From: Escherichia phage Esco_phi_B-01
Reading direction: 5' to 3' (one strand)
DNA length: 64,000 nucleotides
Sequence record: OP292222.1
Part shown: in pieces, positions 1 through 64,000 of the stretch
Layout of the letters: each line of letters starts with the position of its first letter
Position numbering within the stretch: the stretch's first letter is position 1
Notes under the pieces: model-generated
The model's input: the letters and a program-made list of their open reading frames with translations, nothing else
Told to the model about the DNA's origin: nothing
Databases searched by the model: none
Position numbers and translations under genes: made by a program

Positions 1-50
1 TGGCTTGTTTTAATGCCTTTGTTCAGCGTATCAAGAAAGAACGTAAAGAA

Positions 51-257
51 ATGGCAAAGAAATACAGCTACTTCGTCCATAACGTTTATGACGCTAATGA
101 CGACGACATGGTAGGTATCGCAGATGAAACTTTTATCCAGGATATTTACGACAAAATGACTCAGTACGAAACCTCTTTAGTTAAAGCGCCAGGGTCTGAT
201 AAGAGCGCCGAATCTAAAGTTGGTGAGCTGGATTTTTTATATGGAACTCAAGATTAA
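51..257 (+). CDS. hypothetical protein; frame is open upstream to the window edge, so this may be the 3' part of a longer gene
   Basis: ORF track; no in-frame stop between position 3 and the first ATG at 51. Confidence 0.4.
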
Positions 258-468
258 CCTGGTAGGCCTTTTAGAAGAAGTAGATGGAGAGTATTCGGCA
301 ATTCCTTATGTTCTTAAAATGTATCTTAAGGATATTGCCAAGCTTCCTATTGTAATAGACCCAAAACACCCTGATTCGGTAGAAATTAAAGCTGAAAAAG
401 GAACATTAACTTATAACTATCACGTTACCGACGAAGATTTTTATATAAAACTGAATTACAAGGATTAA
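241..468 (+). CDS. hypothetical protein (75 aa)
   Basis: ORF track frame; track start at 220 is a TTG, first ATG is at 241. Confidence 0.4.
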
Positions 469-469
469 T

Positions 470-781
470 ATGCAAAGCACCGACATTTCTCAATTGACTG
501 AAGAGCAAATTGAAGAAGCCCAGAAGCGTTTAGAAGAGAATAATGCTAAAGAAGCCGCTTCTCAAGCTGCCAAAATTCTTAAAAAGAATGCCCGTGAAAT
601 TAAGCGTCTTAATACCCATGCTCAGGGCGCTGTTCTTGAAAACAATTTCGAAGCTTACAAATATGCTATAATTAAATTACGTGGTATTTACCGTCAACCA
701 ACTACTGACGAAATCGTTAGAGTTATGTGGGAAACTACGCGTAAACAGATTTGGGAAATTATCAATGGCGCTAGTAAATAA
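470..781 (+). CDS. hypothetical protein (103 aa), acidic/basic helical
   Basis: ORF track; RBS aaggatta 4 nt upstream of ATG. Confidence 0.55.
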   Translation: MQSTDISQLTEEQIEEAQKRLEENNAKEAASQAAKILKKNAREIKRLNTHAQGAVLENNFEAYKYAIIKLRGIYRQPTTDEIVRVMWETTRKQIWEIINGASK

Positions 782-1120
782 ACCCTTTAAACGGCTTCTT
801 ATTGGAGCCGCCTTCAGACTTCGCTCATACGGTAATATTTGTATTAAGCAGACTGAAACCGAATATAAAATGGTTGGGCAGTATTCCGATGAAATTTTTC
901 GGATTGAGCCTGTAGCCAAGGTTTGGGTGGATTCACATCAACTTAAGAAGTGGTGGCAACGATGATAACATGGACTGCCGGTTAATGAATGACGAATACG
1001 AAAAAGTTTAAGAGGTGTATTATGACTATTGATGATGTAGATATTCTTACTTCCGACGAATTAAAACGATTGGGTAATATATTTCAAGACGAACATCCTG
1101 ATTTTTAAGAGGTCATATGA

Positions 1121-1294
1121 ATGACGAATTCGACGGATTTTGATAAGATTAAATCTGACAAAAATGAGATGATACTTAAATTTGAAGCTGCTCGTATTAA
1201 AGCGGAAAATGAAGGTACTATTACCTATAAGCCTATCAAGTTCAGGTCTTCTCATGAACCTCTGTACGGGGTATTAATTGGTAAAGGAGCTTAG
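1121..1294 (+). CDS. small hypothetical protein (57 aa)
   Basis: ATG preceded by aagaggtc; stop codon lies inside the terminator hairpin at 1285-1306. Confidence 0.35.
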   Translation: MTNSTDFDKIKSDKNEMILKFEAARIKAENEGTITYKPIKFRSSHEPLYGVLIGKGA

Positions 1295-1306
1295 GCTCCT
1301 TTTTTG
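1285..1306 (+). terminator. intrinsic terminator (aggagc-ttag-gctcct + TTTTT)
   Basis: perfect 6-bp GC-rich stem followed by T run. Confidence 0.6.
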
Positions 1307-1334
1307 CTTTATATTCGGATGATAAAATGAATTT

Positions 1335-1952
1335 ATGAAATACATCACATACCTGACAATATATTCCGGGACTAAGCTTCCACCGTTTTATATAGGGTCC
1401 ACCACTTTAGAGAAGCATTTGAATGGATACCACGGAAGTGTCCTTTCTAAAGCGTATAAAGAAATCTATAAAAACGAGCTTTTAGAGCATCCTGAACTAT
1501 TTGACTCATGTATTGTAAGTGAACATCCCACAAGAGAAGAGGCTTTAGAAGCTGAAAGAATGTACCAGTTAAGAACTGATGCAGCTCAAAATCCTTTATT
1601 CTTTAATAGGGCTATTGCCGCCCCTAAAGGGTTCTTCGGGCTTTCGCTACCTAAAGAGCATCACCCTCTTTACGGCTCTCATAATGCCAAAGGGTATATT
1701 CATTCCTATAATCCTGTTACATTAGAACAGACCTTTGCACCTACGGTCCCTGAAGGATATGTAGAAGGTCGTTCTCCTAATTATAAAGCATCTAGTCACA
1801 ATAAGGGCAGGAAGTGGTATAATAACGGAATAGAACATAAACTGATTAATCCGTCTAATATTCCTGATGGATGGGTCAAAGGCAAACTTCCGGGCTCGGC
1901 TTCTAAAGCCGCCTCTAAAATGTGGGAACGAATACGTAATGAAAATTCTTAA
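1335..1952 (+). CDS. GIY-YIG family endonuclease-like protein (seg-like homing endonuclease candidate)
   Basis: N-terminal YLTIYSG...FYIGST motif followed by conserved R, E (EEALEAERMY) and N; basic C-terminal region; overlaps gene 47 start by 14 nt. Confidence 0.55.
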   Translation: MKYITYLTIYSGTKLPPFYIGSTTLEKHLNGYHGSVLSKAYKEIYKNELLEHPELFDSCIVSEHPTREEALEAERMYQLRTDAAQNPLFFNRAIAAPKGFFGLSLPKEHHPLYGSHNAKGYIHSYNPVTLEQTFAPTVPEGYVEGRSPNYKASSHNKGRKWYNNGIEHKLINPSNIPDGWVKGKLPGSASKAASKMWERIRNENS

Positions 1953-2961
1953 TACAGGCGACTGGCACCTTGGAGTTAAGAACGACGACCCTTGGGTCCA
2001 AAACATTCAATTGACCGGCATTAAAGATGCTATCAATTATTCTAAAGCAAATGGTATTACTGTATGGATTCAATACGGTGATATTTTTGATGTCCGTAAA
2101 GCCATTACTCATAAGTGTATGGAATTTGCTCGGCATATTTCAGATTTGCTTAAAACCAATGGCATCACCATGTATACCATTGTTGGTAACCATGATGCCC
2201 ACTACAAAAACACCCTAACTCCGAATGCTGCTTCTGAAGTTCTGGGTAAATATGACCATATCAAGGTTATTGAGAAACCTACTACGGTTAACTTTGATGG
2301 CACCGAAATTGATTTGATTCCATGGATGTGTGAAGAAAACACGACTGATATCATGGACCATATCAAAAATACCACAGCAGATTTCTGTATTGGTCATTGG
2401 GAATTAAATGGTTTCTATTTCTATAAAGGAATGAAATCTCACGGTTTAGAACCTGATTTCCTTAAAAAGTATAAGCAAGTTTGGTCAGGCCACTTCCATA
2501 CTATTTCTGATGCAGCAAACGTCAAGTACATTGGTACTCCATGGACCCTTACTGCAGGCGATGAGAACGACCCTCGTGGTTTCTGGATTTTCGATACCGA
2601 AACTCATAAAATGGATTTCATCATTAACGAAACCTGTTGGCATCGTAAGATTCATTATCCTAATGCGACTATCGATTACAAAGATTTTACAAATATCGCA
2701 GTTCGTGTTATAGTCGATAAAATCGATGACGGCCTTACTAAGTTTGAATCAGAACTTGAAAAGGTTGTTCACTCTTTACGTATTGTGTCTAAGGTAGATA
2801 ATAGTGTTGATATCGATGATTCTGAAGAGGAAGATGAAGTTAAATCCCTCTTGGATATGATGTATGATTATATCGACGCCCTTCCTGATGGCCACACTGA
2901 AGAAGACGTTAAAGCCCTTAAGACTATGGCCGCACAACTTTATAATGAGGTTACACGATGA
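1939..2961 (+). CDS. 47: gp47 recombination nuclease subunit (Mre11-like phosphoesterase)
   Basis: starts MKILNTGDWHLG, calcineurin-like motifs (GDWH, GNHD, GHxH); matches T4 gp47 in length and position. Confidence 0.9.
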   Translation: MKILNTGDWHLGVKNDDPWVQNIQLTGIKDAINYSKANGITVWIQYGDIFDVRKAITHKCMEFARHISDLLKTNGITMYTIVGNHDAHYKNTLTPNAASEVLGKYDHIKVIEKPTTVNFDGTEIDLIPWMCEENTTDIMDHIKNTTADFCIGHWELNGFYFYKGMKSHGLEPDFLKKYKQVWSGHFHTISDAANVKYIGTPWTLTAGDENDPRGFWIFDTETHKMDFIINETCWHRKIHYPNATIDYKDFTNIAVRVIVDKIDDGLTKFESELEKVVHSLRIVSKVDNSVDIDDSEEEDEVKSLLDMMYDYIDALPDGHTEEDVKALKTMAAQLYNEVTR

Positions 2962-3221
2962 CTTTAGATGAATTCAAAAAATCGGGACTTGAACTGGAAC
3001 ACGACTGTATAGTTATTGACGATGATGGCCAACCTAGTACAATTAAGTTCTGGTTTGAAGCCGTGAGCACTCGTGATACCGGCGAGCTTATTAAAGTTTA
3101 TGTTGCTACCGATTGGGCTGTAGAATTTAGCTTTAATGTAATGGTAGATGATACTCCAGAAACATTAATTCATATGGCTGAATCATGCATCAAGGATGCG
3201 TATAACGATGAAGACTTTTAA
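2958..3221 (+). CDS. hypothetical protein (87 aa)
   Basis: ORF track; ATGA start/stop overlap with gene 47. Confidence 0.5.
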   Translation: MTLDEFKKSGLELEHDCIVIDDDGQPSTIKFWFEAVSTRDTGELIKVYVATDWAVEFSFNVMVDDTPETLIHMAESCIKDAYNDEDF

Positions 3222-4890
3222 GTTAAAAAAAGTAACGTATAAAAATATTATGTCGGTAGGGCAGCAGCCCATTACAATCCAACTTGACAAGGTCCAAAAG
3301 ACCTTAGTCACTGGTAAAAATGGTGCAGGGAAATCAACATTCCTTGAAGCTGTAACATTTGCTCTGTTCGGTAAGCCTTTTCGTGATGTTAAGAAAGGGC
3401 AGTTGATTAACTCAAGTAACAAGAAAGACCTTTTGGTCGAACTGTGGATGGAATATGATGGCAAAGAATACTATATCAAACGCGGGCAAAAACCCAACGT
3501 TTTTGAAATCTCTTGTGACGGTGAACGTCTTGATGAATCTGCCAGCAGTAAAGACTTCCAAGCGGAATTTGAACAGCTTATCGGAATGTCCTATGCAAGC
3601 TTCAAACAAATTGTCGTACTCGGCACAGCTGGATATACCCCTTTTATGGGCCTATCCACTCCTGCAAGAAGAAAACTCGTCGAAGACCTCTTAGAGGTTT
3701 CTGTATTAGCGGATATGGATAAGTTAAACAAATCTTTGATTCGTGAGACTAATAGCCAAATCCAAGTAATAGACGTTAAGCAAGATTCTATTACCCAACA
3801 AATTAAAATTTATAATGACAACGAAGAACGTCAACGTAAATTATCTGGCGAAAACGCTGCCCGTCTACAATTAATGTATGATGAGCTCGTTAAAGAAGCC
3901 AGGACTGCGAAGGCGAGCATAGAATCCCTGACTGATGAATTACTCAATGTTATCGTAGATGATGACCCTAGCGACTCCATGAGTGACCTGAGTAATAAAG
4001 GATTTGCAATCAAAAATGATATGGCGACCTTTACAAAGGTGGTTAAGTTATACGAAACTGGTGGTCACTGCCCTACGTGTATGCAAGGGTTAGAAGAGCA
4101 TGGTAATATCCTTACTAAAATTAAGGATAAAAACTTTGAGCTTCAAAAATCTTTGGATAAGATTAATGAGCAATACCAAGAGCTCAAGCTCATTAAAGAC
4201 CAAGTAACCGAACAACGCAATAAAGCGTTGGCTATTAAATCTCAGATAGCTACTCATAAGCAGCAAGCCATTACTGCTGTAGAGAAAGCCAAAAAGGTTA
4301 AGGTATTAATTGACCAAGCAGCAGCTGAGTTCGTAAGTAATGCCGAAGAGATTGCTACGCTTCAAGCAGAGCTTGATAAAATCGTCTCTACCAAATCGTC
4401 CTTGGTAATGGAAAAATATCATCGTGGAATTCTGACAGAAATGTTGAAGGATACTGGTATTAAAGGTTCCATTATTAAGAAATACATTCCTATCTTTAAT
4501 AAGCAGATTAATTCTTATTTGAAGATTATGGAAGCGGACTACGTCTTTACCCTAGACGAAGAATTCAATGAGACGATTAAATCACGTGGACGTGAAGACT
4601 TTAGTTATGCTTCATTTTCACAGGGTGAGAAAGCACGTATTGATATAGCACTTCTTTTTACATGGCGCGATATTGCTTCTAAGGTATCAGGTGTTAATAT
4701 CAGCACGTTAATTCTTGATGAAGTTTTTGATAGTGCAACTGACGCTGAAGGCGTTAAGAGCATTGCAACCATCTTGAATAGCCTTGAGGATACGAACGTG
4801 TTCATTATCTCTCACCGAGACCATGACCCACAAGCTTATGGCCAACATCTTCAAATGAAGAAAGTTGGGCGATTCACGGTGTTAGAATGA
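3208..4890 (+). CDS. 46: gp46 recombination ATPase subunit (Rad50/SbcC-like)
   Basis: Walker A GKNGAGKST, coiled-coil middle with CPTC zinc hook, C-terminal LILDEVFD Walker B; start chosen at MKTFKL by alignment to T4. Confidence 0.9.
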   Translation: MKTFKLKKVTYKNIMSVGQQPITIQLDKVQKTLVTGKNGAGKSTFLEAVTFALFGKPFRDVKKGQLINSSNKKDLLVELWMEYDGKEYYIKRGQKPNVFEISCDGERLDESASSKDFQAEFEQLIGMSYASFKQIVVLGTAGYTPFMGLSTPARRKLVEDLLEVSVLADMDKLNKSLIRETNSQIQVIDVKQDSITQQIKIYNDNEERQRKLSGENAARLQLMYDELVKEARTAKASIESLTDELLNVIVDDDPSDSMSDLSNKGFAIKNDMATFTKVVKLYETGGHCPTCMQGLEEHGNILTKIKDKNFELQKSLDKINEQYQELKLIKDQVTEQRNKALAIKSQIATHKQQAITAVEKAKKVKVLIDQAAAEFVSNAEEIATLQAELDKIVSTKSSLVMEKYHRGILTEMLKDTGIKGSIIKKYIPIFNKQINSYLKIMEADYVFTLDEEFNETIKSRGREDFSYASFSQGEKARIDIALLFTWRDIASKVSGVNISTLILDEVFDSATDAEGVKSIATILNSLEDTNVFIISHRDHDPQAYGQHLQMKKVGRFTVLE

Positions 4891-5078
4891 GTGATTTTAT
4901 AACAGGCCAGCATTTGTTGGCCGTTCCAGAAATAAAGAGATATGTTTTAGTTAACAACTTCTCTGGAGACGAACATCTTGTTACTGAAGATTATCTCCAA
5001 AATGCTTTTAAGTCAGAATATGTTACAATAATGTCAAATAGAAATCCAGCATGGTTTGTCTATGAGTACTTTGATTAA
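4887..5078 (+). CDS. hypothetical protein (63 aa)
   Basis: ORF track; ATGA overlap with gene 46 stop. Confidence 0.5.
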   Translation: MSDFITGQHLLAVPEIKRYVLVNNFSGDEHLVTEDYLQNAFKSEYVTIMSNRNPAWFVYEYFD

Positions 5079-5080
5079 AT

Positions 5081-5104
5081 TGCTTTAAAATATTGATTTA
5101 TAAT
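5081..5104 (+). promoter_or_regulatory. MotA-dependent middle promoter (TGCTTTA - 11 nt - TATAAT)
   Basis: MotA-box consensus at 5081-5087 with a -10 hexamer at 5099-5104. Confidence 0.5.
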
Positions 5105-5134
5105 ACATTTACCAACTAAATGAGAGAAAATATT

Positions 5135-5554
5135 ATGTTTGCTACTTCTAATGGCGTTACCGTTAAAGATATCCAAGTTAAAACCATCCGTACTGATTCC
5201 AACCCACATAATCAGAACCGTATCCGTAAATCATGGGTACTGAATATTGATACCAACTCTGCACGCCGATTGCAGTCTCTTCCACAAGAAACCAAGTTTA
5301 TGCTGTACAGTATCATCGATAATGATGTATCTGATAAGTGGATTGAAATCATGCGTAAACACTTTAAAGATTCTTTGGCTGCAGGTGCTAAACTTGTTAT
5401 CGACCGCGACGGTTCTGAACGTTTAGAAGATGATTATTGCGTCGACCCTGATGAGCAGTTGCTTGAAGCCGGTTCTATTATTGCTTCCAAGATTCCAGAG
5501 TATATTGAATCTCTGCCTGAATCAATCCGTAAACAAATGATCGTAATTGCTTAA
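5135..5554 (+). CDS. rpbA: RpbA-like protein (name by position between genes 46 and 45)
   Basis: ORF track; RBS gagagaaaa; name is positional only, start could be 5120. Confidence 0.5.
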   Translation: MFATSNGVTVKDIQVKTIRTDSNPHNQNRIRKSWVLNIDTNSARRLQSLPQETKFMLYSIIDNDVSDKWIEIMRKHFKDSLAAGAKLVIDRDGSERLEDDYCVDPDEQLLEAGSIIASKIPEYIESLPESIRKQMIVIA

Positions 5555-5579
5555 TAATTTGACTTGATAAGGAAACATT

Positions 5580-6278
5580 ATGAAATTCTCTAAAGAAACC
5601 CTGAACATTCTTAAAAACTTCTCTGGTATTAACCCAGGCATTATGCTTAAACCAGGTAACACCATTCTGACCCGATCTGTTACCGGTGCAAGTTACGGTG
5701 AAGCTACTGTAAGTGATACCTTCGATATCGAAGCGGCAATCTATGATTTGAATGGCTTCTTAAGTATTCTGTCTTTGGTATCGGAAAGTGCTGAAGTTTC
5801 GGTAAGTGAAGACCAAACCACATTAATTATTAAAGACCAACGTTCAACAATTAAGTGGCCTATTGCTGACCCAAGCACAATCGCATTCCCAAGTAAAGCT
5901 ATTCCGTTCCCTGTGGCTGAAGTTATTTTCGACCTGAAAGCCGAAGATTATCAACAGTTGATGCGTGTGTCCTCCGGTCTGAGTATTGATACATTTGCAA
6001 TCACTGTAGACGATGGTAAAATTGTTATCAACGGTTATAAACAAGTCGACGATAAAGAATTAACTCGTCCATTGTATTCTCTGGTCGTGGCTGACCATGA
6101 TGGTCCTGACTTTAAGTTCATCATTAACAAAACCAATATGAAAATGATGCCTGCCGATTATCATGTGTTGTTATGGGCGCGCGGTGAAGGTCAGGATGCT
6201 CGATTTGCAGCTAAGTTTGAAGGTACACAAGCTTCTTACGTATTAGCTATGGAAGCAGGCTCAAGCCACTCGTTCTAA
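5580..6278 (+). CDS. 45: gp45 sliding clamp
   Basis: near full-length similarity to T4 gp45 ([25 protein letters not shown]... LLWARGEG). Confidence 0.93.
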   Translation: MKFSKETLNILKNFSGINPGIMLKPGNTILTRSVTGASYGEATVSDTFDIEAAIYDLNGFLSILSLVSESAEVSVSEDQTTLIIKDQRSTIKWPIADPSTIAFPSKAIPFPVAEVIFDLKAEDYQQLMRVSSGLSIDTFAITVDDGKIVINGYKQVDDKELTRPLYSLVVADHDGPDFKFIINKTNMKMMPADYHVLLWARGEGQDARFAAKFEGTQASYVLAMEAGSSHSF

Positions 6279-6284
6279 AGCATA

Positions 6285-6301
6285 GGGAGGAATTTCCTCC
6301 C
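6285..6301 (+). other. perfect 8-bp inverted repeat (gggaggaa t ttcctccc) without T run, upstream of gene 44
   Basis: seen directly; followed by ttggagtataat. Confidence 0.4.
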
Positions 6302-6339
6302 TTGGAGTATAATGTAAAAACAAACCTGAGGAAATTAAT

Positions 6340-7299
6340 ATGCTTACAGTAAATAATAATGAATTCATGTTCGAACAGAAATATCGTCCAGGTACTTTAT
6401 CTGAATGTATTCTGCCTGCTCATGATAAAGAAACTCTCCAAGCCATTGTTAATAAGGGCCTAATCCCTAACATTATCCTAGTCTCTGCTTCACCAGGCAC
6501 AGGTAAAACTACCGTGGCTAAAGCATTGTGTGCTGATACAAATTCAGACATGTTGTTTGTTAACGGTTCCGACTGTCGTATTGATTTCGTTCGTAACGAA
6601 CTTACTCGTTTTGCATCTTCTAAATCTATCGAAGGTAAACGTAAGGTAATTGTTATTGACGAATTCGACCGTGCTGGTGTTGCTGAAGCTCAACGCCACC
6701 TTCGTTCATTCTTAGAGGCCTATTCCTCAAACTGTTCTGTAATTATTACAGCAAACAATATTGATGGTATCATCGGTCCACTTCAATCCCGTTGTCGTGT
6801 AATTAAATTTGGTGAAGCCACTCCAGCTGACCAAACAGCCATGATGAAAGAAATGATTCATCGTGCCGTAGCAATTTGTAAAAACGAAAATATCGAAGTC
6901 GAAGACCTTAAAGTTATTGCTGCTTTAGTTAAACAAAACTTCCCTGACTTCCGTAAAACAGTTAACCAACTGGACCGTTATTCCTCAAGTGGTAAAATCG
7001 ATGCAGGCATTTTGAGTATTGTAATGAATACCAATTCGCCTATTGATGAAGTAGTGGCTGCACTGAAAGATAAAAACTTTAAAGAACTCCGTGCATTAGC
7101 TCCACGTCATGTCAATGATTATGCCAACTTTATTATGGCATTGGCTAACGAACTCTATGGTAAATTGCCTGGACCAAGCATTGTTAGAATGTATGAAATC
7201 GTCGGTGAAAATAACCAATACCACGGTATTGCTGCTAACCCAGAAATTCACCTGACTTATCTGTTTATCCAACTTGCTCTGGAGCTCCAATGGCTATAA
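6340..7299 (+). CDS. 44: gp44 clamp loader large subunit (AAA+)
   Basis: SPGTGKTT Walker A, VIDEFDR, SRC motif; 319 aa as in T4. Confidence 0.93.
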   Translation: MLTVNNNEFMFEQKYRPGTLSECILPAHDKETLQAIVNKGLIPNIILVSASPGTGKTTVAKALCADTNSDMLFVNGSDCRIDFVRNELTRFASSKSIEGKRKVIVIDEFDRAGVAEAQRHLRSFLEAYSSNCSVIITANNIDGIIGPLQSRCRVIKFGEATPADQTAMMKEMIHRAVAICKNENIEVEDLKVIAALVKQNFPDFRKTVNQLDRYSSSGKIDAGILSIVMNTNSPIDEVVAALKDKNFKELRALAPRHVNDYANFIMALANELYGKLPGPSIVRMYEIVGENNQYHGIAANPEIHLTYLFIQLALELQWL

Positions 7300-7862
7300 G
7301 TCTTTTTGATGATGACGTTGAACTGAATGAACATGAAGTTGCTTGGAAACAACGTAACGACGCTGCTATTCAAGCCTTGGCCGATTCATTTAAAGAAAAG
7401 GCTGAAAACGAATTGTTTGCCATTATGAACGATATCACATACGGTAAAAAACAACGTAACTTGGCTCAATCAGAAAACTATAATCAATTTTGGCTAGATA
7501 ATAGTTTGAGCCAGCACGTAGATTGCATTATGCAAGCCGCGATGGTTAACTGTCTTAAACTTGACGACCAAAGTCACTTCAATTATCTTTTACATGCTGT
7601 TCCTAAGGGTAAGAGATTTGGTAAATGGGCTAAGGCCCATGATGATGAAGTTAGTGTAGTTTTTATTACTCGTTTATTGATGAAATACCATTCAATTAAT
7701 AATGATGACGCTTATCGTTATCTCGAGACTTATAAAATTAAAGGCCATCTTCCGGCAATGCTTAAGAAGATGAAAGGGTTGGTTACGGACGAGTTCCTGA
7801 AATCCGTAACTAAAAATGTGAAAGAACAAAAAGATTTGAAAAAGAAAGCATTGGAATGGTAA
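7290..7862 (+). CDS. 62: gp62 clamp loader small subunit
   Basis: similarity to T4 gp62 (LNEHEVAW, C-terminal VKEQKDLKKKALEW); overlaps gene 44 end. Confidence 0.85.
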   Translation: MAISLFDDDVELNEHEVAWKQRNDAAIQALADSFKEKAENELFAIMNDITYGKKQRNLAQSENYNQFWLDNSLSQHVDCIMQAAMVNCLKLDDQSHFNYLLHAVPKGKRFGKWAKAHDDEVSVVFITRLLMKYHSINNDDAYRYLETYKIKGHLPAMLKKMKGLVTDEFLKSVTKNVKEQKDLKKKALEW

Positions 7863-7868
7863 ATTAAA

Positions 7869-8231
7869 ATGATTGAAATTACTCTGAAACAACCTGAAGA
7901 CTTCTTGAAAGTGAAAGAGACCCTAACTCGTATGGGTATCGCTAATAATAAAGAAAAGAAACTATATCAATCCTGTCACATTTTGCAAAAGCAAGGACGG
8001 TATTATATTGTCCACTTTAAAGAGATGTTGCGTATGGATGGCCGCCAGGTAGATATCGATGGTGAAGACTACCAACGCCGTGATTCCATAGCCCAGCTTC
8101 TTAAGGATTGGGGACTTATTGATATTGTAGACGATTCTGAATTGTTCGAAATTACTAATAATTTCCGTGTCATTTCATTTAAACAGAAAAATGACTGGGA
8201 ACTGCTGTCTAAGTATACGATTGGTAATTAA
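7869..8231 (+). CDS. regA: RegA translational repressor
   Basis: near-identical to T4 RegA N-terminus (MIEITLKQPEDFLKVKETLTRMGIANNKEK). Confidence 0.9.
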   Translation: MIEITLKQPEDFLKVKETLTRMGIANNKEKKLYQSCHILQKQGRYYIVHFKEMLRMDGRQVDIDGEDYQRRDSIAQLLKDWGLIDIVDDSELFEITNNFRVISFKQKNDWELLSKYTIGN

Positions 8232-8241
8232 GTTTAAGCAA

Positions 8242-8261
8242 AGGGACTTTGGTCCCTTTTT
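8242..8261 (+). terminator. intrinsic terminator after regA (agggac-tttg-gtccct + TTTTT)
   Basis: GC stem plus T run; followed by ttggagtataat. Confidence 0.55.
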
Positions 8262-8319
8262 GGAGTATAATTATTCATCAACAAACAAAAGACAATCACT
8301 CGTCTATAAAGGAAATGAA

Positions 8320-11031
8320 ATGCAAGAATTCTATTTGACAGTCGAACAAATCGGTGATAATATTCTCGAACGTTACATCGATAAAAATGGTAACGAACGT
8401 AGTCGTGAAGTTCCTTACAAGCCTACAATGTTTATGCATGCCAACCCAGAGCAAGCCGTAAAATATATTGACATCTACGGTAAGGGCTGTGTTAAGAAAG
8501 AATTCGATTCAATGCGCGATGCTTCTCAGTGGATGAAGCGAATGGACGATATGGGTCTCGAAGCCCTTGGTATGGACGACTACAAATTAGCCTATTTGTC
8601 TGATACCTATCGTAAAGAAATCAAGTATGATTCTTCCAAGATTCGTATTGCTAACTTCGACATCGAGGTAACATCTCCTGATGGATTCCCTGAACCTGCC
8701 CAGGCTAAACATCCTATCGATGCCATTACTCACTACGACTCGATTGACGATAAATTCTATGTATTCGACCTTTTAGTTTCACCTTATGGTACGGTCGAAG
8801 AGTGGTCGATTAAAATCGCTGAGAAACTCCAAGACGAAGGTGGTGACGAAGTTCCACAAGAAATCATTGACAAAATCGTTTATCTTCCGTTTAATTCTGA
8901 AGAAGAAATGATGCTTGAGTATCTGAATTTCTGGCAACAGAAAACTCCTGTGATTTTGACTGGATGGAACGTTGAATCATTTGACGTGCCATACGTTTAT
9001 AACCGTCTGAAAAATCTGTTTGGTGAGAACACTGCTAAGCGATTAAGCCCGCATCGTAAGACTCGTGTTAAAGTTATCGAGAATATGTACGGTGTTCGTG
9101 AAATTATTACACTGTTCGGTATTTCTGTTCTGGATTATATCGACCTTTATAAAAAATTCAGCTTTACTAACCAGCCTTCTTATTCTCTGGATTATGTTTC
9201 TGAATATGAATTGAAAGTAGGTAAGTTGAAATATGATGGTCCTATCTCCAAGTTACGTGAGACAAACCACCAACGATATATTTCCTATAACATTATCGAC
9301 GTATATCGTGTTGTGCAGATTGATATGAAACGCCAGTTCATTCTTCTTAGTCTGGACATGGGTTATTATGCTAAGATGCAGATTCAGTCAGTGTTCAGTC
9401 CAATTAAGACTTGGGACGCTATTATCTTTAATAGCCTTAAAGAACAGGGTAAAGTTATTCCTCAGGCCAAATCGCATGCGGTTCAACCTTATCCAGGTGC
9501 TTTCGTTAAGGAACCTATTCCTAACGCGTACAAATATGTAATGAGTTTCGACCTTACATCTCTGTACCCAAGTATCATTCGACAAGTGAATATAAGCCCA
9601 GAGACCATCGCAGGCACATTCGCCAACGCACCGATACATGAATATATTGCCGGAACTGCTCCGCGTCCTAGCGACACCTACAGTTGCTCTCCTAACGGCA
9701 TGATGTACTATAAAGACCGTGATGGTGTGATTCCTACAGAAATCACGAAGGTGTTCTTACAACGTAAAGAACATAAAGGTTATATGCTCGCAGCTCAACG
9801 TAATGGTGAGTTAATTAAAGAAGCATTAGAAAATCCTAATCCATCTGTTGATAGTCCACTGGATATCGATTATCGTTTCGACTTCTCTGACGAAATCAAA
9901 GCCCAGATTAAAAAATTGTCAGCATCTTCTTTAAAAGAAATGTTGTTCAAAGCCGAACGTACTGAAGTCGCAGGTATGACTGCTCAGATTAACCGTAAGT
10001 TGCTTATCAACTCCCTTTATGGTGCACTTGGTAACGTATGGTTCCGTTACTATGACCTCAGGAACGCAACTGCAATCACATTGTTTGGTCAAATGGCCCT
10101 CCAATGGATTGAACGTAAGGTTAACGAATATCTGAATAGCGTATGTAAGACCGAAAACCAGAAGTTCGTGCTCTATGGTGATACCGACTCCATTTATGTT
10201 AAGGCCGATGCAATCATCAATAAAGTAGGCGAAGATAAATTCCGTGATACTAACCACTGGGTTGACTTCTTAGATAAATTTGCACGTGAACGTATGGAAC
10301 CAGCTATTGATGCAGGCTTCCGTGAGATGTGTGAATACATGAACAATAAACAGCACTTGATGTTCATGGACCGAGAAGCTATCGCAGGTCCTCCACTTGG
10401 TTCTAAAGGTCTTGGTGGATTCTGGACAGGCAAGAAACGTTATGCACTGAACGTTTGGGACATGGAAGGTACTCGTTATGCCGAACCACACTTGAAAATC
10501 ATGGGTCTCGAAACTCAGAAATCAAGTACACCTAAAGCGGTTCAGAAAGCACTGAAAGAATGTATCCGTCGTATGCTTCAAGAAGGCGAGGCCTCTTTGC
10601 AAGAGTATTTCAAACAGTTTAATAAGGAATTTAACGAATTAGACTATGTAAGCATTGCTGCAGTATCCAGTGCTAACAACATCGAGAAATATAATGAAGG
10701 TGGTTTCCCTGGTTCTAAATGCCCGTATCACATCAAAGGTTGCTTAGCTTACATGCGTGCTTCTGCTGGTGATTTGACTATGCCTCGTATCGTTGATGGT
10801 GAAAAGGTATATGTACTGCCACTTAAAGAAGGCAACCCGTTCGGTGAAGCTTGTATGGCATGGCCGTCAGGTATTGAACTTCCGATTCAGATTCGTGACC
10901 AAGTCCTCCGTTGGATGGACTACAACGTACTGTTCCAAAAGACCTTTATCAAACCCCTGACCGGTTTTACTGAGTCTGCTAAAATCGACTACGAGAAAAA
11001 AGCAACATTATTTGACATGTTTGACTTTTAA
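8320..11031 (+). CDS. 43: gp43 DNA polymerase (family B)
   Basis: start MQEFYL aligned to T4 MKEFYI; exo motifs (FDIE), pol motifs (SLYPS, YGDTDS); RBS aaaggaaa. Confidence 0.95.
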   Translation: MQEFYLTVEQIGDNILERYIDKNGNERSREVPYKPTMFMHANPEQAVKYIDIYGKGCVKKEFDSMRDASQWMKRMDDMGLEALGMDDYKLAYLSDTYRKEIKYDSSKIRIANFDIEVTSPDGFPEPAQAKHPIDAITHYDSIDDKFYVFDLLVSPYGTVEEWSIKIAEKLQDEGGDEVPQEIIDKIVYLPFNSEEEMMLEYLNFWQQKTPVILTGWNVESFDVPYVYNRLKNLFGENTAKRLSPHRKTRVKVIENMYGVREIITLFGISVLDYIDLYKKFSFTNQPSYSLDYVSEYELKVGKLKYDGPISKLRETNHQRYISYNIIDVYRVVQIDMKRQFILLSLDMGYYAKMQIQSVFSPIKTWDAIIFNSLKEQGKVIPQAKSHAVQPYPGAFVKEPIPNAYKYVMSFDLTSLYPSIIRQVNISPETIAGTFANAPIHEYIAGTAPRPSDTYSCSPNGMMYYKDRDGVIPTEITKVFLQRKEHKGYMLAAQRNGELIKEALENPNPSVDSPLDIDYRFDFSDEIKAQIKKLSASSLKEMLFKAERTEVAGMTAQINRKLLINSLYGALGNVWFRYYDLRNATAITLFGQMALQWIERKVNEYLNSVCKTENQKFVLYGDTDSIYVKADAIINKVGEDKFRDTNHWVDFLDKFARERMEPAIDAGFREMCEYMNNKQHLMFMDREAIAGPPLGSKGLGGFWTGKKRYALNVWDMEGTRYAEPHLKIMGLETQKSSTPKAVQKALKECIRRMLQEGEASLQEYFKQFNKEFNELDYVSIAAVSSANNIEKYNEGGFPGSKCPYHIKGCLAYMRASAGDLTMPRIVDGEKVYVLPLKEGNPFGEACMAWPSGIELPIQIRDQVLRWMDYNVLFQKTFIKPLTGFTESAKIDYEKKATLFDMFDF

Positions 11032-11033
11032 GT

Positions 11034-11063
11034 GTTTACATACCACATGGAACGTGGTATTAT
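11034..11063 (+). promoter_or_regulatory. T4-type early promoter (GTTTAC - 18 - TGgTATTAT)
   Basis: -35 GTTTAC at 11034-11039, extended -10, conserved leader cctatcaactacatgagga. Confidence 0.6.
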
Positions 11064-11093
11064 CCTTCCTATCAACTACATGAGGAAATTATA

Positions 11094-11330
11094 ATGGAAG
11101 CTTTAATCGTTAGTGCTGGTGTTTTAGGATTCGGTTCTCTGGCTATTATGTTCATTGGTTACTTTTTACCATGGATTCTAGCTCTTTTGCGAGGCACCCG
11201 TAGCAATGTCGGAATCTTCTTCCTTAATCTCTTGTTAGGATGGACGATGATTGGTTGGGTAGTGGCTTTAATCTGGGCCATCGTCGCTGAACGTAAATCA
11301 AACGCACAAATCATTATCGTTAAACAATGA
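11094..11330 (+). CDS. imm: Imm-like superinfection immunity membrane protein (two TM helices)
   Basis: 78 aa with two hydrophobic helices and conserved GW motifs; sits where T4 has imm, next to gene 43. Confidence 0.5.
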   Translation: MEALIVSAGVLGFGSLAIMFIGYFLPWILALLRGTRSNVGIFFLNLLLGWTMIGWVVALIWAIVAERKSNAQIIIVKQ

Positions 11331-11464
11331 AGATAATTATTTTATTTCTTATAATGACTGCCTTTACCGTTTATTGGGCAGTGGCAATTCCTCCAATGAT
11401 TCCAACATTAATCATAGGATGGATTATTCTTATAGCACAAATTAAGTATAACTGTTTTAATTGA
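11327..11464 (+). CDS. small hydrophobic membrane peptide (45 aa)
   Basis: ATGA overlap with the imm-like stop; hydrophobic throughout. Confidence 0.35.
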   Translation: MKIIILFLIMTAFTVYWAVAIPPMIPTLIIGWIILIAQIKYNCFN

Positions 11465-11471
11465 GGATATT

Positions 11472-11972
11472 ATGAAAAAGTTAATTATCGCAATGAGTAT
11501 GCTCCTATCAGGTTGCGCGGTCCAATACGGTGATGCAGTTTCGGCTGATGAAGTTGGTAAAGCTCGTATTGCAGCTGAACAGAAACAATTCGACGGCGAA
11601 ATGAAATTCCGTGCCGGTTCTGGACTTGTGTATACCCGAGCTAATAATCAATGTGGTAATAACTGTGCAAAATATGCTCAAAGGGAAATCGAATTCCAAC
11701 GTGAACAAGAGTCTAAGCGTGAAGAGGTACTAGCCAAACACCAGGCAGAAATGAAGCGCCAAGATGATTTGTACAAAAAGCAGAAACTGTATTCTATGTG
11801 TGTAAACCATATCAATCTACAGATTTCTGTCCATGAGGCTCGTTATTACGAAATGCTCGAAACCGAGAGCTTCGATAAAGCTCGTGATTATAAGAAACAA
11901 ATCAACAAGCTTAAGACCAAAGTGCCTGCTGCAGTAGAACAGTGCATGGAATACGGTAAAGATAAGATTTAA
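11472..11972 (+). CDS. putative lipoprotein (166 aa)
   Basis: signal peptide with lipobox LLSGC; RBS gagga. Confidence 0.6.
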   Translation: MKKLIIAMSMLLSGCAVQYGDAVSADEVGKARIAAEQKQFDGEMKFRAGSGLVYTRANNQCGNNCAKYAQREIEFQREQESKREEVLAKHQAEMKRQDDLYKKQKLYSMCVNHINLQISVHEARYYEMLETESFDKARDYKKQINKLKTKVPAAVEQCMEYGKDKI

Positions 11973-12032
11973 GCAATAGAAATTTATTAAAAATAGTGTA
12001 TAATGTACCTACATTCACTTGAGGAACAGATA

Positions 12033-13706
12033 ATGAAAAAGGTTGTTATTTTAGGCGCAGGTCTTGGCTCACGGTTGTATCCAATTACTAACGAAATCCC
12101 GAAGGTATTGGTTAACTATAAACAACATACGGTATTAAAGCATTTGTATGATTTGTATAGTAACCAATCAGATGAAATTATTCTGGTTATTCACAGCAAA
12201 TTTAACGACCTCGTTAAAGGCTATATTAAATCCATTAACATGATTACTGGTGATAAGCCTAAATTCACTATTCGTAACGTTGATGTTGCTAATGGTTCAG
12301 CTCATGCAATCGATTGCATTGCCGAAGATATCATTGGCCATAATGTCCTGTTTAACTGGTGTGACATCATTCCTATCGGTCATAAAGTTGAATGGGGTAA
12401 CGACTACTGTTATACCTATGGAACTGACTGTCGTTTTACATTTGAAGAACCGTACTTACGTGAAATTGGTACTGGTGGCGGTGTAGTTGGTTTGTATCAG
12501 GTAGCCAATTGGACAGGTTTCGACCGTTCTAATTATGGTGAAGACCTTGCTGATAACCTGGATTCAATGGTCTATTTGACCGAACGTAAACTGGATTTTG
12601 TAGTTGATGTCGGTGACAAATTGAAACTGGCTAAGGCCCATGAAGAATCTGAAATTAACCGTGAATTTAATAAATTAGAATTCACCGAGAATCTGGCTAT
12701 TAAAGTACCAACTAACGAATTAGGTAAAGAAATTCAATCTAAAGAAATCAATTGGTATAATTCTATTGATTCTGAATTCGTTCCTAGCATTGTAGACTTT
12801 TCTCCAGGCGAATTCATTAAAATGGAACGTATCTTTGGTCGAACCATGGCAGATGCCTACCGGTTTATGTCCAAAGAAACTAAAGTCCTCATGGTTTATA
12901 AGGTCATTAGTGCATTACGTTCATTTGGTGGAACTATTGATAACCCGTCCGATGAGCAATGGTATTCCGATGTTAAGAAAGAAGTATTGGACAAGGTCCT
13001 TATTCGTAATGCTTCTATTGCTGGATTGATTGAAGGCTTTGCTCCACAGGGCATTACCCATGTTAACGATTTCAAAGTAGGCGACCCTGAAAAACTTCTT
13101 CGCCATGCACTAGAAATTCTGTCTGAACATAAAGAACCGTACCAACTTATTCATGGCGACCCGCACTACAGTAATATTATGCTGTCGGACGAAGGTGATA
13201 TTAAAATCATCGACCCACGTGGTTATTTCGGTAATAGTTCTAAAGGCCCTGCGATTTATGATGAAGCTAAGGTGCTTTATTCTATCGATGGCTATGACAA
13301 ATTTAACTCAGACCCTCTATGGGGCGGATTAACTCGTAACGGAACTCGTGTATTCGTTGATATCGAAAAGATTATGCCTTTAGACGATATCCCTATGTGC
13401 ACATTTAAGCACAAGCTCTGGATTGCTGTTATTTGGATGGCTCTGGCAGGTTACTTTAAGAATAACCCTCTGAAAGCTCTAGGTGCTTATTATAACGGTT
13501 TGTACCAACTGAGTGTGCTGCTGAAGCGGCATCCTCGTAAGCGTAAGCTTATTACGGGTGAATTTGTCGATGAAGTTCGTGACCCTATTACGGCTCAAAT
13601 TATTACTCGTTGTCCTGATAAGTGGGTTTTGCTTGACCAGGAAACTGGTGTAAAATATAAACCTACAGGTTCTACTGAACTCCACAAACAATGGAAGAAA
13701 ATTTAA
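12033..13706 (+). CDS. bifunctional sugar-1-phosphate nucleotidyltransferase / APH-like sugar kinase fusion
   Basis: N-terminal ILGAGLGSRLYPIT...PKVL (RmlA/GlmU-type NTP-transferase signature); C-terminal HGDPHYSNIML...IIDPRGYFG (aminoglycoside/choline kinase fold Brenner and DxxG motifs); RBS gagga. Confidence 0.75.
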   Translation: MKKVVILGAGLGSRLYPITNEIPKVLVNYKQHTVLKHLYDLYSNQSDEIILVIHSKFNDLVKGYIKSINMITGDKPKFTIRNVDVANGSAHAIDCIAEDIIGHNVLFNWCDIIPIGHKVEWGNDYCYTYGTDCRFTFEEPYLREIGTGGGVVGLYQVANWTGFDRSNYGEDLADNLDSMVYLTERKLDFVVDVGDKLKLAKAHEESEINREFNKLEFTENLAIKVPTNELGKEIQSKEINWYNSIDSEFVPSIVDFSPGEFIKMERIFGRTMADAYRFMSKETKVLMVYKVISALRSFGGTIDNPSDEQWYSDVKKEVLDKVLIRNASIAGLIEGFAPQGITHVNDFKVGDPEKLLRHALEILSEHKEPYQLIHGDPHYSNIMLSDEGDIKIIDPRGYFGNSSKGPAIYDEAKVLYSIDGYDKFNSDPLWGGLTRNGTRVFVDIEKIMPLDDIPMCTFKHKLWIAVIWMALAGYFKNNPLKALGAYYNGLYQLSVLLKRHPRKRKLITGEFVDEVRDPITAQIITRCPDKWVLLDQETGVKYKPTGSTELHKQWKKI

Positions 13707-14089
13707 TGTCGTATCGAGTAGAAAATAAGCCACATTTATGTTTTGATATCGATAACACAATCACGATTTGGAACCATGACCGTGATTATGAGAACTTTAA
13801 ACCGGACACCGAAATGGTGTCCATGATTAATAAGCTTTATGATGAAGGGTACGAGATTACATTGTTCACCGCGCGTGGCATGACTTCATGTGGCCCAGGT
13901 CGAATCTTGGTTGAAGTAGTTCCTGCCTTGGTTAAGAACCTTGAAAAAATTGGATTGAAATATCACAATTTGCTTACACATAAGCCGAGTTATACTTTTA
14001 TCATCGATGACCGAGCAATCCGTCCTGACCACTTTAAAGAAATGGTTCGTGAAGGAACTCTTGATGGTTATAAGGCCTATCATCCATGA
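13706..14089 (+). CDS. small HAD-superfamily phosphatase
   Basis: motif I FDIDNTIT near the N-terminus, TAR motif II; TAATG coupling to the upstream gene. Confidence 0.6.
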   Translation: MSYRVENKPHLCFDIDNTITIWNHDRDYENFKPDTEMVSMINKLYDEGYEITLFTARGMTSCGPGRILVEVVPALVKNLEKIGLKYHNLLTHKPSYTFIIDDRAIRPDHFKEMVREGTLDGYKAYHP

Positions 14090-14622
14090 ATCCAAAAATC
14101 ATTGTTATAGACGGCCCGGATAATTCCGGGAAGTCCACTTTAATTAAAAATCTGTTATCCAATAAGAAATACCGCCTTATTGATTTTCCTAAAAAGATTA
14201 ATGGCAAGTGTATTTCATTAGGAACTGATAACGATAAGGCTTTAGTTGAAACTCTGTATAAGTTTTTAGACCCTAATTTCGTTTATATCCTTGACCGTGG
14301 TTATCCAAGTAATATTGTTTACTCAGGATTCCTTCGTGGTGAAATGGACCCTTATGTAGAACTGGAAGATTGGAAAGGGTTTAAATCTGAATTTAACGTT
14401 ATCGAGGTTATTTTAACTCGCAACCCATTAGACGAAGACTTCGAAGACGACCTTATTAAATTAACCGAAGATGAGTTCAACCTAACTATCCGGCAATACG
14501 AAACATGTTTTGAAAACGTGTTTAAAATCTTAAATCATGACGGCCATAATAATTTGCTTAATGTTGATATGGTAGAATTAAAACGTCTGAACGAATATAT
14601 TGAAAATAAGGTGAATAAATGA
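14086..14622 (+). CDS. thymidylate-kinase-like P-loop nucleotide kinase
   Basis: IVIDGPDNSGKST P-loop and DRGYPSNIVYSG (TMK DR(Y/F)..S..AYQ-like motif); ATGA coupling. Confidence 0.6.
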   Translation: MNPKIIVIDGPDNSGKSTLIKNLLSNKKYRLIDFPKKINGKCISLGTDNDKALVETLYKFLDPNFVYILDRGYPSNIVYSGFLRGEMDPYVELEDWKGFKSEFNVIEVILTRNPLDEDFEDDLIKLTEDEFNLTIRQYETCFENVFKILNHDGHNNLLNVDMVELKRLNEYIENKVNK

Positions 14623-15317
14623 AACACATTACCGCTGTTAGTTTTGAAAATGCATTTAAACAAATGAACGAAGAAATCCTGGAAGCTCCACAGTTTGCAG
14701 TTGATTCTCGTATCGGACGTTGTTATGAAATTGGTTCTGCTTCGGTAGAAGTACTGGATGCAAGCACCTATAAATTCACCGACCCACGTATTAATCGTAT
14801 TAGTTATGAATATGCCGAATCCTTTTGGAAATTTATGATTTCTGGTGGTACTGACGCTGCCGAAGCATTTAAGGAATACCCTAATGTTGCTAAGTTCATT
14901 GATAAGCCGAAAAGTGACGTATTGCCTGCAAACTTCAACACTTTCTATGGACCTCGAATTGTGGCCCAACTCCCAGCCCTACTTAAAGAGCTTAAAGAAA
15001 AGGCTAACTCGCGAAGAGTTGTGTTCCAGATTCTCCAAGAACAAGACCAAGCCCTCCTTGATTCTGACGAATCCTTAGAATATCCGTGTACCGATTCGGT
15101 AACGTATTATATTCGTGACGGACGTTTGTATGCACACACCCATATGCGTTCACAGAACTGCGCTGTTGTTATGCAGCTGGATTTCTATCTGCAGGGTAAA
15201 CTGATGGCATTTATTGCTGAACAGTGTGGTGTCGGTTTAGGTACATATTCCCACACCATGGTAAGTGCACACGTGTTTGAACGCGATTTTGACTACGTCC
15301 GAGGTTTCCTGAAATGA
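14619..15317 (+). CDS. 42: dCMP hydroxymethylase (thymidylate-synthase fold)
   Basis: catalytic-Cys region YPCTDSV and MRSQN... align with T4 gp42 FMCTNTV / MRSND; position as in T4. Confidence 0.8.
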   Translation: MKHITAVSFENAFKQMNEEILEAPQFAVDSRIGRCYEIGSASVEVLDASTYKFTDPRINRISYEYAESFWKFMISGGTDAAEAFKEYPNVAKFIDKPKSDVLPANFNTFYGPRIVAQLPALLKELKEKANSRRVVFQILQEQDQALLDSDESLEYPCTDSVTYYIRDGRLYAHTHMRSQNCAVVMQLDFYLQGKLMAFIAEQCGVGLGTYSHTMVSAHVFERDFDYVRGFLK

Positions 15318-16207
15318 GTTTGTTTATCGTTCCTATTTTCAGTATGCGTAGTTACGAAACAGGTGAATATGCCGTCCTTAAGGACGGCAATTTTCAACTC
15401 CATTTAAATCGTGCTCGTCCAGGTGATTATCTGGCTTATCCTAGAAATTCGAGCGATATCAAAGAATGCATTGAATTATTCCCGGAACTGAATTTCGTAC
15501 CACTTTGGTATAAAGAAAATGCTTATGAAACCCGTAAACATTTCTGGTCTGAAAATGAGTTTGTAGTCGATTCACTAATCGAATACTACGATTGCTCAGG
15601 ACTGGTAACTGATATCACCGGTTATGATGGTGCTCACACTGTACAATTCAACTTTAATATCACAATGGACCCTGAAGTTCCTCGTTATTATATCGACGAG
15701 TTCATTGATATTGATGTGGCTTCAGTTGAACGTTCACTTTATACTACAGTCCTGAATCAATGCCAGAAAGACGTCCTGGTGTCACGAGGTGCATCCTCTG
15801 ATAAGATTTTTGTAGACCAAAAGGTAATTAATCCTGCAGTAATTGAGCGTTACTCTGAAGGTCTAGCGCCTATTAAAATTGATGGTATTTTCCATCCATT
15901 CCGTATTTCGGATAAGTGCTATCAATTCGAAAGAGTTGTAGACCAAGCTGCCGCTGAAGGTGCTCGTCTTTATATCACTGACCCGAATGATTCATTTAAG
16001 CGTGAAGACTATCGTCCTGATGTAGAGATTATTAAATTCAAACCGAGTAAGGTTGAATATTATCAAATTCTGAAATCAAGACCACATATCATTTATCATG
16101 AGAACCCAGGTTTAGTATTCCATCCTGGTCTGGCTGAATTCATTTATTTCGGTGCCAATATTCATTCTGAATACGAAATGCCACGTTATGAGGACGTAGT
16201 ATGCTAG
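15314..16207 (+). CDS. hypothetical protein in the beta-glucosyltransferase position; candidate hmC glycosyltransferase
   Basis: 297 aa, coupled to gene 42 (ATGA), no recognisable similarity to T4 beta-gt; function inferred from position and operon context only. Confidence 0.45.
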   Translation: MSLFIVPIFSMRSYETGEYAVLKDGNFQLHLNRARPGDYLAYPRNSSDIKECIELFPELNFVPLWYKENAYETRKHFWSENEFVVDSLIEYYDCSGLVTDITGYDGAHTVQFNFNITMDPEVPRYYIDEFIDIDVASVERSLYTTVLNQCQKDVLVSRGASSDKIFVDQKVINPAVIERYSEGLAPIKIDGIFHPFRISDKCYQFERVVDQAAAEGARLYITDPNDSFKREDYRPDVEIIKFKPSKVEYYQILKSRPHIIYHENPGLVFHPGLAEFIYFGANIHSEYEMPRYEDVVC

Positions 16208-16332
16208 GTCCTCTATTGCTTTTTATAGGTTTGTTATTATTCTCTTTCGGAGCCTTGCTATTACTAGTGTGGCTCGAGAAACGAGAAGTTCGGAAGATAG
16301 TCGATAAGGCTATCAACCGAGGAATTAAGTAA
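16201..16332 (+). CDS. small membrane peptide (43 aa, one TM plus basic tail)
   Basis: ATG overlapping the upstream stop; hydrophobic core LLLFIGLLLFSFGALLLLVWL. Confidence 0.35.
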   Translation: MLGPLLLFIGLLLFSFGALLLLVWLEKREVRKIVDKAINRGIK

Positions 16333-16357
16333 TGCTGTAGCTGTGAAGTGATATAAT
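16333..16357 (+). promoter_or_regulatory. MotA-dependent middle promoter for uvsX (TGCTGTA - 12 - TATAAT)
   Basis: MotA-box-like element with one mismatch, correct spacing to -10. Confidence 0.5.
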
Positions 16358-16409
16358 TACCCTATCTTAAAACGTGAGAAAAATATAATGATGCCTATGG
16401 AAAAATATA

Positions 16410-17582
16410 ATGTCTGATTTAAAATCCCGTTTGATTAAAGCTTCTACTTCTAAAATGACTGCCGACCTGACCAAATCTAAATTGTTTAATGGTCGTGACG
16501 AAGTTCCTACTCGTATTCCTATGCTTAATATTGCATTGGGTGGTGCGTTGAATGCAGGCTTACAATCAGGTTTGACAATCTTTGCTGCACCGTCTAAACA
16601 CTTTAAAACGTTGTTTGGATTAACTATGGTTGCGGCATATATGAAGAAATATCCAGACGCAATTTGCTTGTTCTATGACTCTGAATTCGGTGCTTCAGAA
16701 TCTTATTTCCGTTCAATGGGTGTTGACCTGGAACGTGTGGTTCATACGCCAATCCAGTCAGTCGAACAACTGAAGGTTGACATGACCAACCAATTAGAAG
16801 AAATTACTCGTGGCGAAAAGGTTATTATCTTTATCGACTCCATCGGTAACACTGCTTCTAAGAAAGAAACCGAAGATGCTTTGAACGAGAAAGTTGTAGG
16901 TGATATGACTCGTGCTAAGTCTCTGAAATCTCTGTTCCGTATCGTAACACCTTATCTGACTATCAAGGATATTCCTTGCGTAGCAATTAACCATACGGCT
17001 ATGGAAATTGGTGGAATGTATCCTAAAGAGATTATGGGTGGCGGTACTGGTATTCTGTACTCTGCTTCTACCGTATTCTTTATCTCTAAACGTCAGGTTA
17101 AAGATGGTACCGAGCTCACTGGTTATGACTTCACCCTGAAGGCCGAAAAATCTCGTACTGTTAAAGAGAAATCAACGTTCCCAATTACTGTGAACTTTGA
17201 AGGTGGTATCGACCCATTTAGTGGTCTGCTCGAAATGGCTACTGATATTGGCTTTGTTGTGAAACCTAAAGCTGGTTGGTATAATCGTGCATTCCTTGAC
17301 GAAACCACGGGTGAAATGGTTCAAGAAGAAAAATCATGGCGTGCTAAAGCTACCGATTGTGTCGAGTTCTGGGGACCGCTGTTTAAACATGCTCCATTCC
17401 GTGAAGCAATCGAGAATAAGTATAAGCTCGGTGCAATTAATTCTATTAAAGAAGTCGATGATGCGGTGAACGACCTTATTAACTCTCGTGTCTCTAAGAA
17501 CGTTGCAGTTAAATTGAGTGGCGACACTCAAAGCGCAGCTGATATCGAAAACGATTTAGAAGAGATGGATTTAGATGACTGA
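16410..17582 (+). CDS. uvsX: UvsX recombinase (RecA-like)
   Basis: N-terminus MSDLKSRLIKASTSK identical to T4 UvsX; conserved throughout. Confidence 0.95.
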   Translation: MSDLKSRLIKASTSKMTADLTKSKLFNGRDEVPTRIPMLNIALGGALNAGLQSGLTIFAAPSKHFKTLFGLTMVAAYMKKYPDAICLFYDSEFGASESYFRSMGVDLERVVHTPIQSVEQLKVDMTNQLEEITRGEKVIIFIDSIGNTASKKETEDALNEKVVGDMTRAKSLKSLFRIVTPYLTIKDIPCVAINHTAMEIGGMYPKEIMGGGTGILYSASTVFFISKRQVKDGTELTGYDFTLKAEKSRTVKEKSTFPITVNFEGGIDPFSGLLEMATDIGFVVKPKAGWYNRAFLDETTGEMVQEEKSWRAKATDCVEFWGPLFKHAPFREAIENKYKLGAINSIKEVDDAVNDLINSRVSKNVAVKLSGDTQSAADIENDLEEMDLDD

Positions 17583-17904
17583 TTTATCTGATTTAGATAA
17601 TTTTGTTAAAGATACTGAAGAGGGTCCTAGTGACCCTCGTTATTATGAGAAATCGTTAGATATAATCCGTAAGTCAATGGGTTCTGTTAAGCAGGAAATT
17701 ATGCTTACATTACCTGATGGCACTGCTCACATCGTTTATGTGATGAATATTGTTATTGAGAAAGATGGAAAAGTGTCGGTTGATTTCGGAACGCCTTCCG
17801 AAGACCGAAAAGAAGAGCTAGCGCTTCATGTAGAAAAATGTGTTACAATGCAAATACAAGAAGAACTGGATAAAATTAAATCTAAGAGGTGGTGGAAGTG
17901 GTAG
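17575..17904 (+). CDS. 40: gp40-like protein (name by position between uvsX and 41)
   Basis: 109 aa ORF overlapping both neighbours; positional assignment only. Confidence 0.5.
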   Translation: MTDLSDLDNFVKDTEEGPSDPRYYEKSLDIIRKSMGSVKQEIMLTLPDGTAHIVYVMNIVIEKDGKVSVDFGTPSEDRKEELALHVEKCVTMQIQEELDKIKSKRWWKW

Positions 17905-19328
17905 AAACTATTTTGGCTCAACTGCTAGGCAATAGTGATTATTTCACTAAGGTCTGGCCTTATATGAATGATTCTTATTTTGACCAGGGTCCGGCAAAGA
18001 CCCTTTTCAAAGAAATCAAAAAACATGTCAATGAATATAATGCGGTGCCTTCTAAAAATGCTTTGAGTATTGCATTAGATAACAGCACCCTTTCAGAAGT
18101 TGAACATCAAGGAGCTAAAGAGCTTTTAAATTCTCTGAATGCAGGCCCTGAAGACCAAGAATGGTTGGTTAAAGAGACAGAGAAATATGTTCAGAAGGCA
18201 GCGATGTATAATGCCACTTCAAAAATTATTGAAATTCAAACTAATGCCGACCTTCCGGTTGAGCAACAAAATAGAAAACTCCCAGGTATTGGTGCTATTC
18301 CAGATATCATGCGTGATGCATTATCGATTTGTTTCGATTCTGAATTAGGCCATGACTGGATGGATGACTATGAAGAACGTTTTAAAAGTTATTCTGATAA
18401 AGCACGTAAGGTTCCATTCCGTCTTAATATTCTGAATAAGATTACTAAGGGTGGCGCTGAGTTTGGTACTGAAAACGTATTGTTAGCAGGAACAAACGTA
18501 GGTAAGTCTCTGGGTCTGTGTTCATTGGCTGCTGATTACCTTCAATCCGGTTACGATGTTCTTTATATCTCCATGGAGATGGCAGAGGAAGTATGTGCTA
18601 AGCGTATCGATGCTAACCTTCTAGATGTATCACTGGATGATATTGATGATGGTCACGTCTCATGGCCTGAATATAAAGCCAAGATGGATAAGTGGCGTTC
18701 AACTGCTACTTTAGGTCGTTTAAAGATTAAACAGTATCCTACTGGTGGTGCTAATGCCGATACATTCCGTGCATTATTAAACGAATACAAGCTCAAACAA
18801 AACTTTGTCCCACAGGTCGTTATCGTCGACTACTTGGCCATCTGTGCTTCATCCCGTACGAAAGTTTTCTCTGAAAACAGTTATGGATTGATTAAGATGG
18901 TTGCCGAAGAACTACGTGGACTTGCAGTAGAGAAGAAATTATTGTTGTGGACTGCAGCCCAGACTACTCGTGGCGCGAACGTTGCAGCCGAAATCGATAT
19001 GGCTGATATCGCTGAATCCTTTGGTATTGCACATACTGCAGACTTCATGTTAGGTGTGGTCGAGACAGAAGAGTTTGCTCAGATGGGTATGCAGATGGTT
19101 AAGCAGCTTAAATCCCGTTATGGTGATAAGAGCTACTACAACAAATTTAAGATTGGTGTTAAGAAAGGAAACCAGCGTTGGTATGAAGTTGAAGACGATT
19201 CTAACCCAGGCCCAGTGAACACCGTTCGTGAGGCTACAGGTGAAATGAATCGCCAAGCAGAGGTCAATCGTCAGTCGCGTGTTAATAGAAGCGATTTAGA
19301 CGATTTAGCAGCATCTATCAAATTTTAA
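17889..19328 (+). CDS. 41: gp41 replicative DNA helicase (DnaB-like)
   Basis: GTG start aligning MVEVV.. to T4 MVEII..; Walker A GTNVGKS; C-terminus like T4 gp41. Confidence 0.93.
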   Translation: MVEVVETILAQLLGNSDYFTKVWPYMNDSYFDQGPAKTLFKEIKKHVNEYNAVPSKNALSIALDNSTLSEVEHQGAKELLNSLNAGPEDQEWLVKETEKYVQKAAMYNATSKIIEIQTNADLPVEQQNRKLPGIGAIPDIMRDALSICFDSELGHDWMDDYEERFKSYSDKARKVPFRLNILNKITKGGAEFGTENVLLAGTNVGKSLGLCSLAADYLQSGYDVLYISMEMAEEVCAKRIDANLLDVSLDDIDDGHVSWPEYKAKMDKWRSTATLGRLKIKQYPTGGANADTFRALLNEYKLKQNFVPQVVIVDYLAICASSRTKVFSENSYGLIKMVAEELRGLAVEKKLLLWTAAQTTRGANVAAEIDMADIAESFGIAHTADFMLGVVETEEFAQMGMQMVKQLKSRYGDKSYYNKFKIGVKKGNQRWYEVEDDSNPGPVNTVREATGEMNRQAEVNRQSRVNRSDLDDLAASIKF

Positions 19329-19349
19329 GGAGCTTCGGCTCCTTTTTTG
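19328..19349 (+). terminator. intrinsic terminator (aggagc-ttcg-gctcct + T6)
   Basis: UUCG-loop hairpin plus T run immediately after gene 41. Confidence 0.65.
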
Positions 19350-19357
19350 TTTTAAGG

Positions 19358-19386
19358 GTTTACTTCTCCTGTAGGCATGATACTAT
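19358..19386 (+). promoter_or_regulatory. T4-type early promoter (GTTTAC - 17 - TGaTACTAT)
   Basis: consensus -35/-10 and conserved leader atagacctgtcaactaatggag. Confidence 0.65.
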
Positions 19387-19412
19387 AGACCTGTCAACTA
19401 ATGGAGAACAAA

Positions 19413-19730
19413 ATGAAAACCATCGACTGTAAAGCGGAATATAAAGTGTATTACCATGGAAGTTGTAGTGTTGCTAATATTGGTAATATGCTTTGTCCTC
19501 CTGAGGAAACAGGAGTTCTGTCTGAAACTGGTCGTAAGAAAAACCTGAACCGTGTGTTCTTTACTGAAGATATTGGTTTGGCTAAGATTTATGCTGGCCG
19601 AGCTGCTCGTTCGGTGGGAGGAGAACCTCGTCTTTATCGTGTAATTGCTCCGGTAGATGTGGTTTGTTTAAATGATACCAAAGGCGCTACGGTTTATCAC
19701 GCTGAATGGGCCTTCTGTGAGGAAATCTAA
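19413..19730 (+). CDS. hypothetical protein (105 aa) with HGS...Y...E spacing
   Basis: ORF track; start moved to the ATG that follows RBS ggaga. Confidence 0.5.
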   Translation: MKTIDCKAEYKVYYHGSCSVANIGNMLCPPEETGVLSETGRKKNLNRVFFTEDIGLAKIYAGRAARSVGGEPRLYRVIAPVDVVCLNDTKGATVYHAEWAFCEEI

Positions 19731-19934
19731 ATGTTTAAATTAGAAATCGTAGTGTTTATTGGTTGGTTTGAAAATGGTAATATGTTTACCAAAGAAACTG
19801 CGCTGGATGTTAGTGACCAAAAAATGATTGAATGGGTTACAGTGCAGTATGCAGAAGTGAATAATGCACTGGTGAAAGCCTTTGTTAATGACAATAAAGT
19901 TTTTGAATATGATGCCCGCATTGAGGAAATCTAA
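19731..19934 (+). CDS. dmd: Dmd-like antitoxin (inhibitor of RnlA/LsoA toxins)
   Basis: VVFIGWFENGNMFTKE...QYAEVNNALVKAF matches remembered T4 Dmd (VVFMGWFKNESMFTKE...QYAEVNKALVKAF). Confidence 0.6.
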   Translation: MFKLEIVVFIGWFENGNMFTKETALDVSDQKMIEWVTVQYAEVNNALVKAFVNDNKVFEYDARIEEI

Positions 19935-20075
19935 ATGGAAGAGGTTGAATGTGTAGTATGTGGTTGTTCGGTATGTGAAGACCAGGCGGTATTTGATGCT
20001 TGGGACAACGCAACTTGTTTAGACTGCGATAGCGAATACGAAGAAATTGCTCATAAACATGAAGACGAGGAATAA
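19935..20075 (+). CDS. small Cys-rich zinc-ribbon protein (46 aa)
   Basis: CVVCGCSVC...CLDC four-Cys pattern; RBS gaggaaa; acidic tail. Confidence 0.4.
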   Translation: MEEVECVVCGCSVCEDQAVFDAWDNATCLDCDSEYEEIAHKHEDEE

Positions 20076-20315
20076 ATGAATATTGTATTAATGAAGCCGA
20101 CCTCTAGCTCTTTTTGGAATAAATCTTTTGGTAAGCATAATATGTTTATCCAACGCACCGTAAGCAGCTGGGAACTAGTTCTTTCAGTCGGTCACAACGA
20201 TTATGAACAAGAATACGTAGAGTTCTTCGAATTTCCTGTGAAGCCTACTAAGCGTCAGATTCGTCAGACCAAACATAAATTCCGTAAAATTTATTTGGAA
20301 GATTCATTAAAATAA
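20076..20315 (+). CDS. hypothetical protein (79 aa)
   Basis: ORF track; directly follows the upstream stop. Confidence 0.5.
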   Translation: MNIVLMKPTSSSFWNKSFGKHNMFIQRTVSSWELVLSVGHNDYEQEYVEFFEFPVKPTKRQIRQTKHKFRKIYLEDSLK

Positions 20316-20316
20316 A

Positions 20317-20346
20317 GTTTACAACGGTCTATGGTAGTGATACTAT
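20317..20346 (+). promoter_or_regulatory. T4-type early promoter (GTTTAC - 18 - TGaTACTAT)
   Basis: consensus plus conserved leader atagacctatcaactaatgaggag. Confidence 0.65.
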
Positions 20347-20374
20347 AGACCTATCAACTAATGAGGAGTTAAAA

Positions 20375-20668
20375 ATGAAAAAGTTATTAATCGCAGCAAT
20401 CCTTACAGTAGCATCATGTGGTACAGCTCCAGTTACGGCTGGATTGGATAAAGACCTTTGTGAATGGTCTATGACCGCAGACCAAGAATCAGTTGAACAT
20501 CAGATTTACGCTGATATCATGAATATCACTAAACGTGACCGTCCTGATATGGTTAAAGAAGTATCTGACCAATTGGCTTCTAGCGGTGTTATGCAGTATA
20601 ACTATGTTCTGTACTGTGATGCTAATTTCGATAACAAAAATATTGTTAAAGAGGTGATAGGTGAATAA
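20375..20668 (+). CDS. sp: Spackle-like periplasmic protein (Sp)
   Basis: 97 aa with signal peptide; DKDLCEWSMTADQ...VMQYNYVLYCD resembles remembered T4 Sp. Confidence 0.5.
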   Translation: MKKLLIAAILTVASCGTAPVTAGLDKDLCEWSMTADQESVEHQIYADIMNITKRDRPDMVKEVSDQLASSGVMQYNYVLYCDANFDNKNIVKEVIGE

Positions 20669-21101
20669 GATTAACAGAAATTTGGTTATCAAAAAGCTCC
20701 GTTGCAAAAATCCAAATGCACAAGCATACAGGATGTTTTGGAGCGACGACCACCAGTACCTGGGTTATTTTCTTGTTGATAGTGATGATAGAATTACAAT
20801 GGCCCATAAACTTCTTAACAGAGAATTAAACCATTGGCAAGAACTTATTGCGGTAAGGTCTAAATTATTTTCATGTAATGCAATGCATCAATTGGTTTAT
20901 TTTTTCGCTGAAGGTATTCCTGACAAGGTTGAGTTTGATGGATTCGAATTTAAAGATATCCACCCGGACAACGAATTGAACGACCGCGTTAATATGGATA
21001 TCCCTAGCAAGTATATCAAAAACAGTCTGTTGAAAATTCTGGAAGCTCCGGTTTATTCAATTGACGACCAGATTTTTAATGCCTTTATGAACCGAGGTTA
21101 A
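20661..21101 (+). CDS. hypothetical protein (146 aa)
   Basis: ORF track; GTG start preceded by aaagagg. Confidence 0.5.
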   Translation: MNKINRNLVIKKLRCKNPNAQAYRMFWSDDHQYLGYFLVDSDDRITMAHKLLNRELNHWQELIAVRSKLFSCNAMHQLVYFFAEGIPDKVEFDGFEFKDIHPDNELNDRVNMDIPSKYIKNSLLKILEAPVYSIDDQIFNAFMNRG

Positions 21102-21102
21102 T

Positions 21103-21294
21103 ATGACTGCAATGTGTACGGGCTCTAAGATTTCTGTATTCGAACTGTTCGAAGAATATGAAATCGTATCAAAAGACCAAGAAGCTATCCATATTATTGC
21201 CGGTGATGGCGTAACTTGGATTATCCCACTTTACCACGAAGATACATATGAAGTCACTGATGCAAATGGTGATAAAGCTATTTTCGTAATATAA
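21103..21294 (+). CDS. hypothetical protein (63 aa)
   Basis: ORF track; start 2 nt after upstream stop. Confidence 0.45.
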   Translation: MTAMCTGSKISVFELFEEYEIVSKDQEAIHIIAGDGVTWIIPLYHEDTYEVTDANGDKAIFVI

Positions 21295-21297
21295 ATA
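21290..21297 (+). promoter_or_regulatory. T4 late promoter box TATAAATA
   Basis: exact TATAAATA 14 nt upstream of the ATG at 21311. Confidence 0.45.
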
Positions 21298-21310
21298 AGG
21301 CCAGGAGCCT

Positions 21311-21472
21311 ATGAAATCTTTTAAAGAAGTTATGAACGAAGATATGGTCGCAGGCGATGCTGGTGGAAATCCATCTAATATTGCCTCCGGAACTACCTCA
21401 GGCGCAGTCGTCAACAAAGGGCCTGAACAAATCCCATCTAAAAAGCGTAAAGAAAAATCCGAAAACGAATGA
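21311..21472 (+). CDS. small Gly/Ser-rich protein (53 aa) with basic tail
   Basis: RBS aggag; preceded by a late-promoter box. Confidence 0.4.
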   Translation: MKSFKEVMNEDMVAGDAGGNPSNIASGTTSGAVVNKGPEQIPSKKRKEKSENE

Positions 21473-21510
21473 TATAATGGCTCTATTAATTTAGAGCCCA
21501 AGGAAAAATA

Positions 21511-22539
21511 ATGTCATATGTCGATAGAGAATTTGCTGTACGTGCCTTGAATTACCAACCTAAATTCAGACAAGTAACTGGTAGTGATTTTAAATTAAAC
21601 TGTCGTTGTCGTGTATGCGGCGACTCCCAAAAGGATGAGAACAAAGCTCGATTCTGGGCCTATCCAGCCAATGACGGCTCTGTAATGCTACACTGTTTTA
21701 ACTGTGATTATTCGGCAGGAATTAAGAAGTACCTATACGAATATGAGCCTGATTTATATCGCGAATATATTCTTGAGAAACATAAAGAGCAATCGTTCGG
21801 GAGACAAGCTGCGCCTAAGGTGGAGATATCTGAAAAAATTAAAGCTAAGATGCCTGTCATTGAAAAGCTTAATTTCTGTGAACGATTAGATAGAATGCCG
21901 AAAGACCATCCTATTATTAAGTATGTAACTCTGCGGTGCATTCCTGAAAATAAATGGAATCGGTTATGGTTTACTAAAGAATGGCCTGCATTGGTGAATT
22001 CTGTTAATCCAGGGACATATTCCAAAGAAATGCCTGAACCACGTTTGGTTATTCCAATTTTCAATAAGAATAAACAAATTGAAAGTTTTCAGGGCCGAGC
22101 CTTACGTAAAGATGCTCCACAAAAATATATTACAATAAAAGCTCATGACCAAGCTACAAAAATATATGGAATGGATACAGTTGACGAACGTCAATTGGTG
22201 TGGGTAATGGAAGGTCCTATTGATTCATTATTCGTACCTAATGCAATAGCAATTACTGGTGGGTCGTTGGACTTGGCTATGGTTCCATGTAAAGAAACTC
22301 GTGCCTGGGTAATGGACAATGAACCCCGTCATCCTGACACAATTAAGCGTATGCAACGATTAGTTGATGCCGGCGAAAGGGTCCTATTCTGGGACAAGGC
22401 CCCATGGCCTTCTAAAGATATAAATGATATGGTTATGAAAGATAAAGCTGATATAAATGATGTATTGGCATATATGAAAGCTAATATAGCCCAAGGGTTA
22501 ATGGCAAAAATGAGGCTTTCAAAATATTCTAAAATTTAG
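21511..22539 (+). CDS. 61: gp61 DNA primase
   Basis: 342 aa; zinc-ribbon CRCRVCGD...CFNC; C-terminus NIAQGLMAKMRLSKYSKI matches T4 gp61. Confidence 0.92.
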   Translation: MSYVDREFAVRALNYQPKFRQVTGSDFKLNCRCRVCGDSQKDENKARFWAYPANDGSVMLHCFNCDYSAGIKKYLYEYEPDLYREYILEKHKEQSFGRQAAPKVEISEKIKAKMPVIEKLNFCERLDRMPKDHPIIKYVTLRCIPENKWNRLWFTKEWPALVNSVNPGTYSKEMPEPRLVIPIFNKNKQIESFQGRALRKDAPQKYITIKAHDQATKIYGMDTVDERQLVWVMEGPIDSLFVPNAIAITGGSLDLAMVPCKETRAWVMDNEPRHPDTIKRMQRLVDAGERVLFWDKAPWPSKDINDMVMKDKADINDVLAYMKANIAQGLMAKMRLSKYSKI

Positions 22540-22736
22540 ACAGGAACTCCGCTAAAGAATCCAATTATGCTTAATACGTGTTCCATTGTAACCGCTGGTA
22601 AAATTACCCCTTGGCTAGCGGCTACAGGAACTACTAAAAGATTCCAAAGGAATACGTCTAGCGCAAGAAAACCTAACATCATTTTCTTGTCTTTCTTTTC
22701 AGCCAATTTCCAGATTTGGTAAAAAATACTACCCAT
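22536..22736 (-). CDS. small membrane protein (66 aa) on the opposite strand
   Basis: strong minus-strand RBS AGGAGGA 5 nt before ATG; amphipathic N-terminus then TM segment. Confidence 0.5.
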   Translation of the reverse strand: MGSIFYQIWKLAEKKDKKMMLGFLALDVFLWNLLVVPVAASQGVILPAVTMEHVLSIIGFFSGVPV

Positions 22737-22765
22737 GTTATCCTCCTGTTAAATTAATATTTATT

Positions 22766-22789
22766 CGCTTTAATCTAGCAGTTTATAAT
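22766..22789 (+). promoter_or_regulatory. MotA-type middle promoter for gene 56 (cGCTTTA - 11 - TATAAT)
   Basis: MotA-box-like element with one mismatch, -10 TATAAT. Confidence 0.4.
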
Positions 22790-22830
22790 TATCTAACTTA
22801 CTAACAAATGAATTGATAAGGAAAAATATA

Positions 22831-23352
22831 ATGGCTCATTTTAATGAATGTTCTCAACTGATTGCCGGTGCCGATAAAGCTGAAGAAGCTTATTTTAATG
22901 CTCTGATTCACGAAGATAAAGACCCTCTGCAGGTTATGCTTGATATGCAGAAATCTTTGCAGGTTCGTTTAGCTAAAGATAAGCCTGAATATAATCGTCA
23001 TCCTGATGATTTGGCCACTGCGGGTGAAGTTGTCGATTGGCTTCGCAACCAGAAAGATTATATTGATGACGAATTCCGTGAACTTCTGACTTCTCTTGGT
23101 GGTATGAGCAATGGTGAAAAAGATGCATCTGCAGTATGGAAGCCTTGGAAAGCTCAACATGCTGAACGTCGTGAAACCCTGATTAACGATTTGTCTCCTG
23201 AAGACCAGCTCGAAATTAAATTCGAAATGATTGATATTCTGCACTTTGTTCTGAATATGTTCCAGGGTCTTGGACTGACTGCTGAAGAAATCTTTAAACT
23301 GTATTATCTTAAAAATGCCGAGAACTTTGCTCGTCAAGACCGAGGTTATTAA
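22831..23352 (+). CDS. 56: gp56 dCTPase/dUTPase (MazG-like)
   Basis: MAHFNEC...DPLQVMLDMQ...IDDEFRELLTSLG...EIFKLYYLKNAENFARQDRGY closely matches T4 gp56. Confidence 0.85.
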   Translation: MAHFNECSQLIAGADKAEEAYFNALIHEDKDPLQVMLDMQKSLQVRLAKDKPEYNRHPDDLATAGEVVDWLRNQKDYIDDEFRELLTSLGGMSNGEKDASAVWKPWKAQHAERRETLINDLSPEDQLEIKFEMIDILHFVLNMFQGLGLTAEEIFKLYYLKNAENFARQDRGY

Positions 23353-23354
23353 GT

Positions 23355-23362
23355 TATAAATA
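23355..23362 (+). promoter_or_regulatory. T4 late promoter box TATAAATA upstream of soc
   Basis: exact TATAAATA about 30 nt before the soc ATG. Confidence 0.6.
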
Positions 23363-23393
23363 CACCTGTAATTAAACAACAAAGGAGTTAATT

Positions 23394-23627
23394 ATGGGTG
23401 GTTTCGTTAATATCAAAACCTTTACGCATCCAGCTGGTGAAGGTAAAGAAGTTAAAGGTACTGAGGTTTCAGTTCCGTTTGAAATCTATTCAAATGAGCA
23501 TCGTATTGCCAATGCTCATTATCAGACTTTCCCTTCGGCCGTTGCAGCCTATACTACTGTAGTGACTGATGCAGCCGATTGGCGAACTAAGAACGCGGCG
23601 ATGTTTACGCCTACCGATATTGTTTAA
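23394..23627 (+). CDS. soc: Soc small outer capsid protein
   Basis: GFVNIKTF...AHYQTFPS matches T4 Soc; late promoter upstream; RBS aaaggag. Confidence 0.8.
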   Translation: MGGFVNIKTFTHPAGEGKEVKGTEVSVPFEIYSNEHRIANAHYQTFPSAVAAYTTVVTDAADWRTKNAAMFTPTDIV

Positions 23628-23632
23628 TTATA

Positions 23633-23656
23633 AGGAACCTTCGGGTTCCTTTTTTC
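23633..23656 (+). terminator. intrinsic terminator (aggaacc-ttcg-ggttcct + T6)
   Basis: GC stem, UUCG loop, T run. Confidence 0.7.
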
Positions 23657-23665
23657 GTTTTAGTA

Positions 23666-23695
23666 GTTTACTTTACGAGTAGGCCATGTTAAGAT
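23666..23695 (+). promoter_or_regulatory. T4-type early promoter (GTTTAC - 18 - TGtTAAGAT)
   Basis: -35 consensus with weaker -10. Confidence 0.5.
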
Positions 23696-23721
23696 AGATG
23701 TATCTTATAGAGGAGAACACT

Positions 23722-23931
23722 ATGTTAAATCGTTGGATTAAACCAAATAAAACTTTGGATGAAATTATCGCTAATCACGTATTGAAAAAGTACTTCTATA
23801 CTCCTTGGTATACCGAAGTTATTGTCCATTCATTTATGATGCATGAAGACGGTTCTATCGAATTTAACGCCGAAATCCGTCACGAGACTGATGATATTGA
23901 TAAAGTTGAATTTAAACGAGGTTTCCTATGA
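23722..23931 (+). CDS. hypothetical protein (69 aa)
   Basis: start after RBS aggag; the track ATG at 23698 lies inside the promoter. Confidence 0.5.
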   Translation: MLNRWIKPNKTLDEIIANHVLKKYFYTPWYTEVIVHSFMMHEDGSIEFNAEIRHETDDIDKVEFKRGFL

Positions 23932-24275
23932 TTCAGTGGCTTAAGAATTTTTTCAAAATTAGACCGGGCGAAGGCGCGGTCCCTATTAGGCCTTCAGATG
24001 TCAAGCTAAGAGAATATGTTTATATGGGCGACGGTATGATGGAAGAAGTTATCCGTCAGCCTGAAAAAGCAGGCAATGTTGGGTCTCACGCTTCGAGCTT
24101 AAATGCCGACGAATTAAAAGCCCGTTTAGAAAAATTAAAAGACGAGCGAGCGCAAAGGCAAAATTATATTGATACCACTCCTATTATGGTTGCGGCTGCC
24201 GTTAGTTCTTGGACCGGCGATTCGTCTTATTCTGACTCAGGAAGCTGTGACTCATCGTCCGGCTCGTGTGATTAA
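23928..24275 (+). CDS. hypothetical protein (115 aa) with Ser/Cys-rich C-terminus
   Basis: ORF track; ATGA coupling. Confidence 0.5.
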   Translation: MIQWLKNFFKIRPGEGAVPIRPSDVKLREYVYMGDGMMEEVIRQPEKAGNVGSHASSLNADELKARLEKLKDERAQRQNYIDTTPIMVAAAVSSWTGDSSYSDSGSCDSSSGSCD

Positions 24276-24475
24276 TGAAACCTTTATCATGGCTTAAAGA
24301 TTGGCTAGACCGTCCTGGTGATTATCTTGATGACGGTTGGTTAGACCAAGCTAATGCAGAAATGAAACGTGAATCCGAGGAATGGATTCTTAAAGGCATC
24401 CGTGACGAACGCGAAAAGAAATTAGAACGCGAGGCCCTTAGGATTATGCGTGATATCTATGGGGACAAATCATGA
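24275..24475 (+). CDS. hypothetical protein (66 aa)
   Basis: ORF track; TAATG coupling. Confidence 0.45.
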
Positions 24476-24625
24476 CTATTGGAGAAGCTGAAGCACGTAC
24501 TAAAGAGGCAATGGATTTGCTTCTTAAAATTGGTAGTAAAATGATGGAAGAAAACGAGAAATACATCCAGGAAAATAAAATTCCGGATGGTCCTTTAGTA
24601 GGTAAACTAAAAAGAGGAAAACATA

Positions 24626-25117
24626 ATGAAAGTCTATGAACTCGAATTCCATGTACGTGATTCATCAGGCCAAACGCGTCCTTATGATGCTACGGCGTGT
24701 CTTATCTTTGTCGACAATGGTATGAATTCTATAACCCAGTTAGAAACACGATTAAAAGATATTAAGCTGCCAGAAAATATTCTGATGAAGGCTTACCATA
24801 ACAAAAATGTTGATGTCGCTGAGGGATGCCCTTTTAGTGTGGCTCAAGCCTTGCATATCAAAGGCTATCGTTACCCGGCAGACCCTTATGCCGAAGGAAC
24901 AATGGATATTTTCTATAAAGATAGAGATAGAATGGCTACTGAACGTCTTAAAGGTCGTACTTATCTGATTTCTACCGTCGAAGACCTGACGGAGGTAGAA
25001 TGTCAGATTTGGAAACACTTTGATATTGGTTTGCGTTTTACCCCGACCGAAGAAGCTATTCGTGATGCTAAGTTACGAGCTCGTATGTATGGTTATGGTC
25101 CTATCGGTGGTTACTAA
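24626..25117 (+). CDS. hypothetical protein (163 aa)
   Basis: ORF track; RBS aaaagaggaaa. Confidence 0.55.
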
Positions 25118-25305
25118 TGGACTTATTTGATATGTTTGTCATTCCGGACCCTGAGCCTGAAACAACTCAGGAGCCGCCTATTGACCTTGTCAATGAACTT
25201 GATATGATTATACAGAAGCACGGCTTTAAGTTGCCTAAAGATGCCCTGGCTGACCTAGCTTCTTACTATCAAGACCCTCCACCCTGGGCTCCTTGGGTAA
25301 AATAA
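25117..25305 (+). CDS. hypothetical protein (62 aa), acidic/Pro-rich
   Basis: ORF track; TAATG coupling. Confidence 0.45.
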   Translation: MDLFDMFVIPDPEPETTQEPPIDLVNELDMIIQKHGFKLPKDALADLASYYQDPPPWAPWVK

Positions 25306-25538
25306 TGAATTGGCTAACTAATATACCTACATCGGCGTTGGATATCGACCGTAAACAAGCTCGTAAGGAAACCGAGCAAAAAAATATTCAGGCAAAAGCT
25401 CCTAAGATTGAAGTTGAGAAGCCAGAAACAAAAAGCTCTTATGAATCAAAAAGCTCCTATACTTCATATACCCAATCCTCATTAGGCATGGCTGCCGACA
25501 TTGCGGTGTTTGGCGTCCCACTTGGTGTGTTTAAGTAG
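25305..25538 (+). CDS. hypothetical protein (77 aa) with C-terminal hydrophobic segment
   Basis: first ATG overlapping the upstream stop (track start is a TTG). Confidence 0.45.
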   Translation: MNWLTNIPTSALDIDRKQARKETEQKNIQAKAPKIEVEKPETKSSYESKSSYTSYTQSSLGMAADIAVFGVPLGVFK

Positions 25539-25566
25539 TTTACATCTCCTCCCTTCATGTTATAAT
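25538..25566 (+). promoter_or_regulatory. T4-type early promoter (GTTTAC - 17 - TGtTATAAT)
   Basis: consensus; inverted repeat atgacctc/gaggtcat downstream covers the RBS and ATG. Confidence 0.6.
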
Positions 25567-25590
25567 GACCTCTAAATCACTGGAGGTCAT

Positions 25591-26160
25591 ATGAACATCG
25601 AACAAAAATGTCTTTATCAAGACCGAATCAATTCCAAATTTTCAAAATCTGAACAAGCGTTGTTAGAGAAATGTCTGGATGCCAAAAAAGACCCTAACTT
25701 ACATTATGACCTAGACAAACTAGTTCGTAAACATGTTACTTCGGCCGTTCCGGTAGAGCTTTATCGTGGGATTACCACCAGAGAACTTGAGCAATTAGAG
25801 CTCCTTTCAGTAGGGTGCCACTGGTCTCCTGGTCGGGTTACTTCTTTTAGTACACAATACTCTCAGGCTTGCCAGTTCGCAGGGTCATGGGAATATGGAA
25901 CCAAAACCATTTTAAGTCTCAGGAATGCACCCTTCATTTTTGACTACTACAATCATGCTATCGACCTTGTTCTTGCAGGGAATGCGGACGAACTTGAAAT
26001 AGATGAAACCCGTATTGACCTCTATGATATGGTCGAAACCGAATGTGAGTTCATGGTCTCTAGTCTATCACGGTTCGAGATTGTGGAAATCGAAACTATC
26101 AAAAGGGACCCATACGACATCGAGTACAAAATAATTCATTTAAAAATGTTGGATTTTTAG
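25591..26160 (+). CDS. modB: ADP-ribosyltransferase, ModB-like (R-S-E type)
   Basis: LYRGI (Arg), FSTQ (S-x-S), ECEFMV (E-x-E); position relative to srd and dda as in T4. Confidence 0.55.
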   Translation: MNIEQKCLYQDRINSKFSKSEQALLEKCLDAKKDPNLHYDLDKLVRKHVTSAVPVELYRGITTRELEQLELLSVGCHWSPGRVTSFSTQYSQACQFAGSWEYGTKTILSLRNAPFIFDYYNHAIDLVLAGNADELEIDETRIDLYDMVETECEFMVSSLSRFEIVEIETIKRDPYDIEYKIIHLKMLDF

Positions 26161-26189
26161 TTTACAGGCAAGGATGCTTATGTTACTAT
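26160..26189 (+). promoter_or_regulatory. T4-type early promoter (GTTTAC - 18 - TGtTACTAT)
   Basis: consensus elements. Confidence 0.55.
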
Positions 26190-26214
26190 CTTTCTATCAA
26201 CTGAGGAGAATAAT

Positions 26215-26829
26215 ATGTTATATCCAAGCCATAAATTAGCAGAATTTATCAACAATGCCAAATGCGATGATTTCCGTGAGAATACTCAGATAGAAATTGA
26301 TGAGGTGTATTCTGATTTAGAACAGAGCACGCTCTGGCAGTGTATGGAAAATAAACCTGATTCTATCCAGGAAACTCTGAACAAAATTATTCGTAAGAAC
26401 CTGACTTCTGTAGTGCCTGATAAGCTCTATCGCGGTATATCTAAAAAGACCCTGAAGTATCTAGAGTCCACAATGTGTGTGGGTGCGGTAATTGAATTCG
26501 ACCGCGTGATGAGCTTCTCTAAAGACTTCAACGTAGCAAGGAATTTCGCATCTTATAACTTCTACGGCACATTTAATATCTTTTGTATTAATGATGCGCC
26601 ATTTGTGTACAATTATCAGGAAGAAATCTTTAAAATGTTATGTGCTGCGCCCCCTGAAGAGTTCCCAGGCGCATTTCCTGAATCTACCCGTGTAGCAAAC
26701 TTACAATTAATTAATGATGAAGATGAGATGATGTTCCCTGCGGGAACTACGCTGCGCGTAGACTCTATTGAGAGAAATCCTAAATGGAATAATTACACCA
26801 TTTGGAATCTTTCCGTTCTTTCTTACTGA
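26215..26829 (+). CDS. modA: ADP-ribosyltransferase, ModA-like (R-S-E type)
   Basis: LYRGIS, MSFSKDF, EDEMMF motifs; paralog of the upstream gene. Confidence 0.55.
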   Translation: MLYPSHKLAEFINNAKCDDFRENTQIEIDEVYSDLEQSTLWQCMENKPDSIQETLNKIIRKNLTSVVPDKLYRGISKKTLKYLESTMCVGAVIEFDRVMSFSKDFNVARNFASYNFYGTFNIFCINDAPFVYNYQEEIFKMLCAAPPEEFPGAFPESTRVANLQLINDEDEMMFPAGTTLRVDSIERNPKWNNYTIWNLSVLSY

Positions 26830-26898
26830 ACCACCCGGTTTAATTGAAAGGCAAAGTCCTTGATTCATTATACCGTTGAAAATTTAAAGCAAAAAAGT

Positions 26899-26927
26899 GT
26901 TTACTTTATTAAGCAACATGATACTAT
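26899..26927 (+). promoter_or_regulatory. T4-type early promoter (GTTTAC - 17 - TGaTACTAT)
   Basis: consensus plus conserved leader atagacctatcaactaat. Confidence 0.65.
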
Positions 26928-26967
26928 AGACCTATCAACTAATCGTCCGTAAGATGAGAAAAATATC

Positions 26968-27717
26968 ATGCCTACTATTAAAACTAGCGATGAATTTGAG
27001 TTAAAGGTTTACAACCGCCGCAAACACACCAAAGCTTCTGCTTATAAACGTGGTAAGGACTTCAATCTGTCTAGTAAGTATGTTCGTAGACTTCTCGAAC
27101 AAAAAGTGTGCGCTTATTCAGGCGAGTACTTTGATGAAAATTCAGTTAATGATAAGATTTCATTTGAACGTTTTAACAACGATATCGGCTATATTGAGGG
27201 TAATGTAATCCCAGTTAAAGTTAAGTATAACAGCTTACGTGCCGATTTGTCCCTTGATGAACTGAAACGTGCCCAGACTCGTTTAGCAGTTCGTATTTCA
27301 GGTAGTTCTAAAATGCCTAATAGTTTTAAAGTTACCCCTGATAATTATTATAAAATCCGTAAAATCGTTAAAAATATAAAAGATACCCAAAGAGGTCTTA
27401 AAAAACGTGAAAAACGTCTTAAAGACCTTATTAAATCGGGAGCTACTGATAAGACTCCTTCTGTTATCGCGGTTAAGGCCCGTATCCACGGTTCTAACGC
27501 TTCAATCGGTACTATGGAAAAAGGTCTTAAATCTTTAATTGGTGGGCCTGACTGGCGCGTCAAGTTTAAATTGTCTGAAGCAGAAACGCGTTACGATATG
27601 TATGATAAAATTATTCAAGGTCTGGAGCGTTTAGAACACCTTTCTTTTATTGACAAATTGAAGTTGAAAAAAGGTCTTCCGCTGAATGCTTCAATTTTTT
27701 CACTGATTAGAGGTTAA
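26968..27717 (+). CDS. srd: Srd-like protein (name by position and size)
   Basis: 249 aa ORF located modA - srd - dda.1 - dda as in T4; contains a CxxxGE...N...N HNH-like core lacking the His residues. Confidence 0.55.
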   Translation: MPTIKTSDEFELKVYNRRKHTKASAYKRGKDFNLSSKYVRRLLEQKVCAYSGEYFDENSVNDKISFERFNNDIGYIEGNVIPVKVKYNSLRADLSLDELKRAQTRLAVRISGSSKMPNSFKVTPDNYYKIRKIVKNIKDTQRGLKKREKRLKDLIKSGATDKTPSVIAVKARIHGSNASIGTMEKGLKSLIGGPDWRVKFKLSEAETRYDMYDKIIQGLERLEHLSFIDKLKLKKGLPLNASIFSLIRG

Positions 27718-27721
27718 CGTG

Positions 27722-28018
27722 ATGTACTATGCATACGTATTAGTTCACAAGGACAAAGACGGGTATGAAATTCCATTAGAAGATGCCGGTGAAGTGACTT
27801 TGTATTCGACAAAGATTGGAGCCGACACTGCTTTAGAGGCTTATGAAATCTCAACAAAAAGATATCTTCGGCTTGGACGCCTTGAAACAGTGTGCACGCC
27901 AAGAAAATGGTGGTTTGATAAGTGGGAAACTAAAACAGTTTTTCCTACCAAAGAACGGGCCCGAGAATTAAAATTGATTTTAGACACTTTATATGTTAAG
28001 CGAGTAAAATTGGCATGA
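27722..28018 (+). CDS. hypothetical protein (98 aa), dda.1 position
   Basis: ORF track; ATG just after GTG. Confidence 0.45.
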   Translation: MYYAYVLVHKDKDGYEIPLEDAGEVTLYSTKIGADTALEAYEISTKRYLRLGRLETVCTPRKWWFDKWETKTVFPTKERARELKLILDTLYVKRVKLA

Positions 28019-29346
28019 TTACATTTGAAGACTTGAATATTGGGCAACGGACGGCCTTTAAAGAAATCATTGAAGCTGTTAAACGACGTAAGGGCGAATG
28101 GATTACATTGAATGGTCCTGCGGGTACAGGTAAAACGACCCTTACTAAATTTATCCTTGACCACTTAGTCAAGAATGGCGAACTCGGAGTTATTTTGACC
28201 GCACCTACGCACGCGGCCAAGAAGGTATTGTCGAAACTCGCAGGCCAAGAAGCATCGACAATCCACCGAATCTTAAAGATTAACCCGACTACATACGAAG
28301 ACCAGGATATTTTTGAACAACGTGAAGCTCCTGATTTGAGCAAATGTAATGTTCTTGTGGTCGACGAAGGCTCAATGATTGACGGTAAGTTGTTTAAGAT
28401 TATCGAAGCATCGGTTCCACCATGGTGCACTGTACTGGGGATTGGCGACCGAGCTCAGTTACAGCCAGTAGAACCTGGAAGTGATGGAAGTCCTCAGTTG
28501 TCTCCATTCTTTACCCATCCTAAAATTAAACAGCTACACCTTACTGAAGTAATGCGTAGTAATGCTCCTATCATTGAGGTTGCTACTGAAATCCGTAATG
28601 GTGGATGGTTCCGAGATTGTATATTCGAAGGTCACGGTGTCCATGGTTTTAAATCTCAAACGGCTTTAAAAGATTTTATGATGAATTATTTTTCCATCGT
28701 AAAAGATGCTGATGCCTTGTTTGAGAATAGGATGTTTGCTTATACAAATAAATCAGTTGAAAAACTGAATAGTATTATTCGTAAAAAGCTTTATGAAACC
28801 GATGCACCTTATATCAAGGGCGAAATCCTCGTGATGCAAGAGCCTTTTATTAAGGAACTTGAATATGACGGTAAGAAATTCTCTGAAACCATTTTTAATA
28901 ACGGCCAGATGGTTCGTATTTTAGATGTGAACCACACCTCATTGTTCTTGTCTGCCAAGGATGTAGGCACTCGCCAGATGATTAATTACTGGGACCTCCA
29001 GGTTGAATCTGTTGATGAGGATGACGAGTACTACGTAGAACACTTGAAAGTTATTGATGAGGCTTCAGTTGAGAAGTTCCATTATTTCTTGGCTAAGGTG
29101 GCTACTGAGTACAAGGCCATGCGTGGGACTGGTAATAAACCTAAGTGGGCTGATTTCTGGAAAGCCAAGCGAATGTTCACTAAGGTCCGAGCTCTTCCGG
29201 TGAGCACTGTTCATAAATCACAGGGCCTTACTGTCCAAAACAGTTTCATCTATACTCCGTGCATGCACATGGCTGATGCGAATTTAGCTTCACAGCTGGC
29301 TTATGTTAGTATTACCCGTGCTCGTACTGATGCCTATTATGTTTGA
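28015..29346 (+). CDS. dda: Dda DNA helicase (SF1B)
   Basis: LNGPAGTGKTT Walker A, VVDEGSM Walker B, C-terminal SITRAR motif; 443 aa. Confidence 0.9.
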   Translation: MITFEDLNIGQRTAFKEIIEAVKRRKGEWITLNGPAGTGKTTLTKFILDHLVKNGELGVILTAPTHAAKKVLSKLAGQEASTIHRILKINPTTYEDQDIFEQREAPDLSKCNVLVVDEGSMIDGKLFKIIEASVPPWCTVLGIGDRAQLQPVEPGSDGSPQLSPFFTHPKIKQLHLTEVMRSNAPIIEVATEIRNGGWFRDCIFEGHGVHGFKSQTALKDFMMNYFSIVKDADALFENRMFAYTNKSVEKLNSIIRKKLYETDAPYIKGEILVMQEPFIKELEYDGKKFSETIFNNGQMVRILDVNHTSLFLSAKDVGTRQMINYWDLQVESVDEDDEYYVEHLKVIDEASVEKFHYFLAKVATEYKAMRGTGNKPKWADFWKAKRMFTKVRALPVSTVHKSQGLTVQNSFIYTPCMHMADANLASQLAYVSITRARTDAYYV

Positions 29347-29353
29347 GGAAAAT

Positions 29354-29593
29354 ATGATTAAAGTAACTAAAGACCAATTTTATAAGTTGAAATTCGAAAC
29401 CGAATATATTATTAAGGTCAACCCAGACGATACAAATATCCGTGGCAAGGCTCATAAGGTCTTGCATTCACTTAAAGAGATTGAAAGTGATTTTATTGCA
29501 GTGCAAAAACTGATGGACGACAACATCTCTTCGGTTTATATTGAAGACTATACTGTTGGCCAAATCCGAGACCTTATGAGGTACGTTAAATGA
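29354..29593 (+). CDS. hypothetical protein (79 aa)
   Basis: start after RBS gaggaaaat. Confidence 0.5.
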   Translation: MIKVTKDQFYKLKFETEYIIKVNPDDTNIRGKAHKVLHSLKEIESDFIAVQKLMDDNISSVYIEDYTVGQIRDLMRYVK

Positions 29594-30264
29594 AAGATAT
29601 AATTATTGACTTCGAAACCTTTGCCACTACCCAAAATGCAGCAGTTATCGACCTCGCCGTAATTGCTTATGACCCTAATCCAGAGGTAGTAGAATCTTTT
29701 GAAGAGCTTACTCAACGTGGCCTTCGTATTAAATTCGATTTGGCTTCTCAACGCGATAAACGTCTGTTCTCTAAAAGCACATTGCAGTGGTGGAAAGAAC
29801 AAGGACCTGAAGCACGTAAAAACCTGGCTCCGTCCGAAATTGATGTGAGTACTTCTATCGGCATTGGTAATTTCTTGGAATACTGCCGTAAAAACGAAGT
29901 GGACCAATGGAAATCCCAGATGTGGTGCCGCGGAATGTCCTTTGACTTTCCAATCTTAGTGGACCTTATTCGTGATGCTTATCGTTCTGAAGGTGTTCCT
30001 GAGAACGAAATCGATACCACTAAGTTGGAACCGGTTAAATTCTGGAACCAACGCGATATCCGTACGGCCATTGAAGCCTATTCACTGACGCGTGGATTAA
30101 GCATGTGCCCTCTGCCTAACGGGACATTGAATGGCTTTGTGGCTCACGACTCTATCCATGACTGCGCCAAGGATATCTTGATGCTGAAATATGCCCAACG
30201 ATATGCTTTAAACCTGGAAGATGTTCCTGAGAATCCAGACCCATTAAGTGTAAAAAATCGATAA
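29590..30264 (+). CDS. dexA: DexA exonuclease A (DnaQ-like 3'-5' exonuclease)
   Basis: IIDFETFAT exo I motif, HDSIHDCAKD exo III; 224 aa; position after dda. Confidence 0.8.
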   Translation: MKDIIIDFETFATTQNAAVIDLAVIAYDPNPEVVESFEELTQRGLRIKFDLASQRDKRLFSKSTLQWWKEQGPEARKNLAPSEIDVSTSIGIGNFLEYCRKNEVDQWKSQMWCRGMSFDFPILVDLIRDAYRSEGVPENEIDTTKLEPVKFWNQRDIRTAIEAYSLTRGLSMCPLPNGTLNGFVAHDSIHDCAKDILMLKYAQRYALNLEDVPENPDPLSVKNR

Positions 30265-30268
30265 AAGT

Positions 30269-30297
30269 GTTTACTTCTCCTCATGACATGATATTAT
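30269..30297 (+). promoter_or_regulatory. T4-type early promoter (GTTTAC - 17 - TGaTATTAT)
   Basis: consensus elements. Confidence 0.6.
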
Positions 30298-30324
30298 CTA
30301 CCCTATCAACATGAGGAGAACAAA

Positions 30325-30834
30325 ATGAAACTTTATCGAGTTGAGTCATCGTTCAGTATCTTAGATGATGGAAACGCTATCACAATACGACGAGACCTCT
30401 GTACTCAAATGACCCCGTATAGAAGTACAACAGACTCATGGAGTGAAGGCTGGTTATTAGAAGTAGGTTTAGACAGGCCTATTTTTAGACACCATCATAG
30501 CATTAATAAAAATATCCCACTACCAAGTCAAGATAAGCTGTTGGTAGAAAATTCTAATAAAGCCATTAGAACTAAGTGGAAAAGGCCTGATTATGAAGGC
30601 TCTGATGATTATATTCCAGGTTGGTTTGTTAACCTCTACCATTTTGCTTTTGCCAGTGAGTATGATATGATGCGCTGGTTCACTCGTGAAGAGCGTGAAG
30701 AATTATCTTCTAAAGGATTCTATCTTGCTGTTTACGAAATACCAGAAGATGAGGTTGTCATCGGTGGCCGCCAAGTAATGTTCCGCAAATCCCATGCCGA
30801 ACTTGTAGATTTTATTGAATTGAGAACAATATGA
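30325..30834 (+). CDS. hypothetical protein (169 aa)
   Basis: ORF track; RBS gaggaga. Confidence 0.55.
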   Translation: MKLYRVESSFSILDDGNAITIRRDLCTQMTPYRSTTDSWSEGWLLEVGLDRPIFRHHHSINKNIPLPSQDKLLVENSNKAIRTKWKRPDYEGSDDYIPGWFVNLYHFAFASEYDMMRWFTREEREELSSKGFYLAVYEIPEDEVVIGGRQVMFRKSHAELVDFIELRTI

Positions 30835-31379
30835 AATTTAATTACAACCCTAAATACACCCCGAATCCGGCAGCTAAACTGATTGATTTTGATGTTTTAA
30901 GCACTTATGTATGCCCTGTTAAACCACTGGAAATTAAGGAAACCACTATGACTACTCAGACTATCGAAATCGGCAAAACCTACAAACTGGTTGAACCTGA
31001 AATTAAAACTAAGGCCTTGATTTCTGGTTATAAAACTCTGACTTATGTTTTTGGCGAAGGCGAATTTATTGTTGAAGAATTCGCCAAAAGTGAGTGGTTT
31101 GACAAATCTTACGTCCTCCACGGCCGCCGGTTAGATAATAACAAAATAGAGAAAAACCTGGTTTATGAAGATGAGTTCATCCTGTTCCAAGAAGTTGAAG
31201 AACAAGGCCCTACCGACCTGTTGTGTGCTGCTGTGGCTATCCGTCGTCCTTTTGATAATCCTATCTGTGGTTGGGTAACAGACCAGTGGATTGAAGATGG
31301 TGTTGAACTCCTGAACGTTGTACATGCTGGTGATTTTAGCGTAGTACCTCGTAGTGCAGTGGTTAATGTATTGAATTAA
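30831..31379 (+). CDS. hypothetical protein (182 aa), paralog of 31453-32019
   Basis: shared C-terminal domain (GWVTDQWIEDGVELLNVVHAGDFSVVPRS vs GYITDQWVEEGVKLYNIVFLGTFKVVPES). Confidence 0.5.
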   Translation: MKFNYNPKYTPNPAAKLIDFDVLSTYVCPVKPLEIKETTMTTQTIEIGKTYKLVEPEIKTKALISGYKTLTYVFGEGEFIVEEFAKSEWFDKSYVLHGRRLDNNKIEKNLVYEDEFILFQEVEEQGPTDLLCAAVAIRRPFDNPICGWVTDQWIEDGVELLNVVHAGDFSVVPRSAVVNVLN

Positions 31380-31381
31380 TA

Positions 31382-31410
31382 GTTTACTTTATCGAGGGCC
31401 ATGTTATAAT
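31382..31410 (+). promoter_or_regulatory. T4-type early promoter (GTTTAC - 17 - TGtTATAAT)
   Basis: consensus elements. Confidence 0.6.
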
Positions 31411-31452
31411 GGCTCTCATGGATTATAAACCTTTAACCAAGAGAGAAAAATT

Positions 31453-32019
31453 ATGATTACTATTTCCGATATCGGCAGTATCGTTCGTGTATCCAAAAAG
31501 TCTCGTTCAAAAGCTGCGGGCAGTTTAGTTGAAGTTGTTAGCATCCAACTTAAAGAAGGTGTCAGTGAAGAAAATTATGAAGTAAAAGTTCGTATCATTC
31601 CTAAAAATCGCCAGACTGAAACCCAATTCGGTTATGTGCGCGCTAAATTCTTGGAATCGACTGAATTTACCGGATACATCGCTCCCGTAGTTGAAGAAGT
31701 TGAATCCCATGATGGGTATGTATGTGAAAGCAATGATATCCGTGGCGTAGTAGCTCAAGACGTTGAAACTATTGACCAATCTCATGTCGGCGTTGATTTC
31801 AAATGGAAATTAGGTCGAGGAGTGTGTTTTAATACTCCTAAACCGTTCAAATATGTTGACGAACCTTTTGGTACTTATGAAACTACTAGCATGTCCGGTT
31901 ACATCACAGACCAGTGGGTTGAAGAAGGCGTTAAGCTTTATAACATCGTGTTCCTTGGAACCTTTAAAGTGGTTCCTGAAAGCTTTATTGTCGAGTATGC
32001 TAATATTCATCGTGCATAA
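31453..32019 (+). CDS. hypothetical protein (188 aa), paralog of 30831-31379
   Basis: see paralog; RBS gagagaaaaa. Confidence 0.55.
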   Translation: MITISDIGSIVRVSKKSRSKAAGSLVEVVSIQLKEGVSEENYEVKVRIIPKNRQTETQFGYVRAKFLESTEFTGYIAPVVEEVESHDGYVCESNDIRGVVAQDVETIDQSHVGVDFKWKLGRGVCFNTPKPFKYVDEPFGTYETTSMSGYITDQWVEEGVKLYNIVFLGTFKVVPESFIVEYANIHRA

Positions 32020-32033
32020 AGTTTAAAAAAGTA

Positions 32034-32063
32034 GTGTACAACAAGATAGGGTAGTGATAAGAT
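32034..32063 (+). promoter_or_regulatory. early-type promoter variant (GTGTAC - 18 - TGaTAAGAT) inside an inverted repeat agggta/taccct
   Basis: near-consensus -35 and extended -10. Confidence 0.4.
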
Positions 32064-32179
32064 TACCCTATCAAAACAAATGAGTGATGGAGAATAAAAA
32101 TGTTTGCACCTTATATTATGATTGCAGTTATCGTTATCTGTCTGTATCTTTTAATTAAAGCTTGTTAAGGAGATTCAAA

Positions 32180-32398
32180 ATGGCTAAAGTTGCTGTGAAC
32201 TCAACTCGCGAAGAATTTGAAGATGTTCTGTTCAACCCTGATTTAATCGTAGTTCAAAAGGAACATTCTGATACGTTTTCTCATTTATCGTCGGTTTATG
32301 TATACGAAAATCAAGGTGATAAAAACCCTATCTATGCAGTGTTCCGTGAAATTACTGCTGAAGGTACTGACTTCTGGAAGGAAACTTATAATGCGTAA
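32180..32398 (+). CDS. hypothetical protein (72 aa)
   Basis: start after RBS aaggaga. Confidence 0.45.
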   Translation: MAKVAVNSTREEFEDVLFNPDLIVVQKEHSDTFSHLSSVYVYENQGDKNPIYAVFREITAEGTDFWKETYNA

Positions 32399-32807
32399 TC
32401 AATCTAAATTTGAAGTTGGTAAGTGGTATTATTTTAAAGACGAAGCATCTGAAGCTGAATTCCGTCGTAGAGTTATCAATAACACCGGTATAGCGGATGC
32501 TATTGTTGAAGCCGAAGGTTTTTGTCCAAGGACTATCAAAGCGGGTAATGTAATTAATGTAGACCTAGCTTATGGTGATAATAAAGATATGATTTTATAT
32601 CCTACTGAGCGGAAATTCTTTACTGAAATGTGTGTAGTTGAAAATGAAGATGAATGGGCAGAAGACGGTGTCTCCGAAGACGAAGACCAGTCTGAAGATG
32701 CTGCGCCGTTCGAACCGAGTGATTTCCCTTTGACTAAAATCACTATTTCTAATAATTCTGAAGCCTGGACAGTTTACCAGATGCTGAAAGCCCACTTTAA
32801 GGAATAA
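32391..32807 (+). CDS. hypothetical protein (138 aa), acidic C-terminus
   Basis: ATG overlapping the upstream stop. Confidence 0.5.
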   Translation: MRNQSKFEVGKWYYFKDEASEAEFRRRVINNTGIADAIVEAEGFCPRTIKAGNVINVDLAYGDNKDMILYPTERKFFTEMCVVENEDEWAEDGVSEDEDQSEDAAPFEPSDFPLTKITISNNSEAWTVYQMLKAHFKE

Positions 32808-32810
32808 TAG

Positions 32811-32987
32811 ATGCCACTTTATGATTACAAATGCCAATCTGAAGACTGTGCAAAAGAATACGAAAAAATCAAGAAAATCTCTGAAAGAGATAACGATGTT
32901 TGTCCTGATTGCCATCGGCTGGCTGTTCGGTTAGTTTCAGCTCCTAAACATGTTAACGGCGGGTTCTATGACCTGCTAACTAAGTGA
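32811..32987 (+). CDS. FmdB-family-like zinc ribbon protein (58 aa)
   Basis: MPLYDYKCQSEDC...CPDC pattern typical of the small CxxC...CxxC regulatory zinc ribbon; RBS aaggaa. Confidence 0.45.
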   Translation: MPLYDYKCQSEDCAKEYEKIKKISERDNDVCPDCHRLAVRLVSAPKHVNGGFYDLLTK

Positions 32988-32993
32988 GAAATT

Positions 32994-33254
32994 ATGAAAT
33001 ATGTTAATCGTTCTATCGCGGCTCTTGTACTAGCAGTTTCGTTGGTTGGTTGTACTGATGCCGATAATGCTACCCGTGTATTAGATGCAAATGGCTACGA
33101 ACAAATCCAAATCACGGGATACAACCTATTTGGCTGTTCTGAAGATGATTTCCAACGTACAGGCTTTATTGCTGTAGGGCCGACAGGTAAAAGGGTTGAA
33201 GGAACAGTTTGTTCCGGGTTATTCTTTAAAAAGTCGACCATTCGATTTGATTAA
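32994..33254 (+). CDS. putative lipoprotein (86 aa)
   Basis: signal peptide with lipobox LVGC. Confidence 0.55.
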   Translation: MKYVNRSIAALVLAVSLVGCTDADNATRVLDANGYEQIQITGYNLFGCSEDDFQRTGFIAVGPTGKRVEGTVCSGLFFKKSTIRFD

Positions 33255-33270
33255 GGGCTTCGGCCCTTTT
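33253..33270 (+). terminator. intrinsic terminator (aagggc-ttcg-gccctt + TT)
   Basis: UUCG hairpin plus T run. Confidence 0.55.
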
Positions 33271-33271
33271 A

Positions 33272-33296
33272 TGCTTTAAGTGAAATGGGATAATAT
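33272..33296 (+). promoter_or_regulatory. MotA-dependent middle promoter for gene 39 (TGCTTTA - 12 - TAATAT)
   Basis: exact MotA-box core with correct spacing. Confidence 0.5.
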
Positions 33297-33320
33297 TCTC
33301 CTACTACATGAGGAAATAAC

Positions 33321-35138
33321 ATGATTAAGAATGAAATTAAAGTACTGTCCGACATTGAACATATCAAAAAACGTAGTGGGATGTATATTGGCTCAAGTGC
33401 TAATGAAGCTCACGGTCGATTCCTGTTTGGTAATTTTACCCAGGTGAACTATGTTCCTGGACTGGTTAAATTAATTGACGAAATCATTGATAACTCTGTC
33501 GATGAAGCTATTCGTACCAATTTTAAATTCGCAAATAAAATCGATGTTCAAATTAAGAATAATCAGGTTTCAGTTTCTGATAATGGCCGTGGTATTCCTC
33601 AAGCAATGGTTACTGACCAAAACGGTGAACAAATTCCGGGCCCTGTAGCTGCATGGACTATTCCAAAGGCAGGTGGTAACTTTGGAGATGACGCCGAGCG
33701 TAAGACAGGCGGCATGAACGGTGTTGGTAGTAGTTTAACTAATATCTTCTCTGTTTTGTTCACAGGCATCACCTCTGATGGTGAGAATGAGATTACTGTT
33801 AACTGTTCCAACGGAATGGAAAACAAAGGTTGGTCTACTAAGAAATCTAAAGGTAAGGGTACTTCGGTTATATTCACCCCAGACTTTAACCATTTCGAAG
33901 AAAATAGCCTGTCCCAAATTTATCTGGATATTACATTAGACCGTCTTCAAACACTGGCCGTAATTTATCCAGATATCCAATTTACTTTTAATGGTAAAAA
34001 AGTGGATGGCAACTTTAAAAAGTATGCTAAGCAATTTGGTGAAGACTTTGTAATCCAAGAAACCGATAATGTTTCGATGGCATTTACTCCTTCTCCGGAC
34101 GGGTTCCGTCAACTGACGTATGTAAACAATATCCATACTAAGAACGGTGGTCACCATGTTGAATGTGTGTTCGATGATATCTGTGAGCACCTTCTGCCAG
34201 GTATTAAAAAGAAATATAAAGGAATCGAAGTAACTAAGGCCCGTGTTAAAGAATGTCTGACCATGGTCATGTTCATTCGTGATATGAGCAATATGCGTTT
34301 TGATTCACAGACTAAAGAGCGATTAACCTCTCCATTTGGTGAGATTCGTAACCATATCCAAATTGATGCTAAGAAAATTGCAACGGCTATTCTTAAGGTC
34401 GATGGGTTGATTATGCCTATTGTCGAAGCCGCTTTAGCACGTAAACTTGCTGCTGAAAAAGCCGCCGAAACAAAAGCTGCTAAGAAAGCTTTGAAAGCCA
34501 AGGTCCATAAGCATATTAAAGCCAATATGTATGGCAAAGATGCTGATACGACTTTATTCCTTACGGAAGGTGATTCTGCAATGGGTCCTTTCATTGAAGT
34601 TCGTAATAAAGACCTCCAAGGTGGTTATCCGTTACGCGGAAAGGTTATGAATACCTGGGGTATGACTGCTGCCGATATCATGAAGAACAAAGAATTGTTT
34701 GATATCTGTGCAATCACTGGACTGGTTATTGGTGAACCTGCAGATAAAACCAACTATCGTAATATCGCTATCATGACTGACGCCGATGTGGATGGTACTG
34801 GTTCGATTTATCCTTCGTTATTAGCTTTCTTTAGTCAGTGGCCGGAATTGTTTGAACAGGGACGAATTCGTTTCTGTAAGACTCCTGTAATCATTGCTCA
34901 GGTTGGTAAAGAACAGGAATGGTTCTATGATGTACCTAGTTATACCAAAGCTAAGGACTCACTACCAAAACATTCTATTCGTTATATTAAAGGTCTCGGT
35001 TCTCTTGAGAAGGCTGAATACCGTCGAATGATTCAAGACCCTAAATTCGATGTAGTTCAATTACCTGAAGATTGGAAAGACCAGTTCGAAATGCTCCTTG
35101 GAAACGACCCACAGCTGCGTAAGGCTTGGATGTCATAA
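33321..35138 (+). CDS. 39: DNA topoisomerase II large subunit, fused gp39+gp60 equivalent (GyrB-like ATPase plus TOPRIM)
   Basis: 605-aa continuous ORF; GHKL ATPase motifs (IDNSVDE, GRGIP, GGxxGxG) and C-terminal part matching T4 gp60. Confidence 0.92.
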   Translation: MIKNEIKVLSDIEHIKKRSGMYIGSSANEAHGRFLFGNFTQVNYVPGLVKLIDEIIDNSVDEAIRTNFKFANKIDVQIKNNQVSVSDNGRGIPQAMVTDQNGEQIPGPVAAWTIPKAGGNFGDDAERKTGGMNGVGSSLTNIFSVLFTGITSDGENEITVNCSNGMENKGWSTKKSKGKGTSVIFTPDFNHFEENSLSQIYLDITLDRLQTLAVIYPDIQFTFNGKKVDGNFKKYAKQFGEDFVIQETDNVSMAFTPSPDGFRQLTYVNNIHTKNGGHHVECVFDDICEHLLPGIKKKYKGIEVTKARVKECLTMVMFIRDMSNMRFDSQTKERLTSPFGEIRNHIQIDAKKIATAILKVDGLIMPIVEAALARKLAAEKAAETKAAKKALKAKVHKHIKANMYGKDADTTLFLTEGDSAMGPFIEVRNKDLQGGYPLRGKVMNTWGMTAADIMKNKELFDICAITGLVIGEPADKTNYRNIAIMTDADVDGTGSIYPSLLAFFSQWPELFEQGRIRFCKTPVIIAQVGKEQEWFYDVPSYTKAKDSLPKHSIRYIKGLGSLEKAEYRRMIQDPKFDVVQLPEDWKDQFEMLLGNDPQLRKAWMS

Positions 35139-35146
35139 TAAATACG

Positions 35147-35164
35147 TACGGTACATGAGTACCG
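35147..35164 (+). other. hairpin acggtac-atga-gtaccgt without T run
   Basis: 7-bp inverted repeat just after gene 39. Confidence 0.35.
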
Positions 35165-35180
35165 TATAAAAGGAGACTTT

Positions 35181-35342
35181 ATGAGAAAGTACTGGGTTAC
35201 GCTCGTCACAGGTGAATATGGTTATCTCTGGACAGATACACGTCCTCTTTTTGCAGAGTACGTTACTATCACAGTTGAAACATGGGACGGCGAAGTTTAC
35301 CAAACCCGTGGTCAAGTTTATAGAGTCGATTCAAGCAACTAA
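35181..35342 (+). CDS. small hypothetical protein (53 aa)
   Basis: RBS aaaggag; ends before the terminator at 35347. Confidence 0.35.
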   Translation: MRKYWVTLVTGEYGYLWTDTRPLFAEYVTITVETWDGEVYQTRGQVYRVDSSN

Positions 35343-35346
35343 TTAA

Positions 35347-35364
35347 GGGCCGCAAGGCCCTTTT
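35347..35364 (+). terminator. intrinsic terminator (gggcc-gcaa-ggccc + TTTT)
   Basis: GC stem with GNRA loop and T run. Confidence 0.6.
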
Positions 35365-35368
35365 CGGG

Positions 35369-35396
35369 GTTTACAACAGATTAAAAGTGTGATACG
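35369..35396 (+). promoter_or_regulatory. early-type promoter (GTTTAC - 16 - TGtGATACG), weak -10
   Basis: consensus -35 only. Confidence 0.35.
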
Positions 35397-35416
35397 ATTC
35401 TCTAAGAGGTGAGAAT

Positions 35417-35740
35417 ATGATTATGCAAGATAATAGTATAGTGAACACTGATAACTTGGCTTTGTCTTTTATGGAGACCGCAATTCGCAATTGTAAAGAC
35501 GAAGGAGTCGTGATTACAAGTGGCAAGGGACTAGAATATCTTAAGGCTGTAAAATCTATTGCCTTAAAGATTAAAGATAACCAGGCGCTCTCTCCTGTTG
35601 TCCAGGAAAAGGTTCTGGAGATATTGTATCGCCACAGAGAGCACAAAAGTACAATGGGTTCTATGAGAAGAATTCTGGCTGAACTGGGTTCTACCAGAGA
35701 ATATGTTCAACATGAGGTAGTTAAAAATGACAAACTTTAA
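35417..35740 (+). CDS. hypothetical protein (107 aa)
   Basis: ORF track; RBS aagaggtgag. Confidence 0.5.
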   Translation: MIMQDNSIVNTDNLALSFMETAIRNCKDEGVVITSGKGLEYLKAVKSIALKIKDNQALSPVVQEKVLEILYRHREHKSTMGSMRRILAELGSTREYVQHEVVKNDKL

Positions 35741-35930
35741 AGTCAACATTGATTTGTTTGATAAAGCTGTCCACAAAGAATTCCGGCTAATCCAGAGATT
35801 TTTTGATATCAATGCAGCTGAAGATTTTAAAGAACGCTTTAAAGAAATCAGATATAAAATACTCAACGACATCGCTACTAAGGAAGAGCTCCTTGAAGTA
35901 GCAGATATTTTTAAACGTAACCTGAATTGA
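35727..35930 (+). CDS. hypothetical protein (67 aa)
   Basis: ORF track; overlaps upstream end. Confidence 0.45.
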   Translation: MTNFKVNIDLFDKAVHKEFRLIQRFFDINAAEDFKERFKEIRYKILNDIATKEELLEVADIFKRNLN

Positions 35931-35937
35931 GAAAAAT

Positions 35938-38148
35938 ATGATTATTGAAACCGAAAAAGAACAAATCATTGGCAACGGCTCTAAGTCCACAGGATTTACT
36001 ATCCAGGCCTCGCCTAAGGTCTTTAAAATTCTTTCATCAGACCTTTATAGTAATAAGGTACGTGCTGTAGTTCGTGAACTAATTACCAACATGATTGATG
36101 CTCATATTCTGAATGGTAATAAAGAACGTTGGAAAGTACAGGTTCCTGGTAAGCTCGACCCTCGCTTTGTGTGCCGTGATTTCGGACCAGGCATGAGTGA
36201 TTTCCAGATTCGTGGTGATGAAAACGAAACCGGTTTGTATAACTCTTATTTCGCATCATCCAAAACCGCTTCTAACGATTTCATTGGTGGCTTTGGCCTT
36301 GGTTCTAAATCTCCGTTCAGTTATACAGAAACGTTTAATATTACCTCATGGCACAATGGTGAAGTTCGCGGATATGTAGCTTATATGGATGGCGATGGTC
36401 CACAGATTAAACCTACTTTCGTAGAACCTATGCAGCCAGGTGATAAAACAGGTATCGAAATCACGGTTCCTGTCGATGAAGAAGATTTCCGTAAGTTTGA
36501 AACTGAAGTTCGATATATCATGCGTCCGTTCATTGGACTCGGCGATGTTGACGGTGTTGAAGTTGATTATTTCCCTGAATTTGATGACTACTATGCTGTA
36601 ACAGATACAGGTTACAGAGATTTCGAACGTTCAGGACTTTATGCTGTTTATGGCGGTATTGTTTATCCATTGGATTCTGCTTATAATAAAGGCACATGGA
36701 TGCGTACTCGCCATGATGTAGTTTATATTAAGTTCCCTATGGGCTCGCTGGATATTGCTCCGTCTCGTGAAGTGTTGTCTCTTGATAAACGTACGATGGA
36801 AAATATTGCAACCCGTATCGAAGCACTGGATGCAGTGGTCTTTAAAAACGATACACAAGAATGGGTTGAATCTGATAATCCACGCCATGTTTATCGCGAC
36901 CTTTCTAACCTTGGTTACAGTGCTCGTGACTATCTTACCAAAAAAGGTGGGACTAGCCTGTTTACTACAGAAAAATTGACATACGAGAAATTGTACCAAC
37001 GTTATACACTTCAAAACGACCTTATTAATTTGGGTGTTGTTTACGAAATCGTTTCAGACCCACGTTTGAAACGAATTAAGCCGAGTGGTAATACTTCTTC
37101 GGTGGCAGGACTTAGTAGCCTATTAGGCATTAATAATAAAGAAATCCATATTGTTTATGATGATGAAAAGGGTCGTGTGCCACTAGTTCGAGGACTTTGG
37201 GCTCTAGCAATGGACAACAGTGCTTCGGCTAAGAAAATTGTTAAAGAGAACAATATTCCTAAATACGGAACTGACCTTATTTTCGTCGACCCAAATTCAA
37301 TGCTGCAAATGCAACAACTTGAAAAGGTTAAAGAACTTTTTAAAGGTGATACTATTCATTTTTATAAAGTCTCTGAACTGAATAAAATTGTTAAGCCATG
37401 GATTCCGGTTACTGTTCGTTCATCCGAACCTCGTCCTAAAACACCAAGTGCTTATCGTTGGTTCATTAAAGACGGGCGTTGGCAACAAGAGACCTTATAC
37501 TTAACTGCTGCAGAAGCAGAAGAAATTACAGGGTACGTATTGTTTGGTAGTCGTTCTGATATCATGGGAATGGATGAAGCTTATGGTATCTTTGACATCA
37601 ACACCACTACCATGTGTCGTATGGCTAATTTGATTGGTGCTACCGAATTCCATATCATTCGCCCTCAGATTGCCAAAAAGATTAAAAAGTTAGGCCAATG
37701 TGAATGCTTGATGGAAACCACGTTGGAAGCTTATGCCGAAGCACTAGATGCTGTAGATATTGATGAATATATTGGTAGTAATACCCGTGCAAGGTATTAT
37801 CTTGAAATCATTGCTAAGTTCCCTGAGCTTGGTTTTATGACCAAATATTTCAGTGATAAGCCGGTGTCTGAAGCATATACTCGTCTGAGTAATTTCTATG
37901 ATATATTCCGTTATATGAATTTCCATGGGTATATCACTGATGACAAACTTTCTGTTATCAAGAAAATCTGTAACACGACGTTCAATACGTTAACCAATAA
38001 TGCTTCAAGTAACAATGATAAAATGACTGTACAGTTTGAATCCGATTACCATTTAGTTTCGGACTACATGTATCGTCGTGGAACATCCATTACCGAGGCT
38101 TCTGTAGCTCAAATCGTTAAATTCATGAAAGCCGTGGAAGCGGCTTAA
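35938..38148 (+). CDS. rIIA: rIIA protein (GHKL-ATPase-like N-terminal domain)
   Basis: 736 aa; N-terminal region VRELITNMIDA, GFGLGSKS typical of rIIA; followed by rIIB. Confidence 0.85.
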   Translation: MIIETEKEQIIGNGSKSTGFTIQASPKVFKILSSDLYSNKVRAVVRELITNMIDAHILNGNKERWKVQVPGKLDPRFVCRDFGPGMSDFQIRGDENETGLYNSYFASSKTASNDFIGGFGLGSKSPFSYTETFNITSWHNGEVRGYVAYMDGDGPQIKPTFVEPMQPGDKTGIEITVPVDEEDFRKFETEVRYIMRPFIGLGDVDGVEVDYFPEFDDYYAVTDTGYRDFERSGLYAVYGGIVYPLDSAYNKGTWMRTRHDVVYIKFPMGSLDIAPSREVLSLDKRTMENIATRIEALDAVVFKNDTQEWVESDNPRHVYRDLSNLGYSARDYLTKKGGTSLFTTEKLTYEKLYQRYTLQNDLINLGVVYEIVSDPRLKRIKPSGNTSSVAGLSSLLGINNKEIHIVYDDEKGRVPLVRGLWALAMDNSASAKKIVKENNIPKYGTDLIFVDPNSMLQMQQLEKVKELFKGDTIHFYKVSELNKIVKPWIPVTVRSSEPRPKTPSAYRWFIKDGRWQQETLYLTAAEAEEITGYVLFGSRSDIMGMDEAYGIFDINTTTMCRMANLIGATEFHIIRPQIAKKIKKLGQCECLMETTLEAYAEALDAVDIDEYIGSNTRARYYLEIIAKFPELGFMTKYFSDKPVSEAYTRLSNFYDIFRYMNFHGYITDDKLSVIKKICNTTFNTLTNNASSNNDKMTVQFESDYHLVSDYMYRRGTSITEASVAQIVKFMKAVEAA

Positions 38149-38162
38149 TCTAAGGAAATATT

Positions 38163-39128
38163 ATGTACAATATTAAATGTGTCTCTGAATACGAACAAAC
38201 CTTAATTACTTCTATGTATGCTTCAGGTAATTATACCCAATCTGAACTGGCCGAAGATTTTGGTATCTCGGTTGATACGGTCCGTAAAGTTCTAAAAAAT
38301 GCTGAAGAAGCTAAACGTTCACAAGTGGTTATTACTGGAAATATCAAAGTAACGGTTCCTAACGAGCCTCGTGTAGTTCCGGTTGAAGTTACTATTGGTG
38401 GCTCTCGTCCAGAAATTATCTGGAACGCGAGTTCTAAATTCGTATCCATCACTGAAGGTCGTACAGTATGGAATACTACTAATAAGAACAAACACTTTGA
38501 TGCCATCGTACAGGCCCTTAAAGAATCCCGTTTTGATGATGCGATTAAACTGATTTCCATTAAAGAAGCTGTTAAGGCTTTCGTTAAAGGTAACGTTCGT
38601 ATTGAAGGTGGACGTCTGGTTTATCAAGGTATCGAATTGCGTTCAGGCTTGATTGACCGTATTATCACCTCAATGGAAAATGGCGAAGATTTTGAATTCT
38701 ACCTGCCGTTCCTTGAGAATCTGTTAGAAAACCCAAGCGAAAAAGCTGTACAGCGTCTGTTCGACTTCCTGGTCGCGAACGATATCAAAATCACTGAAGA
38801 CGGCCACTTTATCGCATGGAAAGTTGTTAACTCAGATTACACCGACTGCCGTACCGGTACGTTTGATAACTCGCCAGGTAAGCCAGTTAAAATGCCTCGT
38901 TCGCGTGTAAATGACGATGATGAAGTAACTTGTTCAAGTGGTCTGCACGTTTGCTCTCGTAGCTATATCGGTCATTTTGGTAACTCAAGCTGTAAAGTAG
39001 TTTCATGTAAAGTTAACCCACGTGATGTTGTTAGTATCCCAGTTGATTATGGTGATGCTAAAATGCGTGTGTGTTATTATGAAGTTCTGGAAGACGTCAC
39101 TGAACAGTTCGCAAACGAATACAAATAA
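38163..39128 (+). CDS. rIIB: rIIB protein
   Basis: 321 aa ORF immediately after rIIA, size and order as in T4. Confidence 0.8.
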   Translation: MYNIKCVSEYEQTLITSMYASGNYTQSELAEDFGISVDTVRKVLKNAEEAKRSQVVITGNIKVTVPNEPRVVPVEVTIGGSRPEIIWNASSKFVSITEGRTVWNTTNKNKHFDAIVQALKESRFDDAIKLISIKEAVKAFVKGNVRIEGGRLVYQGIELRSGLIDRIITSMENGEDFEFYLPFLENLLENPSEKAVQRLFDFLVANDIKITEDGHFIAWKVVNSDYTDCRTGTFDNSPGKPVKMPRSRVNDDDEVTCSSGLHVCSRSYIGHFGNSSCKVVSCKVNPRDVVSIPVDYGDAKMRVCYYEVLEDVTEQFANEYK

Positions 39129-39163
39129 ACTAAATGGAGGCTTCGGCCTCCTAAGAGGAAATT

Positions 39164-39361
39164 ATGTTAGATTACCAAGCACGTGTAATTGATGAATATG
39201 CCCAACTGGTCCTGAAAATTAATGCACTAGAAACCTTTATTAAAGGCGGTGTTTTTGAAACTCTTGATATCCGTCAACAAGGGTTACTTATTGCACAACT
39301 GGACGCGATGGGTGCATACGCTCATTGTTTAGAGGTTCGTATTTCTTATTTCGGTGAGTAA
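39164..39361 (+). CDS. hypothetical protein (65 aa)
   Basis: ORF track; RBS aagaggaaa. Confidence 0.45.
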   Translation: MLDYQARVIDEYAQLVLKINALETFIKGGVFETLDIRQQGLLIAQLDAMGAYAHCLEVRISYFGE

Positions 39362-39362
39362 A

Positions 39363-39680
39363 ATGATTAATTTCATGAACGTCGGCGACGAAGATATCAA
39401 AGATAGTTATCTCCAAGGTAATCATGTGGCCGATAAGGTTTATTGTGTAGATGTAATCAAATCTGATAAAGCTACAGGCCATCTTTTTGCAACAGATGTG
39501 ATTTTCGATTCAGTTGAAAACCTTAAAAAATTAGACCACAGTAAATTGAGTGAAAACTCTCGTATCTATTTTGGTAATGTTCACGTCGAAGAATTGTATA
39601 TTGGTGGCGATTATGAATCCGTCAAATCCGGGACTAGTTCGACTGTCGAAGATGCCGACATTTACCCTGAAGACATCTGA
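39363..39680 (+). CDS. hypothetical protein (105 aa)
   Basis: ORF track; first ATG after a GTG. Confidence 0.45.
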   Translation: MINFMNVGDEDIKDSYLQGNHVADKVYCVDVIKSDKATGHLFATDVIFDSVENLKKLDHSKLSENSRIYFGNVHVEELYIGGDYESVKSGTSSTVEDADIYPEDI

Positions 39681-39693
39681 TTTAACGGGTGAA

Positions 39694-40170
39694 ATGAAGG
39701 TCAAGATTAAGGATACCGTATTGTATTCCTTAAGCCAAGACCCGTCCCAAGATAAGAAAGAAGTATTGACTCGGTGTGTTATTGCAACGTATGCAGAGTA
39801 CATGGTTGCTGATTGGTTGAAAGGATACGTCAACAGTGGTCTGGAAGACCATGACGACCCTTATACCTACGCCTGGGATGTTTTAGCCCATCCTATGTAC
39901 TGTGGACTACGTGTAGAGGTCAAGACCCACCAATCTGATTCTAAGTGGATTTCCTGCACTACAGGATACTCGGGTGACTTCCCTTATGGAACAGGGATAA
40001 ACCTAGGACCGCTCTTGAATCATAAAGTTGCAGACTGTATAATTATATTCGACACTTCAGTAAATGAGGCAGGCGACGTCCTGTTCACTCCTAAGTTCTC
40101 TGGTGACAGAGAATCCATCAAAAAGCTAGTCCGTAAGAGTAATTACAACGGCTGGTATCTCGCCTTATAA
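39694..40170 (+). CDS. hypothetical protein (158 aa); occupies the denB position but is unverified
   Basis: ORF frame; internal ATG chosen because earlier starts overlap the upstream gene. Confidence 0.45.
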   Translation: MKVKIKDTVLYSLSQDPSQDKKEVLTRCVIATYAEYMVADWLKGYVNSGLEDHDDPYTYAWDVLAHPMYCGLRVEVKTHQSDSKWISCTTGYSGDFPYGTGINLGPLLNHKVADCIIIFDTSVNEAGDVLFTPKFSGDRESIKKLVRKSNYNGWYLAL

Positions 40171-40183
40171 TTTTAAAATAAGT

Positions 40184-40213
40184 GTTTACATACGCCATGG
40201 ATGGTGTTACTAT
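40184..40213 (+). promoter_or_regulatory. T4-type early promoter (GTTTAC - 18 - TGtTACTAT)
   Basis: consensus plus leader cctatcaactacatgagagg. Confidence 0.6.
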
Positions 40214-40244
40214 CTTCCTATCAACTACATGAGAGGAAAACAAA

Positions 40245-40505
40245 ATGGATATCAAATTATATTACGCTAAACACAAAGTTACGGGTAAAGTTGTTGCCGC
40301 AATGTATGATGCATCAGGTGAAGATGTTATTACGGAATTATCCCTTTCTAATTGTAGATTTCTTCGTCCTTTGATAGCGTCAAAAAAAGATTTACAAAAA
40401 CTTATCGACGGTAAATTAGATAATGTCGATGGTATAGATATCCATTATGAACTCCGCCATGCACTGAATGATGGGTTTATGGAAATAAAAGAGATAGTAT
40501 TATGA
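40245..40505 (+). CDS. hypothetical protein (86 aa)
   Basis: ORF track; RBS gagagg. Confidence 0.5.
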   Translation: MDIKLYYAKHKVTGKVVAAMYDASGEDVITELSLSNCRFLRPLIASKKDLQKLIDGKLDNVDGIDIHYELRHALNDGFMEIKEIVL

Positions 40506-40730
40506 GTAGCAAAACCTGGTGCTTTATTTGGATGACTTGTATTCCAATTATTTGTATATGTTTTAGTTTAATTATAATTTTATAATGAGGATTTATGTAT
40601 ATACATAAATTTGGTAAAGATAAGTTCGGCAACTGGTTAGTTATGCGCGATTACATTTTTGAGTGCCAGGCCTTAAACGCCCAAAGAATTTACGGTGGTA
40701 TAATAGAATATTACGAAAAACGATAAATCA

Positions 40731-40759
40731 GTATACATCTCCATTAGACATGATACTAT
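40731..40759 (+). promoter_or_regulatory. early promoter variant (GTATAC - 17 - TGaTACTAT)
   Basis: consensus -10 and leader atagacctatcaactaatggag. Confidence 0.5.
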
Positions 40760-40785
40760 AGACCTATCAACTAATGGAGATGATT

Positions 40786-40896
40786 ATGAAAAACTTACTT
40801 AAAGCAATTTGGAACATGTTTGTGTTATTGGTTGTATTGAGCATTTTCCCAATAGTTTTTATGATTGACCACGTACGTGTATTCTTTAACTTCTGA
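40786..40896 (+). CDS. small membrane peptide (36 aa)
   Basis: RBS ggaga 5 nt before ATG; hydrophobic core. Confidence 0.35.
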   Translation: MKNLLKAIWNMFVLLVVLSIFPIVFMIDHVRVFFNF

Positions 40897-40906
40897 GGAA
40901 AATATT

Positions 40907-41053
40907 ATGGGTAATCGAATTTATAAAGTAAAGCTGCACGGTAAAGTGATTACTACCGTTAGCTTTAATTTTTATATCAGCGCTGACTGCGCCCGCGATA
41001 TCCTCATCGAGGAAGGATATAGCGAATACATCCAAATTGAAGAAGTTCTTTAA
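40907..41053 (+). CDS. small hypothetical protein (48 aa)
   Basis: RBS tgaggaaaatatt before ATG. Confidence 0.4.
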   Translation: MGNRIYKVKLHGKVITTVSFNFYISADCARDILIEEGYSEYIQIEEVL

Positions 41054-41069
41054 TTCTGAGGAAAATATT

Positions 41070-41294
41070 ATGAAACTTTTTAAAGATATCGCAGTTGGTG
41101 AAAAATTTGTCTTAGGTAATGGTCAACAATTGATTCGTATTTCTCCTTTAATGGATAATAGCGAGCGGCCTATTCGTACTGAAAACTGTTTGGATTATCC
41201 TTTTTATCAAAAGCGTTTTGCTATTGAAAATAATACCGAGTGTTTCACGGTTGATGAACTGATGGAATTATCAGAAGAAGTCGACTCTGAATAA
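41070..41294 (+). CDS. hypothetical protein (74 aa)
   Basis: RBS tgaggaaaatatt before ATG. Confidence 0.45.
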   Translation: MKLFKDIAVGEKFVLGNGQQLIRISPLMDNSERPIRTENCLDYPFYQKRFAIENNTECFTVDELMELSEEVDSE

Positions 41295-41308
41295 TTGAGG
41301 AAATTATC

Positions 41309-41653
41309 ATGTCTAAAGTATTTTTTGGTAATGCTAAGATTATGTTCTTTGAGCAACTCAGTCTTAAAGAGGCATTGGCAGCCTTCAATCAAGAACTGGT
41401 TACTGGGTTAGATTCAAAAACTATGGCAAGCGCGGATTTCGTTTTCGTTCAAGACCCGGATACAGGGTTTTATCGATTCATCAAATTCCGTATGAGCATG
41501 GACCCTGACTATCGTAGTGCTTACTATGTGAGTTACGAAAATGTTATCAAAGAATTACGTGATACCTATGGACGTGCTTTGAACCCACTGAATAAGGTAT
41601 ATAATGCGTCCTTTTATACGAGCGGATTTATTTTAGAACAGCTACAAAAATAG
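41309..41653 (+). CDS. hypothetical protein (114 aa)
   Basis: ORF track; RBS gaggaaa. Confidence 0.5.
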   Translation: MSKVFFGNAKIMFFEQLSLKEALAAFNQELVTGLDSKTMASADFVFVQDPDTGFYRFIKFRMSMDPDYRSAYYVSYENVIKELRDTYGRALNPLNKVYNASFYTSGFILEQLQK

Positions 41654-41681
41654 TTTACAACCTCGAGAATCATGTTATAAT
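41653..41681 (+). promoter_or_regulatory. T4-type early promoter (GTTTAC - 17 - TGtTATAAT)
   Basis: consensus elements. Confidence 0.6.
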
Positions 41682-41730
41682 GGTTCTCGTTGACTGGATA
41701 ACAAAACATTAATCTACTGAGGAAATTGAT

Positions 41731-42180
41731 ATGAATACTTATATGACTCGCGGTAACGTTCTGTCTGCTGGTGCTACTACTGTTGCTTATGTTAAGAATG
41801 GCGAATACCAAAATGGTAAGCCTTCTAAAGAAATCTCAGCTCAGCCAGGCTTCTACTTCTTTGTTAAAGGTGAAGCAGATTCTCGTGTCGTAGCCGCTCG
41901 CTTTTATGTCGGTAACCAACGTTCAGCTCAAGGTCTTGATGGTATTGTGGCTAACATCCGTAAGAAACGTTCTCAATCAGCTCGCACTATGGCAGTGAAT
42001 GGTGTGGTGTATGAAGTTCTTTATGTGCCAGCTTCTAAAATGAAACCTCTGACTACAGGCTTTGGTAAAGGTCAAATTGCAATGGTTTTCACTCGCAATC
42101 ATAGTTCAGACCTTCAGACACTGGAAGAAATGAACCGTATGTTGGCCGATAACTTCAAATTCGTTCTGCAGGCTTACTAA
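41731..42180 (+). CDS. ndd: Ndd nucleoid disruption protein
   Basis: C-terminal half [16 protein letters not shown]...FTRNH...[21 protein letters not shown] essentially identical to T4 Ndd. Confidence 0.8.
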
Positions 42181-42260
42181 TGAGTAATTTCCATAACGAA
42201 CATGTGATGCAATGGCACCGTCATAATCTGAAATTAACCGGTGTCTTCGGACGCCCTTGA
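42180..42260 (+). CDS. stp: Stp-like 26-aa peptide (T4 Stp modulates the host EcoprrI restriction / PrrC anticodon nuclease system)
   Basis: [26 protein letters not shown] versus remembered T4 Stp [26 protein letters not shown]; ATG shares the A of the ndd stop. Confidence 0.6.
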
Positions 42261-42267
42261 GGAAAAT

Positions 42268-42417
42268 ATGAATATTTTACAAGGTTTTGCTGCGGGTATT
42301 TGGACTTATCTAGGTATTTGGACTATTACGACGGGTGAAACTTCGGTCATTTCTCAGGCCATTCCACAATTCATATTGGCATTTGTTCTGATTCTACAGG
42401 CCTTTACCAAAAAATGA
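42268..42417 (+). CDS. small membrane protein (49 aa), cassette copy A
   Basis: RBS tgaggaaaat; hydrophobic. Confidence 0.4.
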   Translation: MNILQGFAAGIWTYLGIWTITTGETSVISQAIPQFILAFVLILQAFTKK

Positions 42418-42477
42418 TTAAGAAATCTTGGGTTACTCGGTAGCCCTTTCTTCTTTATTGGTAACACTGTATTACGG

Positions 42478-42552
42478 AGTAATTCCCATAACGAACATGT
42501 GATGCAGTTCTATCGTAACAATCTTAAAACTAAAGGCGTCTTCGGACGCTAA
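42478..42552 (+). pseudogene. stp paralog remnant lacking the initiator ATG (encodes ...[24 protein letters not shown])
   Basis: second repeat copy; start codon replaced, internal GTG/ATG at 42499/42502 would give only a 16-17 aa product. Confidence 0.4.
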
Positions 42553-42562
42553 TGAGGAAAAT

Positions 42563-42724
42563 ATGATTATCATAGTTTTTATTGAACTTATTACGGCTAT
42601 AGTCTGTTCGGTTTGCTTCTTTTTAGGTGTGTGGACCCCTGGTCCGGTATTCTTAAGTTTTCTGTTTATTGGCTGGGTTCTTTCTACTTTTGTCGGTTTA
42701 CTTAAGATGATTAAAAATGATTAA
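42563..42724 (+). CDS. small membrane protein (53 aa), cassette copy B, unrelated to the copy A ORF
   Basis: RBS tgaggaaaat; two hydrophobic segments. Confidence 0.4.
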   Translation: MIIIVFIELITAIVCSVCFFLGVWTPGPVFLSFLFIGWVLSTFVGLLKMIKND

Positions 42725-42857
42725 GAAAATCTTGGGCTACTCGGTAGCCCTTGCTGCTTTATTGGTAGCACTGTATTATGGAGTAATATTCGGTCTTATC
42801 CAAGTTGTGCTTTTTATTTCCGATGTTATTATGGTTATTCATTCACTAGTATGGTAA
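42717..42857 (+). CDS. small membrane peptide (46 aa); its copy-A counterpart at 42414-42443 is frameshifted
   Basis: intact only in copy B (aagaaaatc vs aagaaatc). Confidence 0.35.
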   Translation: MIKKILGYSVALAALLVALYYGVIFGLIQVVLFISDVIMVIHSLVW

Positions 42858-42861
42858 AATT

Positions 42862-44241
42862 ATGGCTGATGTAATTGATACCCTTTTTAAACAATCCTTA
42901 GATGTTTACGATGATGCTTTTACTCGTCGTGACTTAAAAAGCATTATCGACAATGAAGCGCTGGCTTACGCAATGTATACTGTCGAAAACCGCGCCATTC
43001 CAAATATGATTGATGGCTTTAAACCCGTACAACGTTTTGTAGTTGCTCGTTGTCTTGATATGGCTCGTGGTAATAAAGAAAAATTCCACAAATTAGCTTC
43101 TATTGCAGGTGGTGTAGCCGACCTTGGATATCACCATGGTGAAGGCTCTGCTCAAGAAGCAGGTGCTCTGATGGCTAACACTTGGAACAACAACTTCCCA
43201 CTGTTGGATGGCCAGGGTAACTTTGGTTCTCGATTGGTTCAAAAAGCAGCGGCATCTCGTTATATTTTTGCACGTATTGGAACTAATTTCGCAAAGGTTT
43301 ATAAGGATACAGAATATGCTCCGGTTCATGCGGATGTCGAACATAAGCCACCAGCTTTTTATCTGCCTATTATTCCTACTGTTCTTCTTAATGGTATTTC
43401 CGGTATTGCAACTGGTTATGCAACTAATATTCTTCCTCATAGTTTTGATTCTGTTAAGAAAGCTGTATTGCAGGTTCTTCAAGAAAAACGCGTAACCAAG
43501 CCTAAGGTGGCTTATCCGGAATTCCGTGGTGATGTGGTTGAGATTGAACCAGGTAGTTATGAACTACGAGGCACGTATAAGTTCACATCTCGAACCCAAA
43601 TGCATATCACAGAAATCCCGTACAAATACGACCGTGAAACGTATGTGGCCAAGGTATTAGACCCTCTAGAAGACAAAGGGTATATCACATATGATGACGA
43701 TTGTGACGAGAATGGTTTCGGCTTCAAGGTTAAGATTCGTAAAGAATATGAATTGCCTACTGAAGAAAATAAGAAGCACGAAAAAATCATGAAGGACTTT
43801 GGGTTAATCGAACGCCGTTCACAAAACCTGACTGTCATTAATGAGAAAGGTAAACTTAAGGTTTACGAAGATGCAGTTGAACTGATTCGTGATTTCGTTG
43901 AGGTCCGTAAGACCTTTGTACAAAAACGTATTGATGGTAAAATCATCGAAACCGAAGAAGCTTTCAAACTGGCATTGGCTAAAGCCACCTTTATCAAAGA
44001 TGTTATTGATGGAATTGTGGTTATCCAAGGTAAGACTCGTAAGGTTTTAACCGAAGAATTGGCTGGTAATAAAGTCTACGGCGAATATGCCGATAAACTC
44101 GTAGCAATGAATATTTTCCATATCACTTCCGATGAAGCTAAGAAACTGGCTTTGGAAGCCAAGGCTAAGAAAGAAGAGCACCAATACTGGAAAACCACTG
44201 ATGTTGTAACTGAGTATGTTAAAGATTTGGAGGCTCTATGA
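42862..44241 (+). CDS. 52: gp52 DNA topoisomerase II medium subunit (GyrA-like)
   Basis: 459 aa; RAIPNMIDGFKPVQR motif typical of the GyrA/ParC N-terminus. Confidence 0.92.
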   Translation: MADVIDTLFKQSLDVYDDAFTRRDLKSIIDNEALAYAMYTVENRAIPNMIDGFKPVQRFVVARCLDMARGNKEKFHKLASIAGGVADLGYHHGEGSAQEAGALMANTWNNNFPLLDGQGNFGSRLVQKAAASRYIFARIGTNFAKVYKDTEYAPVHADVEHKPPAFYLPIIPTVLLNGISGIATGYATNILPHSFDSVKKAVLQVLQEKRVTKPKVAYPEFRGDVVEIEPGSYELRGTYKFTSRTQMHITEIPYKYDRETYVAKVLDPLEDKGYITYDDDCDENGFGFKVKIRKEYELPTEENKKHEKIMKDFGLIERRSQNLTVINEKGKLKVYEDAVELIRDFVEVRKTFVQKRIDGKIIETEEAFKLALAKATFIKDVIDGIVVIQGKTRKVLTEELAGNKVYGEYADKLVAMNIFHITSDEAKKLALEAKAKKEEHQYWKTTDVVTEYVKDLEAL

Positions 44242-44342
44242 GCCTTGGAGTCGAGTTCTTGTTACTCTGTATCTTTGCTGTTATCCTAGGCCTGGCAACA
44301 GGCTTAGCTATAGGTTTAATAGCGGCTCACTTTAAAAAGTAA
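44238..44342 (+). CDS. small membrane peptide (34 aa)
   Basis: ATGA overlap with gene 52 stop; ends at the terminator. Confidence 0.3.
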   Translation: MSLGVEFLLLCIFAVILGLATGLAIGLIAAHFKK

Positions 44343-44365
44343 GGAACCTTCGGGTTCCTTTTTTG
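44342..44365 (+). terminator. intrinsic terminator (aggaacc-ttcg-ggttcct + T5)
   Basis: same hairpin as at 23633. Confidence 0.7.
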
Positions 44366-44383
44366 GGTTTAGTGCAAAAAAGT

Positions 44384-44412
44384 GTTTACATCTGCTTTAA
44401 ACATGATACTAT
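44384..44412 (+). promoter_or_regulatory. T4-type early promoter (GTTTAC - 17 - TGaTACTAT)
   Basis: consensus; the spacer also contains TGCTTTA. Confidence 0.6.
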
Positions 44413-44460
44413 AGACCTATCAAATAAATGAACTGAAACAAACAACCCGGAGATACAAAA

Positions 44461-44688
44461 ATGAAATTTAAAATCGAAAACGAAATCGTTAAAGCTAAAA
44501 ATGCTCTGACTGCTAACAAACTGGTTGTAGATGGTATTGAATATGATATCTGTGGAGTTCGTGAAGAAAAACCCGGTGTTCTGACTTTCTTCACAATGAT
44601 TTTTAAATTTAAAGGTGTCACAGAATTCAAACAGTTTGATTTTGCCCCTGAAGACGAAATCGAAGTTCGTAATCTGAACATTAAGTAA
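44461..44688 (+). CDS. hypothetical protein (75 aa)
   Basis: ORF track; RBS ggaga. Confidence 0.5.
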   Translation: MKFKIENEIVKAKNALTANKLVVDGIEYDICGVREEKPGVLTFFTMIFKFKGVTEFKQFDFAPEDEIEVRNLNIK

Positions 44689-44699
44689 GTACTTTATTA

Positions 44700-44719
44700 G
44701 AGCTCTTGAAAAAGAGCTC
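44700..44719 (+). other. stable hairpin gagctctt-gaaa-aagagctc (GNRA loop) without T run
   Basis: 8-bp perfect stem directly after the upstream stop. Confidence 0.4.
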
Positions 44720-44727
44720 AAAATAAA

Positions 44728-44756
44728 GTTTACTTCTGCTTTAAACATGATACTAT
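44728..44756 (+). promoter_or_regulatory. T4-type early promoter (GTTTAC - 17 - TGaTACTAT) upstream of motA
   Basis: consensus plus conserved leader. Confidence 0.65.
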
Positions 44757-44790
44757 AGACCTATCAAATAAATGGTTATCGGAGATTAAA

Positions 44791-45423
44791 ATGTCTAAAA
44801 TTACTTACATCATCAAAGCTTCTGAAGACGTCCTGAATGAAAAAACGGCTTCTATCTTAGTACATATCATCAAGAACAACTTCATCACTTCAGGCGAAGT
44901 CCGTGAAGCCCTGAGTGAACAATTTAGTGCAGCGGTAGTTAACTCTAACATCGGTGTATTGATTAAGAAAGGATTCATCGAAAAATCTGGTGATGGACTG
45001 GTGGCTACAGGTGAAGCAATGGACCTAGTTCAAAAAGCTGCCGACCTGTTCGCTTCTGAAAATGCTCCAGAGATGTTGGAAAAACGTAAAACTCGCAGTT
45101 CACGTGGTGTTACTCCTGAAATGGTAGTATTGGCTGATGAAGTTAAATCTTTGTTAGAAGACCGTATCGAGATTCGTGAAATCGCTGAAAACCGTAGCAA
45201 TCTTGAAGTTCGATTCGCTAAACGTACCAATGGTATTCGTCAAATCGAAGTCCGTCGTGACGGAATGATGCGTATCTTCGGTTATAATATGACCGATAAA
45301 GAAAAACAAGTGTTTACTTCTTTGAATCTTGATGTTAAGATTAAGACCGGTGGTAAGAATACTTATATCGACTTCCAAAACGTATCATCTGAAGTTATCA
45401 AAACCGTAACCAACGCAATTTAA
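44791..45423 (+). CDS. motA: MotA middle-transcription activator
   Basis: MSKITYIIKASEDVLNEKTASIL...NSNIGVLIKKGFIEKSGDGL matches T4 MotA; 210 aa. Confidence 0.88.
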   Translation: MSKITYIIKASEDVLNEKTASILVHIIKNNFITSGEVREALSEQFSAAVVNSNIGVLIKKGFIEKSGDGLVATGEAMDLVQKAADLFASENAPEMLEKRKTRSSRGVTPEMVVLADEVKSLLEDRIEIREIAENRSNLEVRFAKRTNGIRQIEVRRDGMMRIFGYNMTDKEKQVFTSLNLDVKIKTGGKNTYIDFQNVSSEVIKTVTNAI

Positions 45424-45441
45424 CTGACTGAGGAAATTATT

Positions 45442-45771
45442 ATGAACAAGCTGAATATTGTTAATGAACTTCGTCGTTGTGCAGAACCTACTCAAGAAGG
45501 TTGGGATATTTGGTACCATGGCGCTTATCTTGGAACTATTGTTAAGATTAAAGCGGGTAAATACTTAATCATCCGTGGTGGTTCTGAAGCTTCTATGGGA
45601 ATTCGTAAGAACTTTATGGCAGCCATCAGCACCTTTGTTCCAGCTGCTTATGAAGTCTATAAAGCCGACTACAAAGAATACCAGGAATCACAACCAGTTA
45701 TTCGTTCAATTGGTGTTAATAAAGCTCAACAGAAAACTTTATGGCAACGTATTAAAGGATGGTTCAAATGA
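45442..45771 (+). CDS. hypothetical protein (109 aa)
   Basis: ORF track; RBS tgaggaaatt. Confidence 0.5.
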   Translation: MNKLNIVNELRRCAEPTQEGWDIWYHGAYLGTIVKIKAGKYLIIRGGSEASMGIRKNFMAAISTFVPAAYEVYKADYKEYQESQPVIRSIGVNKAQQKTLWQRIKGWFK

Positions 45772-45923
45772 AAACATTTAAAATTGTCGTAGAATTTTAT
45801 AACGGCGAAGGTGTGGTCCATCTTAAAGCAGCCAACCAATTTGATGCTGTAAGAGTATATTGTCAATGCTTTGAAAGTTCCAAAAAGGCCATAAAAATCA
45901 AAAGCGTTGAGGAAACCAAATGA
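45768..45923 (+). CDS. small hypothetical protein (51 aa)
   Basis: ATGA overlaps at both ends (translational coupling). Confidence 0.4.
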
Positions 45924-46384
45924 AACCCTTCAAAGAGCGTCTTGAATTATTAGACCTGGCTTTATCACGTGAGACCCCTGAAAGTCTTGCTGCTAAATTC
46001 CAGTCATATGGATACGCCAACTATACAGAAGAAGATGTTCTAAAAGAAGTTCCTGAAATCTGTTGGCAGATTGCTCATTGGAACAACAATGAAAAATATC
46101 AGCGACGAATTGTGTGTGCAGCCAACCGCTTTAAGTTAAAAGACGGCGGGACTTTGGTTATTCCTGGCGCTCGTCATTATTCAAAAGATATGGCGGAAGT
46201 GCTTGACCAAGTAAGTGATAAACTTGTGTCAGAGCATGTTTGTGGTGATGACCAAGGATTTATCGACCAATATTCAAACTATTGGACTCGCGAAGAAGCA
46301 ATGATTATTGCAACATATGCTAATCAAGTTCGTATTGAACGTGGTGGTAGTGAAAAAGAACTTTACTCTGAGGACCTTTACTAA
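45920..46384 (+). CDS. hypothetical protein (154 aa)
   Basis: ORF track. Confidence 0.5.
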
Positions 46385-46665
46385 TGAATCTTAAACAACT
46401 CCAGATTGATGCAATCGAAGCCCATATCAACCATATTAAACGTCTGAATGTTATGGTGGAAGACAACTGGGGAACTTATGTCAACCAACCGGCTTGGGAT
46501 GCATTAGACCATGAATATATAAAGAATATTAGCTCCAAGACAATCCATGGGAATATGGAAGGGTTGAAGCCGTTCCTACGTGATATGTATATTGCAACTA
46601 ATAAAGAAATTATCAGTTCTCTTGAATATCAATTAAGGAAATTACGTGAACAATCTGGTAGCTAA
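46384..46665 (+). CDS. hypothetical protein (93 aa)
   Basis: ORF track; TAATG coupling. Confidence 0.5.
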   Translation: MNLKQLQIDAIEAHINHIKRLNVMVEDNWGTYVNQPAWDALDHEYIKNISSKTIHGNMEGLKPFLRDMYIATNKEIISSLEYQLRKLREQSGS

Positions 46666-46754
46666 GCACGATTTCAATAAGGCTTCGGTCCATAAGGACA
46701 AGAAGAAAAATTTTAAAGAGTCCAAGCGTAAGCAGAAACATAAGGGTAAAGGGT

Positions 46755-46919
46755 ATGAGTCATAACTTAGAGAATACCGTAACAGGTATGCGTACGCGTG
46801 AGCAGGAGTGCTTTGAGGAATTCCTAGGAGCTGATTTTAAGTTCCAGGAACCTATTGAAGAAATGTATCAGGAATATGTTGTACGGATGAAAAATCATGT
46901 GTACAACCTAGAAGAATAG
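46755..46919 (+). CDS. small acidic hypothetical protein (54 aa)
   Basis: RBS aagggtaaaggg. Confidence 0.35.
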   Translation: MSHNLENTVTGMRTREQECFEEFLGADFKFQEPIEEMYQEYVVRMKNHVYNLEE

Positions 46920-46977
46920 TGTTACAATATTCTTACTGAATAAATGAATGTCCTATTGAATACTTGAGTAAATTAAA

Positions 46978-47253
46978 ATGACTAAAATTGAAATCGTTTC
47001 CGAAATTGCTACTATTGTTTCCATTTTGATTAAAACGGATTGTGAAGACATCATGCAACGCCGTGATGAGTTTATTGCCTTTTTGAATGAGTTAGGTATT
47101 CGTAATGAACATGGAAAGGAACTTAACGGTCTATCTTTTAATAAACTCTTTAAGTCTTTAACTGAAGATGAACGTGATACTCTTATTGAGCAATTTAACG
47201 AAGGGTATGAAGATATACACCGTTATCTAATGATGTATACCTCCAATTTTTAA
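46978..47253 (+). CDS. asiA: AsiA anti-sigma70 factor
   Basis: IVSILIK...FIAFLNE...LTEDE...LIEQFNEGYE...YLMMYT matches T4 AsiA; 91 aa. Confidence 0.88.
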   Translation: MTKIEIVSEIATIVSILIKTDCEDIMQRRDEFIAFLNELGIRNEHGKELNGLSFNKLFKSLTEDERDTLIEQFNEGYEDIHRYLMMYTSNF

Positions 47254-47903
47254 CGAGTTCGACCTAATGTCCTCCCGGCCTGACCACACATAGACGAAAG
47301 TCTAGGAAATCCTAAATCCGGTTTGGTATCGTACCAATATAATGATATCGAGCCGGCATAGATGTTATCCAAATTAAAAAACGGGCATGAAAACATATAC
47401 GTGAATTGGGTTTTCTTCTTTGTAGGAAGGAACACAGTTTCTGTACTTGATTCAAAATAGTTTCCGTTAACTCCCGCCATATATTCTACTGACGTTTTGT
47501 CAATTGGAAACCCTCCCGTATTTTTTGCGTCTACCGTTTCCGGTAATTTACCCTCATAAGCAACCATATCCACAAAATAATTCATGTTGGTTGGTCTAAA
47601 AGAATATATTGCTGTGAAGTCTGCGCCTGAAGAAGAATGCACTATTCGGAGCTGCTCGATAGCCGCAATTTTAAATCTATTGTCCTGGTCTTGTCTAATC
47701 ATTTCAGTATAAGAGGCATAAGTTGTCTCTTTATAAAAGTTTAGAATATACTCGCCTTTATACCAAACTAATGCCATAAAGAACAATAATATTACGACTA
47801 GGACCCGGGAAAAAACTACTTTCCCGGAAGAAGTATCTTTAAAAATTCTATCAAGAAGTCCAAAAAGTAGGTCTGATAATGAAAATCCTACTTTTGGTTC
47901 CAT
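47250..47903 (-). CDS. t: holin T
   Basis: LSDLLFGLLDRIFKD, single TM, YMFSCPFFNLDNIYAG as in T4 gpt; 217 aa. Confidence 0.9.
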   Translation of the reverse strand: MEPKVGFSLSDLLFGLLDRIFKDTSSGKVVFSRVLVVILLFFMALVWYKGEYILNFYKETTYASYTEMIRQDQDNRFKIAAIEQLRIVHSSSGADFTAIYSFRPTNMNYFVDMVAYEGKLPETVDAKNTGGFPIDKTSVEYMAGVNGNYFESSTETVFLPTKKKTQFTYMFSCPFFNLDNIYAGSISLYWYDTKPDLGFPRLSSMCGQAGRTLGRTR

Positions 47904-47921
47904 ACTTTTCTCCTTTAAAGA

Positions 47922-47929
47922 TATTTATA
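47922..47929 (-). promoter_or_regulatory. T4 late promoter TATAAATA (minus strand) for t
   Basis: plus-strand tatttata; RBS AAGGAG between box and ATG. Confidence 0.55.
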
Positions 47930-47945
47930 ATTTAATACTTTCGTA

Positions 47946-48722
47946 TTATACCCAAGACCCGTAAATAGTACCTGTGGCACCCCATGAAGGACTATTACCA
48001 CTTACAGCAGGCCCTGCAGCTCCAGGTGGAGACATGGATACACTGCGTCCATAACCCCAGCCGCCTGCAGCGCCTGCGTCACCGCCCCAACCGCCACCAA
48101 ACTGTCCGCCGGCATCCCCGGGACCACCGGCCCCAGCATAACTAGCGTTACCGCCAGGTCTATAACTAGTTGCACCACCTAACCCGAATGGTCTGCCACC
48201 GCCACCGCCGCAGGTTGAGCCAGAAGGATAGCTATTTTGCAATGATGTAGCACCGCCACCACCGCCACCACCACAGATAACACCATAGTTCCATATGCGT
48301 AAACGCCCACCAATTTCATTATAAATTGCTGTACCGCCTTGTTGGCCTCCACCGCCATTGGTTGCGCCATTACCACCGCGTCCCCACATATGAACCCCAC
48401 CATGAATATTCAAAGTAACGTATTCGTTAGGGATGTCACTATTCATAAAGAACAATGGAAGGTCTCTAGTATAAGATACTAAATCGCCGGTGATATTAAA
48501 CACAATAGGTGCAGCGCCGGCTTCAAAACAACGGTCTCTAAACCAATACCCGTTGAAGTTGTGGTCCGCCCCAAGTGTGTGAATTATTTCAACAGACCGA
48601 CCTATCATATTACTCATCCAAAATGGAACACCCATTCTCAATCGTTGGGCTGCTCCTGCCATCCAAGGGTCCCCAGTTTGTACCCTTGCAGACCATCCTA
48701 CCCACGGTCCTTCAACTGCCAT
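47946..48722 (-). CDS. 38: gp38 tail fiber adhesin (T2-type, glycine-rich motifs)
   Basis: polyglycine tracts ([20 protein letters not shown]); [11 protein letters not shown] region like T2 gp38; start at the ATG that follows SD GGAGG. Confidence 0.85.
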
Positions 48723-48734
48723 ATAAACCTCCAA

Positions 48735-48748
48735 GGGGCCTAGGCCCC
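48735..48748 (-). other. perfect palindrome ggggcctaggcccc between the gene 37 stop and the gene 38 RBS
   Basis: seen directly. Confidence 0.4.
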
Positions 48749-48753
48749 TCTTA

Positions 48754-51700
48754 TTATTTTAACAATGATTTAACTAAAGCTTTAAGTTCTTCAATCTCTG
48801 ATTTCAATTCTGCTATTTCGGCAGTGTGCTCATTGATTGCAGCTGTATTTAAACCAATTACACCGTTATAGTTCAAACGAAGTAAAGCTTCACCATCAGG
48901 GTCACCTTCAACCAATTCAGGTAAAATAGCTTGAACTTCTTGGGCAATTAAACCAGCATTAGGTTCCCATTTCTGATTACCTTCCTCATCTAGGCCTCGC
49001 TTCTGCATATAAGTGTAACCGTTAATTTTAGAAAGCTTCTGAGAAGCATTTTCAAATTTAACAAGGTCCTTTTTAACACGAATATCAGAGCGGACATAAA
49101 CATCGCGGACAAACGTAGAATAGGCATCACTTTGTTGGACTAAATGCCCATAAGAAATAATAGCTCTTCCTGTTTCGGTCCACAAAGCACCGGTGGTATC
49201 CCAAAGACCTTGATGAATCTGATAACCGGCTGACCATGAAGCAATATGAACACCATTGGCAACCATATTGATTCGGCCATCGCCACCATGAACTAATCCG
49301 GTATCATTATCACCAATAACAAGACATGGTCCGGCCCACACAGGGTCACCGCCGCCAGCTGATAATCTTGCTCCAGTTTTAACCATGTTAGGAACAAACA
49401 GAGTTCCATTGTGGTGGAATTCATATATAGCTTGTGGGTCAGAACCGTTTTCTTGGTTACCTACACGAATAATACCTTGCGCCCATGTATTAGTGATGCG
49501 TCGCATGCCAAAATCAACACCTGATATGTATCCTTCGTTAGTAATACCAGATTTTCCTTTGATAATTGGATAATAACTATCATTACCAACATTACCAAAA
49601 TCAACAAATACCGGTGCTTCTTGCTTCCATTGGTTTCCCCAATCGCCAGCCTGGTGGGATGCCCAGACAGAGCCATTAATAAAAAGACGGTCCCTATTAA
49701 AATTAAAAGTGGCTGAACCTTGTGGGTTTAAAGCAATATCGCCGTCTGCATTAATATTTACGCCTGAATTAGTTTGAAAACTATAAATTGATACAGCATT
49801 ATCGGCACCGCCGTTACCTACATACCAGTTATCAATACCAGCTTTTTGTCCTTTCATATAACCAGATTCGGTTGCAGCACTGTTAATAACAATAGCATCC
49901 GAGTTTGCATTCAGCGTTAAACGCCCGGTCATTGTGTCGCCGCCTTTACCTACACGAGTATTCACCGCTGCGTCAAGGTTAGTAGCACCGCTATACTTGT
50001 TCCAAATAGAACCTGCAATATTACCATCAGTATTCATGAAAGCTGTACCGGCATATAAGCGGTTCTGAGCCATGAAGTTACCTTCTTTGGTAAAGCGCCA
50101 GTATTTTAATCCGGTTGTAACGCCATCGCCCTGCAAATCACCTTGAGCAACAATTCGGTATTCGCTCGTGGTGCGGTCCATACCTTGAGTAATAGTTACA
50201 TTAGAAACTGTATTTTTCTGCTTGGTAATTGGATAGAATGCTTGGGTTGCTGCACCAAGTGTTTGATACAACGGAGCTTTAGTCGTATTCTGGTTGGCAT
50301 AAGATGCACCATTACCAGCAGGGAATTCTAATACGCTGTTAGCAATAAAAGAAACTTGGTCAGCCGCTAAATTAGGGATTTTAACTTGACCGGTGTCTAA
50401 CGTAATACTTAATGGGCGTAATGGGCCTAATCCGCCACTTTCGCCGGCATTAACATTGGTTGGGATAATATGCAGCTGGTCTTCTGAATTTCGGAAAATA
50501 ACACCATATTTATCATTCCAAATACGAAGACCACTAGCAGCGCGGACTTTAATTTCATTGGAAACATACAGATTGCGTTTTAAGGATGTATCTTGACTGA
50601 CAGACAATCCTTCGACGATGTTCATCGTACCGTTTAAATAAGATTCGACTTTACCTGCTGTAGTTCGTTGAATATAGTGCATCCAGCCGGTAGCATCAGA
50701 TGTTTCCAATACGTTTTTACGAGAACCACCTACCGTATTAAAAGTGTCACCCCAACCTTTGAGCTCTATATTATCAACTGAACTATATCCTGTGGTACTT
50801 CCTTTAAAAATCACAGTGGAAGCGTTACCACGACCGTCAATATTAACCGAACCACCACGGACTTCAACGTTACCAGGAGTAACCAACAACCCACCATCAG
50901 TGTTAACGTTTGTTACACCTTTACCACGGAAATAATGGTGGTATTTACCACTCTGATGATAACCTAAAAGAGTCTGTCCATCACCAAAGCCGTTTTTATC
51001 ATTAGTAGTATTAACAATAACTAATGGATAGTTTTGAGCTGTAGGAAGAATTAAATCAGAACCGTTGGTTGAATAACCAGCAACTAACTGTTTAAGGCTT
51101 GTAACTTCAGTCGGAGTTGTAAGTAAAGTATAAGCTCCATTATTAACTGTATGGAACTGGCCGTCTTGTTTCCATTTCAAACCTGTGTTATTGTCACCAA
51201 GAGCAATTGAAGCCGTCCCTAATTCAGAATATCCTTTAGGGCCACCTGGAAGACCTACAGAAATAGAATGACCGGCTTTCAATCCACCGGACCAGGTAAA
51301 CGACCAAAGATAAGTGTCTAAGCCATCTCCGGAATACCAGGCTATTCCGTCATTAACATTAACTTCGTGGAAAATACCTGCTCCTACAGCATTTCGCATA
51401 ACACGGAGGTGGTTAATAGCCGTTTCGCTTTCTGCCAATGGAGTGTTATTTGATAATGAAGATATATCGTAATCGCCGGCGGCTTTACCGTCGGTAATAA
51501 CTTTATTAGTATAAATTATTGGAGATTTTACCGATGTTCCACCAGAAATAGATGGAGCATAAAATAAACCGTCACCGTTGAATGCAAAAATATTAGATGT
51601 TGAATTAGTGTAATCCTGAACACGAACATTTAAGATTTGCTTGGTATCCCCAGCACGGTTTTGAGAATAAATTATGCCTCTTTCACGCGCATCAGCCAAA

Positions 51701-52074
51701 TCCTGGAATCGAACGTGGGTAGTTCCTGCACCCCGTACAAGAACTTCACCGTTATCTGTCATTAGGCGAGATTTTGCTGTGATATCACCATTTGCTGTTA
51801 TACTTCCGGATGTCGTATAACTACCTGTTTGGGTAAAAGCACCCTTCAGGGCATAATCGCCGGTCTGGTTGTAGTTACCGTTATGAATAACGTTTCCGTC
51901 GATATTACCACCTTTAGCAAAGCCAAGGTCGATAATCGCTCCAGTGTCATCTTTGGTAAATAACAAACGGTCTTTTAAGTTAATAGCCAGCTCGCCTTCA
52001 GCCAACTGCGCTGGCGTAGGACGTACACCAGCTACTTTACTTCTTTTAAATTGTATCTGTTTTAAAGTAGCCAT
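48754..52074 (-). CDS. 37: gp37 long tail fiber distal subunit with C-terminal intramolecular-chaperone (peptidase S74-like) domain
   Basis: N-terminus [13 protein letters not shown] as T4 gp37; C-terminus SDIRVKKD...[15 protein letters not shown]...coiled coil. Confidence 0.9.
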
Positions 52075-52082
52075 AATGCCTC

Positions 52083-52730
52083 TTAATAATAACCAAAATC
52101 TTGAATAGAATCTTTTTGAACAATCTGGTCAAAGCGAGGAACGTGTCCTGCACCAGAGGCCGGATTCCGTGAAATAAAGTTAGGAGCCGCTAGCACTCCA
52201 TCCATTATTTGCATGTCAGTATTATTTATTTGGACCTGTTTTGCGTTATCTACTAATGACAATCCAACTTGGGCTTTAGTAGGGGTGTTGCCTGGGCTGA
52301 ATACGCGGCCTGATTCATCATAAACTTGACGGAATAACGAATCACCCATTACAGTAAGACGTTTAGCACCAACTGTTGTATTTGGGTCAAATATCATAAA
52401 CGGAGTACCATCTTCCGTTTCATATCCAAAAGCACCTTTAATACGGAAAGAAGCTGTGAACGGGGCTCCGCCGGTTCTTGCTCCTAATTTAATACCATAT
52501 CCATTAGTATCATTAAAGGTCAAACCTTTTTCAAAATACACGTTGTTCTGATAATTACCACCGTTAGCTTTTGAAACGAAATCGTTATCAACTGCTTGAG
52601 GTTTATTATACTCGGTGTAAACTTTATATGTTTTGTAAAGAAGGTCGTTTGATACAGGCGTTAAAGGAAAATTACCTTGGTGCCATAATACCGAACCTCC
52701 TGCTGTAGAACCTAATTTTAAATCTGCCAT
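52083..52730 (-). CDS. 36: gp36 long tail fiber connector
   Basis: MADLKLGSTAGGSVLWHQGNFPL matches T4 gp36 N-terminus. Confidence 0.88.
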   Translation of the reverse strand: MADLKLGSTAGGSVLWHQGNFPLTPVSNDLLYKTYKVYTEYNKPQAVDNDFVSKANGGNYQNNVYFEKGLTFNDTNGYGIKLGARTGGAPFTASFRIKGAFGYETEDGTPFMIFDPNTTVGAKRLTVMGDSLFRQVYDESGRVFSPGNTPTKAQVGLSLVDNAKQVQINNTDMQIMDGVLAAPNFISRNPASGAGHVPRFDQIVQKDSIQDFGYY

Positions 52731-52784
52731 TTGAGTTTCCTTTGGGAGTTATAGCCTTTTATATATTTATGGCTGTAGAAAATG

Positions 52785-52806
52785 AAAAAGGAACCCGAAG
52801 GTTCCT
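52785..52806 (-). terminator. intrinsic terminator on the minus strand between genes 35 and 36
   Basis: minus strand reads aggaacc-ttcg-ggttcct + TTTTT. Confidence 0.6.
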
Positions 52807-53927
52807 TAATATTTTTCTCTAAATTCAGCGACCCAAACCTGACCAGGCTTAGTACCTGTTTTATCGTATAACTGAGCTATGGTAGTACCCATATTCTTAG
52901 TTTCGGTACCGAAATTCATACGAATACCATTTACACCAAATTCGGCTGATTTAGGTTGAGATTCTGGCTCTGATACTTCACCAAACATCACATTACGTAC
53001 ACCGCCAACTCCATCGGCCACTGTTTTTCTTGCATACAATGTAAATGTTTCAGTATTAGCAGGAACTTCAATTACCCGCTCAAAAGTCATCCAAGACCCA
53101 GCAGGGACATTAGGTGGAACTTCCATATTAACCGACCCTGTTAAAGCACCTGAGGCATTAAAAAATCTAACAGACATCTGAGAGGTCCCTAAATCTTTTA
53201 ATTCCTGGTCACACATCATTTGGAATTTAAGATAAAAGAATTCTCCAGGCTTCATATTATAATCGGCGCAAGGAGTAGTAGGAGATTCAGTAGGGAAACG
53301 TTTTATTTCCTCTCCATCATTACTTAGATAAGTGTTTTCATCTTCCACTATTCTTATAGGATACCCGGTGCCGCCAACATCACTGATATCGTCAAAAACG
53401 ACTTCTAATGGTGTAGAAACATCTTCAACAAACACCCCATCATTATAAAGGACGTGTTCCATCACTATAGTATTTCTACCGGACACGTAAAAGGCCGAAT
53501 AAGACGGCTCGAAGCGGTCTATTAGCCATTTAGATGGAAATGCGGTACTTCCAGCTGCACGGAACCAATCAATAAGATTTTGTGAAGCATTTAATCTACC
53601 GGAAGATACTAAACAAACTATTCTATTGGCTGGTATTGAACTTATGTAAGTAATAAAAGCTTCAGAGATAACATCAAAATCTTTTGTAAAGCTATAAGTT
53701 TTGTTAGCCACCACTTTAGGTTCGGCACTAACATCAATTTCTATAAGGTTTAGTCCATTTTGAAAATTCTGGGGACCAAAGTCCCCATCTTGAAATTTAA
53801 CATATGCTTTTGTGGTAGACTTAGTACAGCTACCTGCTATACTAAGTTTATACCTTACAGCATTGTTTTCAGATAATGTAGGAACCTGGACATATCCTTG
53901 TCCAAATTCTGCCATAAATCTTTCCAT
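52806..53927 (-). CDS. 35: gp35 long tail fiber hinge protein
   Basis: MERFMAEFGQGYVQ and C-terminus like T4 gp35. Confidence 0.88.
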   Translation of the reverse strand: MERFMAEFGQGYVQVPTLSENNAVRYKLSIAGSCTKSTTKAYVKFQDGDFGPQNFQNGLNLIEIDVSAEPKVVANKTYSFTKDFDVISEAFITYISSIPANRIVCLVSSGRLNASQNLIDWFRAAGSTAFPSKWLIDRFEPSYSAFYVSGRNTIVMEHVLYNDGVFVEDVSTPLEVVFDDISDVGGTGYPIRIVEDENTYLSNDGEEIKRFPTESPTTPCADYNMKPGEFFYLKFQMMCDQELKDLGTSQMSVRFFNASGALTGSVNMEVPPNVPAGSWMTFERVIEVPANTETFTLYARKTVADGVGGVRNVMFGEVSEPESQPKSAEFGVNGIRMNFGTETKNMGTTIAQLYDKTGTKPGQVWVAEFREKY

Positions 53928-53935
53928 AATACCTC

Positions 53936-56900
53936 TTATTCAATCCACTCAAACTTAACGGATTTAGTGACTGGGTCAGGGATAATACGAACATTACCAA
54001 TACGTAACCAATCAAGGATTGTAATGTTTTTCATGGTGGCATTATCTGCAGGTAAAGCACCCACGTCATTGGCTGTAGGCGGGTTAGCTGCTGTATAAAC
54101 CATAGCAAAATCCGTCCACTCATTTTTATTTTTCTGCCAAGTACGGGTATAACGAATGGTACCACCATTCAAACCTACAGGATAACAAATCCAATCTTGA
54201 TAACACGAATCCAATGTATTACCAAACTGGGTTAACGTACCAGGGTATTTAATTTCGTTTTTATCTCTATCAAAGAAATCAAACCATTGGCCTCTAAGCT
54301 TTTCATCATTAGAGCCTAAAACCGGGGCTCCTTCAGTACCATCCTCATTCAGATAATGTATTTCAGGCGAATCAAAAGTTCCATCTAACGTCAACCAGCC
54401 TGAGGCTTTCCAAACTTCATCCGTCACCGAAGGTGGCTTGGTCTGAATTGTATCAATAGTTATATGACGACGTAATATCATTCTATGATACCCAGGGAAC
54501 TTACTATAAGTAGCCTCGTCATTGATATCAACAGACCAGAAGCCAACTGTCTCTGCCGTAGGAACCTGAGAATCTAATGTAGGCTTAGTACCAAATACGC
54601 GAACCGGAGCATTCACACGGAGTACACCGGACATTGTATCACCGGCTTGGTTAACAAAGTTTCTGTCTACAATTTCTACTGCGTTTTTCTCGGTAAGAAC
54701 TTTATAAGCACCACCACCATTAGCTACGATATTTCCTGCATCTAATGTTTTAAGTACCAAGTTCTGTGAGTTATCGCCTAAAGTCAATGTAGCACCAGAA
54801 GCTTCACCAGTGGTGGTTGCGATAGTTCTTCCATTTAACACAAAGTTATTTTTGGCTTGAACATCATTACCAGCGCTAAGGTTGTTAAGTGCAGCAACAT
54901 TACCTGTAGCAGTGTTTAATGTCAATACGTTAGTAGTATCGCCAATCGTTAATGTAGTTCCAGTAGATGGAGATGTTATTTTCCATTTATTAGTTCCGTT
55001 AACAACATTCACTGTACCAAAGGTAGAATTAGTAGCTGTAACATCCGTAAATGTAGCAGTACTAGAAGACACCAGAGGGGCTGCCAGGTTCAATTGTTTG
55101 GTCAGGGTTAAAGAACCATTAACCGTTTGGTCGACGTCTCTACGAATGAACTGAAGTGAATCCAGGCCATCCAATTTCTCGGAGTTCACAGCCGTAGCAT
55201 TTATAGGTAAAAAGTTCTGTAAAGTTTTATTCATCTCGTAAGATGAAACCGCATAACCTGTTTTAGGATAGTTGGCTGCATTCAGAACAGTATCGTCATT
55301 CTCATAAAGGCCTGTAGCTGAGTTAAATTTAACACCAGAACCGGTAACTTTATTTCCTGAGTAAGTCAAAGCACCTTCGGTCAATTTAACAAATCCACGA
55401 CGAAGTGCAGTAGATTCCCAAGTGGTTTCGGTCTGTACTACATATTTTAAACCAGAAGGGCTTACAGCCAGAACTTTAGAAGTTCCTGCAGTGGTTTCGG
55501 TATTCGTTGCAACACGAATAATACCTTCAGAACTTTCAGTAGATTTTTTAGAGTGTAATTTCAAAGGAGTGATGATGGTTTTGTCATCAGTGCCAACATT
55601 GACTTCGGTCTGGGTAGCCAGACGAGCGGTACCACGTTGGGTCTCATTTGCTTCTCTAATATCTAGTGTATAATGGTTCCATAAGGTTCCTGATTCAATC
55701 AAACCACTGGCTGCTGAGACAGAAGTTCTAGCAGTATCATTAAGTCTTGTTTTAATTTTCAACGGAGTTGAAATAACATTATCTAACGTGCCTTCATCAA
55801 ATTCTGCCTGGGTTGCAATTCTAGCAATACCAGTCAATCCTTCCGTAGCTTTCCTATCATTTAACGTTTTAGGCGTTACCGCACGAGTATAATCTGTTCC
55901 AGTATCTGTCTCTACTTGCGTAGCAATTTCAATTAACCCTGTACGAGTATCAAGAGCCACACGAGCATGCAACGTTTCAGGAGAAACCGCGCTGTTAGCA
56001 AATCCACTAGCAGATTGTCCGGTATTAACTTCTGATTGGGTAGAAAGATATACCGTACCTTGTTGGACTTGAGTAGCTTTATATTGGTCTAAAGCTTTAG
56101 GAGAAATAACCAAATTGCCTACGTTCTTATTATAAACGTTAGTACCTACAGTGTCCCTAGCAGTCGCAGGAGTTGTGTCTACCGTAGAGGTATATTTTAC
56201 AATACCTGAAAGACTTTCAGTGCCCTGGCGCGTCTGTAGCTTCTTAGGAGTAATAATGGTGGTATCGTCAACACCGGCATCAGTTTCCTGTTGCGTAGCA
56301 ATTTCGGCTACACCACGACGAGTTTCGGTTGCAGTACGTTCGTTTAATTTCTTAGGAGAAATAATCAAATCATCCTGGAAAGCGAAAGTTGTATCTTGGT
56401 TCACCTGAGCAGTCGTAGCAATACGAGCAATACCACGACGAGTTTCAGTGGCAACACGATTGGCTAAAGTCTGAGGAGTAATTGCAAGTTCTTTTTCAGG
56501 ATTATTTTCATGGTCAACGTTAGCCTGGGTCTGAGACGCAAGGGCAATAACACCAAGACGAGCACGAGTTAAATCATCCTTAGAATCTACACGTTCTACT
56601 GTAGGAACGTTCTGAGCAACAACCCAATATTTACCGCCTGTAGTGGTGTCTTCGATATAACTCAGTTCAATAACCGGGGTATAACTTATATTGCCATTAA
56701 AGGTCAATACGTCATTCAACACCCATTCAGTATCTGGTGGATATTCAGAACGTTTAGGGAACTGGAGCAATTGAACAGAAGAAGCAATTTTATCACCTAC
56801 AGCAGCCTTAATATTTACTGTCTGTGCTTTACGAAGATAGTTCAATGCGATTTTAATAGTATCGCCTTGTGCTACGCTAGTAGGTAAAGTGATATTAATA

Positions 56901-57907
56901 GTTTGTGGAGTTGTGTTATTAGGACCAAAAACAATAATACTTTCGTTAGCCAAAAGTTCTACGTCATCACGAATAACACGCAGTCGAGTTTGGCGGTCAC
57001 CGTCCCAAACATACCATATTTTTTCAACAGAGTTATAAACAAAGAACCCATCACCAGAGGTACGGAATTCCATGCTATGCTGGCCAGGCTTACCTAATGA
57101 AGACGATGCATCAAAGGTTTCAACGATTAAGTGGAACTTACTTCCAAGACCATCGATATCTACGGTTTTAACCATATCACCTTGGTTCGCATACTTAGGA
57201 AGAGTAAATTTAATTACTGCACCTGAAGTATAACGACGTAAAACGTTATCACCCGCTTGAGCTTGGAACTGTGCAGTATTAGGCTCTACGCGAATACCAC
57301 GTTCTTCGTTACCTGCTTCCCAGAAATGCCAAAGACGGTTAGCAAAGATAAGCATGTTATAAGAAAAAGGTTTGGTTATCAGAGTTTCAGAGAACTGGTT
57401 ACCAAATCGAACAATTTTCTGATTACCGCCGCCTGGAGCAGAACTAGATTGAACCTTGATTTCATTATAACCTACACGACCGCCGATATCCTTGATTACA
57501 ATGGTATCACCATCAGTAGGGTTAGGAGGCAGAGTAAATGTAGTAAAGCTAGCAGCTGAGTCCACCGCAATATATTCACCGGAAGCCAACTGGCGCGTAG
57601 GAGATGCTACTGTAATCCATTTAGGGTCAGTACGGGTAGCAGTCCAATAACCAGGTACAAAAGTTCCAGATGGTGCAGCGATATCACGTTGAGCAACCCA
57701 AATACGTTGGTCATGGATTACGGCAAACCCTTTCTTATATCCGCGCGTCTCGTCGTACGCCTGGATGGTGTTCTCATCTATAAAGAATTCAACGTTGACG
57801 CCATCATCTAGTACATTGTAATCGGCTTTGGCAACATTGATAACTTTCTCGCCCGCAGCATCGAGTCCGGATGTAGCACGGAATGCAGGTTTTAAAATAT
57901 CAGCCAT
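53936..57907 (-). CDS. 34: gp34 long tail fiber proximal subunit
   Basis: 1323 aa; gene order 34-35-36-37-38 as in T4. Confidence 0.9.
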   Translation of the reverse strand: MADILKPAFRATSGLDAAGEKVINVAKADYNVLDDGVNVEFFIDENTIQAYDETRGYKKGFAVIHDQRIWVAQRDIAAPSGTFVPGYWTATRTDPKWITVASPTRQLASGEYIAVDSAASFTTFTLPPNPTDGDTIVIKDIGGRVGYNEIKVQSSSAPGGGNQKIVRFGNQFSETLITKPFSYNMLIFANRLWHFWEAGNEERGIRVEPNTAQFQAQAGDNVLRRYTSGAVIKFTLPKYANQGDMVKTVDIDGLGSKFHLIVETFDASSSLGKPGQHSMEFRTSGDGFFVYNSVEKIWYVWDGDRQTRLRVIRDDVELLANESIIVFGPNNTTPQTINITLPTSVAQGDTIKIALNYLRKAQTVNIKAAVGDKIASSVQLLQFPKRSEYPPDTEWVLNDVLTFNGNISYTPVIELSYIEDTTTGGKYWVVAQNVPTVERVDSKDDLTRARLGVIALASQTQANVDHENNPEKELAITPQTLANRVATETRRGIARIATTAQVNQDTTFAFQDDLIISPKKLNERTATETRRGVAEIATQQETDAGVDDTTIITPKKLQTRQGTESLSGIVKYTSTVDTTPATARDTVGTNVYNKNVGNLVISPKALDQYKATQVQQGTVYLSTQSEVNTGQSASGFANSAVSPETLHARVALDTRTGLIEIATQVETDTGTDYTRAVTPKTLNDRKATEGLTGIARIATQAEFDEGTLDNVISTPLKIKTRLNDTARTSVSAASGLIESGTLWNHYTLDIREANETQRGTARLATQTEVNVGTDDKTIITPLKLHSKKSTESSEGIIRVATNTETTAGTSKVLAVSPSGLKYVVQTETTWESTALRRGFVKLTEGALTYSGNKVTGSGVKFNSATGLYENDDTVLNAANYPKTGYAVSSYEMNKTLQNFLPINATAVNSEKLDGLDSLQFIRRDVDQTVNGSLTLTKQLNLAAPLVSSSTATFTDVTATNSTFGTVNVVNGTNKWKITSPSTGTTLTIGDTTNVLTLNTATGNVAALNNLSAGNDVQAKNNFVLNGRTIATTTGEASGATLTLGDNSQNLVLKTLDAGNIVANGGGAYKVLTEKNAVEIVDRNFVNQAGDTMSGVLRVNAPVRVFGTKPTLDSQVPTAETVGFWSVDINDEATYSKFPGYHRMILRRHITIDTIQTKPPSVTDEVWKASGWLTLDGTFDSPEIHYLNEDGTEGAPVLGSNDEKLRGQWFDFFDRDKNEIKYPGTLTQFGNTLDSCYQDWICYPVGLNGGTIRYTRTWQKNKNEWTDFAMVYTAANPPTANDVGALPADNATMKNITILDWLRIGNVRIIPDPVTKSVKFEWIE

Positions 57908-57939
57908 TTTATTTCCTTTTCGTTTTCAGGGTATAGAAC

Positions 57940-57947
57940 TATTTATA
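57940..57947 (-). promoter_or_regulatory. T4 late promoter TATAAATA (minus strand) for gene 34
   Basis: plus-strand tatttata 32 nt upstream of the gene 34 start. Confidence 0.55.
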
Positions 57948-57954
57948 GCAAAGT

Positions 57955-57983
57955 GTTTACTTCTTCCAGGGTCATGATATAAT
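57955..57983 (+). promoter_or_regulatory. T4-type early promoter (GTTTAC - 17 - TGaTATAAT) for rnh
   Basis: consensus; diverges from the gene 34 late promoter. Confidence 0.6.
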
Positions 57984-58014
57984 AACCTTCTACACTAATT
58001 GGACAGAGGTTCAT

Positions 58015-58962
58015 ATGAACGATTTAGATTTCTTACTTCCTGAAGAAGACCAACAAAAAGACGGATTTTTACTCCTGGATTTCAGCCAAATCATTATGGC
58101 TGCAGCCTTCCAAGAATTTGGTGAAAGCGCTGGATTTCCTAAAGTAACCACAGCAATGCTTCGACACCTTGTGTTGAATTCAATTAAGAAAAACATTAAA
58201 GACTTTAAAAAACAAGGTTACAACCAACTAATCATTTGTGTTGATAACTCTAAATCAGGTTATTGGCGTCGTCGTTATTCTTCTTATTATAAGAAAAACC
58301 GTGCCAAGGCACGTGACGAATCACCATTTGATTGGGAAGGCTTATTCACTGCAATGCATATTATTGTGGATGAACTGGAACAAAACATGCCTTATATTGT
58401 TATGAATATCGATACAATCGAGGCTGATGACCATATTGCTGTATTGACTCGTATCCTTACGGCTAAAGGCCATCCGGTTATGATTGGTTCTTCTGATGGT
58501 GACTTTACCCAACTTCATAAATTTCCTGGTGTAAAACAATGGTCTCCAATGCAGAAAAAATTCGTCAAAACAAAATCCGGTGATGCTCTGCTTGATTGTG
58601 TGACTAAGGTTGTTAAAGGTGACCGCAAGGACAACGTTGCAAGTATTAAAGTTCGTGGTGATTATTGGTTGACAATGGTTGAAGGCGAACGTACTCCTAG
58701 CACTCGTGCCAAGGAACTTGAAGCAATTGCTCTGAATTATTATGACCATGATATAATTAAAACACTTCTTACTGAGGAACAATATGAACGTTTCTGTGAA
58801 AACCAAATCTTAATTGATATGGACTTTATTCCAGACGATATTGTTGCTTTAATTACTGAAAGATATAATACGTATAACAAACCTTCGAAATCTAAAGTTT
58901 ATCCTTATTTCGTTAAATCAGGTTTGTCTAAACTAACTGCTACAGTAGCTGATTTTTATTAA
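58015..58962 (+). CDS. rnh: RNase H (FEN-1-like 5'-3' exonuclease)
   Basis: LLDFSQI, CVDNSKSGYWRR, SSDGDFTQLH match T4 RNase H. Confidence 0.9.
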   Translation: MNDLDFLLPEEDQQKDGFLLLDFSQIIMAAAFQEFGESAGFPKVTTAMLRHLVLNSIKKNIKDFKKQGYNQLIICVDNSKSGYWRRRYSSYYKKNRAKARDESPFDWEGLFTAMHIIVDELEQNMPYIVMNIDTIEADDHIAVLTRILTAKGHPVMIGSSDGDFTQLHKFPGVKQWSPMQKKFVKTKSGDALLDCVTKVVKGDRKDNVASIKVRGDYWLTMVEGERTPSTRAKELEAIALNYYDHDIIKTLLTEEQYERFCENQILIDMDFIPDDIVALITERYNTYNKPSKSKVYPYFVKSGLSKLTATVADFY

Positions 58963-58972
58963 GGTGAATATA

Positions 58973-59242
58973 ATGGCTAAAGAAAAAGTGAAAGTTGAAT
59001 TCAATCAAGAAGAACATGGTAATACCCTGGCCCAGTTGATTAAAACTGCTTCCGATACTAAATTAAAAATGGAAGCATATGGTGACGAAATTAAAGATAT
59101 CAAAGACCGTGCTAAGACTGAACTTGGTGTAGACGGTAAAATGTTTAACCAGCTGTTCTCCCTGTATCATAAAGGCACTCGTGAACGTTTCGAAGACGAA
59201 AAAACTGAAGTGGTAGAACTGTATGACACAATCTTTGAATGA
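58973..59242 (+). CDS. dsbA: DsbA double-stranded DNA binding protein
   Basis: 89 aa; ELGVDGKMFNQLFSLYHK and C-terminal VVELYDT match T4 DsbA; RBS aaggtg. Confidence 0.75.
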   Translation: MAKEKVKVEFNQEEHGNTLAQLIKTASDTKLKMEAYGDEIKDIKDRAKTELGVDGKMFNQLFSLYHKGTRERFEDEKTEVVELYDTIFE

Positions 59243-59525
59243 TTTTGATGGAGCGGTTAATACCGCTTCTGAACCCGTCCATGTATTGGTAAATAAACAA
59301 CAGAATGGCCTTGATATTGAGGCCTTTGTTGAGGCTGAAGGTTGTAGTTACCTCGAAGCGGCTACCGCATGGTTGGAAGAGAACAGCATCCCTGAAGGTA
59401 ACTTTGCTCGTTATTTGCCTGCAGGAATTATTGATAAAATTATGAACGAGGCCATTGATGATAACTTGCTTCGTCCTTCAATGGCACGAACGCAAAAAAC
59501 TAATACCCTGGATTTCTTGTTATGA
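59223..59525 (+). CDS. 33: gp33 late transcription co-activator
   Basis: SYLEAATAWLEENSIPE...NLLRPS...KTNTLDFLL matches T4 gp33. Confidence 0.8.
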   Translation: MTQSLNDFDGAVNTASEPVHVLVNKQQNGLDIEAFVEAEGCSYLEAATAWLEENSIPEGNFARYLPAGIIDKIMNEAIDDNLLRPSMARTQKTNTLDFLL

Positions 59526-60175
59526 TTAAGATTCGCATGCCACCAAACAATAACCGTATGGTGAATGGTAAGAGCGTATATTCACTATACTTAATGCTCA
59601 AACATCACTTCAATGCCAAATACGACGTTATAAAATATAACTGGGTCATGCGAATCTCTGATACGGCTTACCAAAAACGTCGTGACAAATATTTCTTCGA
59701 GAAATTGAGTGATAAATACACTTTGAAAGAGCTTGCTCTTATCTTCATGAGTAACTTGGTGGCTAACCAAGATGCATGGATTGGCGACATCAGTGATGCT
59801 GACGCCTTAGTCTTTTACCGAGAATATATCGGTAGACTTAAAAGAATAAAACAAGTTTTTGAGGATGATATCAAAAACATCTATTATTTCAGTAAGAAAG
59901 TGGAAGTTCAAGCGCTTTCTGAAATTTTTGAATATAATAAAAAAGTTAACTCGAGCTATATTTTTAAGCTCCTTCAATCGAATGTTATTTCATTCGAAAC
60001 GTTTATTTTGCTTGATTCATTTATGGATATAATAAATAAACATGATGAACAGACCAACGATTTAGTGTGGTCTAAGTATTCGACTAAATTAAATGCTTAT
60101 AAGAAAATTCTTATAATCGATAATTTAGAAGCTCGTAAATTGTTCATTGAAACTATCAAATCTTGTAAGTTTTAA
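59522..60175 (+). CDS. 59: gp59 helicase loader
   Basis: MIKIRMP...YDVIKYNWVMRISD...SNLVANQDAWIGDISDADALVFYREYIGRLK nearly identical to T4 gp59. Confidence 0.88.
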   Translation: MIKIRMPPNNNRMVNGKSVYSLYLMLKHHFNAKYDVIKYNWVMRISDTAYQKRRDKYFFEKLSDKYTLKELALIFMSNLVANQDAWIGDISDADALVFYREYIGRLKRIKQVFEDDIKNIYYFSKKVEVQALSEIFEYNKKVNSSYIFKLLQSNVISFETFILLDSFMDIINKHDEQTNDLVWSKYSTKLNAYKKILIIDNLEARKLFIETIKSCKF

Positions 60176-60184
60176 TGCTTCATA

Positions 60185-60265
60185 TTAAATGTGTTAATAT
60201 ACTAACTCAATCTGTTAAAAACTGTTAATAAAATACAACTGCTAAAATCTGCTAAGGTAAATAAT
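60185..60265 (+). promoter_or_regulatory. gene 32 5' leader with reiterated CTG(T/C)TAA elements (candidate gp32 translational operator)
   Basis: five repeats at 60192, 60213, 60223, 60240, 60250 in an A/T-rich leader. Confidence 0.45.
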
Positions 60266-61171
60266 ATGTTCAAACGTAAAGACCCTTCCCAACTGGCTGC
60301 TCAACTGTCTGCAATGAAAGGTGGTTCTTCTTTCTCTTCCGATGATAAAGCTGAATGGAAATTGAAAGATGACAATGGTGTTGGTACTGCGGTAATTCGT
60401 TTCCTACCTTCGAAAAACGAAGAAAATCCATCTCCATTCGTTAAGCTCGTTAACCACGGCTTTAAGAAAAATGGTCAATGGTACATTGAAAACTGTACGT
60501 CTACTCACGGTGATTTCGATTCTTGTCCTGTATGTAAATACATGAACCAGAACGATACGTATAATACTAATAACGCCGAATACAAACTGATGAAACGTAA
60601 AACTTCCTTCTGGGCTAACATCCTTGTTATTAAGGATAGTGCAGTGCCTGCTAACGAAGGTAAAGTGTTTAAATTCCGTTTCGGTCAGAAAATTATGGAT
60701 AAAATCAACCAGATGGTTGAAGTTGATACTGATATTGGTGAAGTGCCGGTTGACGTAACATGTCCGTTTGATGGTGCTAACTTCGTACTGAAATCTAAGA
60801 AAGTTGGTGACTTCAAAAACTACGACGATTCCAAATTCATGGGTCAGTCTGAAATTCCTAACATCAATGATGAAGCTTACCAAGCTAAATTGATGGAAGA
60901 AATGCACGACCTTTCTAAACTGCTCGAGTTCAAATCGTTTGAAACTAACGAAGCCAAGTTTAAGAAAGTTGTTGGTACTGCTGCTCTTGGTGGTGCTGCC
61001 GCTAAAGCTTCTGCAGCTGCTGATAAGATTGGTGATGACCTGGACGCATTCAGTGCAGACCTTGATGCATATGATTCCAAACCGTCTACACCGACCCGTT
61101 CCACTACTCCTGAACCATCAGTAAGTCCTTCTGATGACGATGGTCTGGACGACCTGTTAGCTGGTCTATAA
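60266..61171 (+). CDS. 32: gp32 single-stranded DNA binding protein
   Basis: 301 aa; MFKRK...AVIRFLPSK...VNHGFKKNG...zinc site and acidic C-terminus as in T4. Confidence 0.95.
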
Positions 61172-61187
61172 GTTATTGATTTATAAT

Positions 61188-61213
61188 GGGAAGACTTCGG
61201 TCTTCCCTTTTTG
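61188..61213 (+). terminator. intrinsic terminator (gggaagac-ttcg-gtcttccc + T5)
   Basis: 8-bp stem, UUCG loop, T run. Confidence 0.7.
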
Positions 61214-61223
61214 GCATTTAATG

Positions 61224-61252
61224 GTTTACAATGCCTTTAAACATGATACTAT
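61224..61252 (+). promoter_or_regulatory. T4-type early promoter (GTTTAC - 17 - TGaTACTAT)
   Basis: consensus plus conserved leader. Confidence 0.65.
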
Positions 61253-61281
61253 AGACCTATCAACTACATGAGGAAATAAAA

Positions 61282-61650
61282 ATGGAAATTGGTAAATTTT
61301 ACGTATTAGACCCTGCTGCCAAAAAACAATTCATCGCTGGTAGTCCTGATGATAATTATAATTCGTGCATGGTCAAGTTGATGGAACAACATGGCAATTC
61401 CTTCAAAGTCCTGGATATGAGTTATATTGAAGGTGATTATTTTGTTGAAAAAGTTGAAATGAAAGATGGCACTATCCTGAATAGTATGGGTGGGCCTGAT
61501 GAGTACTTTGAACTCGGTGAATGGGAATTCCAACATTTCATGGAAGTTGATGGTGATGCACCTGTTGATACCCAAACCATTCATGTGCAGGTAAACCACA
61601 AAAATGCGGCAGAAGTTGTTGCCTTGATTAAAGCAACCTTTGGAATTTAA
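61282..61650 (+). CDS. hypothetical protein (122 aa), tandem paralog of the next gene
   Basis: shares M.IGK.Y.L.P...EEYFEL.E.EF architecture with 61654-62034. Confidence 0.5.
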   Translation: MEIGKFYVLDPAAKKQFIAGSPDDNYNSCMVKLMEQHGNSFKVLDMSYIEGDYFVEKVEMKDGTILNSMGGPDEYFELGEWEFQHFMEVDGDAPVDTQTIHVQVNHKNAAEVVALIKATFGI

Positions 61651-61653
61651 AAA

Positions 61654-62034
61654 ATGAAAATTGGTAAAAAATACGAACTTCGCCCTGAGTGTATCAAAGC
61701 TTTTATTAATATCACCCCTATCAATAATAATGATATGGTCGATATTATCCAAGAAAACGGCGGGTGGTTTGAAGTAAAGGATACAATGACCACAGATGGG
61801 GATAAATTTGTAACTAAAATCAAATGTGCTAATGGCAAGATTTTTAGTTCGGACGGAACACTAGAGGAATATTTTGAATTGCATGAAGATGAGTTCTATT
61901 GCTTCCGTGAATATGACGAAGATGAAGTTGACAAACCTGTTACTAAGGCAGGCGTGACTCAAATCCATTGCATTGTTACCGAACAGAACGTTGACCAAAT
62001 TATTGAACTTTTGCAAAAAACTTTTAAGGCCTAA
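61654..62034 (+). CDS. hypothetical protein (126 aa), tandem paralog
   Basis: see previous. Confidence 0.5.
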   Translation: MKIGKKYELRPECIKAFINITPINNNDMVDIIQENGGWFEVKDTMTTDGDKFVTKIKCANGKIFSSDGTLEEYFELHEDEFYCFREYDEDEVDKPVTKAGVTQIHCIVTEQNVDQIIELLQKTFKA

Positions 62035-62035
62035 C

Positions 62036-62296
62036 ATGACTAAAGATGATTTCCTGGATGCAGTAGAAAAAGCCAGTGAGAAATTTGAAGTGATGGCTGT
62101 TCGAGTTCACAAAGACCGAAATTACGGCCTCGATATCCAAACGTATTCGTTATGGCTTGTAGGTGAACATAGCCTTGTAACCACTTTAGTTATGGGTGTT
62201 GATGCTCAACCTTTACTGGTTAAATTTAGAAGTATGGAAAAAGCCACCAAGGAAATGATTAAACTTGGTAAATGGCTTGATAAAATTCAAAAATAA
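62036..62296 (+). CDS. hypothetical protein (86 aa)
   Basis: first ATG 2 nt after upstream stop. Confidence 0.45.
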   Translation: MTKDDFLDAVEKASEKFEVMAVRVHKDRNYGLDIQTYSLWLVGEHSLVTTLVMGVDAQPLLVKFRSMEKATKEMIKLGKWLDKIQK

Positions 62297-62298
62297 AT

Positions 62299-62327
62299 GT
62301 TTACAAGGTCTATAGGCATGATACTAT
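62299..62327 (+). promoter_or_regulatory. T4-type early promoter (GTTTAC - 17 - TGaTACTAT)
   Basis: consensus; flanking inverted repeat ggtctatag / ctatagacc. Confidence 0.65.
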
Positions 62328-62359
62328 AGACCTATCAACTAACGAGTGAGGAAAATAAA

Positions 62360-62587
62360 ATGGCTAAGGTTAATATTGATATCGTTGATTTTGAATACAC
62401 CTACGAAGTTATCCGTAATCGTTATCCTTCTTTGACTATGACTTATATCAAAGACACACAATTCTGTAGTATGCAAATTGAAGTCCAAGGTCCTCTTGAA
62501 GACCTTACCCGCTTTATGGCTGATGAATATTGCGATGGTATGCATGCTGAAGACGCTGAATTTTATATGGGCTTAATTCAAAAATAA
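62360..62587 (+). CDS. hypothetical protein (75 aa)
   Basis: ORF track; RBS gaggaaaat. Confidence 0.5.
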
Positions 62588-62589
62588 GT

Positions 62590-62619
62590 GTTTACCTAAG
62601 GCTATGGTAGTGATACTAT
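62590..62619 (+). promoter_or_regulatory. T4-type early promoter (GTTTAC - 18 - TGaTACTAT)
   Basis: consensus; inverted repeat aaggctat / atagcctt around the -10. Confidence 0.6.
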
Positions 62620-62645
62620 AGCCTTATCAACTTGAGGAGAATAAA

Positions 62646-62885
62646 ATGAAATTACAACGCGAATCAATTAAAGATTCTGAAGTTAAAGGCAAATGGTACT
62701 TCACAATCCAAGGTAGCAATCCGGAAGCTCTGGAAAAAGCCGAACAAGCTTTGTGTGAAATGGGTTGGAAAGATGAGTGTGATGGATGTCCTCTTTATGA
62801 AGATGGTAGCTCATCTGGTTTCTGGATTCACCATTCTGATGTTGACCAATTTAAAGCTGACTGGAAAATCGCTAAGAAAGCGTGA
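62646..62885 (+). CDS. hypothetical protein (79 aa)
   Basis: ORF track; RBS gaggaga. Confidence 0.5.
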   Translation: MKLQRESIKDSEVKGKWYFTIQGSNPEALEKAEQALCEMGWKDECDGCPLYEDGSSSGFWIHHSDVDQFKADWKIAKKA

Positions 62886-62895
62886 GGAAAATATA

Positions 62896-64000
<1,105 letters not shown>

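What the first reader, a model, noticed from the sequence alone, without database searches (positions are those of the whole stretch)
11094..11972. Three consecutive envelope-targeted small proteins after gene 43
An Imm-like two-helix membrane protein, a 45-aa hydrophobic peptide and a 166-aa lipoprotein (lipobox LSGC) are co-transcribed from one early promoter. T4 has only imm here. The lipoprotein is a candidate extra superinfection-exclusion or receptor-masking factor.
Basis: inference. Interest (0 to 1): 0.4.

Follow-up and report, generated by a model that had tools for sequence, protein, structure and literature searches.

The report
T-even imm / 42.1 / imm.1 gene block
The three small envelope proteins after the DNA polymerase gene are real, but they are not an addition to T4: they are this JS98-like phage's rearranged copy of a block T4 also carries (imm, 42.1, imm.1), and its outer-membrane lipoprotein still has no known function.

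Summary
The window is a JS98-like T-even phage (Dhakavirus, 98% identity). The three ORFs sit at the stated coordinates and evolve under purifying selection (dN/dS 0.02-0.17 against two relatives). They follow a T4-type early promoter placed right after the gene 43 stop, with no terminator-like site.

T4 has imm.1, a 125-aa lipoprotein (lipobox LAGC, Pfam DUF5481), between genes 43 and imm. It falls in the same PHROG (1754) as the 166-aa lipoprotein. T4 also has an unannotated 49-aa ORF after imm, called 42.1 in other phage records, that is homologous to the 45-aa peptide. The trio is therefore a conserved T-even block in a different gene order.

New here:
- The model shows a lipid anchor, a conserved N-terminal module, a charged helical stalk and a disulfide-locked three-helix tip.
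- The tip is swapped as a sharply bounded cassette between otherwise near-identical phages.
- imm, 42.1 and the N-terminal half form a second mosaic block.

No fold, family or literature search gave a function. A role in post-adsorption exclusion in the periplasm is my best guess (about 0.35). Receptor masking is less likely. The block is an ordinary member of a known but uncharacterised family, of modest interest.

The parts
11034..11063 (+). T4-type early promoter directly after the gene 43 stop codon: -35 GTTTAC(A) and -10 TATTAT, with an upstream TG
   Evidence: The scan gave 10 of 12 matches, a 17-nt spacer and a TG. GTTTAC then TAxxAT recurs right after the gene 43 stop in 8 of 9 distinct loci compared. 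T4 has it further downstream, after a terminator-like hairpin; PEi20 differs.
11040..11060 (+). 7-bp inverted repeat (ATACCAC...GTGGTAT) inside the promoter spacer; possible RNA hairpin at the 3' end of gene 43 transcripts
   Evidence: Folds at -7.8 kcal/mol, z = -0.86, so weak on its own. Hairpins with different stem sequences sit at the same place in most other phages compared. Role unknown.
11094..11330 (+). imm: 78-aa inner-membrane superinfection immunity protein with two hydrophobic segments
   Evidence: Pfam PF14373 5e-18; phrog_1039 5e-32; 46% identical to T4 Imm; dN/dS 0.02-0.05. GAGGA ribosome-binding site at 11082-11086.
11327..11464 (+). 42.1 homologue: 45-aa hydrophobic peptide, start overlapping the imm stop (ATGA)
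   Evidence: phrog_3610 3e-21. Homologues in T4 (unannotated), RB69 orf054c, VR7 '42.1', PEi20, PM2, CHI14 and CIP9, with invariant Y16, P22, M24, P26, T27, W32, Q38 and C43. Relatives carry a precomputed Pfam PF26865 assignment.
11472..11972 (+). Imm.1-family lipoprotein, 166 aa (mature 152 aa, pI 8.5); signal peptide 11472-11513, lipidated Cys15 at 11514-11516
   Evidence: Lipobox LSGC and +2 Ala. phrog_1754 4e-52, the same PHROG as T4 Imm.1. hhalign to T4 Imm.1 95.9%, E 5e-9. dN/dS 0.07-0.13. AF2 mean pLDDT 78.7.
11517..11711 (+). Conserved N-terminal module of the lipoprotein: tether, short helix, beta-hairpin GSGLVYTR, NQCGNNC loop and start of the charged stalk. Diverges together with imm and 42.1 in VR5.
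   Evidence: G49, G51, Y54 and Q60 are invariant or nearly so. The VR5 mosaic block spans 11117-11711 at 63-83% nucleotide identity, with flanks at 90-100%.
11732..11971 (+). Hypervariable C-terminal cassette: a three-helix bundle tip with invariant C110 and C158
   Evidence: pLDDT above 94. Window against metagenomic Dhakavirus L014: 42-73% nucleotide identity here, 92-100% everywhere else. Three tip types occur on N-domains at least 80% identical.
11977..12004 (+). Second promoter-like site (TAGAAA-16-TATAAT) between the lipoprotein gene and the next gene, whose start is at 12033 in the JS98 annotation
   Evidence: It marks the downstream edge of the three-gene unit. No terminator-like site precedes it.

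Best explanation
The stretch is the Dhakavirus version of a conserved T-even early block of three envelope proteins.

What it is (identity, about 0.9 confidence):
- imm encodes the inner-membrane protein that, in T4, keeps the DNA of a superinfecting phage out of the cytoplasm.
- 42.1 encodes a roughly 45-aa membrane peptide translationally coupled to imm.
- The third gene encodes an Imm.1-family lipoprotein.
- T4 has all three in the order 43 - imm.1 - imm - 42.1 - 42. Here and in VR7 the order is 43 - imm - 42.1 - imm.1-like.
- All three are read from an early promoter directly after gene 43, and probably also by read-through from gene 43.

How it probably works (inferred):
- The lipoprotein is cleaved and lipidated at LSG|C. 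With Ala at +2 it should go to the inner leaflet of the outer membrane.
- It would project into the periplasm a conserved N-terminal module, a charged helical stalk and a disulfide-locked three-helix tip.
- The tip occurs in discrete types that are exchanged as cassettes, so it probably recognises a variable partner.
- My preferred mechanism (about 0.35): it is an outer-membrane-side partner of Imm (inner membrane) and Spackle (cell wall) that interferes, after adsorption, with the tail tip or injection machinery of related superinfecting phages.

None of the functional steps was shown here.
For: Identity:
- The window is 98% identical to JS98-type phages over this stretch.
- Family hits for the three ORFs.
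- T4 imm.1 is a lipoprotein of PHROG 1754 and Pfam DUF5481.
- A profile built without T4 sequences matches T4 Imm.1.
- T4 has an unannotated 42.1 ORF with the same ATGA coupling to imm.
- The lipoprotein family always lies downstream of gene 43 in the genera sampled.
- The early promoter is shared across these loci.
- Purifying selection acts on all three ORFs.

Envelope location:
- In the 37-sequence family alignment the lipobox Gly is invariant and the lipidated Cys is present in at least 90% of members. One aligned member (P0034) has an ordinary signal peptide instead.
- C110 and C158 are invariant, and most members also have a CxxxC pair. That fits an oxidising periplasm.
- +2 is Ala; outer-membrane sorting then follows from the E. 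coli Lol '+2 rule' (established knowledge).

Specificity tip:
- Sharp cassette swap at 11732-11971.
- P0003 and P0004 have identical N-domains but tips only 38% identical. The reverse discordance never occurs.
- Within one tip type dN/dS is 0.06-0.17, so each type is constrained.

Link to imm:
- imm, 42.1 and the N-terminal half of the lipoprotein diverge as one block in VR5.
Against: - No experiment or paper on imm.1 or DUF5481 function was found.
- No PADLOC, NCBIfam or PDB-sequence hit.
- Imm and the lipoprotein are separable. PEi20, PM2, CHI14 and CIP9 have the lipoprotein and 42.1 at this locus without imm, and no imm was found in the first 50 kb of PEi20.
- RB69 lacks Imm.1 (PMC5885020).
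- Imm homologues occur in 1633 phage records, including Mycobacterium phages.
- Plasmid-borne T4 imm alone is reported to confer exclusion (Lu & Henning 1989, from my own knowledge; the paper is not held).
- Adjacency in the 43-42 interval may only reflect a region where accessory genes accumulate.
Confidence: 0.4

Rival explanations
1. Receptor masking. The lipoprotein binds the periplasmic face of the phage's outer-membrane receptor and inactivates it, as T5 Llp and T1/phi80 Cor do with FhuA. This would stop superinfection and the loss of progeny on cell debris.
For: It is an early-expressed predicted outer-membrane lipoprotein. Its variable tip could track different receptors. Llp and Cor are the best-known early phage lipoproteins (PMC9586334, listed; PMC11990801).
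Against: - The only similarity to Cor is the signal peptide (phrog_1119, E 0.014, residues 1-18). No fold match to any PDB chain.
- The gene sits next to the DNA polymerase gene, not next to receptor-binding genes where llp and cor-type genes lie (PMC11990801).
- The family spans phages of Escherichia, Salmonella, Edwardsiella, Serratia, Pectobacterium, Enterobacter and others.
- T-even exclusion and lysis inhibition presuppose that secondary phages still adsorb.
Confidence: 0.12
2. Envelope maintenance or lysis timing. The lipoprotein stabilises the infected cell's envelope, for example against lysis from without or premature collapse of lysis inhibition, or it acts as an Lpp-like strut. It would not block entry of other phages.
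For: The stalk-plus-bundle architecture is anchored in the outer membrane. imm and sp mutants already show partial defects in lysis inhibition, so genes at this locus touch that phenotype (PMC6832632). The family persists in phages with no imm at the locus.
Against: A purely structural role does not predict discrete tip cassettes that are exchanged between near-identical phages. The protein is not proline-rich and has no adjacent i-spanin partner. It follows an early rather than a late promoter, so it is not an o-spanin.
Confidence: 0.2
3. A function unrelated to imm. The 43-42 interval is a plastic region that collects accessory genes. The lipoprotein would target something else in the periplasm, such as a host defence or stress system or an unrelated competitor, and its adjacency to imm would be historical.
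For: Gene order in this interval is shuffled between genera, and sugar-nucleotide genes are inserted in it. Imm and the lipoprotein occur without each other.
Against: In the loci sampled the lipoprotein gene stays in the interval downstream of gene 43, first after the shared early promoter or after imm and 42.1. imm, 42.1 and its N-terminal half move as one mosaic block in VR5.
Confidence: 0.2
4. One or more of the three ORFs is not a gene, in particular the 45-aa ORF, which many Dhakavirus records do not annotate.
For: The ORF is short and many deposited annotations omit it.
Against: The 42.1 protein sequence is conserved across eight distinct phages of several genera, with 10 invariant positions out of about 45. 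phrog_3610 E 3e-21. Its start overlaps the stop of the preceding gene in the loci where this was read: imm in the window, T4 and VR7, the isomerase gene in PEi20. dN/dS is 0.05-0.09 against IME540 and WG01.
Confidence: 0.03

Closest known systems
T4 Imm.1 (gene imm.1, NP_049661; Pfam DUF5481 / PF17578; PHROG 1754), function unknown
   Same: - Lipoprotein signal (LAGC against LSGC) and the shared mature N-terminus motif V-x-x-x-D/E-V-G-K.
- Four Cys in the mature chain, including the invariant distal pair.
- Same PHROG and a profile-profile match.
- Same locus downstream of gene 43, behind a similar early promoter.
   Different: - 166 aa against 125 aa.
- T4 lacks the GSGLVYTR beta-hairpin and NQCGNNC motif and most of the charged stalk.
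- Pairwise BLASTP is only E 0.04, and the window protein does not reach Pfam DUF5481.
- Gene order is inverted relative to imm.
T4 Imm (gene imm; PF14373), inner-membrane superinfection immunity protein
   Same: ORF1 is a clear orthologue: 46% identity, the same two hydrophobic segments, and the same locus between genes 43 and 42.
   Different: 78 aa against 83 aa. It is the first gene after the promoter here, and the second in T4.
T4 '42.1' / RB69 orf054c small membrane peptide (PHROG 3610; precomputed Pfam PF26865)
   Same: ORF2 shares the invariant Y, P-x-M-x-P-T, W and Q and the C-terminal K-Y-x-C-F-N motif. Its start overlaps the stop of the upstream gene.
   Different: 45 aa against 47-49 aa. 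In PEi20, PM2, CHI14, CIP9 and RB69 it follows an arabinose-5-phosphate isomerase gene instead of imm.
T5 Llp and T1/phi80/N15 Cor (receptor-blocking outer-membrane lipoproteins)
   Same: Small phage lipoproteins predicted or shown to reach the outer membrane and expressed before lysis.
   Different: No sequence or fold similarity beyond the signal peptide. The genomic neighbourhood differs: replication genes here, receptor-binding genes there. The architecture is a helical stalk and bundle.
T4 Spackle (gp61.3), periplasmic inhibitor of the gp5 tail lysozyme
   Same: An early, exported T-even protein that acts in the periplasm against superinfecting relatives (PMC7677548). This is the kind of mechanism I favour for the lipoprotein.
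   Different: Spackle is soluble, not lipidated, unrelated in sequence and encoded elsewhere. PEi20 carries a spackle gene as well as the lipoprotein gene.

Membership tests
Imm superinfection immunity proteins (Pfam PF14373) - ORF1 | Match to the family model above its curated cut-off | tested here: met
   65.1 bits against a cut-off of 27.9, E 5e-18; phrog_1039 5e-32.
Imm superinfection immunity proteins (Pfam PF14373) - ORF1 | Small protein with two hydrophobic membrane segments | tested here: met
   Hydropathy windows at residues 2-33 and 39-67, the same pattern as T4 Imm.
Imm superinfection immunity proteins (Pfam PF14373) - ORF1 | Blocks DNA entry of superinfecting T-even phage | not testable with these tools
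   Needs plating-efficiency and DNA-injection assays.
Imm.1 family (PHROG 1754; T4 Imm.1 = Pfam DUF5481) - ORF3 | Match to PHROG 1754, which also contains T4 Imm.1 | tested here: met
   Window protein 4e-52 over residues 1-163; T4 Imm.1 6e-43.
Imm.1 family (PHROG 1754; T4 Imm.1 = Pfam DUF5481) - ORF3 | Match to Pfam DUF5481 (PF17578) | tested here: not met
   No hit at E <= 0.1, while T4 Imm.1 scores 239 bits. The Pfam model covers only the T4-type subfamily, so I file ORF3 under the wider PHROG family and not under DUF5481.
Imm.1 family (PHROG 1754; T4 Imm.1 = Pfam DUF5481) - ORF3 | Homology to T4 Imm.1 shown without circularity | tested here: met
   hhalign of a 23-sequence profile with no T4 sequence against T4 Imm.1: probability 95.9%, E 5e-9, 92 columns. 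Part of the score comes from the signal peptide. Pairwise BLASTP alone is weak (E 0.04).
Imm.1 family (PHROG 1754; T4 Imm.1 = Pfam DUF5481) - ORF3 | Conserved distal Cys pair and location downstream of gene 43 | tested here: met
   C110 and C158 are invariant in 37 sequences. The synteny holds in all the loci inspected.
42.1 small membrane peptide (PHROG 3610 / PF26865) - ORF2 | Match to the family model and the conserved motif P-x-M-[IV]-P-T ... Q-x-[KR]-[YF]-x-C-[FI]-[NW] | tested here: met
   phrog_3610 3e-21. The motif is present. PF26865 is not in the local Pfam copy, but a 93%-identical relative, P0060, carries the precomputed assignment.
Bacterial lipoproteins (signal peptidase II substrates) - ORF3 | Positive n-region, hydrophobic h-region and lipobox [LVI][ASTVI][GAS]C within about the first 25 residues | tested here: met
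   MKK-LIIAMSMLLSGC. In the 37-sequence alignment the lipobox Gly is invariant and the Cys is present in at least 90% of members. Only 3 ORFs in the 64-kb window fit the pattern.
Bacterial lipoproteins (signal peptidase II substrates) - ORF3 | Actual lipidation and outer-membrane sorting (no Asp at +2) | tested here: inconclusive
   +2 is Ala, which predicts outer-membrane sorting by the Lol rule. Lipidation and localisation themselves need globomycin, palmitate-labelling and fractionation experiments.
Llp/Cor receptor-blocking lipoproteins - ORF3 | Sequence or fold similarity to Llp or Cor | tested here: not met
   Cor PHROG hit only at E 0.014 and confined to residues 1-18. No significant PDB or viral fold match outside the family itself.
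Llp/Cor receptor-blocking lipoproteins - ORF3 | Gene located beside the receptor-binding protein gene | tested here: not met
   The gene lies between the DNA polymerase gene and nucleotide/sugar-metabolism genes.
o-spanins (Rz1-like outer-membrane lipoproteins) - ORF3 | Short proline-rich lipoprotein paired with an i-spanin in a late lysis cassette | tested here: not met
   166 aa, helical and not proline-rich. It follows an early-type promoter, and its neighbours are imm and 42.1, not a holin, endolysin or i-spanin.

The most novel reading that the evidence does not exclude
Imm.1-family lipoproteins could be a third, outer-membrane-anchored arm of T-even superinfection exclusion. The exchangeable three-helix tip would set which relatives are excluded, making it a polymorphic 'exclusion type'. 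The conserved N-terminal module might co-operate with Imm and 42.1 across the periplasm, since these three segments move as one mosaic block.
Probability: 0.2. Interest if true: 0.6.

Novelty: new member of a known kind. Interest (0 to 1): 0.3.

Why it matters
Imm and Spackle have been textbook T4 exclusion factors for decades. How Imm works is still unclear, and the two genes flanking it in T4 (imm.1 and 42.1) have never been assigned a function.

This work shows three things:
- The three genes form a conserved, permuted early block across T-even phages.
- The lipoprotein has an anchor-stalk-tip architecture.
- Its tip is swapped as a cassette between near-identical phages.

That gives a concrete experiment: test tip-swapped and lipidation-dead variants against a panel of T-even phages. 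If the tip sets exclusion specificity, it would help explain which related phages can co-infect and recombine, and it would matter for designing phage cocktails. If it does not, the block remains ordinary accessory content.

The work also corrects some annotation. T4 imm.1 is labelled 'iduronate sulfatase' in RefSeq, and several homologues are labelled 'capsid and scaffold protein'.

Tried and rejected
- **Family libraries for the lipoprotein.** Pfam gave only sub-threshold noise (MTBP_mid, BRD4_CDT). NCBIfam and PADLOC gave nothing.
- **Exhaustive profile search of 1.84 billion representatives.** It returned only 24 clusters. Those I read were short proteins of the same lipoprotein type. The exception, a 1550-aa repeat protein (P0038), shares only the short motif G-[ST]-G-L-x-Y-x-x-x-x-N-x-C-G, and I rejected it as a motif-level resemblance.
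- **Rfam.** No hit on either strand of 10500-12500.
- **Literature.** Searches for imm.1, DUF5481, gp42.1, the T4 accessions, and Tevenvirinae with lipoprotein found no functional study. Lu & Henning 1989 is not held.
- **Whole-genome check of imm in PEi20.** I tested only the first 50 kb, which covers the early region. The rest of the genome was not fetched.
- **Spanin and Lpp-like readings.** I considered both and rejected them as memberships (see the membership test).
- **Minus-strand ORFs under the block.** Those of 51, 66, 45 and 35 aa have no support, and I treated them as chance.
Full report
**1. What is in the sequence**

The window matches JS98-type T-even phages (genus Dhakavirus) at 95-98.5% nucleotide identity over 10900-12100. 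Upstream lie the clamp-loader genes 44 and 62, regA and the DNA polymerase gene 43.

- ORF1 hits Pfam Imm_superinfect at 65 bits against a cut-off of 27.9. It has two hydrophobic segments like T4 Imm.
- ORF2 is a very hydrophobic peptide that matches phrog_3610 at 3e-21.
- ORF3 begins MKKLIIAMSMLLSGC, a standard lipoprotein signal with Ala at +2. It matches phrog_1754 at 4e-52.

The genes are tightly packed. The imm stop and the ORF2 start overlap as ATGA. The ORF2 stop overlaps the GAGGA ribosome-binding site of ORF3.

Against the Dhakavirus relatives IME540 and WG01, dN/dS is 0.02 for imm, 0.05-0.09 for ORF2 and 0.12-0.13 for ORF3. All three are therefore real genes under purifying selection. 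Rfam finds nothing on either strand, and the short minus-strand ORFs have no support.

**2. Transcription**

A promoter-like site lies at 11035-11063 (TTTACA, 17 nt, TATTAT, with an upstream TG). There is no terminator-like site between 10800 and 12300.

The same arrangement, GTTTAC a few bases after the gene 43 stop followed by TAxxAT, occurs in JS98, VR7, PM2, CHI14, CIP9, S16 and Ursula. T4 has it further downstream, after a terminator-like hairpin. PEi20 has a variant. GTTTAC is the T4 early-promoter -35 element (established knowledge). Co-transcription from a conserved early promoter is thus well supported, although not shown directly, and read-through from gene 43 is also likely. A second promoter-like site at 11977-12004 separates the block from the next gene.

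**3. The comparison with T4 is wrong**

The T4 RefSeq record shows 43 - imm.1 - imm - 42.

- T4 imm.1 encodes a 125-aa protein starting MKIAILVIALGLAGC, so it is also a lipoprotein.
- It belongs to the same PHROG 1754 (6e-43) and defines Pfam DUF5481.
- A profile of 23 family members that contains no T4 sequence matches T4 Imm.1 at 95.9% probability, E 5e-9.
- Pairwise BLASTP is weak (E 0.04), and the window protein does not reach the narrow Pfam model. It is a diverged member of the wider family, not a DUF5481 protein in the strict sense.

Directly after T4 imm, again overlapping as ATGA, there is an unannotated 49-aa ORF: MKSKIIAALLLILMIIISIYYSVTVPLMIPTIILGWSLLLLQVKYECIN. It is plainly homologous to ORF2. 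RB69 orf054c is annotated as 'similar to T4 42-imm intercistronic region', and VR7 names the gene 42.1.

Eight sequences from different phages share invariant Y16, P22, M24, P26, T27, W32, Q38 and C43. Database relatives carry a precomputed Pfam PF26865 assignment.

T4 therefore has all three gene families. Only the order differs.

**4. Distribution and synteny**

| Phage (genus) | Gene order after 43 |
|---|---|
| Window, JS98 (Dhakavirus); VR7 (Gaprivervirus) | imm - 42.1 - lipoprotein |
| T4 | imm.1 - imm - 42.1 |
| S16, Ursula | lipoprotein - imm |
| A metagenomic type (L015, L016) | imm - lipoprotein, starts overlapping |
| PEi20, PM2, CHI14, CIP9 | lipoprotein - arabinose-5-phosphate isomerase - 42.1, no imm |
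| RB69 | isomerase - 42.1, neither imm nor imm.1 here |

A local tblastn found no imm in the first 50 kb of PEi20. PMC5885020 lists Imm.1 as present in the T4 group and absent from the RB69 group. Imm homologues occur in 1633 phage records, including Mycobacterium and Gordonia phages.

The lipoprotein family is tiny by comparison. It appears in 126 phage records by tblastn and in 24 representative clusters among 1.84 billion proteins. Imm and the lipoprotein are therefore linked but separable.

**5. Anatomy of the lipoprotein**

With 37 sequences, AlphaFold2 gives mean pLDDT 78.7. The elements are:

- a disordered tether (residues 16-24);
- a short helix (25-38);
- a beta-hairpin (42-56) carrying the near-invariant G-x-G-x-x-Y-x-R;
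- the NQCGNNC loop;
- a helix of about 70 residues (62-131), whose first half is rich in Glu, Arg and Lys;
- two helices that fold back to form a three-helix bundle (pLDDT above 94).

C110 and C158 are invariant in the alignment. Both lie in helices of the predicted bundle, so a disulfide between them is likely, which fits a periplasmic location. With Ala at +2 the protein should be sorted to the outer membrane (the Lol rule, established knowledge). One family member, P0034, has an ordinary signal peptide instead of a lipobox.

No fold search gave a specific match. There is no PDB sequence relative and no hit in NCBIfam or PADLOC.

**6. Mosaic structure, the main new observation**

Against a metagenomic Dhakavirus contig (L014), the window is 92-100% identical in every 60-nt bin from 10534 to 12990. 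The exception is 11732-11971, where identity falls to 42-73%. That interval is the C-terminal bundle of the lipoprotein.

At the protein level, P0005 is 100% identical over residues 16-66 and 24% identical over 99-166. P0003 and P0004 have identical N-domains and tips 38% identical. Three tip types sit on N-domains at least 80% identical, and the reverse discordance never occurs. Within one tip type dN/dS is 0.06-0.17, so each type is constrained rather than decaying.

Against phage VR5 the pattern is complementary. Gene 43 and everything from 11712 onward are 90-100% identical. The stretch 11117-11711, which covers imm, 42.1 and the first 80 or so codons of the lipoprotein, is 63-83% identical.

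The charged stalk is thus a recombination junction. The N-terminal module travels with imm and 42.1, and the tip is exchanged independently.

**7. Most likely function**

*Shown:* the identity of the three families, their conservation, envelope-targeting signals, an early-promoter context and the cassette behaviour of the tip.

*Inferred:* outer-membrane localisation, the disulfides and recognition of a variable partner by the tip.

My preferred reading, at about 0.35, is a post-adsorption exclusion or protection factor. It would act from the outer-membrane side of the periplasm against the tail tip or injection machinery of related phages. This would complement Imm at the inner membrane and Spackle at the cell wall (PMC7677548).

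Receptor masking of the Llp/Cor type is less likely, for four reasons:
- There is no similarity beyond the signal peptide.
- The genomic neighbourhood is wrong.
- The family spans phages of many host genera.
- T-even exclusion and lysis inhibition assume that secondary phages still adsorb.

Envelope stabilisation or lysis timing remains open. So does a function unrelated to imm. I found no paper on imm.1, DUF5481 or 42.1 function in the held library.

**8. Verdict**

The claim of novelty relative to T4 is not. The block is the Dhakavirus member of a known, conserved but functionally uncharacterised T-even gene set. Interest is modest (0.3). The tip cassette and the co-inherited imm / 42.1 / N-module block make a long-ignored pair of T4 genes experimentally approachable.

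Noticed in passing
window 11040-11060 (inside the promoter spacer 11034-11063): A perfect 7-bp inverted repeat (ATACCAC atggaac GTGGTAT) lies between the -35 and -10 elements right after the gene 43 stop. Most other phages compared have a hairpin at the same place with a different stem sequence (VR7 ACGGCAA/TTGCCGT, PM2 ATATCACA, S16 ACATCC/GGATGT, Ursula ATCCAC/GTGGAT). T4 instead has a canonical terminator-like hairpin upstream. The fold energy alone is not significant (z = -0.86). It could be a 3'-end hairpin of gene 43 mRNA or a promoter feature.
   Followed up: partly
window 12033-15317 and beyond: A cluster lies between the imm block and the gene 42-like thymidylate-synthase-family gene: a 557/567-aa nucleotidyltransferase plus APH-type kinase fusion, a 132-aa protein matching a PHROG labelled 'phosphoheptose isomerase', and a 178-aa thymidylate-kinase-like protein. 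The JS98 record calls these RB69 orf052c, 051c, 045c and 048c-like. This looks like the sugar-nucleotide / hydroxymethylcytosine modification cluster of RB69-type phages, although the arabinose-5-phosphate isomerase seen at this locus in RB69, PEi20, PM2 and CHI14 is absent here.
   Followed up: no
window 20375-20668 (+) and 32994-33254 (+): These are the only two other ORFs in the 64-kb window with a lipoprotein-type signal: 97 aa starting MKKLLIAAILTVASC, and 86 aa starting MKYVNRSIAALVLAVSLVGC. I did not characterise them.
   Followed up: no
L002 (T4 NC_000866.4) 26636-27013; several Dhakavirus and Gaprivervirus records: Probable annotation errors. T4 imm.1 is labelled 'iduronate sulfatase' in RefSeq. 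Homologues of the lipoprotein are labelled 'capsid and scaffold protein' or 'recombination endonuclease subunit-containing protein' in some records. The 42.1 ORF is missing from T4 RefSeq and from many Dhakavirus annotations.
   Followed up: partly
P0038 (1550 aa, metagenomic): This protein has nine tandem repeats of '...GGGTGLTYTPAANYCGSDSF...'. It hits positions 32-69 of the lipoprotein profile at E 1e-7 because of the shared short motif G-[ST]-G-L-x-Y-x-x-x-x-N-x-C-G. It is probably only a motif-level resemblance to Ig/cadherin-like repeat strands.
   Followed up: partly
L016 744-3689 (ENA contig NODE_202, 90.8 kb): In this relative the DNA polymerase gene is called as two ORFs (577 aa and 335 aa) separated by about 200 nt. 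In the near-identical L015 it is one 904-aa gene. This could be a split polymerase, an inserted element or an assembly frameshift.
   Followed up: no
L015 and L016 3762-4480: This is another arrangement of the block. The imm stop overlaps the lipoprotein start with no 42.1 between them. An unannotated 469-aa gene with no Pfam hit follows, and then uvsX.
   Followed up: no

What the first reader, a model, noticed from the sequence alone, without database searches (positions are those of the whole stretch)
12033..13706. Fused sugar-1-phosphate nucleotidyltransferase and APH-like kinase in one 557-aa protein
The N-terminus carries the signature GxGxRLxPxT...PK.L of sugar nucleotidyltransferases, and the C-terminal 300 aa carry the HGD.H..N...IDxxG catalytic loop of aminoglycoside/choline/sugar anomeric kinases. 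This is the same pairing as separate bacterial salvage enzymes such as AmgK/MurU or LicA/LicC, but fused, and it is unusual in a T4-like replication gene cluster.
Basis: partly seen in the sequence, partly recalled or inferred. Interest (0 to 1): 0.75.

Follow-up and report, generated by a model that had tools for sequence, protein, structure and literature searches.

The report
Phage UDP-arabinose synthesis enzyme (AfhE-type)
This gene encodes the already described two-in-one enzyme (sugar kinase plus nucleotidyltransferase) that many T4-like phages use to make activated arabinose for decorating the cytosines of their DNA; it is real and correctly read, but it is not new.

Summary
Window 12033-13706 (+) is a 557-aa ORF with a strong ribosome-binding site. 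It has an N-terminal sugar-1-phosphate nucleotidyltransferase domain (aa 1-~205), an APH/choline-kinase-like kinase domain (~206-498) and a ~60-aa C-terminal tail.

The window is a Dhakavirus (98.4% identical to phage JS98), and the gene is JS98 gp042, annotated 'RB69 orf052c-like'. It matches PHROG 4098 end to end. Full-length homologues occur in 367 phage records.

The gene opens a five-gene, translationally coupled operon between DNA polymerase and uvsX: this gene, a HAD phosphatase, a thymidylate-kinase-like kinase, a thymidylate-synthase-like 5-hydroxy-dCMP synthase and a glycosyltransferase.

The literature already covers it. Thomas et al. 2018 recognised the fused RB69 ORF53_52c, named the Dhakavirus IME08 homologue and proposed UDP-arabinose synthesis. 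Lee et al. 2026, citing He et al. [quoted passage not shown] It acts with the HAD phosphatase AfhF to feed arabinosylation of 5-hydroxycytosine in DNA.

However, the gene is not unusual in T4-like genomes, and the kinase most likely acts on a sugar 5-phosphate rather than a free sugar.

One small local point: this Dhakavirus cluster lacks the phage arabinose-5-phosphate isomerase, the gp50-like gene and the second arabinosyltransferase.

Novelty: already known. Interest: low.

The parts
11999..12004 (+). TATAAT -10-like hexamer (paired with TAGAAA at 11977, 16-nt spacer); a possible promoter for the operon
   Evidence: Consensus scan, 10 of 12 matches; sequence read. The scan found no more sites in this region than in shuffled sequence, so this is weak evidence.
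12021..12025 (+). Shine-Dalgarno GAGGA, 7 nt upstream of the ATG at 12033
   Evidence: Sequence read directly. Supports the 557-aa start over the ATG at 12003.
12033..13706 (+). AfhE-type bifunctional enzyme, 557 aa (JS98 gp042 / RB69 ORF53_52c homologue): kinase plus nucleotidyltransferase for NDP-arabinose synthesis
   Evidence: ORF; 99.6% identical to JS98 gp042; PHROG 4098 end to end; Pfam NTP_transferase and APH; 43% identical to the Bas47 homologue, annotated 'putative enzyme involved in UDP-arabinose biosynthesis'.
12033..12647 (+). N-terminal sugar-1-phosphate nucleotidyltransferase domain (aa 1-~205). Invariant residues: G10, R14, L15, P17, T19, P23, K24, D111, D192, G194, D195, K198
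12648..13526 (+). APH/choline-kinase-like kinase domain (aa ~206-498). Invariant residues: K224, E238, H374-G375-D376, N381, D394-P395-R396-G397
13527..13703 (+). C-terminal tail of about 59 aa (aa 499-557; consensus TKxPxKWxLxDxETGxxYxP...W). Present in the T4-like phage homologues and absent from the more distant homologues. Function unknown
   Evidence: Alignment columns 690-751; 42-50% identity to the tails of 92A1, Bas47 and Thanatos-1, and no match in P0071 or P0067; short strands with pLDDT 77-90.
13691..14089 (+). HAD-superfamily phosphatase, 132 aa (AfhF / RB69 gp51 homologue). Its start overlaps the end of the target gene by 16 nt. Predicted arabinose-1,5-bisphosphate 5-phosphatase
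   Evidence: DIDNT motif I at aa 19-23 and the overlap; 61% identical to Bas47 'putative phosphatase'; NCBIfam TIGR01689 capsule biosynthesis phosphatase E 1.3e-14 and HAD-IIIA E 9.7e-5, both below their cut-offs; PHROG 1238.
14086..14622 (+). Thymidylate-kinase-like nucleotide kinase, 178 aa (RB69 gp45 homologue); 4-nt overlap with the gene before it
   Evidence: PHROG 761 E 1.9e-39; weak P-loop kinase matches in Pfam; 38% identical to the Bas47 putative thymidylate kinase; overlap.
14619..15317 (+). Thymidylate-synthase-family enzyme, 232 aa (RB69 gp48 homologue); predicted 5-hydroxy-dCMP synthase
   Evidence: Pfam Thymidylat_synt E 3.6e-13; 80% identical to the Bas47 homologue. RB69 gp48 was shown experimentally to make 5hodCMP (PMC13326640, abstract and Table 1).
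15314..16207 (+). Glycosyltransferase-like protein, 297 aa (RB69 gp46:47 homologue); predicted first arabinosyltransferase acting on 5-hydroxycytosine
   Evidence: PHROG 3891 E 3.3e-159; 68% identical to the Bas47 homologue. The role is proposed, not shown, in PMC13326640 sections 25-26.
22831..23352 (+). gp56 dCTPase homologue, which supplies dCMP for the modification pathway; it lies outside the operon
   Evidence: ORF that maps to the JS98 gene 56 annotation.

Best explanation
The gene encodes the Dhakavirus orthologue of AfhE (RB69 gp52:53). AfhE is a bifunctional enzyme that makes UDP-D-arabinofuranose, the sugar donor for arabinosylating 5-hydroxycytosine in phage DNA.

Inferred route:
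1. D-arabinose 5-phosphate is phosphorylated at C1 by the C-terminal APH-like kinase domain, using ATP. In this phage the substrate must come from the host isomerases KdsD/GutQ, because the phage has no isomerase of its own.
2. The HAD phosphatase encoded by the overlapping next gene removes the 5-phosphate.
3. The N-terminal nucleotidyltransferase domain condenses arabinose 1-phosphate with UTP to give UDP-arabinose.
4. In parallel, the thymidylate-synthase-like enzyme of the same operon converts dCMP to 5-hydroxy-dCMP, and the thymidylate-kinase-like kinase helps take it on towards the triphosphate.
5. The operon's glycosyltransferase transfers arabinose to the 5-hydroxyl.

Shown here: the domain architecture, the conservation of catalytic motifs, orthology and synteny with the characterised clusters, and the absence of a phage isomerase.

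Taken from the literature: the enzymatic activities.

Inferred: that they apply to this 43%-identical orthologue, the order of steps, the nucleotide used and the host origin of the substrate.
For: - Architecture and motifs.
- End-to-end family membership: PHROG 4098, E 4.9e-268; full-length homologues in 367 phage records.
- Even conservation of all three regions (42-50% identity) against homologues from phages that Lee et al. (section 27) list as carrying arabinosylated 5-hydroxycytosine (Bas47, Serratia phage 92A1) and from Thanatos, which they describe as mono-arabinosylated (PMC13326640 sections 26-27).
- Synteny with the Mosigvirus cluster: HAD 61%, ThyA-like 80%, glycosyltransferase 68% and TMK-like 38% identical, all between the polymerase and uvsX.
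- Tight operon: gene overlaps of 16, 4, 4 and 4 nt.
- Independent linkage of the four activities: metagenomic proteins fuse HAD, SIS isomerase, nucleotidyltransferase and kinase in one chain (P0067, P0081, P0097), and P0067 sits next to glycosyltransferase genes. A 340-kb contig with phage-like gene content has a SIS gene directly upstream of a homologue.
- Literature: Thomas 2018 (PMC6024577 section 13) showed RB69 ORF053c and ORF052c to be one gene, listed Dhakavirus IME08 gp43 as a full-length homologue and proposed UDP-arabinose synthesis. Lee et al. 2026 (PMC13326640 section 27) report from He et al. [quoted passage not shown] They also list Dhakaviruses among the genera carrying the cluster (section 24).
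Against: - No enzymology exists for this protein or for any Dhakavirus homologue in the papers I could read.
- I found no direct chemical analysis of Dhakavirus DNA.
- The primary AfhE paper (He et al.) is not in the library, so its results reach me only through Lee et al.
- I do not know how close HY126 AfhE is to this protein. Against the Mosigvirus homologue identity is only 43%, well below that of the neighbouring genes (61-80%), which leaves room for a shift in substrate.
- Table 1 of Lee et al. still labels the steps in the other order (phosphatase first, then a kinase acting on free arabinose).
- The cluster here lacks the phage arabinose-5-phosphate isomerase and the gp50-like gene of the reference clusters.
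Confidence: 0.85

Rival explanations
1. Same enzyme and same product, but the steps run in the salvage order the first reader had in mind. The HAD phosphatase first strips arabinose 5-phosphate to free arabinose. The kinase domain then acts as an anomeric sugar kinase (as AmgK, NahK or glucosamine kinase do) to give arabinose 1-phosphate, which the N-terminal domain activates.
Confidence: 0.08
2. The Dhakavirus enzyme activates a different sugar or uses a different nucleotide from AfhE, so this phage carries another glycosyl-5-hydroxycytosine.
For: Identity to the Mosigvirus homologue is only 43%, against 61-80% for the neighbouring genes. The cluster has no phage arabinose-5-phosphate isomerase, no gp50-like gene and no second arabinosyltransferase. 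Lee et al. note that 5-hydroxycytosine carries different sugars in different phages.
Against: The first glycosyltransferase is 68% identical to that of an arabinosylating phage. Every conserved family position is retained. The host E. coli makes arabinose 5-phosphate for KDO synthesis (established knowledge, also cited in PMC6024577 section 13), so a phage isomerase is dispensable. Lee et al. place Dhakaviruses among the genera whose syntenic clusters suggest conserved 5-hydroxy-dC biosynthesis.
Confidence: 0.06
3. The protein is a GlmU-, RmlA-, mannose-1-phosphate guanylyltransferase- or UDP-glucose-dehydrogenase-type housekeeping enzyme, as several GenBank records name its homologues.
For: Homologues carry these names in deposited records: 'bifunctional protein GlmU', 'mannose-1-phosphate guanyltransferase', 'UDP-glucose dehydrogenase' and 'nucleotide-sugar epimerase'.
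Against: Every NCBIfam equivalog scores far below its cut-off: glmU 21.8 bits against 366.85, rmlA_long 21.2 against 320.25, MurU 23.6 against 370, HddC 20.3 against 300. No acetyltransferase left-handed beta-helix domain or dehydrogenase domain was found; the C-terminal half is a kinase.
Confidence: 0.01

Closest known systems
AfhE of Escherichia phage HY126 and its homologues RB69 gp52:53 (ORF53_52c) and Acinetobacter phage DLP3 gp82: bifunctional D-arabinose-5-phosphate kinase / UDP-D-arabinose pyrophosphorylase
   Same: Same two-domain order (nucleotidyltransferase, then kinase) and same length class (545-573 aa). Same neighbours: HAD phosphatase, 5-hydroxy-dCMP synthase, glycosyltransferase and TMK-like kinase. 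Same position between the DNA polymerase gene and uvsX. Same structural relatives as published for RB69 gp52:53 (MurU 4y7t, LicC 1jyk, glucosamine kinase, APH).
   Different: Identity to the Mosigvirus protein is only about 43%. This cluster has no phage-encoded arabinose-5-phosphate isomerase, gp50-like protein or second arabinosyltransferase. No biochemical data exist for the Dhakavirus member.
ADP-heptose pathway: GmhA (SIS isomerase), HldE (bifunctional kinase/adenylyltransferase) and GmhB (HAD phosphatase)
   Same: Same logic (from established knowledge): a sugar phosphate made by a SIS isomerase is phosphorylated at C1 to a bisphosphate, a HAD-IIIA phosphatase removes the distal phosphate, and a nucleotidyltransferase activates the 1-phosphate. 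As here, the kinase and the nucleotidyltransferase are fused in one protein.
   Different: Different folds: HldE combines a PfkB/ribokinase-like kinase with a cytidylyltransferase-like domain, in the order kinase then transferase. Here an APH-like kinase follows an RmlA-like transferase, and no PfkB or CTP_transf_like match was found. The substrate is a heptose rather than a pentose. This is an analogy, not homology.
AmgK/MurU (MurNAc/GlcNAc recycling) and LicA/LicC (choline activation)
   Different: These are separate proteins. Their substrates are free MurNAc/GlcNAc or choline, and no phosphatase step intervenes. Sequence similarity is far below the family thresholds (MurU 23.6 bits against a cut-off of 370).
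T4 gene 42 (dCMP hydroxymethylase) with the alpha/beta-glucosyltransferase module
   Same: It occupies the same region next to the DNA polymerase and uvsX, and serves the same purpose: complete replacement of cytosine by a glycosylated derivative that resists restriction.
   Different: T4 uses host UDP-glucose and needs no sugar-activating enzyme. Here the base is 5-hydroxycytosine rather than 5-hydroxymethylcytosine, and the phage must make its own nucleotide-sugar.

Membership tests
AfhE-type bifunctional arabinose-5-P kinase / UDP-arabinose pyrophosphorylase (PHROG 4098; RB69 ORF53_52c family) | N-terminal sugar-1-phosphate nucleotidyltransferase domain with the GxGxRLxPxT...PK signature | tested here: met
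AfhE-type bifunctional arabinose-5-P kinase / UDP-arabinose pyrophosphorylase (PHROG 4098; RB69 ORF53_52c family) | C-terminal APH/choline-kinase-like kinase domain with an intact catalytic loop (HGDxxxxN) and a metal-binding IDxxG | tested here: met
AfhE-type bifunctional arabinose-5-P kinase / UDP-arabinose pyrophosphorylase (PHROG 4098; RB69 ORF53_52c family) | Single polypeptide of about 545-573 aa that aligns end to end with family members | tested here: met
   PHROG 4098 covers residues 1-557 of a 559-position profile, E 4.9e-268. In 366 of 367 phage records the match covers at least 80% of the query. The Bas47 homologue (99% identical to cluster P0049) aligns over the full length at 43% identity.
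AfhE-type bifunctional arabinose-5-P kinase / UDP-arabinose pyrophosphorylase (PHROG 4098; RB69 ORF53_52c family) | Genomic association with an AfhF-type HAD phosphatase, a 5-hydroxy-dCMP synthase (ThyA family) and a DNA glycosyltransferase | tested here: met
   All are present in one overlapping operon at 12033-16207. They are homologous to the Bas47 cluster genes at 61%, 80% and 68% identity.
AfhE-type bifunctional arabinose-5-P kinase / UDP-arabinose pyrophosphorylase (PHROG 4098; RB69 ORF53_52c family) | Enzymatic activities: ATP-dependent phosphorylation of D-arabinose 5-phosphate and formation of UDP-D-arabinose | not testable with these tools
   Known only for HY126 AfhE, as reported in PMC13326640 section 27. 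It needs a biochemical assay.
Full Mosigvirus/DLP3-type arabinosylation cluster | Phage-encoded arabinose-5-phosphate isomerase (RB69 gp55), gp50-like protein and second arabinosyltransferase (RB69 gp3) | tested here: not met
   tblastn with the Bas47 isomerase, Bas47 gp50-like protein and RB69 gp3 finds nothing better than E 0.77 in the window plus JS98 1-146000, which together cover the genome. No ORF longer than 107 aa lies between gene 39 and rIIA.1, the position of gp3 in RB69. The cluster here is a reduced variant.
GlmU (bifunctional uridylyltransferase/acetyltransferase), a name used for homologues in GenBank | Score above the equivalog cut-off and a C-terminal left-handed beta-helix acetyltransferase domain | tested here: not met
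   TIGR01173 scores 21.8 bits against a cut-off of 366.85, and only over aa 3-101. The C-terminal half is a kinase.
MurU / AmgK and LicC / LicA | Separate kinase and nucleotidyltransferase proteins that reach the family score thresholds | tested here: not met
   MurU models score 23.6 and 20.1 bits against cut-offs of 370 and 250. Here the two activities are fused. The resemblance is at fold level only.
HldE (ADP-heptose bifunctional enzyme) | PfkB-family kinase domain plus cytidylyltransferase-like adenylyltransferase domain | tested here: not met
   No PfkB or CTP_transf_like match at E up to 0.1. The folds found are APH-like and RmlA-like. The similarity is one of pathway logic only.

The most novel reading that the evidence does not exclude
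The Dhakavirus branch of the family has drifted in specificity. It is about 43-50% identical to the other T4-like phage homologues compared, and it sits in a stripped-down operon with no phage isomerase, no gp50-like gene and only one glycosyltransferase. It might therefore make a different NDP-pentose or use a different nucleotide, and JS98-type phages would then carry a cytosine glycan not yet described. A related possibility is that the conserved C-terminal tail of about 59 aa, specific to the T4-like phage homologues, docks the HAD phosphatase so that the bisphosphate intermediate is channelled between the three active sites.
Probability: 0.08. Interest if true: 0.45.

Novelty: already known. 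Interest (0 to 1): 0.12.

Why it matters
The enzyme supplies the activated arabinose that lets many T4-like phages replace every cytosine with arabinosyl-5-hydroxycytosine. This modification blocks many restriction enzymes and affects CRISPR and type IV restriction outcomes, so it matters for phage therapy and phage engineering.

For this window, the value of the result is correct annotation. The deposited records examined call the gene 'hypothetical protein' in JS98-type genomes and give homologues wrong names such as 'GlmU', 'UDP-glucose dehydrogenase' or 'mannose-1-phosphate guanyltransferase'. They also call the neighbouring phosphatase 'phosphoheptose isomerase'.

The analysis also gives a testable prediction. 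Dhakaviruses, which have a single glycosyltransferase and no isomerase, should carry mono-arabinosylated 5-hydroxycytosine and should depend on host KdsD/GutQ for the sugar precursor. Nothing here opens a new question for specialists.

Tried and rejected
- I tried to read the primary AfhE paper (doi 10.1038/s41589-026-02150-z). It is not held. Full-text searches for 'AfhE' and 'HY126' return only the paper that cites it. I could therefore not compare this protein with HY126 AfhE directly, and I do not know which genus HY126 belongs to.
- I searched for experimental data on Dhakavirus DNA chemistry and found none.
- NCBIfam has no model that this protein reaches. Pfam has no model for the HAD or the glycosyltransferase neighbours.
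- I tried to check the published 'D169N' signature of 5-hydroxy-dCMP synthases in the neighbouring ThyA-like protein, using an E. coli ThyA sequence written from memory. BLAST places a 2-residue gap exactly there. An ungapped reading (RSQN against RSCD) gives D169N and N177D, but the alignment is ambiguous, so I rely on the 80% identity to the Bas47 homologue instead.
- I considered the ATG at 12003 as the start and rejected it.
- I considered the GlmU/RmlA-type names found in GenBank and rejected them.
- The promoter and terminator scans are no richer than shuffled sequence, so they say little.
Full report
**What is in the sequence**

An ORF runs 12003..13706 on the + strand.
- GAGGA sits 7 nt upstream, at 12021-12025.
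- The earlier ATG at 12003 lies inside a TATAAT -10-like hexamer at 11999-12004.
- All homologues begin at the equivalent MKK.
- The JS98 annotation uses the same start.

Pfam finds NTP_transferase over aa 3-100 (E 3.3e-8) and APH over aa 346-417 (E 9.2e-6), both above their gathering scores.

**Where the window comes from**

The 5.4 kb around the gene is 98.4% identical to Escherichia phage JS98 and other members of the genus Dhakavirus. The gene is JS98 gp042, annotated 'hypothetical protein, RB69 orf052c-like'.

The local gene order is:
- DNA polymerase gene 43 (8167-11031)
- imm
- a small ORF
- a lipoprotein-like ORF
- the target
- a 132-aa HAD-like protein
- a thymidylate-kinase-like protein
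- a thymidylate-synthase-like protein
- a 297-aa protein of PHROG 3891
- uvsX (16410-17582)

The five genes from 12033 to 16207 overlap by 16, 4, 4 and 4 nt. They therefore look like one translationally coupled operon.

**Anatomy of the protein**

I aligned 36 homologues spanning 31-81% identity. Invariant residues are:
- In the transferase half: G10, R14, L15, P17, T19, P23, K24, D111, D192, G194, D195 and K198.
- In the kinase half: K224, E238, H374, G375, D376, N381, D394, P395, R396 and G397.

The kinase set corresponds to the ATP-binding lysine/glutamate pair, the catalytic loop and the metal-binding loop expected of an active APH-type kinase. That assignment is by analogy with the family, not shown here.

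An AlphaFold2 model built on this alignment is confident (mean pLDDT 91.9, pTM 0.88). Structural matches are:
- Residues ~206-498: small-molecule kinases, namely choline kinase 6yxs (15.2), glucosamine kinase 6hwj (15.1), maltokinase (14.8), LicA 4r77 (14.6), APH(2'') 3tdv (14.2) and methylthioribose kinase 2olc (13.4).

No solved structure has the fused architecture. The last ~59 residues form a small, conserved tail. It is present in the T4-like phage homologues and missing from the more distant ones. I have no function for it.

**The family**

The protein matches PHROG 4098 over its whole length (E 4.9e-268). tblastn finds homologues in 367 phage records, and in 366 of them the match covers at least 80% of the query. 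The hosts are mostly Escherichia, Acinetobacter, Klebsiella, Vibrio, Shigella and Serratia. The fusion is therefore the normal state of a large phage family, not an oddity of this genome.

Identity is 99-100% within Dhakavirus, 72-80% to Klebsiella and Proteus phages, and 42-50% to the other T4-like phage homologues listed.

The latter group includes:
- The Mosigvirus Bas47 (43%), whose record already calls the gene 'putative enzyme involved in UDP-arabinose biosynthesis'.
- Serratia phage 92A1 and Shewanella phage Thanatos-1.

**Independent support for the pathway**

More distant relatives give independent support:
- Three metagenomic proteins of 922-946 aa fuse a HAD phosphatase, a SIS sugar-phosphate isomerase, the nucleotidyltransferase and the kinase in one chain. 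One of them sits beside glycosyltransferase genes.
- A 340-kb contig with phage-like gene content has a SIS gene directly upstream of a homologue.

**What the literature already says**

- Thomas et al. 2018 (PMC6024577, section 13) showed that RB69 ORF053c and ORF052c are one 561-residue gene split by a sequencing error. They listed full-length homologues, including gp43 of IME08 (which, from my own knowledge, is a JS98-like Dhakavirus). They noticed the bacterial fusions to a GutQ-like SIS domain and proposed a role in UDP-arabinose synthesis.
- Lee et al. 2026 (PMC13326640) showed that RB69 and DLP3 DNA carry arabinosylated 5-hydroxycytosine, not hydroxymethylcytosine. They showed that the thymidylate-synthase homologue makes 5-hydroxy-dCMP, and they modelled RB69 gp52:53 as a nucleotidyltransferase domain plus a kinase domain, with the same structural hits I obtained.
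- Lee et al. also report, from He et al. [quoted passage not shown] They name Dhakaviruses among the genera with the syntenic cluster.
- I could not read He et al. itself.

**Most likely mechanism here**

By orthology and synteny, I infer this route:
1. The C-terminal domain phosphorylates C1 of D-arabinose 5-phosphate.
2. The product of the overlapping next gene (13691-14089; DIDNT motif) removes the 5-phosphate.
3. The N-terminal domain joins arabinose 1-phosphate to UTP.
4. The operon's ThyA-like enzyme (80% identical to the Bas47 homologue) supplies 5-hydroxy-dCMP. The gp56 dCTPase homologue at 22831-23352 provides dCMP.
5. The 297-aa glycosyltransferase-like protein (68% identical to the Bas47 homologue) attaches the sugar.

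The architecture, motifs, orthology and operon structure are shown here. The activities are taken from the literature on homologues. Their transfer to this 43%-identical protein, the order of steps and the nucleotide used are inference. I put this at 0.85.

The main rivals are the same chemistry in the 'free arabinose' order, which Table 1 of Lee et al. still shows, and a shifted sugar or nucleotide specificity in Dhakaviruses.

**What is particular to this window**

tblastn with the Bas47 arabinose-5-phosphate isomerase, the Bas47 gp50-like protein and RB69 gp3 (the second arabinosyltransferase) finds nothing better than E 0.77. The search covered the window plus JS98 1-146000, which together span the genome.

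The slot between gene 39 and rIIA.1, where RB69 keeps gp3, holds no ORF longer than 107 aa. The Dhakavirus cluster is therefore a minimal version. It presumably takes arabinose 5-phosphate from the host KdsD/GutQ isomerases and adds a single arabinose, as Lee et al. describe for phage Thanatos, which has one transferase. This is a prediction, not a finding.

**Comparison with known systems and membership**

The protein meets every sequence-testable criterion of the AfhE / RB69 ORF53_52c family. Only the enzymatic activity is untestable here.

It is not a member of GlmU, RmlA, MurU or HddC. All NCBIfam equivalogs score 20-38 bits against cut-offs of 250-600, so the GlmU-type names given to homologues in several GenBank records are wrong.

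The AmgK/MurU and LicA/LicC pairs share both folds, but they are separate proteins acting on unphosphorylated substrates. The closest analogy in logic is the ADP-heptose route (GmhA, HldE, GmhB). It also uses a SIS isomerase, a fused kinase/nucleotidyltransferase and a HAD phosphatase acting on a bisphosphate, but with unrelated kinase and transferase folds. That comparison rests on established knowledge; no PfkB match was found here.

**Verdict**

However, the gene is a well-populated, named and (in a homologue) biochemically characterised component of a known phage DNA-hypermodification pathway. Its position next to the replication genes is the usual one. Novelty: already known. Interest: low (0.12). 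What remains is an annotation correction and a modest prediction about Dhakavirus DNA chemistry.

Noticed in passing
window 11000-16400 and the whole window; JS98 loci L003-L005: The Dhakavirus arabinosylation cluster is a reduced version of the Mosigvirus/DLP3 one. tblastn detects no phage arabinose-5-phosphate isomerase (RB69 gp55), no gp50-like protein and no second arabinosyltransferase (RB69 gp3) anywhere in the genome. This predicts dependence on host KdsD/GutQ and mono-arabinosylation only.
   Followed up: partly
window 13691-14089 (+): The HAD-type phosphatase (DIDNT motif; AfhF / RB69 gp51 homologue) is labelled 'phosphoheptose isomerase' in RefSeq phage records and in PHROG 1238, and 'capsule biosynthesis protein' in others. 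It has no isomerase domain, so these names look wrong. Its best NCBIfam match is TIGR01689 capsule biosynthesis phosphatase, below the cut-off.
   Followed up: partly
window 13527-13703 (aa 499-557 of the target): A conserved C-terminal tail of about 59 aa (TKxPxKWxLxDxETGxxYxP...W) is present in the T4-like phage homologues but absent from the jumbo-phage-like and four-domain relatives. It has no family match and no assigned role in the papers read.
   Followed up: partly
proteins P0067, P0081, P0097; locus L007 8001-10775: Metagenomic proteins of 922-946 aa fuse a HAD phosphatase, a SIS isomerase, the nucleotidyltransferase and the kinase in one chain. P0067 lies next to several glycosyltransferase genes. 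All four steps from ribulose 5-phosphate to the NDP-sugar would then sit on one polypeptide.
   Followed up: partly
locus L008 7334-9644 (ENA contig k119_64184, 339,793 bp): A 340-kb contig has many small ORFs without Pfam hits and topoisomerase II subunit genes. It carries a SIS-domain gene directly upstream of a 547-aa homologue of the target, and a Fapy-DNA-glycosylase-like gene nearby. This suggests the sugar-activation module also occurs in very large phages.
   Followed up: no
window 11472-11972 (+): A 166-aa ORF with a lipoprotein-type N-terminus (MKKLIIAMSMLLSGC) sits between imm and the modification operon, at the position where Mosigviruses have the arabinose-5-phosphate isomerase. 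It belongs to PHROG 1754 (unknown function) and has no convincing Pfam match.
   Followed up: no
window 1335-1952 (+): A 205-aa ORF lies in a stretch of about 600 bp that has no counterpart in JS98, just upstream of gene 47. It has a weak GIY-YIG match (E 0.0073, below the cut-off) and an N-terminal 'YIGST' motif. It may be a Seg-like homing endonuclease insertion.
   Followed up: partly
window 14619-15317 (+): The ThyA-like protein reads RSQN where E. coli ThyA (sequence recalled from memory) reads RSCD. In an ungapped reading this gives the published D169N signature of 5-hydroxy-dCMP synthases and an N177D change. BLAST, however, places a 2-residue gap at this spot, so the assignment is tentative.
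   Followed up: partly
window 48001-50000: GC content rises to 0.453 and GC skew flips to -0.198 in this 2-kb bin, and the skew stays negative until about 58000. This is probably a block of genes on the other strand. I did not examine it.
   Followed up: no

What the first reader, a model, noticed from the sequence alone, without database searches (positions are those of the whole stretch)
14086..14622. Thymidylate-kinase-like kinase coupled to dCMP hydroxymethylase
A 178-aa P-loop protein with a TMK-type DR(Y)..S..Y motif lies directly upstream of and overlapping gene 42. T4 phosphorylates hm-dCMP with gp1, encoded elsewhere; a dedicated TMK-like enzyme inside the modification operon suggests either an alternative hm-dCMP kinase or a kinase acting on a modified nucleotide or sugar intermediate.
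Basis: partly seen in the sequence, partly recalled or inferred. Interest (0 to 1): 0.5.

Follow-up and report, generated by a model that had tools for sequence, protein, structure and literature searches.

The report
Short thymidylate-kinase-like kinase in arabinosyl-hydroxycytosine operon
The gene is real and encodes a small thymidylate-kinase-fold enzyme, but it sits in an already described phage operon that makes arabinosylated 5-hydroxycytosine DNA (not hydroxymethylcytosine), where its family is already listed as a 'nucleotide kinase' whose exact substrate I could not find tested.

Summary
The 178-aa ORF at 14086..14622 is confirmed. It has a P-loop (GPDNSGKST), a DRGYPSNIVY motif and 4-nt ATGA overlaps with both neighbours. 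The window is a JS98/Bas46-like Dhakavirus, and the protein is JS98 gp040, a homolog of RB69 ORF045c and DLP3 gp78. The downstream gene is not a gene-42 dCMP hydroxymethylase. It is about 85% identical to PDB 9IQU and carries the published 5-hydroxy-dCMP synthase signature (E143/N169/D177). The five-gene block 12033..16207 is the known arabinosyl-5-hydroxycytosine cassette.

JS98 also encodes a conventional gp1. RB69's gp1 ortholog already phosphorylates 5-hydroxy-dCMP (Lee 2026). The most likely role is a cassette-borne kinase for the modified dCMP. Why a second kinase is kept remains open. Two key papers were not readable.

The parts
14086..14622 (+). Short TMK-fold P-loop kinase (178 aa). 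Equals JS98 gp040; homolog of RB69 ORF045c and DLP3 gp78; PHROG 761.
14113..14139 (+). P-loop / Walker A, GPDNSGKST (aa 10-18). K16 is invariant in the family. There is no P-loop arginine (N13).
14293..14322 (+). DRGYPSNIVY (aa 70-79), the TMK-type DR..S..Y motif. D70, R71 and Y79 are invariant; S75 and N76 are conserved in at least 90% of 94 family members.
14413..14460 (+). LID-equivalent segment LTRNPLDEDFEDDLIK (aa 110-125). R112, F119, D121, D122 and I124 are nearly invariant. This motif is specific to the family and is absent from classical TMKs.
14619..15317 (+). Thymidylate-synthase-superfamily 5-hydroxy-dCMP synthase (232 aa), not a dCMP hydroxymethylase. Signature E143/C146/R166/S167/N169/D177 in E. 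coli ThyA numbering (aa 154/157/177/178/180/188).
   Evidence: PMC13326640
15314..16207 (+). Predicted first (base-proximal) arabinosyltransferase GT1 (297 aa). Homolog of RB69 ORF046:047 and DLP3 gp79; PHROG 3891.
   Evidence: PMC13326640
13691..14089 (+). AfhF-like HAD-type phosphatase (132 aa), homolog of RB69 ORF051c and DLP3 gp81. Public annotations mislabel it 'phosphoheptose isomerase'.
   Evidence: PMC13326640
12033..13706 (+). AfhE-like bifunctional enzyme with an N-terminal sugar-1-P nucleotidyltransferase and a C-terminal APH-type kinase. Published relatives are described as an arabinose-phosphate kinase / UDP-arabinose pyrophosphorylase. The likely start is the ATG at 12033; the ORF opens at 12003.
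   Evidence: PMC13326640; PMC6024577

Best explanation
The gene encodes a small deoxynucleoside-monophosphate kinase of the thymidylate-kinase fold. It travels as part of a self-contained 'modified cytosine' cassette: 5-hydroxy-dCMP synthase, first glycosyltransferase and kinase. Proposed mechanism: (1) the phage dCTPase (gp56) supplies dCMP. (2) The adjacent thymidylate-synthase homolog hydroxylates dCMP to 5-hydroxy-dCMP. (3) This kinase uses ATP (P-loop K16/T18; acceptor phosphate held by R71 of the DR motif, K36/K37 of the FPKK motif, R84 and R112) to make 5-hydroxy-dCDP. (4) Host Ndk makes the triphosphate and the phage polymerase incorporates it. (5) GT1 adds arabinose from UDP-arabinose made by the AfhE- and AfhF-like enzymes. 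Steps 2 and 5 (sugar activation) are shown for homologs in the literature. The fold, the motifs and the gene association are shown here. The substrate of this kinase (step 3) is inferred.
For: Fold and motifs:
- Family profile against PDB: YorR 1e-11, vaccinia TMK 1.5e-10, many other TMKs.
- 66 of 94 family members give sub-threshold Pfam TMK hits.
- Basic residues expected for a phosphate acceptor are conserved: K36, R71, R84, R112.

Association with the nucleotide-level enzyme:
- In 31 of 31 IMG/VR loci with a core-family kinase and enough flank, a thymidylate-synthase homolog with E143/N169/D177 and a GT1 lie within about 2 kb.
- Among 50,697 phage records the kinase, the hydroxylase-type synthase and GT1 occur in 343, 345 and 342 records, with nearly identical genus breakdowns.
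- Eleven loci hold the trio with no AfhE/AfhF in the sequence held, so the link is to the base-modifying genes rather than to the arabinose pathway.
- More distant short TMK-like kinases (same P-loop, DRxxxS[DE]xxY 53-64 aa later) directly abut cytosine-specific, D169-type thymidylate-synthase homologs in 11 other viral loci.
- One relative (P0148) is a natural kinase-thymidylate-synthase fusion.

Other support:
- ATGA stop/start overlaps on both sides.
- dN/dS 0.04-0.10.
- Lee et al. 2026 list the RB69, DLP3 and RL38J1 counterparts as 'nucleotide kinase' next to the same two genes.
Against: - No enzymatic assay of any family member was found in the papers I could read.
- JS98 has a conventional gp1, and RB69's gp1 ortholog already converts 5hodCMP to 5hodCDP. 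The proposed activity would therefore be redundant, which sits poorly with strong purifying selection.
- The base-recognition part of TMKs (the helix with the stacking Phe and the O4-binding Arg) is missing or remodelled. Residues in the replacement helix are not conserved across the family, so cytosine or 5-OH specificity cannot be read from the sequence.
- The kinase diverges much faster than its partners between Dhakavirus and Mosigvirus: 38% aa identity against 80% for the synthase and 68% for GT1.
- Tenacibaculum phage PTm5 has a hydroxylase-signature synthase with no kinase of this family within 5 kb.
- Some relatives are fused to DNA-glycosylase-like domains.
Confidence: 0.5

Rival explanations
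1. Kinase for the glycosylated mononucleotide. GT1 adds the first arabinose to 5-hydroxy-dCMP rather than to DNA. This kinase, unlike gp1, accepts the bulky 5-O-arabinosyl-dCMP and passes it into the dNTP pool, so the first glycosylation would precede replication.
For: - The hydroxylase, GT1 and kinase trio is strictly conserved and contiguous.
- gp1 already covers 5hodCMP, so a second kinase under purifying selection needs a non-redundant job.
- Lee et al. 2026 saw no arabinosylation of 5hoC-DNA by individual purified glycosyltransferases. They state they cannot tell whether the first arabinosylation is on the mononucleotide.
Against: - No precedent exists for pre-replicative base glycosylation.
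- GT1 has a glycosyltransferase fold like the DNA glucosyltransferases.
- DLP3 gp76/gp77 act on DNA.
- Distant relatives of the kinase pair with thymidylate-synthase homologs without any detected GT1 homolog, so the ancestral role does not need a sugar.
- Kinases in the loci where no AfhE/AfhF was found (possibly a different sugar) are as similar to the window protein (about 37-40%) as arabinose-type Mosigvirus kinases are.
- The negative in vitro result is 'data not shown' and has many possible causes.
Confidence: 0.13
2. Ordinary or broad dTMP/dNMP kinase that boosts dTTP supply for an AT-rich genome. It might compensate for a gp1 whose specificity shifted toward 5-hydroxy-dCMP.
For: - The closest solved folds are all thymidylate kinases.
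- Public annotations call it thymidylate kinase.
- A jumbo-phage TMK was dispensable in a transposon screen, which shows that phages do carry redundant TMKs.
Against: - A housekeeping Tmk would not co-occur almost one-to-one with the hydroxylase and GT1 and be counted in only 343 of 50,697 phage records.
- It scores below Pfam's TMK gathering score, 15.6 against 27 bits.
- It lacks the thymine-binding helix.
- E. coli Tmk and phage gp1 already supply dTDP (established knowledge of T4 gp1).
Confidence: 0.15
3. A kinase acting on polymeric DNA or on a non-nucleotide hydroxyl, for example phosphorylating 5-hydroxycytosine in DNA, by analogy with the 5-hydroxymethyluracil DNA kinases of thymidine hypermodification.
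For: - Relatives at E 1e-19 to 1e-21 are fused to HhH-GPD-like DNA-glycosylase-type domains, and one (P0156) to a UDG-like domain.
- One such fusion lies beside a PolA/clamp/DnaB module.
- DNA nucleobase kinases that partner HhH-fold transferases are known (PMC8989533).
Against: - The characterised DNA kinase M6 gp54 shares only the P-loop with this family (hhalign, 30 columns).
- The window protein has no fused or adjacent HhH domain.
- Glycosyl transfer from UDP-arabinose needs no phosphorylated base.
- The DR motif and other acceptor-phosphate residues of NMP kinases are retained.
- The kinase-thymidylate-synthase fusion and the adjacency to thymidylate-synthase homologs point to the mononucleotide level.
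Confidence: 0.06
4. A sugar-phosphate or UDP-sugar pathway kinase, for example an extra step in UDP-arabinofuranose synthesis or UMP/UDP supply.
For: It lies directly after the two sugar-activation genes, with overlapping codons.
Against: - The sugar kinase step is assigned to the APH-type domain of the AfhE-like protein.
- In most genera the kinase sits after GT1, away from AfhE/AfhF.
- It is present in 11 loci where no AfhE/AfhF was found.
- The fold matches NMP kinases, not sugar kinases.
Confidence: 0.04

Closest known systems
'Nucleotide kinase' of the arabinosyl-5-hydroxycytosine gene clusters: RB69 ORF045c (NP_861735) and Acinetobacter phage DLP3 gp78 (XEO41503), Lee et al. 2026, NAR (PMC13326640)
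   Same: - Homologous at 35% and 38% identity.
- Same GPDNxGKxT, FPK[KR], DRGxxSNxVY, LTRN and FxDDLI motifs.
- Same length class.
- Same cassette with the 5hodCMP synthase and GT1.
   Different: - Gene order differs. Here the kinase sits between the phosphatase and the hydroxylase. In RB69 and DLP3 it follows GT1.
- The window cassette lacks the isomerase, ORF049c/050c and second-transferase genes of RB69.
- The published entry is a structure-based label only. I found no assay.
Thymidylate kinase (EC 2.7.4.9, Pfam PF02223), e.g. vaccinia A48R (2V54), S. aureus Tmk (4DWJ)
   Same: - NMP-kinase fold.
- N-terminal P-loop.
- FP-x-basic motif after strand 2.
- DR motif followed by S...Y on the next helix.
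   Different: - 14-16% identity.
- Below the Pfam cut-off.
- About 60 residues between the P-loop and the DR motif, against about 80 in the aligned TMKs (counted from the alignment). The helix carrying the thymine-stacking Phe and the Arg is missing.
- No P-loop Arg.
- The LID is replaced by a conserved acidic FxDDLIK hairpin.
- Strictly linked to a cytosine-modifying cassette.
YorR of Bacillus subtilis prophage SPbeta (PDB 2AXP/3KB2), function unknown
   Same: - Best solved-structure match by sequence profile (E 1e-11).
- Same short architecture: 173 aa, GPDxxxKST, DRFVYSNLVY.
   Different: - About 19% identity.
- Lacks the FxDDLIK motif in the alignment.
- Function and genomic partners were not examined here.
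T4 gp1 deoxynucleoside monophosphate kinase (PDB 1DEK/1DEL) and its RB69/JS98 orthologs
   Same: It works like what is proposed here. It phosphorylates the modified dCMP made by the thymidylate-synthase homolog. T4 gp1 acts on hm-dCMP (established knowledge), and RB69 gp159 acts on 5hodCMP (PMC13326640).
   Different: - It is encoded elsewhere, between genes 57A and 3.
5-hydroxymethyluracil DNA kinases (5-HMUDK; M6 gp54, ViI gp67), Lee et al. 2021 (PMC8989533)
   Same: Phage P-loop kinases in base-hypermodification clusters. Fusions with HhH-fold proteins exist in both groups.
   Different: Only the P-loop aligns. 5-HMUDK acts on DNA and lacks the DR..S..Y motif.

Membership tests
Thymidylate kinase (Pfam PF02223 / EC 2.7.4.9) | N-terminal P-loop GxxxxGK[ST] | tested here: met
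   GPDNSGKST, aa 10-18. K16 is invariant in 94 family members.
Thymidylate kinase (Pfam PF02223 / EC 2.7.4.9) | DR[YHF] motif after strand 3, with S...[YF] on the following helix | tested here: met
   DRGYPSNIVY, aa 70-79. It aligns to DRYAFSGVAY of vaccinia TMK and DRYIDSSLAY of S. aureus TMK.
Thymidylate kinase (Pfam PF02223 / EC 2.7.4.9) | Score at or above Pfam's gathering threshold for PF02223 | tested here: not met
   15.6 bits against a cut-off of 27, with only the P-loop aligned. 66 of 94 relatives hit at E<0.01, best 1e-6.
Thymidylate kinase (Pfam PF02223 / EC 2.7.4.9) | TMK three-dimensional fold | tested here: met
   [not shown]
Thymidylate kinase (Pfam PF02223 / EC 2.7.4.9) | Thymine-binding helix (stacking Phe and O4-binding Arg, the 'LLFxANRWE' segment) | tested here: not met
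   In the profile alignment this segment of vaccinia TMK is an insertion relative to the family. Counting from that alignment, P-loop to DR spacing is about 60 aa against about 80. A single helix (aa 48-58) replaces it, and its residues are not conserved. This comes from sequence alignment only, with no superposed coordinates.
Thymidylate kinase (Pfam PF02223 / EC 2.7.4.9) | Catalytic arginine in the P-loop (type I) or a basic LID (type II) | tested here: inconclusive
   There is no P-loop Arg (N13). R112 at the start of the LID-equivalent segment is conserved in at least 90% of members, but the segment is otherwise acidic (FEDDLIK).
Thymidylate kinase (Pfam PF02223 / EC 2.7.4.9) | dTMP + ATP -> dTDP activity | not testable with these tools
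   Needs enzymology.
Cassette kinase of arabinosyl-5-hydroxycytosine phages (RB69 ORF045c / DLP3 gp78; PHROG 761) | Sequence homology to RB69 ORF045c and DLP3 gp78 over the full length | tested here: met
   35% and 38% identity with shared motifs. The JS98 annotation reads 'RB69 orf045c-like'. PHROG 761 at E 1.9e-39.
Cassette kinase of arabinosyl-5-hydroxycytosine phages (RB69 ORF045c / DLP3 gp78; PHROG 761) | Encoded beside a thymidylate-synthase homolog with the 5hodCMP-synthase signature (D169N plus N177D) and the GT1 glycosyltransferase | tested here: met
   In the window the synthase is at 14619..15317 with N169/D177 and GT1 is at 15314..16207. The same holds in 31 of 31 viral loci.
Cassette kinase of arabinosyl-5-hydroxycytosine phages (RB69 ORF045c / DLP3 gp78; PHROG 761) | Phage DNA actually contains arabinosyl-5-hydroxycytosine | not testable with these tools
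   This is reported for the about 98% identical Bas46 (dhabil) and for RB69. It was not measured for the source of this window.
T4 gp1-type dNMP kinase | Sequence or structural similarity to T4 gp1 and its JS98 ortholog | tested here: not met
   [not shown]
[quoted passage not shown] | Homology to characterised 5-HMUDK (M6 gp54) and co-occurrence with aGPT-Pplase/HhH transferase genes | tested here: not met
   hhalign aligns only 30 P-loop columns. No HhH-type gene is present in the cassette.

The most novel reading that the evidence does not exclude
The first arabinose is put on the free nucleotide. GT1 glycosylates 5-hydroxy-dCMP, and this remodelled short TMK-fold kinase exists because gp1 cannot phosphorylate the bulky 5-O-arabinosyl-dCMP. 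The phage polymerase would then incorporate an already glycosylated dCTP. This would be the first case of pre-replicative DNA base glycosylation. It would explain why a second kinase is kept under purifying selection, and why purified glycosyltransferases failed on 5hoC-DNA.
Probability: 0.12. Interest if true: 0.8.

Novelty: already known. Interest (0 to 1): 0.33.

Why it matters
It corrects the annotation. This region of JS98-like phages is an arabinosyl-5-hydroxycytosine cassette, not a gene-42/hydroxymethylcytosine operon. The labels 'thymidylate kinase', 'phosphoheptose isomerase' and 'dCMP hydroxymethylase' in public records are misleading.

The kinase is the one conserved member of the hydroxylase, GT1 and kinase trio for which I found no published assay. 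Settling its substrate would show whether it is simply the cassette's own modified-dCMP kinase, which would let the cassette work in any phage background. The alternative is that the first glycosylation happens on the nucleotide. That has practical bearing on rebuilding the pathway in E. coli to make glycosylated DNA, and on understanding how these therapy-relevant phages evade restriction and CRISPR.

Tried and rejected
- He et al. 2026 (Nat Chem Biol) and Mahler et al. 2025 (Cell Host Microbe) are not held. Searches for Afh gene names, HY126, LC53, 5hodCMP and 'arabinofuranosylation' found no paper that states the kinase's substrate. No supplements are held for Lee 2026.
- A transposon-essentiality preprint covers Bas46 and LC53 only as proof of principle, with no per-gene data for the cassette.
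- 5-hmU DNA kinase hypothesis: M6 gp54 shares only the P-loop. Rejected as the family.
- Context of the kinase/HhH-GPD fusions: two viral-contig scans found nothing. The metagenome scan gave one informative locus, whose upstream side is cut by the contig end. Left unexplained.
- Isoelectric points, to judge whether GT1 binds DNA: GT1 median pI is 4.9, but one of the two 372-373-aa ORFs at the positions of DLP3 gp77/gp76 in Acinetobacter-phage loci is also acidic (5.3-5.6). Not discriminating.
- Promoter and terminator scan of 10900..16500: counts are no higher than in shuffles. There is one plausible promoter-like site at 11977-12004 before the AfhE-like gene and nothing convincing inside the block.
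- Reading base specificity from the sequence: the helix replacing the TMK thymine-binding helix is not conserved across the family, so no call was possible.
- Search of the window for gp1, a second copy of the kinase, the RB69 isomerase, ORF049c/050c, ORF003c and DLP3 gp76/77: none found.

Full report
**What is there.** The window is a T4-like phage of the JS98/Bas46 type (Dhakavirus). Window 11000-16400 is 98.4% identical to Escherichia phage JS98 and 97.8% identical to the BASEL phages dhaeg and dhabil. The ORF at 14086..14622 (+, 178 aa) exists as described. It has a P-loop GPDNSGKST (aa 10-18) and the motif DRGYPSNIVY (aa 70-79). Its ATG overlaps the TGA of the upstream ORF (ATGA at 14086-14089), and its TGA overlaps the ATG of the downstream ORF (ATGA at 14619-14622). 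It corresponds to JS98 gp040, annotated 'thymidylate kinase; RB69 orf045c-like'. It is a real gene:
- tblastn finds homologs in 343 phage records.
- It matches PHROG 761 at E 1.9e-39.
- dN/dS against three relatives is 0.04-0.10, in the range of its neighbours.

**The neighbourhood is not a hydroxymethylcytosine operon.** The downstream 232-aa protein hits PDB 9IQU/9IQC/9IR2 at E 2e-125 (about 85% identical). It hits T4 dCMP hydroxymethylase (1B49) only at E 1.5e-4. In E. coli ThyA numbering it reads E143, C146, R166, S167, N169, D177. Lee et al. 2026 (PMC13326640) show that the RB69 and DLP3 homologs convert dCMP to 5-hydroxy-dCMP with a flavin and O2. They give D169N (with N177D and L143E) as the diagnostic signature. 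The remaining genes match their cluster:
- An AfhE-like nucleotidyltransferase plus APH-kinase (12033..13706).
- An AfhF-like HAD phosphatase (13691..14089).
- The first glycosyltransferase GT1 (15314..16207).

- Invariant: K16, D70, R71, Y79.
- At least 90%: G10, D12, G15, T18, K36, Y67, S75, N76, V78, R84, R112, F119, D121, D122, I124, F131, N132.

Compared with TMKs, the stretch between the P-loop and the DR motif is about 20 residues shorter by my count from the alignment. The helix carrying the thymine-stacking Phe and the O4-binding Arg appears as an insertion in TMK relative to the family. There is no P-loop arginine. The LID is replaced by a conserved LTRN...FxDDLIK segment. It has a TMK fold but fails two defining features of canonical TMKs. 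I file it as a short TMK-like branch, not as Tmk.

**What it is linked to.** In IMG/VR, the 33 core-family loci (L003-L035) all carry GT1 next to the kinase. The 31 with enough flanking sequence also carry a thymidylate-synthase homolog with E143/N169/D177 within about 2 kb. Eleven of the 33 show no AfhE/AfhF in the sequence held. Among 50,697 phage records the kinase, the hydroxylase-type synthase and GT1 occur in 343, 345 and 342 records, with nearly identical genus breakdowns. The surplus of two synthase records may be Tenacibaculum phages. PTm5 has a hydroxylase-signature synthase but no kinase or GT1 of these families within 5 kb.

More distant short kinases have the same GPDGxGK[ST] P-loop, with DRxxxS[DE]xxY 53-64 residues later. 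In 11 other viral loci they directly abut cytosine-specific thymidylate-synthase homologs that keep D169, which makes them hydroxymethylase-like. One relative, P0148, is a natural fusion of this kinase type with such a synthase. These observations tie the kinase to the mononucleotide-level enzyme rather than to the sugar pathway or to housekeeping dTMP metabolism.

**The gp1 question.** JS98 encodes a conventional gp1 dNMP kinase (EpJS98_gp144) between 57A and 3. The window holds neither a gp1 homolog nor a second copy of the kinase. Lee et al. 2026 report that RB69's gp1 ortholog (gp159) converts 5hodCMP to 5hodCDP and boosts 5hoC incorporation in E. coli. The other half, dTMP-only activity, is untested and looks unlikely given the strict association with the cassette.

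**Most likely mechanism (confidence about 0.5).** The protein is the cassette's own kinase for the modified dCMP, converting 5-hydroxy-dCMP to the diphosphate. Host Ndk and the phage polymerase follow, and arabinosylation comes after. A cassette that carries its own kinase would work in any phage background, which fits its presence in distantly related Straboviridae genera. The main weakness is apparent redundancy with gp1, set against clear purifying selection.

**Rivals.**
- A kinase for 5-O-arabinosyl-dCMP, if GT1 acts on the mononucleotide (0.13). Lee et al. saw no arabinosylation of 5hoC-DNA by single purified transferases. They state that they cannot say where the first arabinose is added.
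- An ordinary or broad dTMP kinase (0.15).
- A DNA-level or other hydroxyl kinase (0.06). This is suggested by relatives fused to HhH-GPD-like and UDG-like domains. The characterised 5-hmU DNA kinase M6 gp54 shares only the P-loop.
- A sugar-pathway kinase (0.04).

**Limits.** They may already report the kinase's activity. No coordinates were available for superposing the model on ligand-bound TMKs, so pocket arguments rest on sequence alignments alone.

**Verdict.** The feature is already known as a gene family in a published pathway, and the window copy is 98.9-99.4% identical to proteins encoded in deposited phage genomes (UP19, dhaeg). Residual interest lies in the unassayed substrate and in the possibility of nucleotide-level glycosylation.

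Noticed in passing
Public records variously label it thymidylate synthase, dCMP hydroxymethylase or hypothetical.
   Followed up: yes
window 11000..16400 and the whole window: The cassette here is minimal, with five genes. The 64-kb window has no homolog of the RB69 arabinose-5-phosphate isomerase (ORF055c), ORF049c/050c, the second arabinosyltransferase ORF003c, or DLP3 gp76/77. Yet the about 98% identical Bas46 is reported to carry di-arabinosylated 5-hydroxycytosine. The enzyme for the second arabinose must lie elsewhere, or GT1 acts twice. The isomerase position is taken by a 166-aa ORF (11472..11972, PHROG 1754, unknown function).
   Followed up: partly
window 14086..14622 compared with L008 (phage IME341): Synonymous divergence of the kinase gene (dS 0.79) is 2.5-3 times that of its four neighbours (0.28-0.33). 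This suggests a locally different history, such as recombination. Between genera the kinase is about 38% identical, against about 80% for the hydroxylase and 68% for GT1.
   Followed up: partly
L003-L012 against L013-L035, L088, L089: Gene order differs between lineages. The kinase lies upstream of the hydroxylase in Dhakavirus-type (adjacent) and in Klebsiella- and Proteus-phage-type loci (1.3-2 kb apart). The order is hydroxylase, GT1, kinase in RB69, Acinetobacter phages and most others.
   Followed up: partly
P0121-P0141 (alignment A3), P0156, L085:70-1092: Relatives of the kinase are fused to a C-terminal HhH-GPD-like (DNA-glycosylase-type) domain with a conserved GxGKY...PLDKELR motif, or to a UDG-like domain. 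One such fusion sits next to a PolA / sliding-clamp / DnaB module. The function is unknown.
   Followed up: partly
P0148; loci L036, L038, L042, L043, L045, L047, L051, L056-L058, L063: Short TMK-like kinases overlap or abut, and in P0148 are fused to, cytosine-specific thymidylate-synthase homologs that keep D169 (hydroxymethylase-like). This points to a general 'TS homolog plus own kinase' module in other, uncharacterised viruses.
   Followed up: partly
L023-L033 (IMG/VR contigs): Hydroxylase-signature TS, GT1 and kinase trios occur with no AfhE/AfhF-like genes in the sequence held, including L024, L032 and L033 with full 10-kb flanks. These viruses may attach a sugar other than arabinose to 5-hydroxycytosine.
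   Followed up: no
L091 (Tenacibaculum phage PTm5, 118306-128959): A hydroxylase-signature TS homolog (EYPC...HMRSNN...VLD) lies beside a gene annotated 'guanylyltransferase' and a histidine phosphatase. No kinase or GT1 of the families studied here is present. This looks like a differently built 5-hydroxycytosine cluster outside Straboviridae.
   Followed up: partly
window 13691..14089: The HAD-type phosphatase (AfhF-like) is propagated in RefSeq and PHROG annotations as 'phosphoheptose isomerase', which looks like an annotation error. Pfam finds no domain in it.
   Followed up: partly
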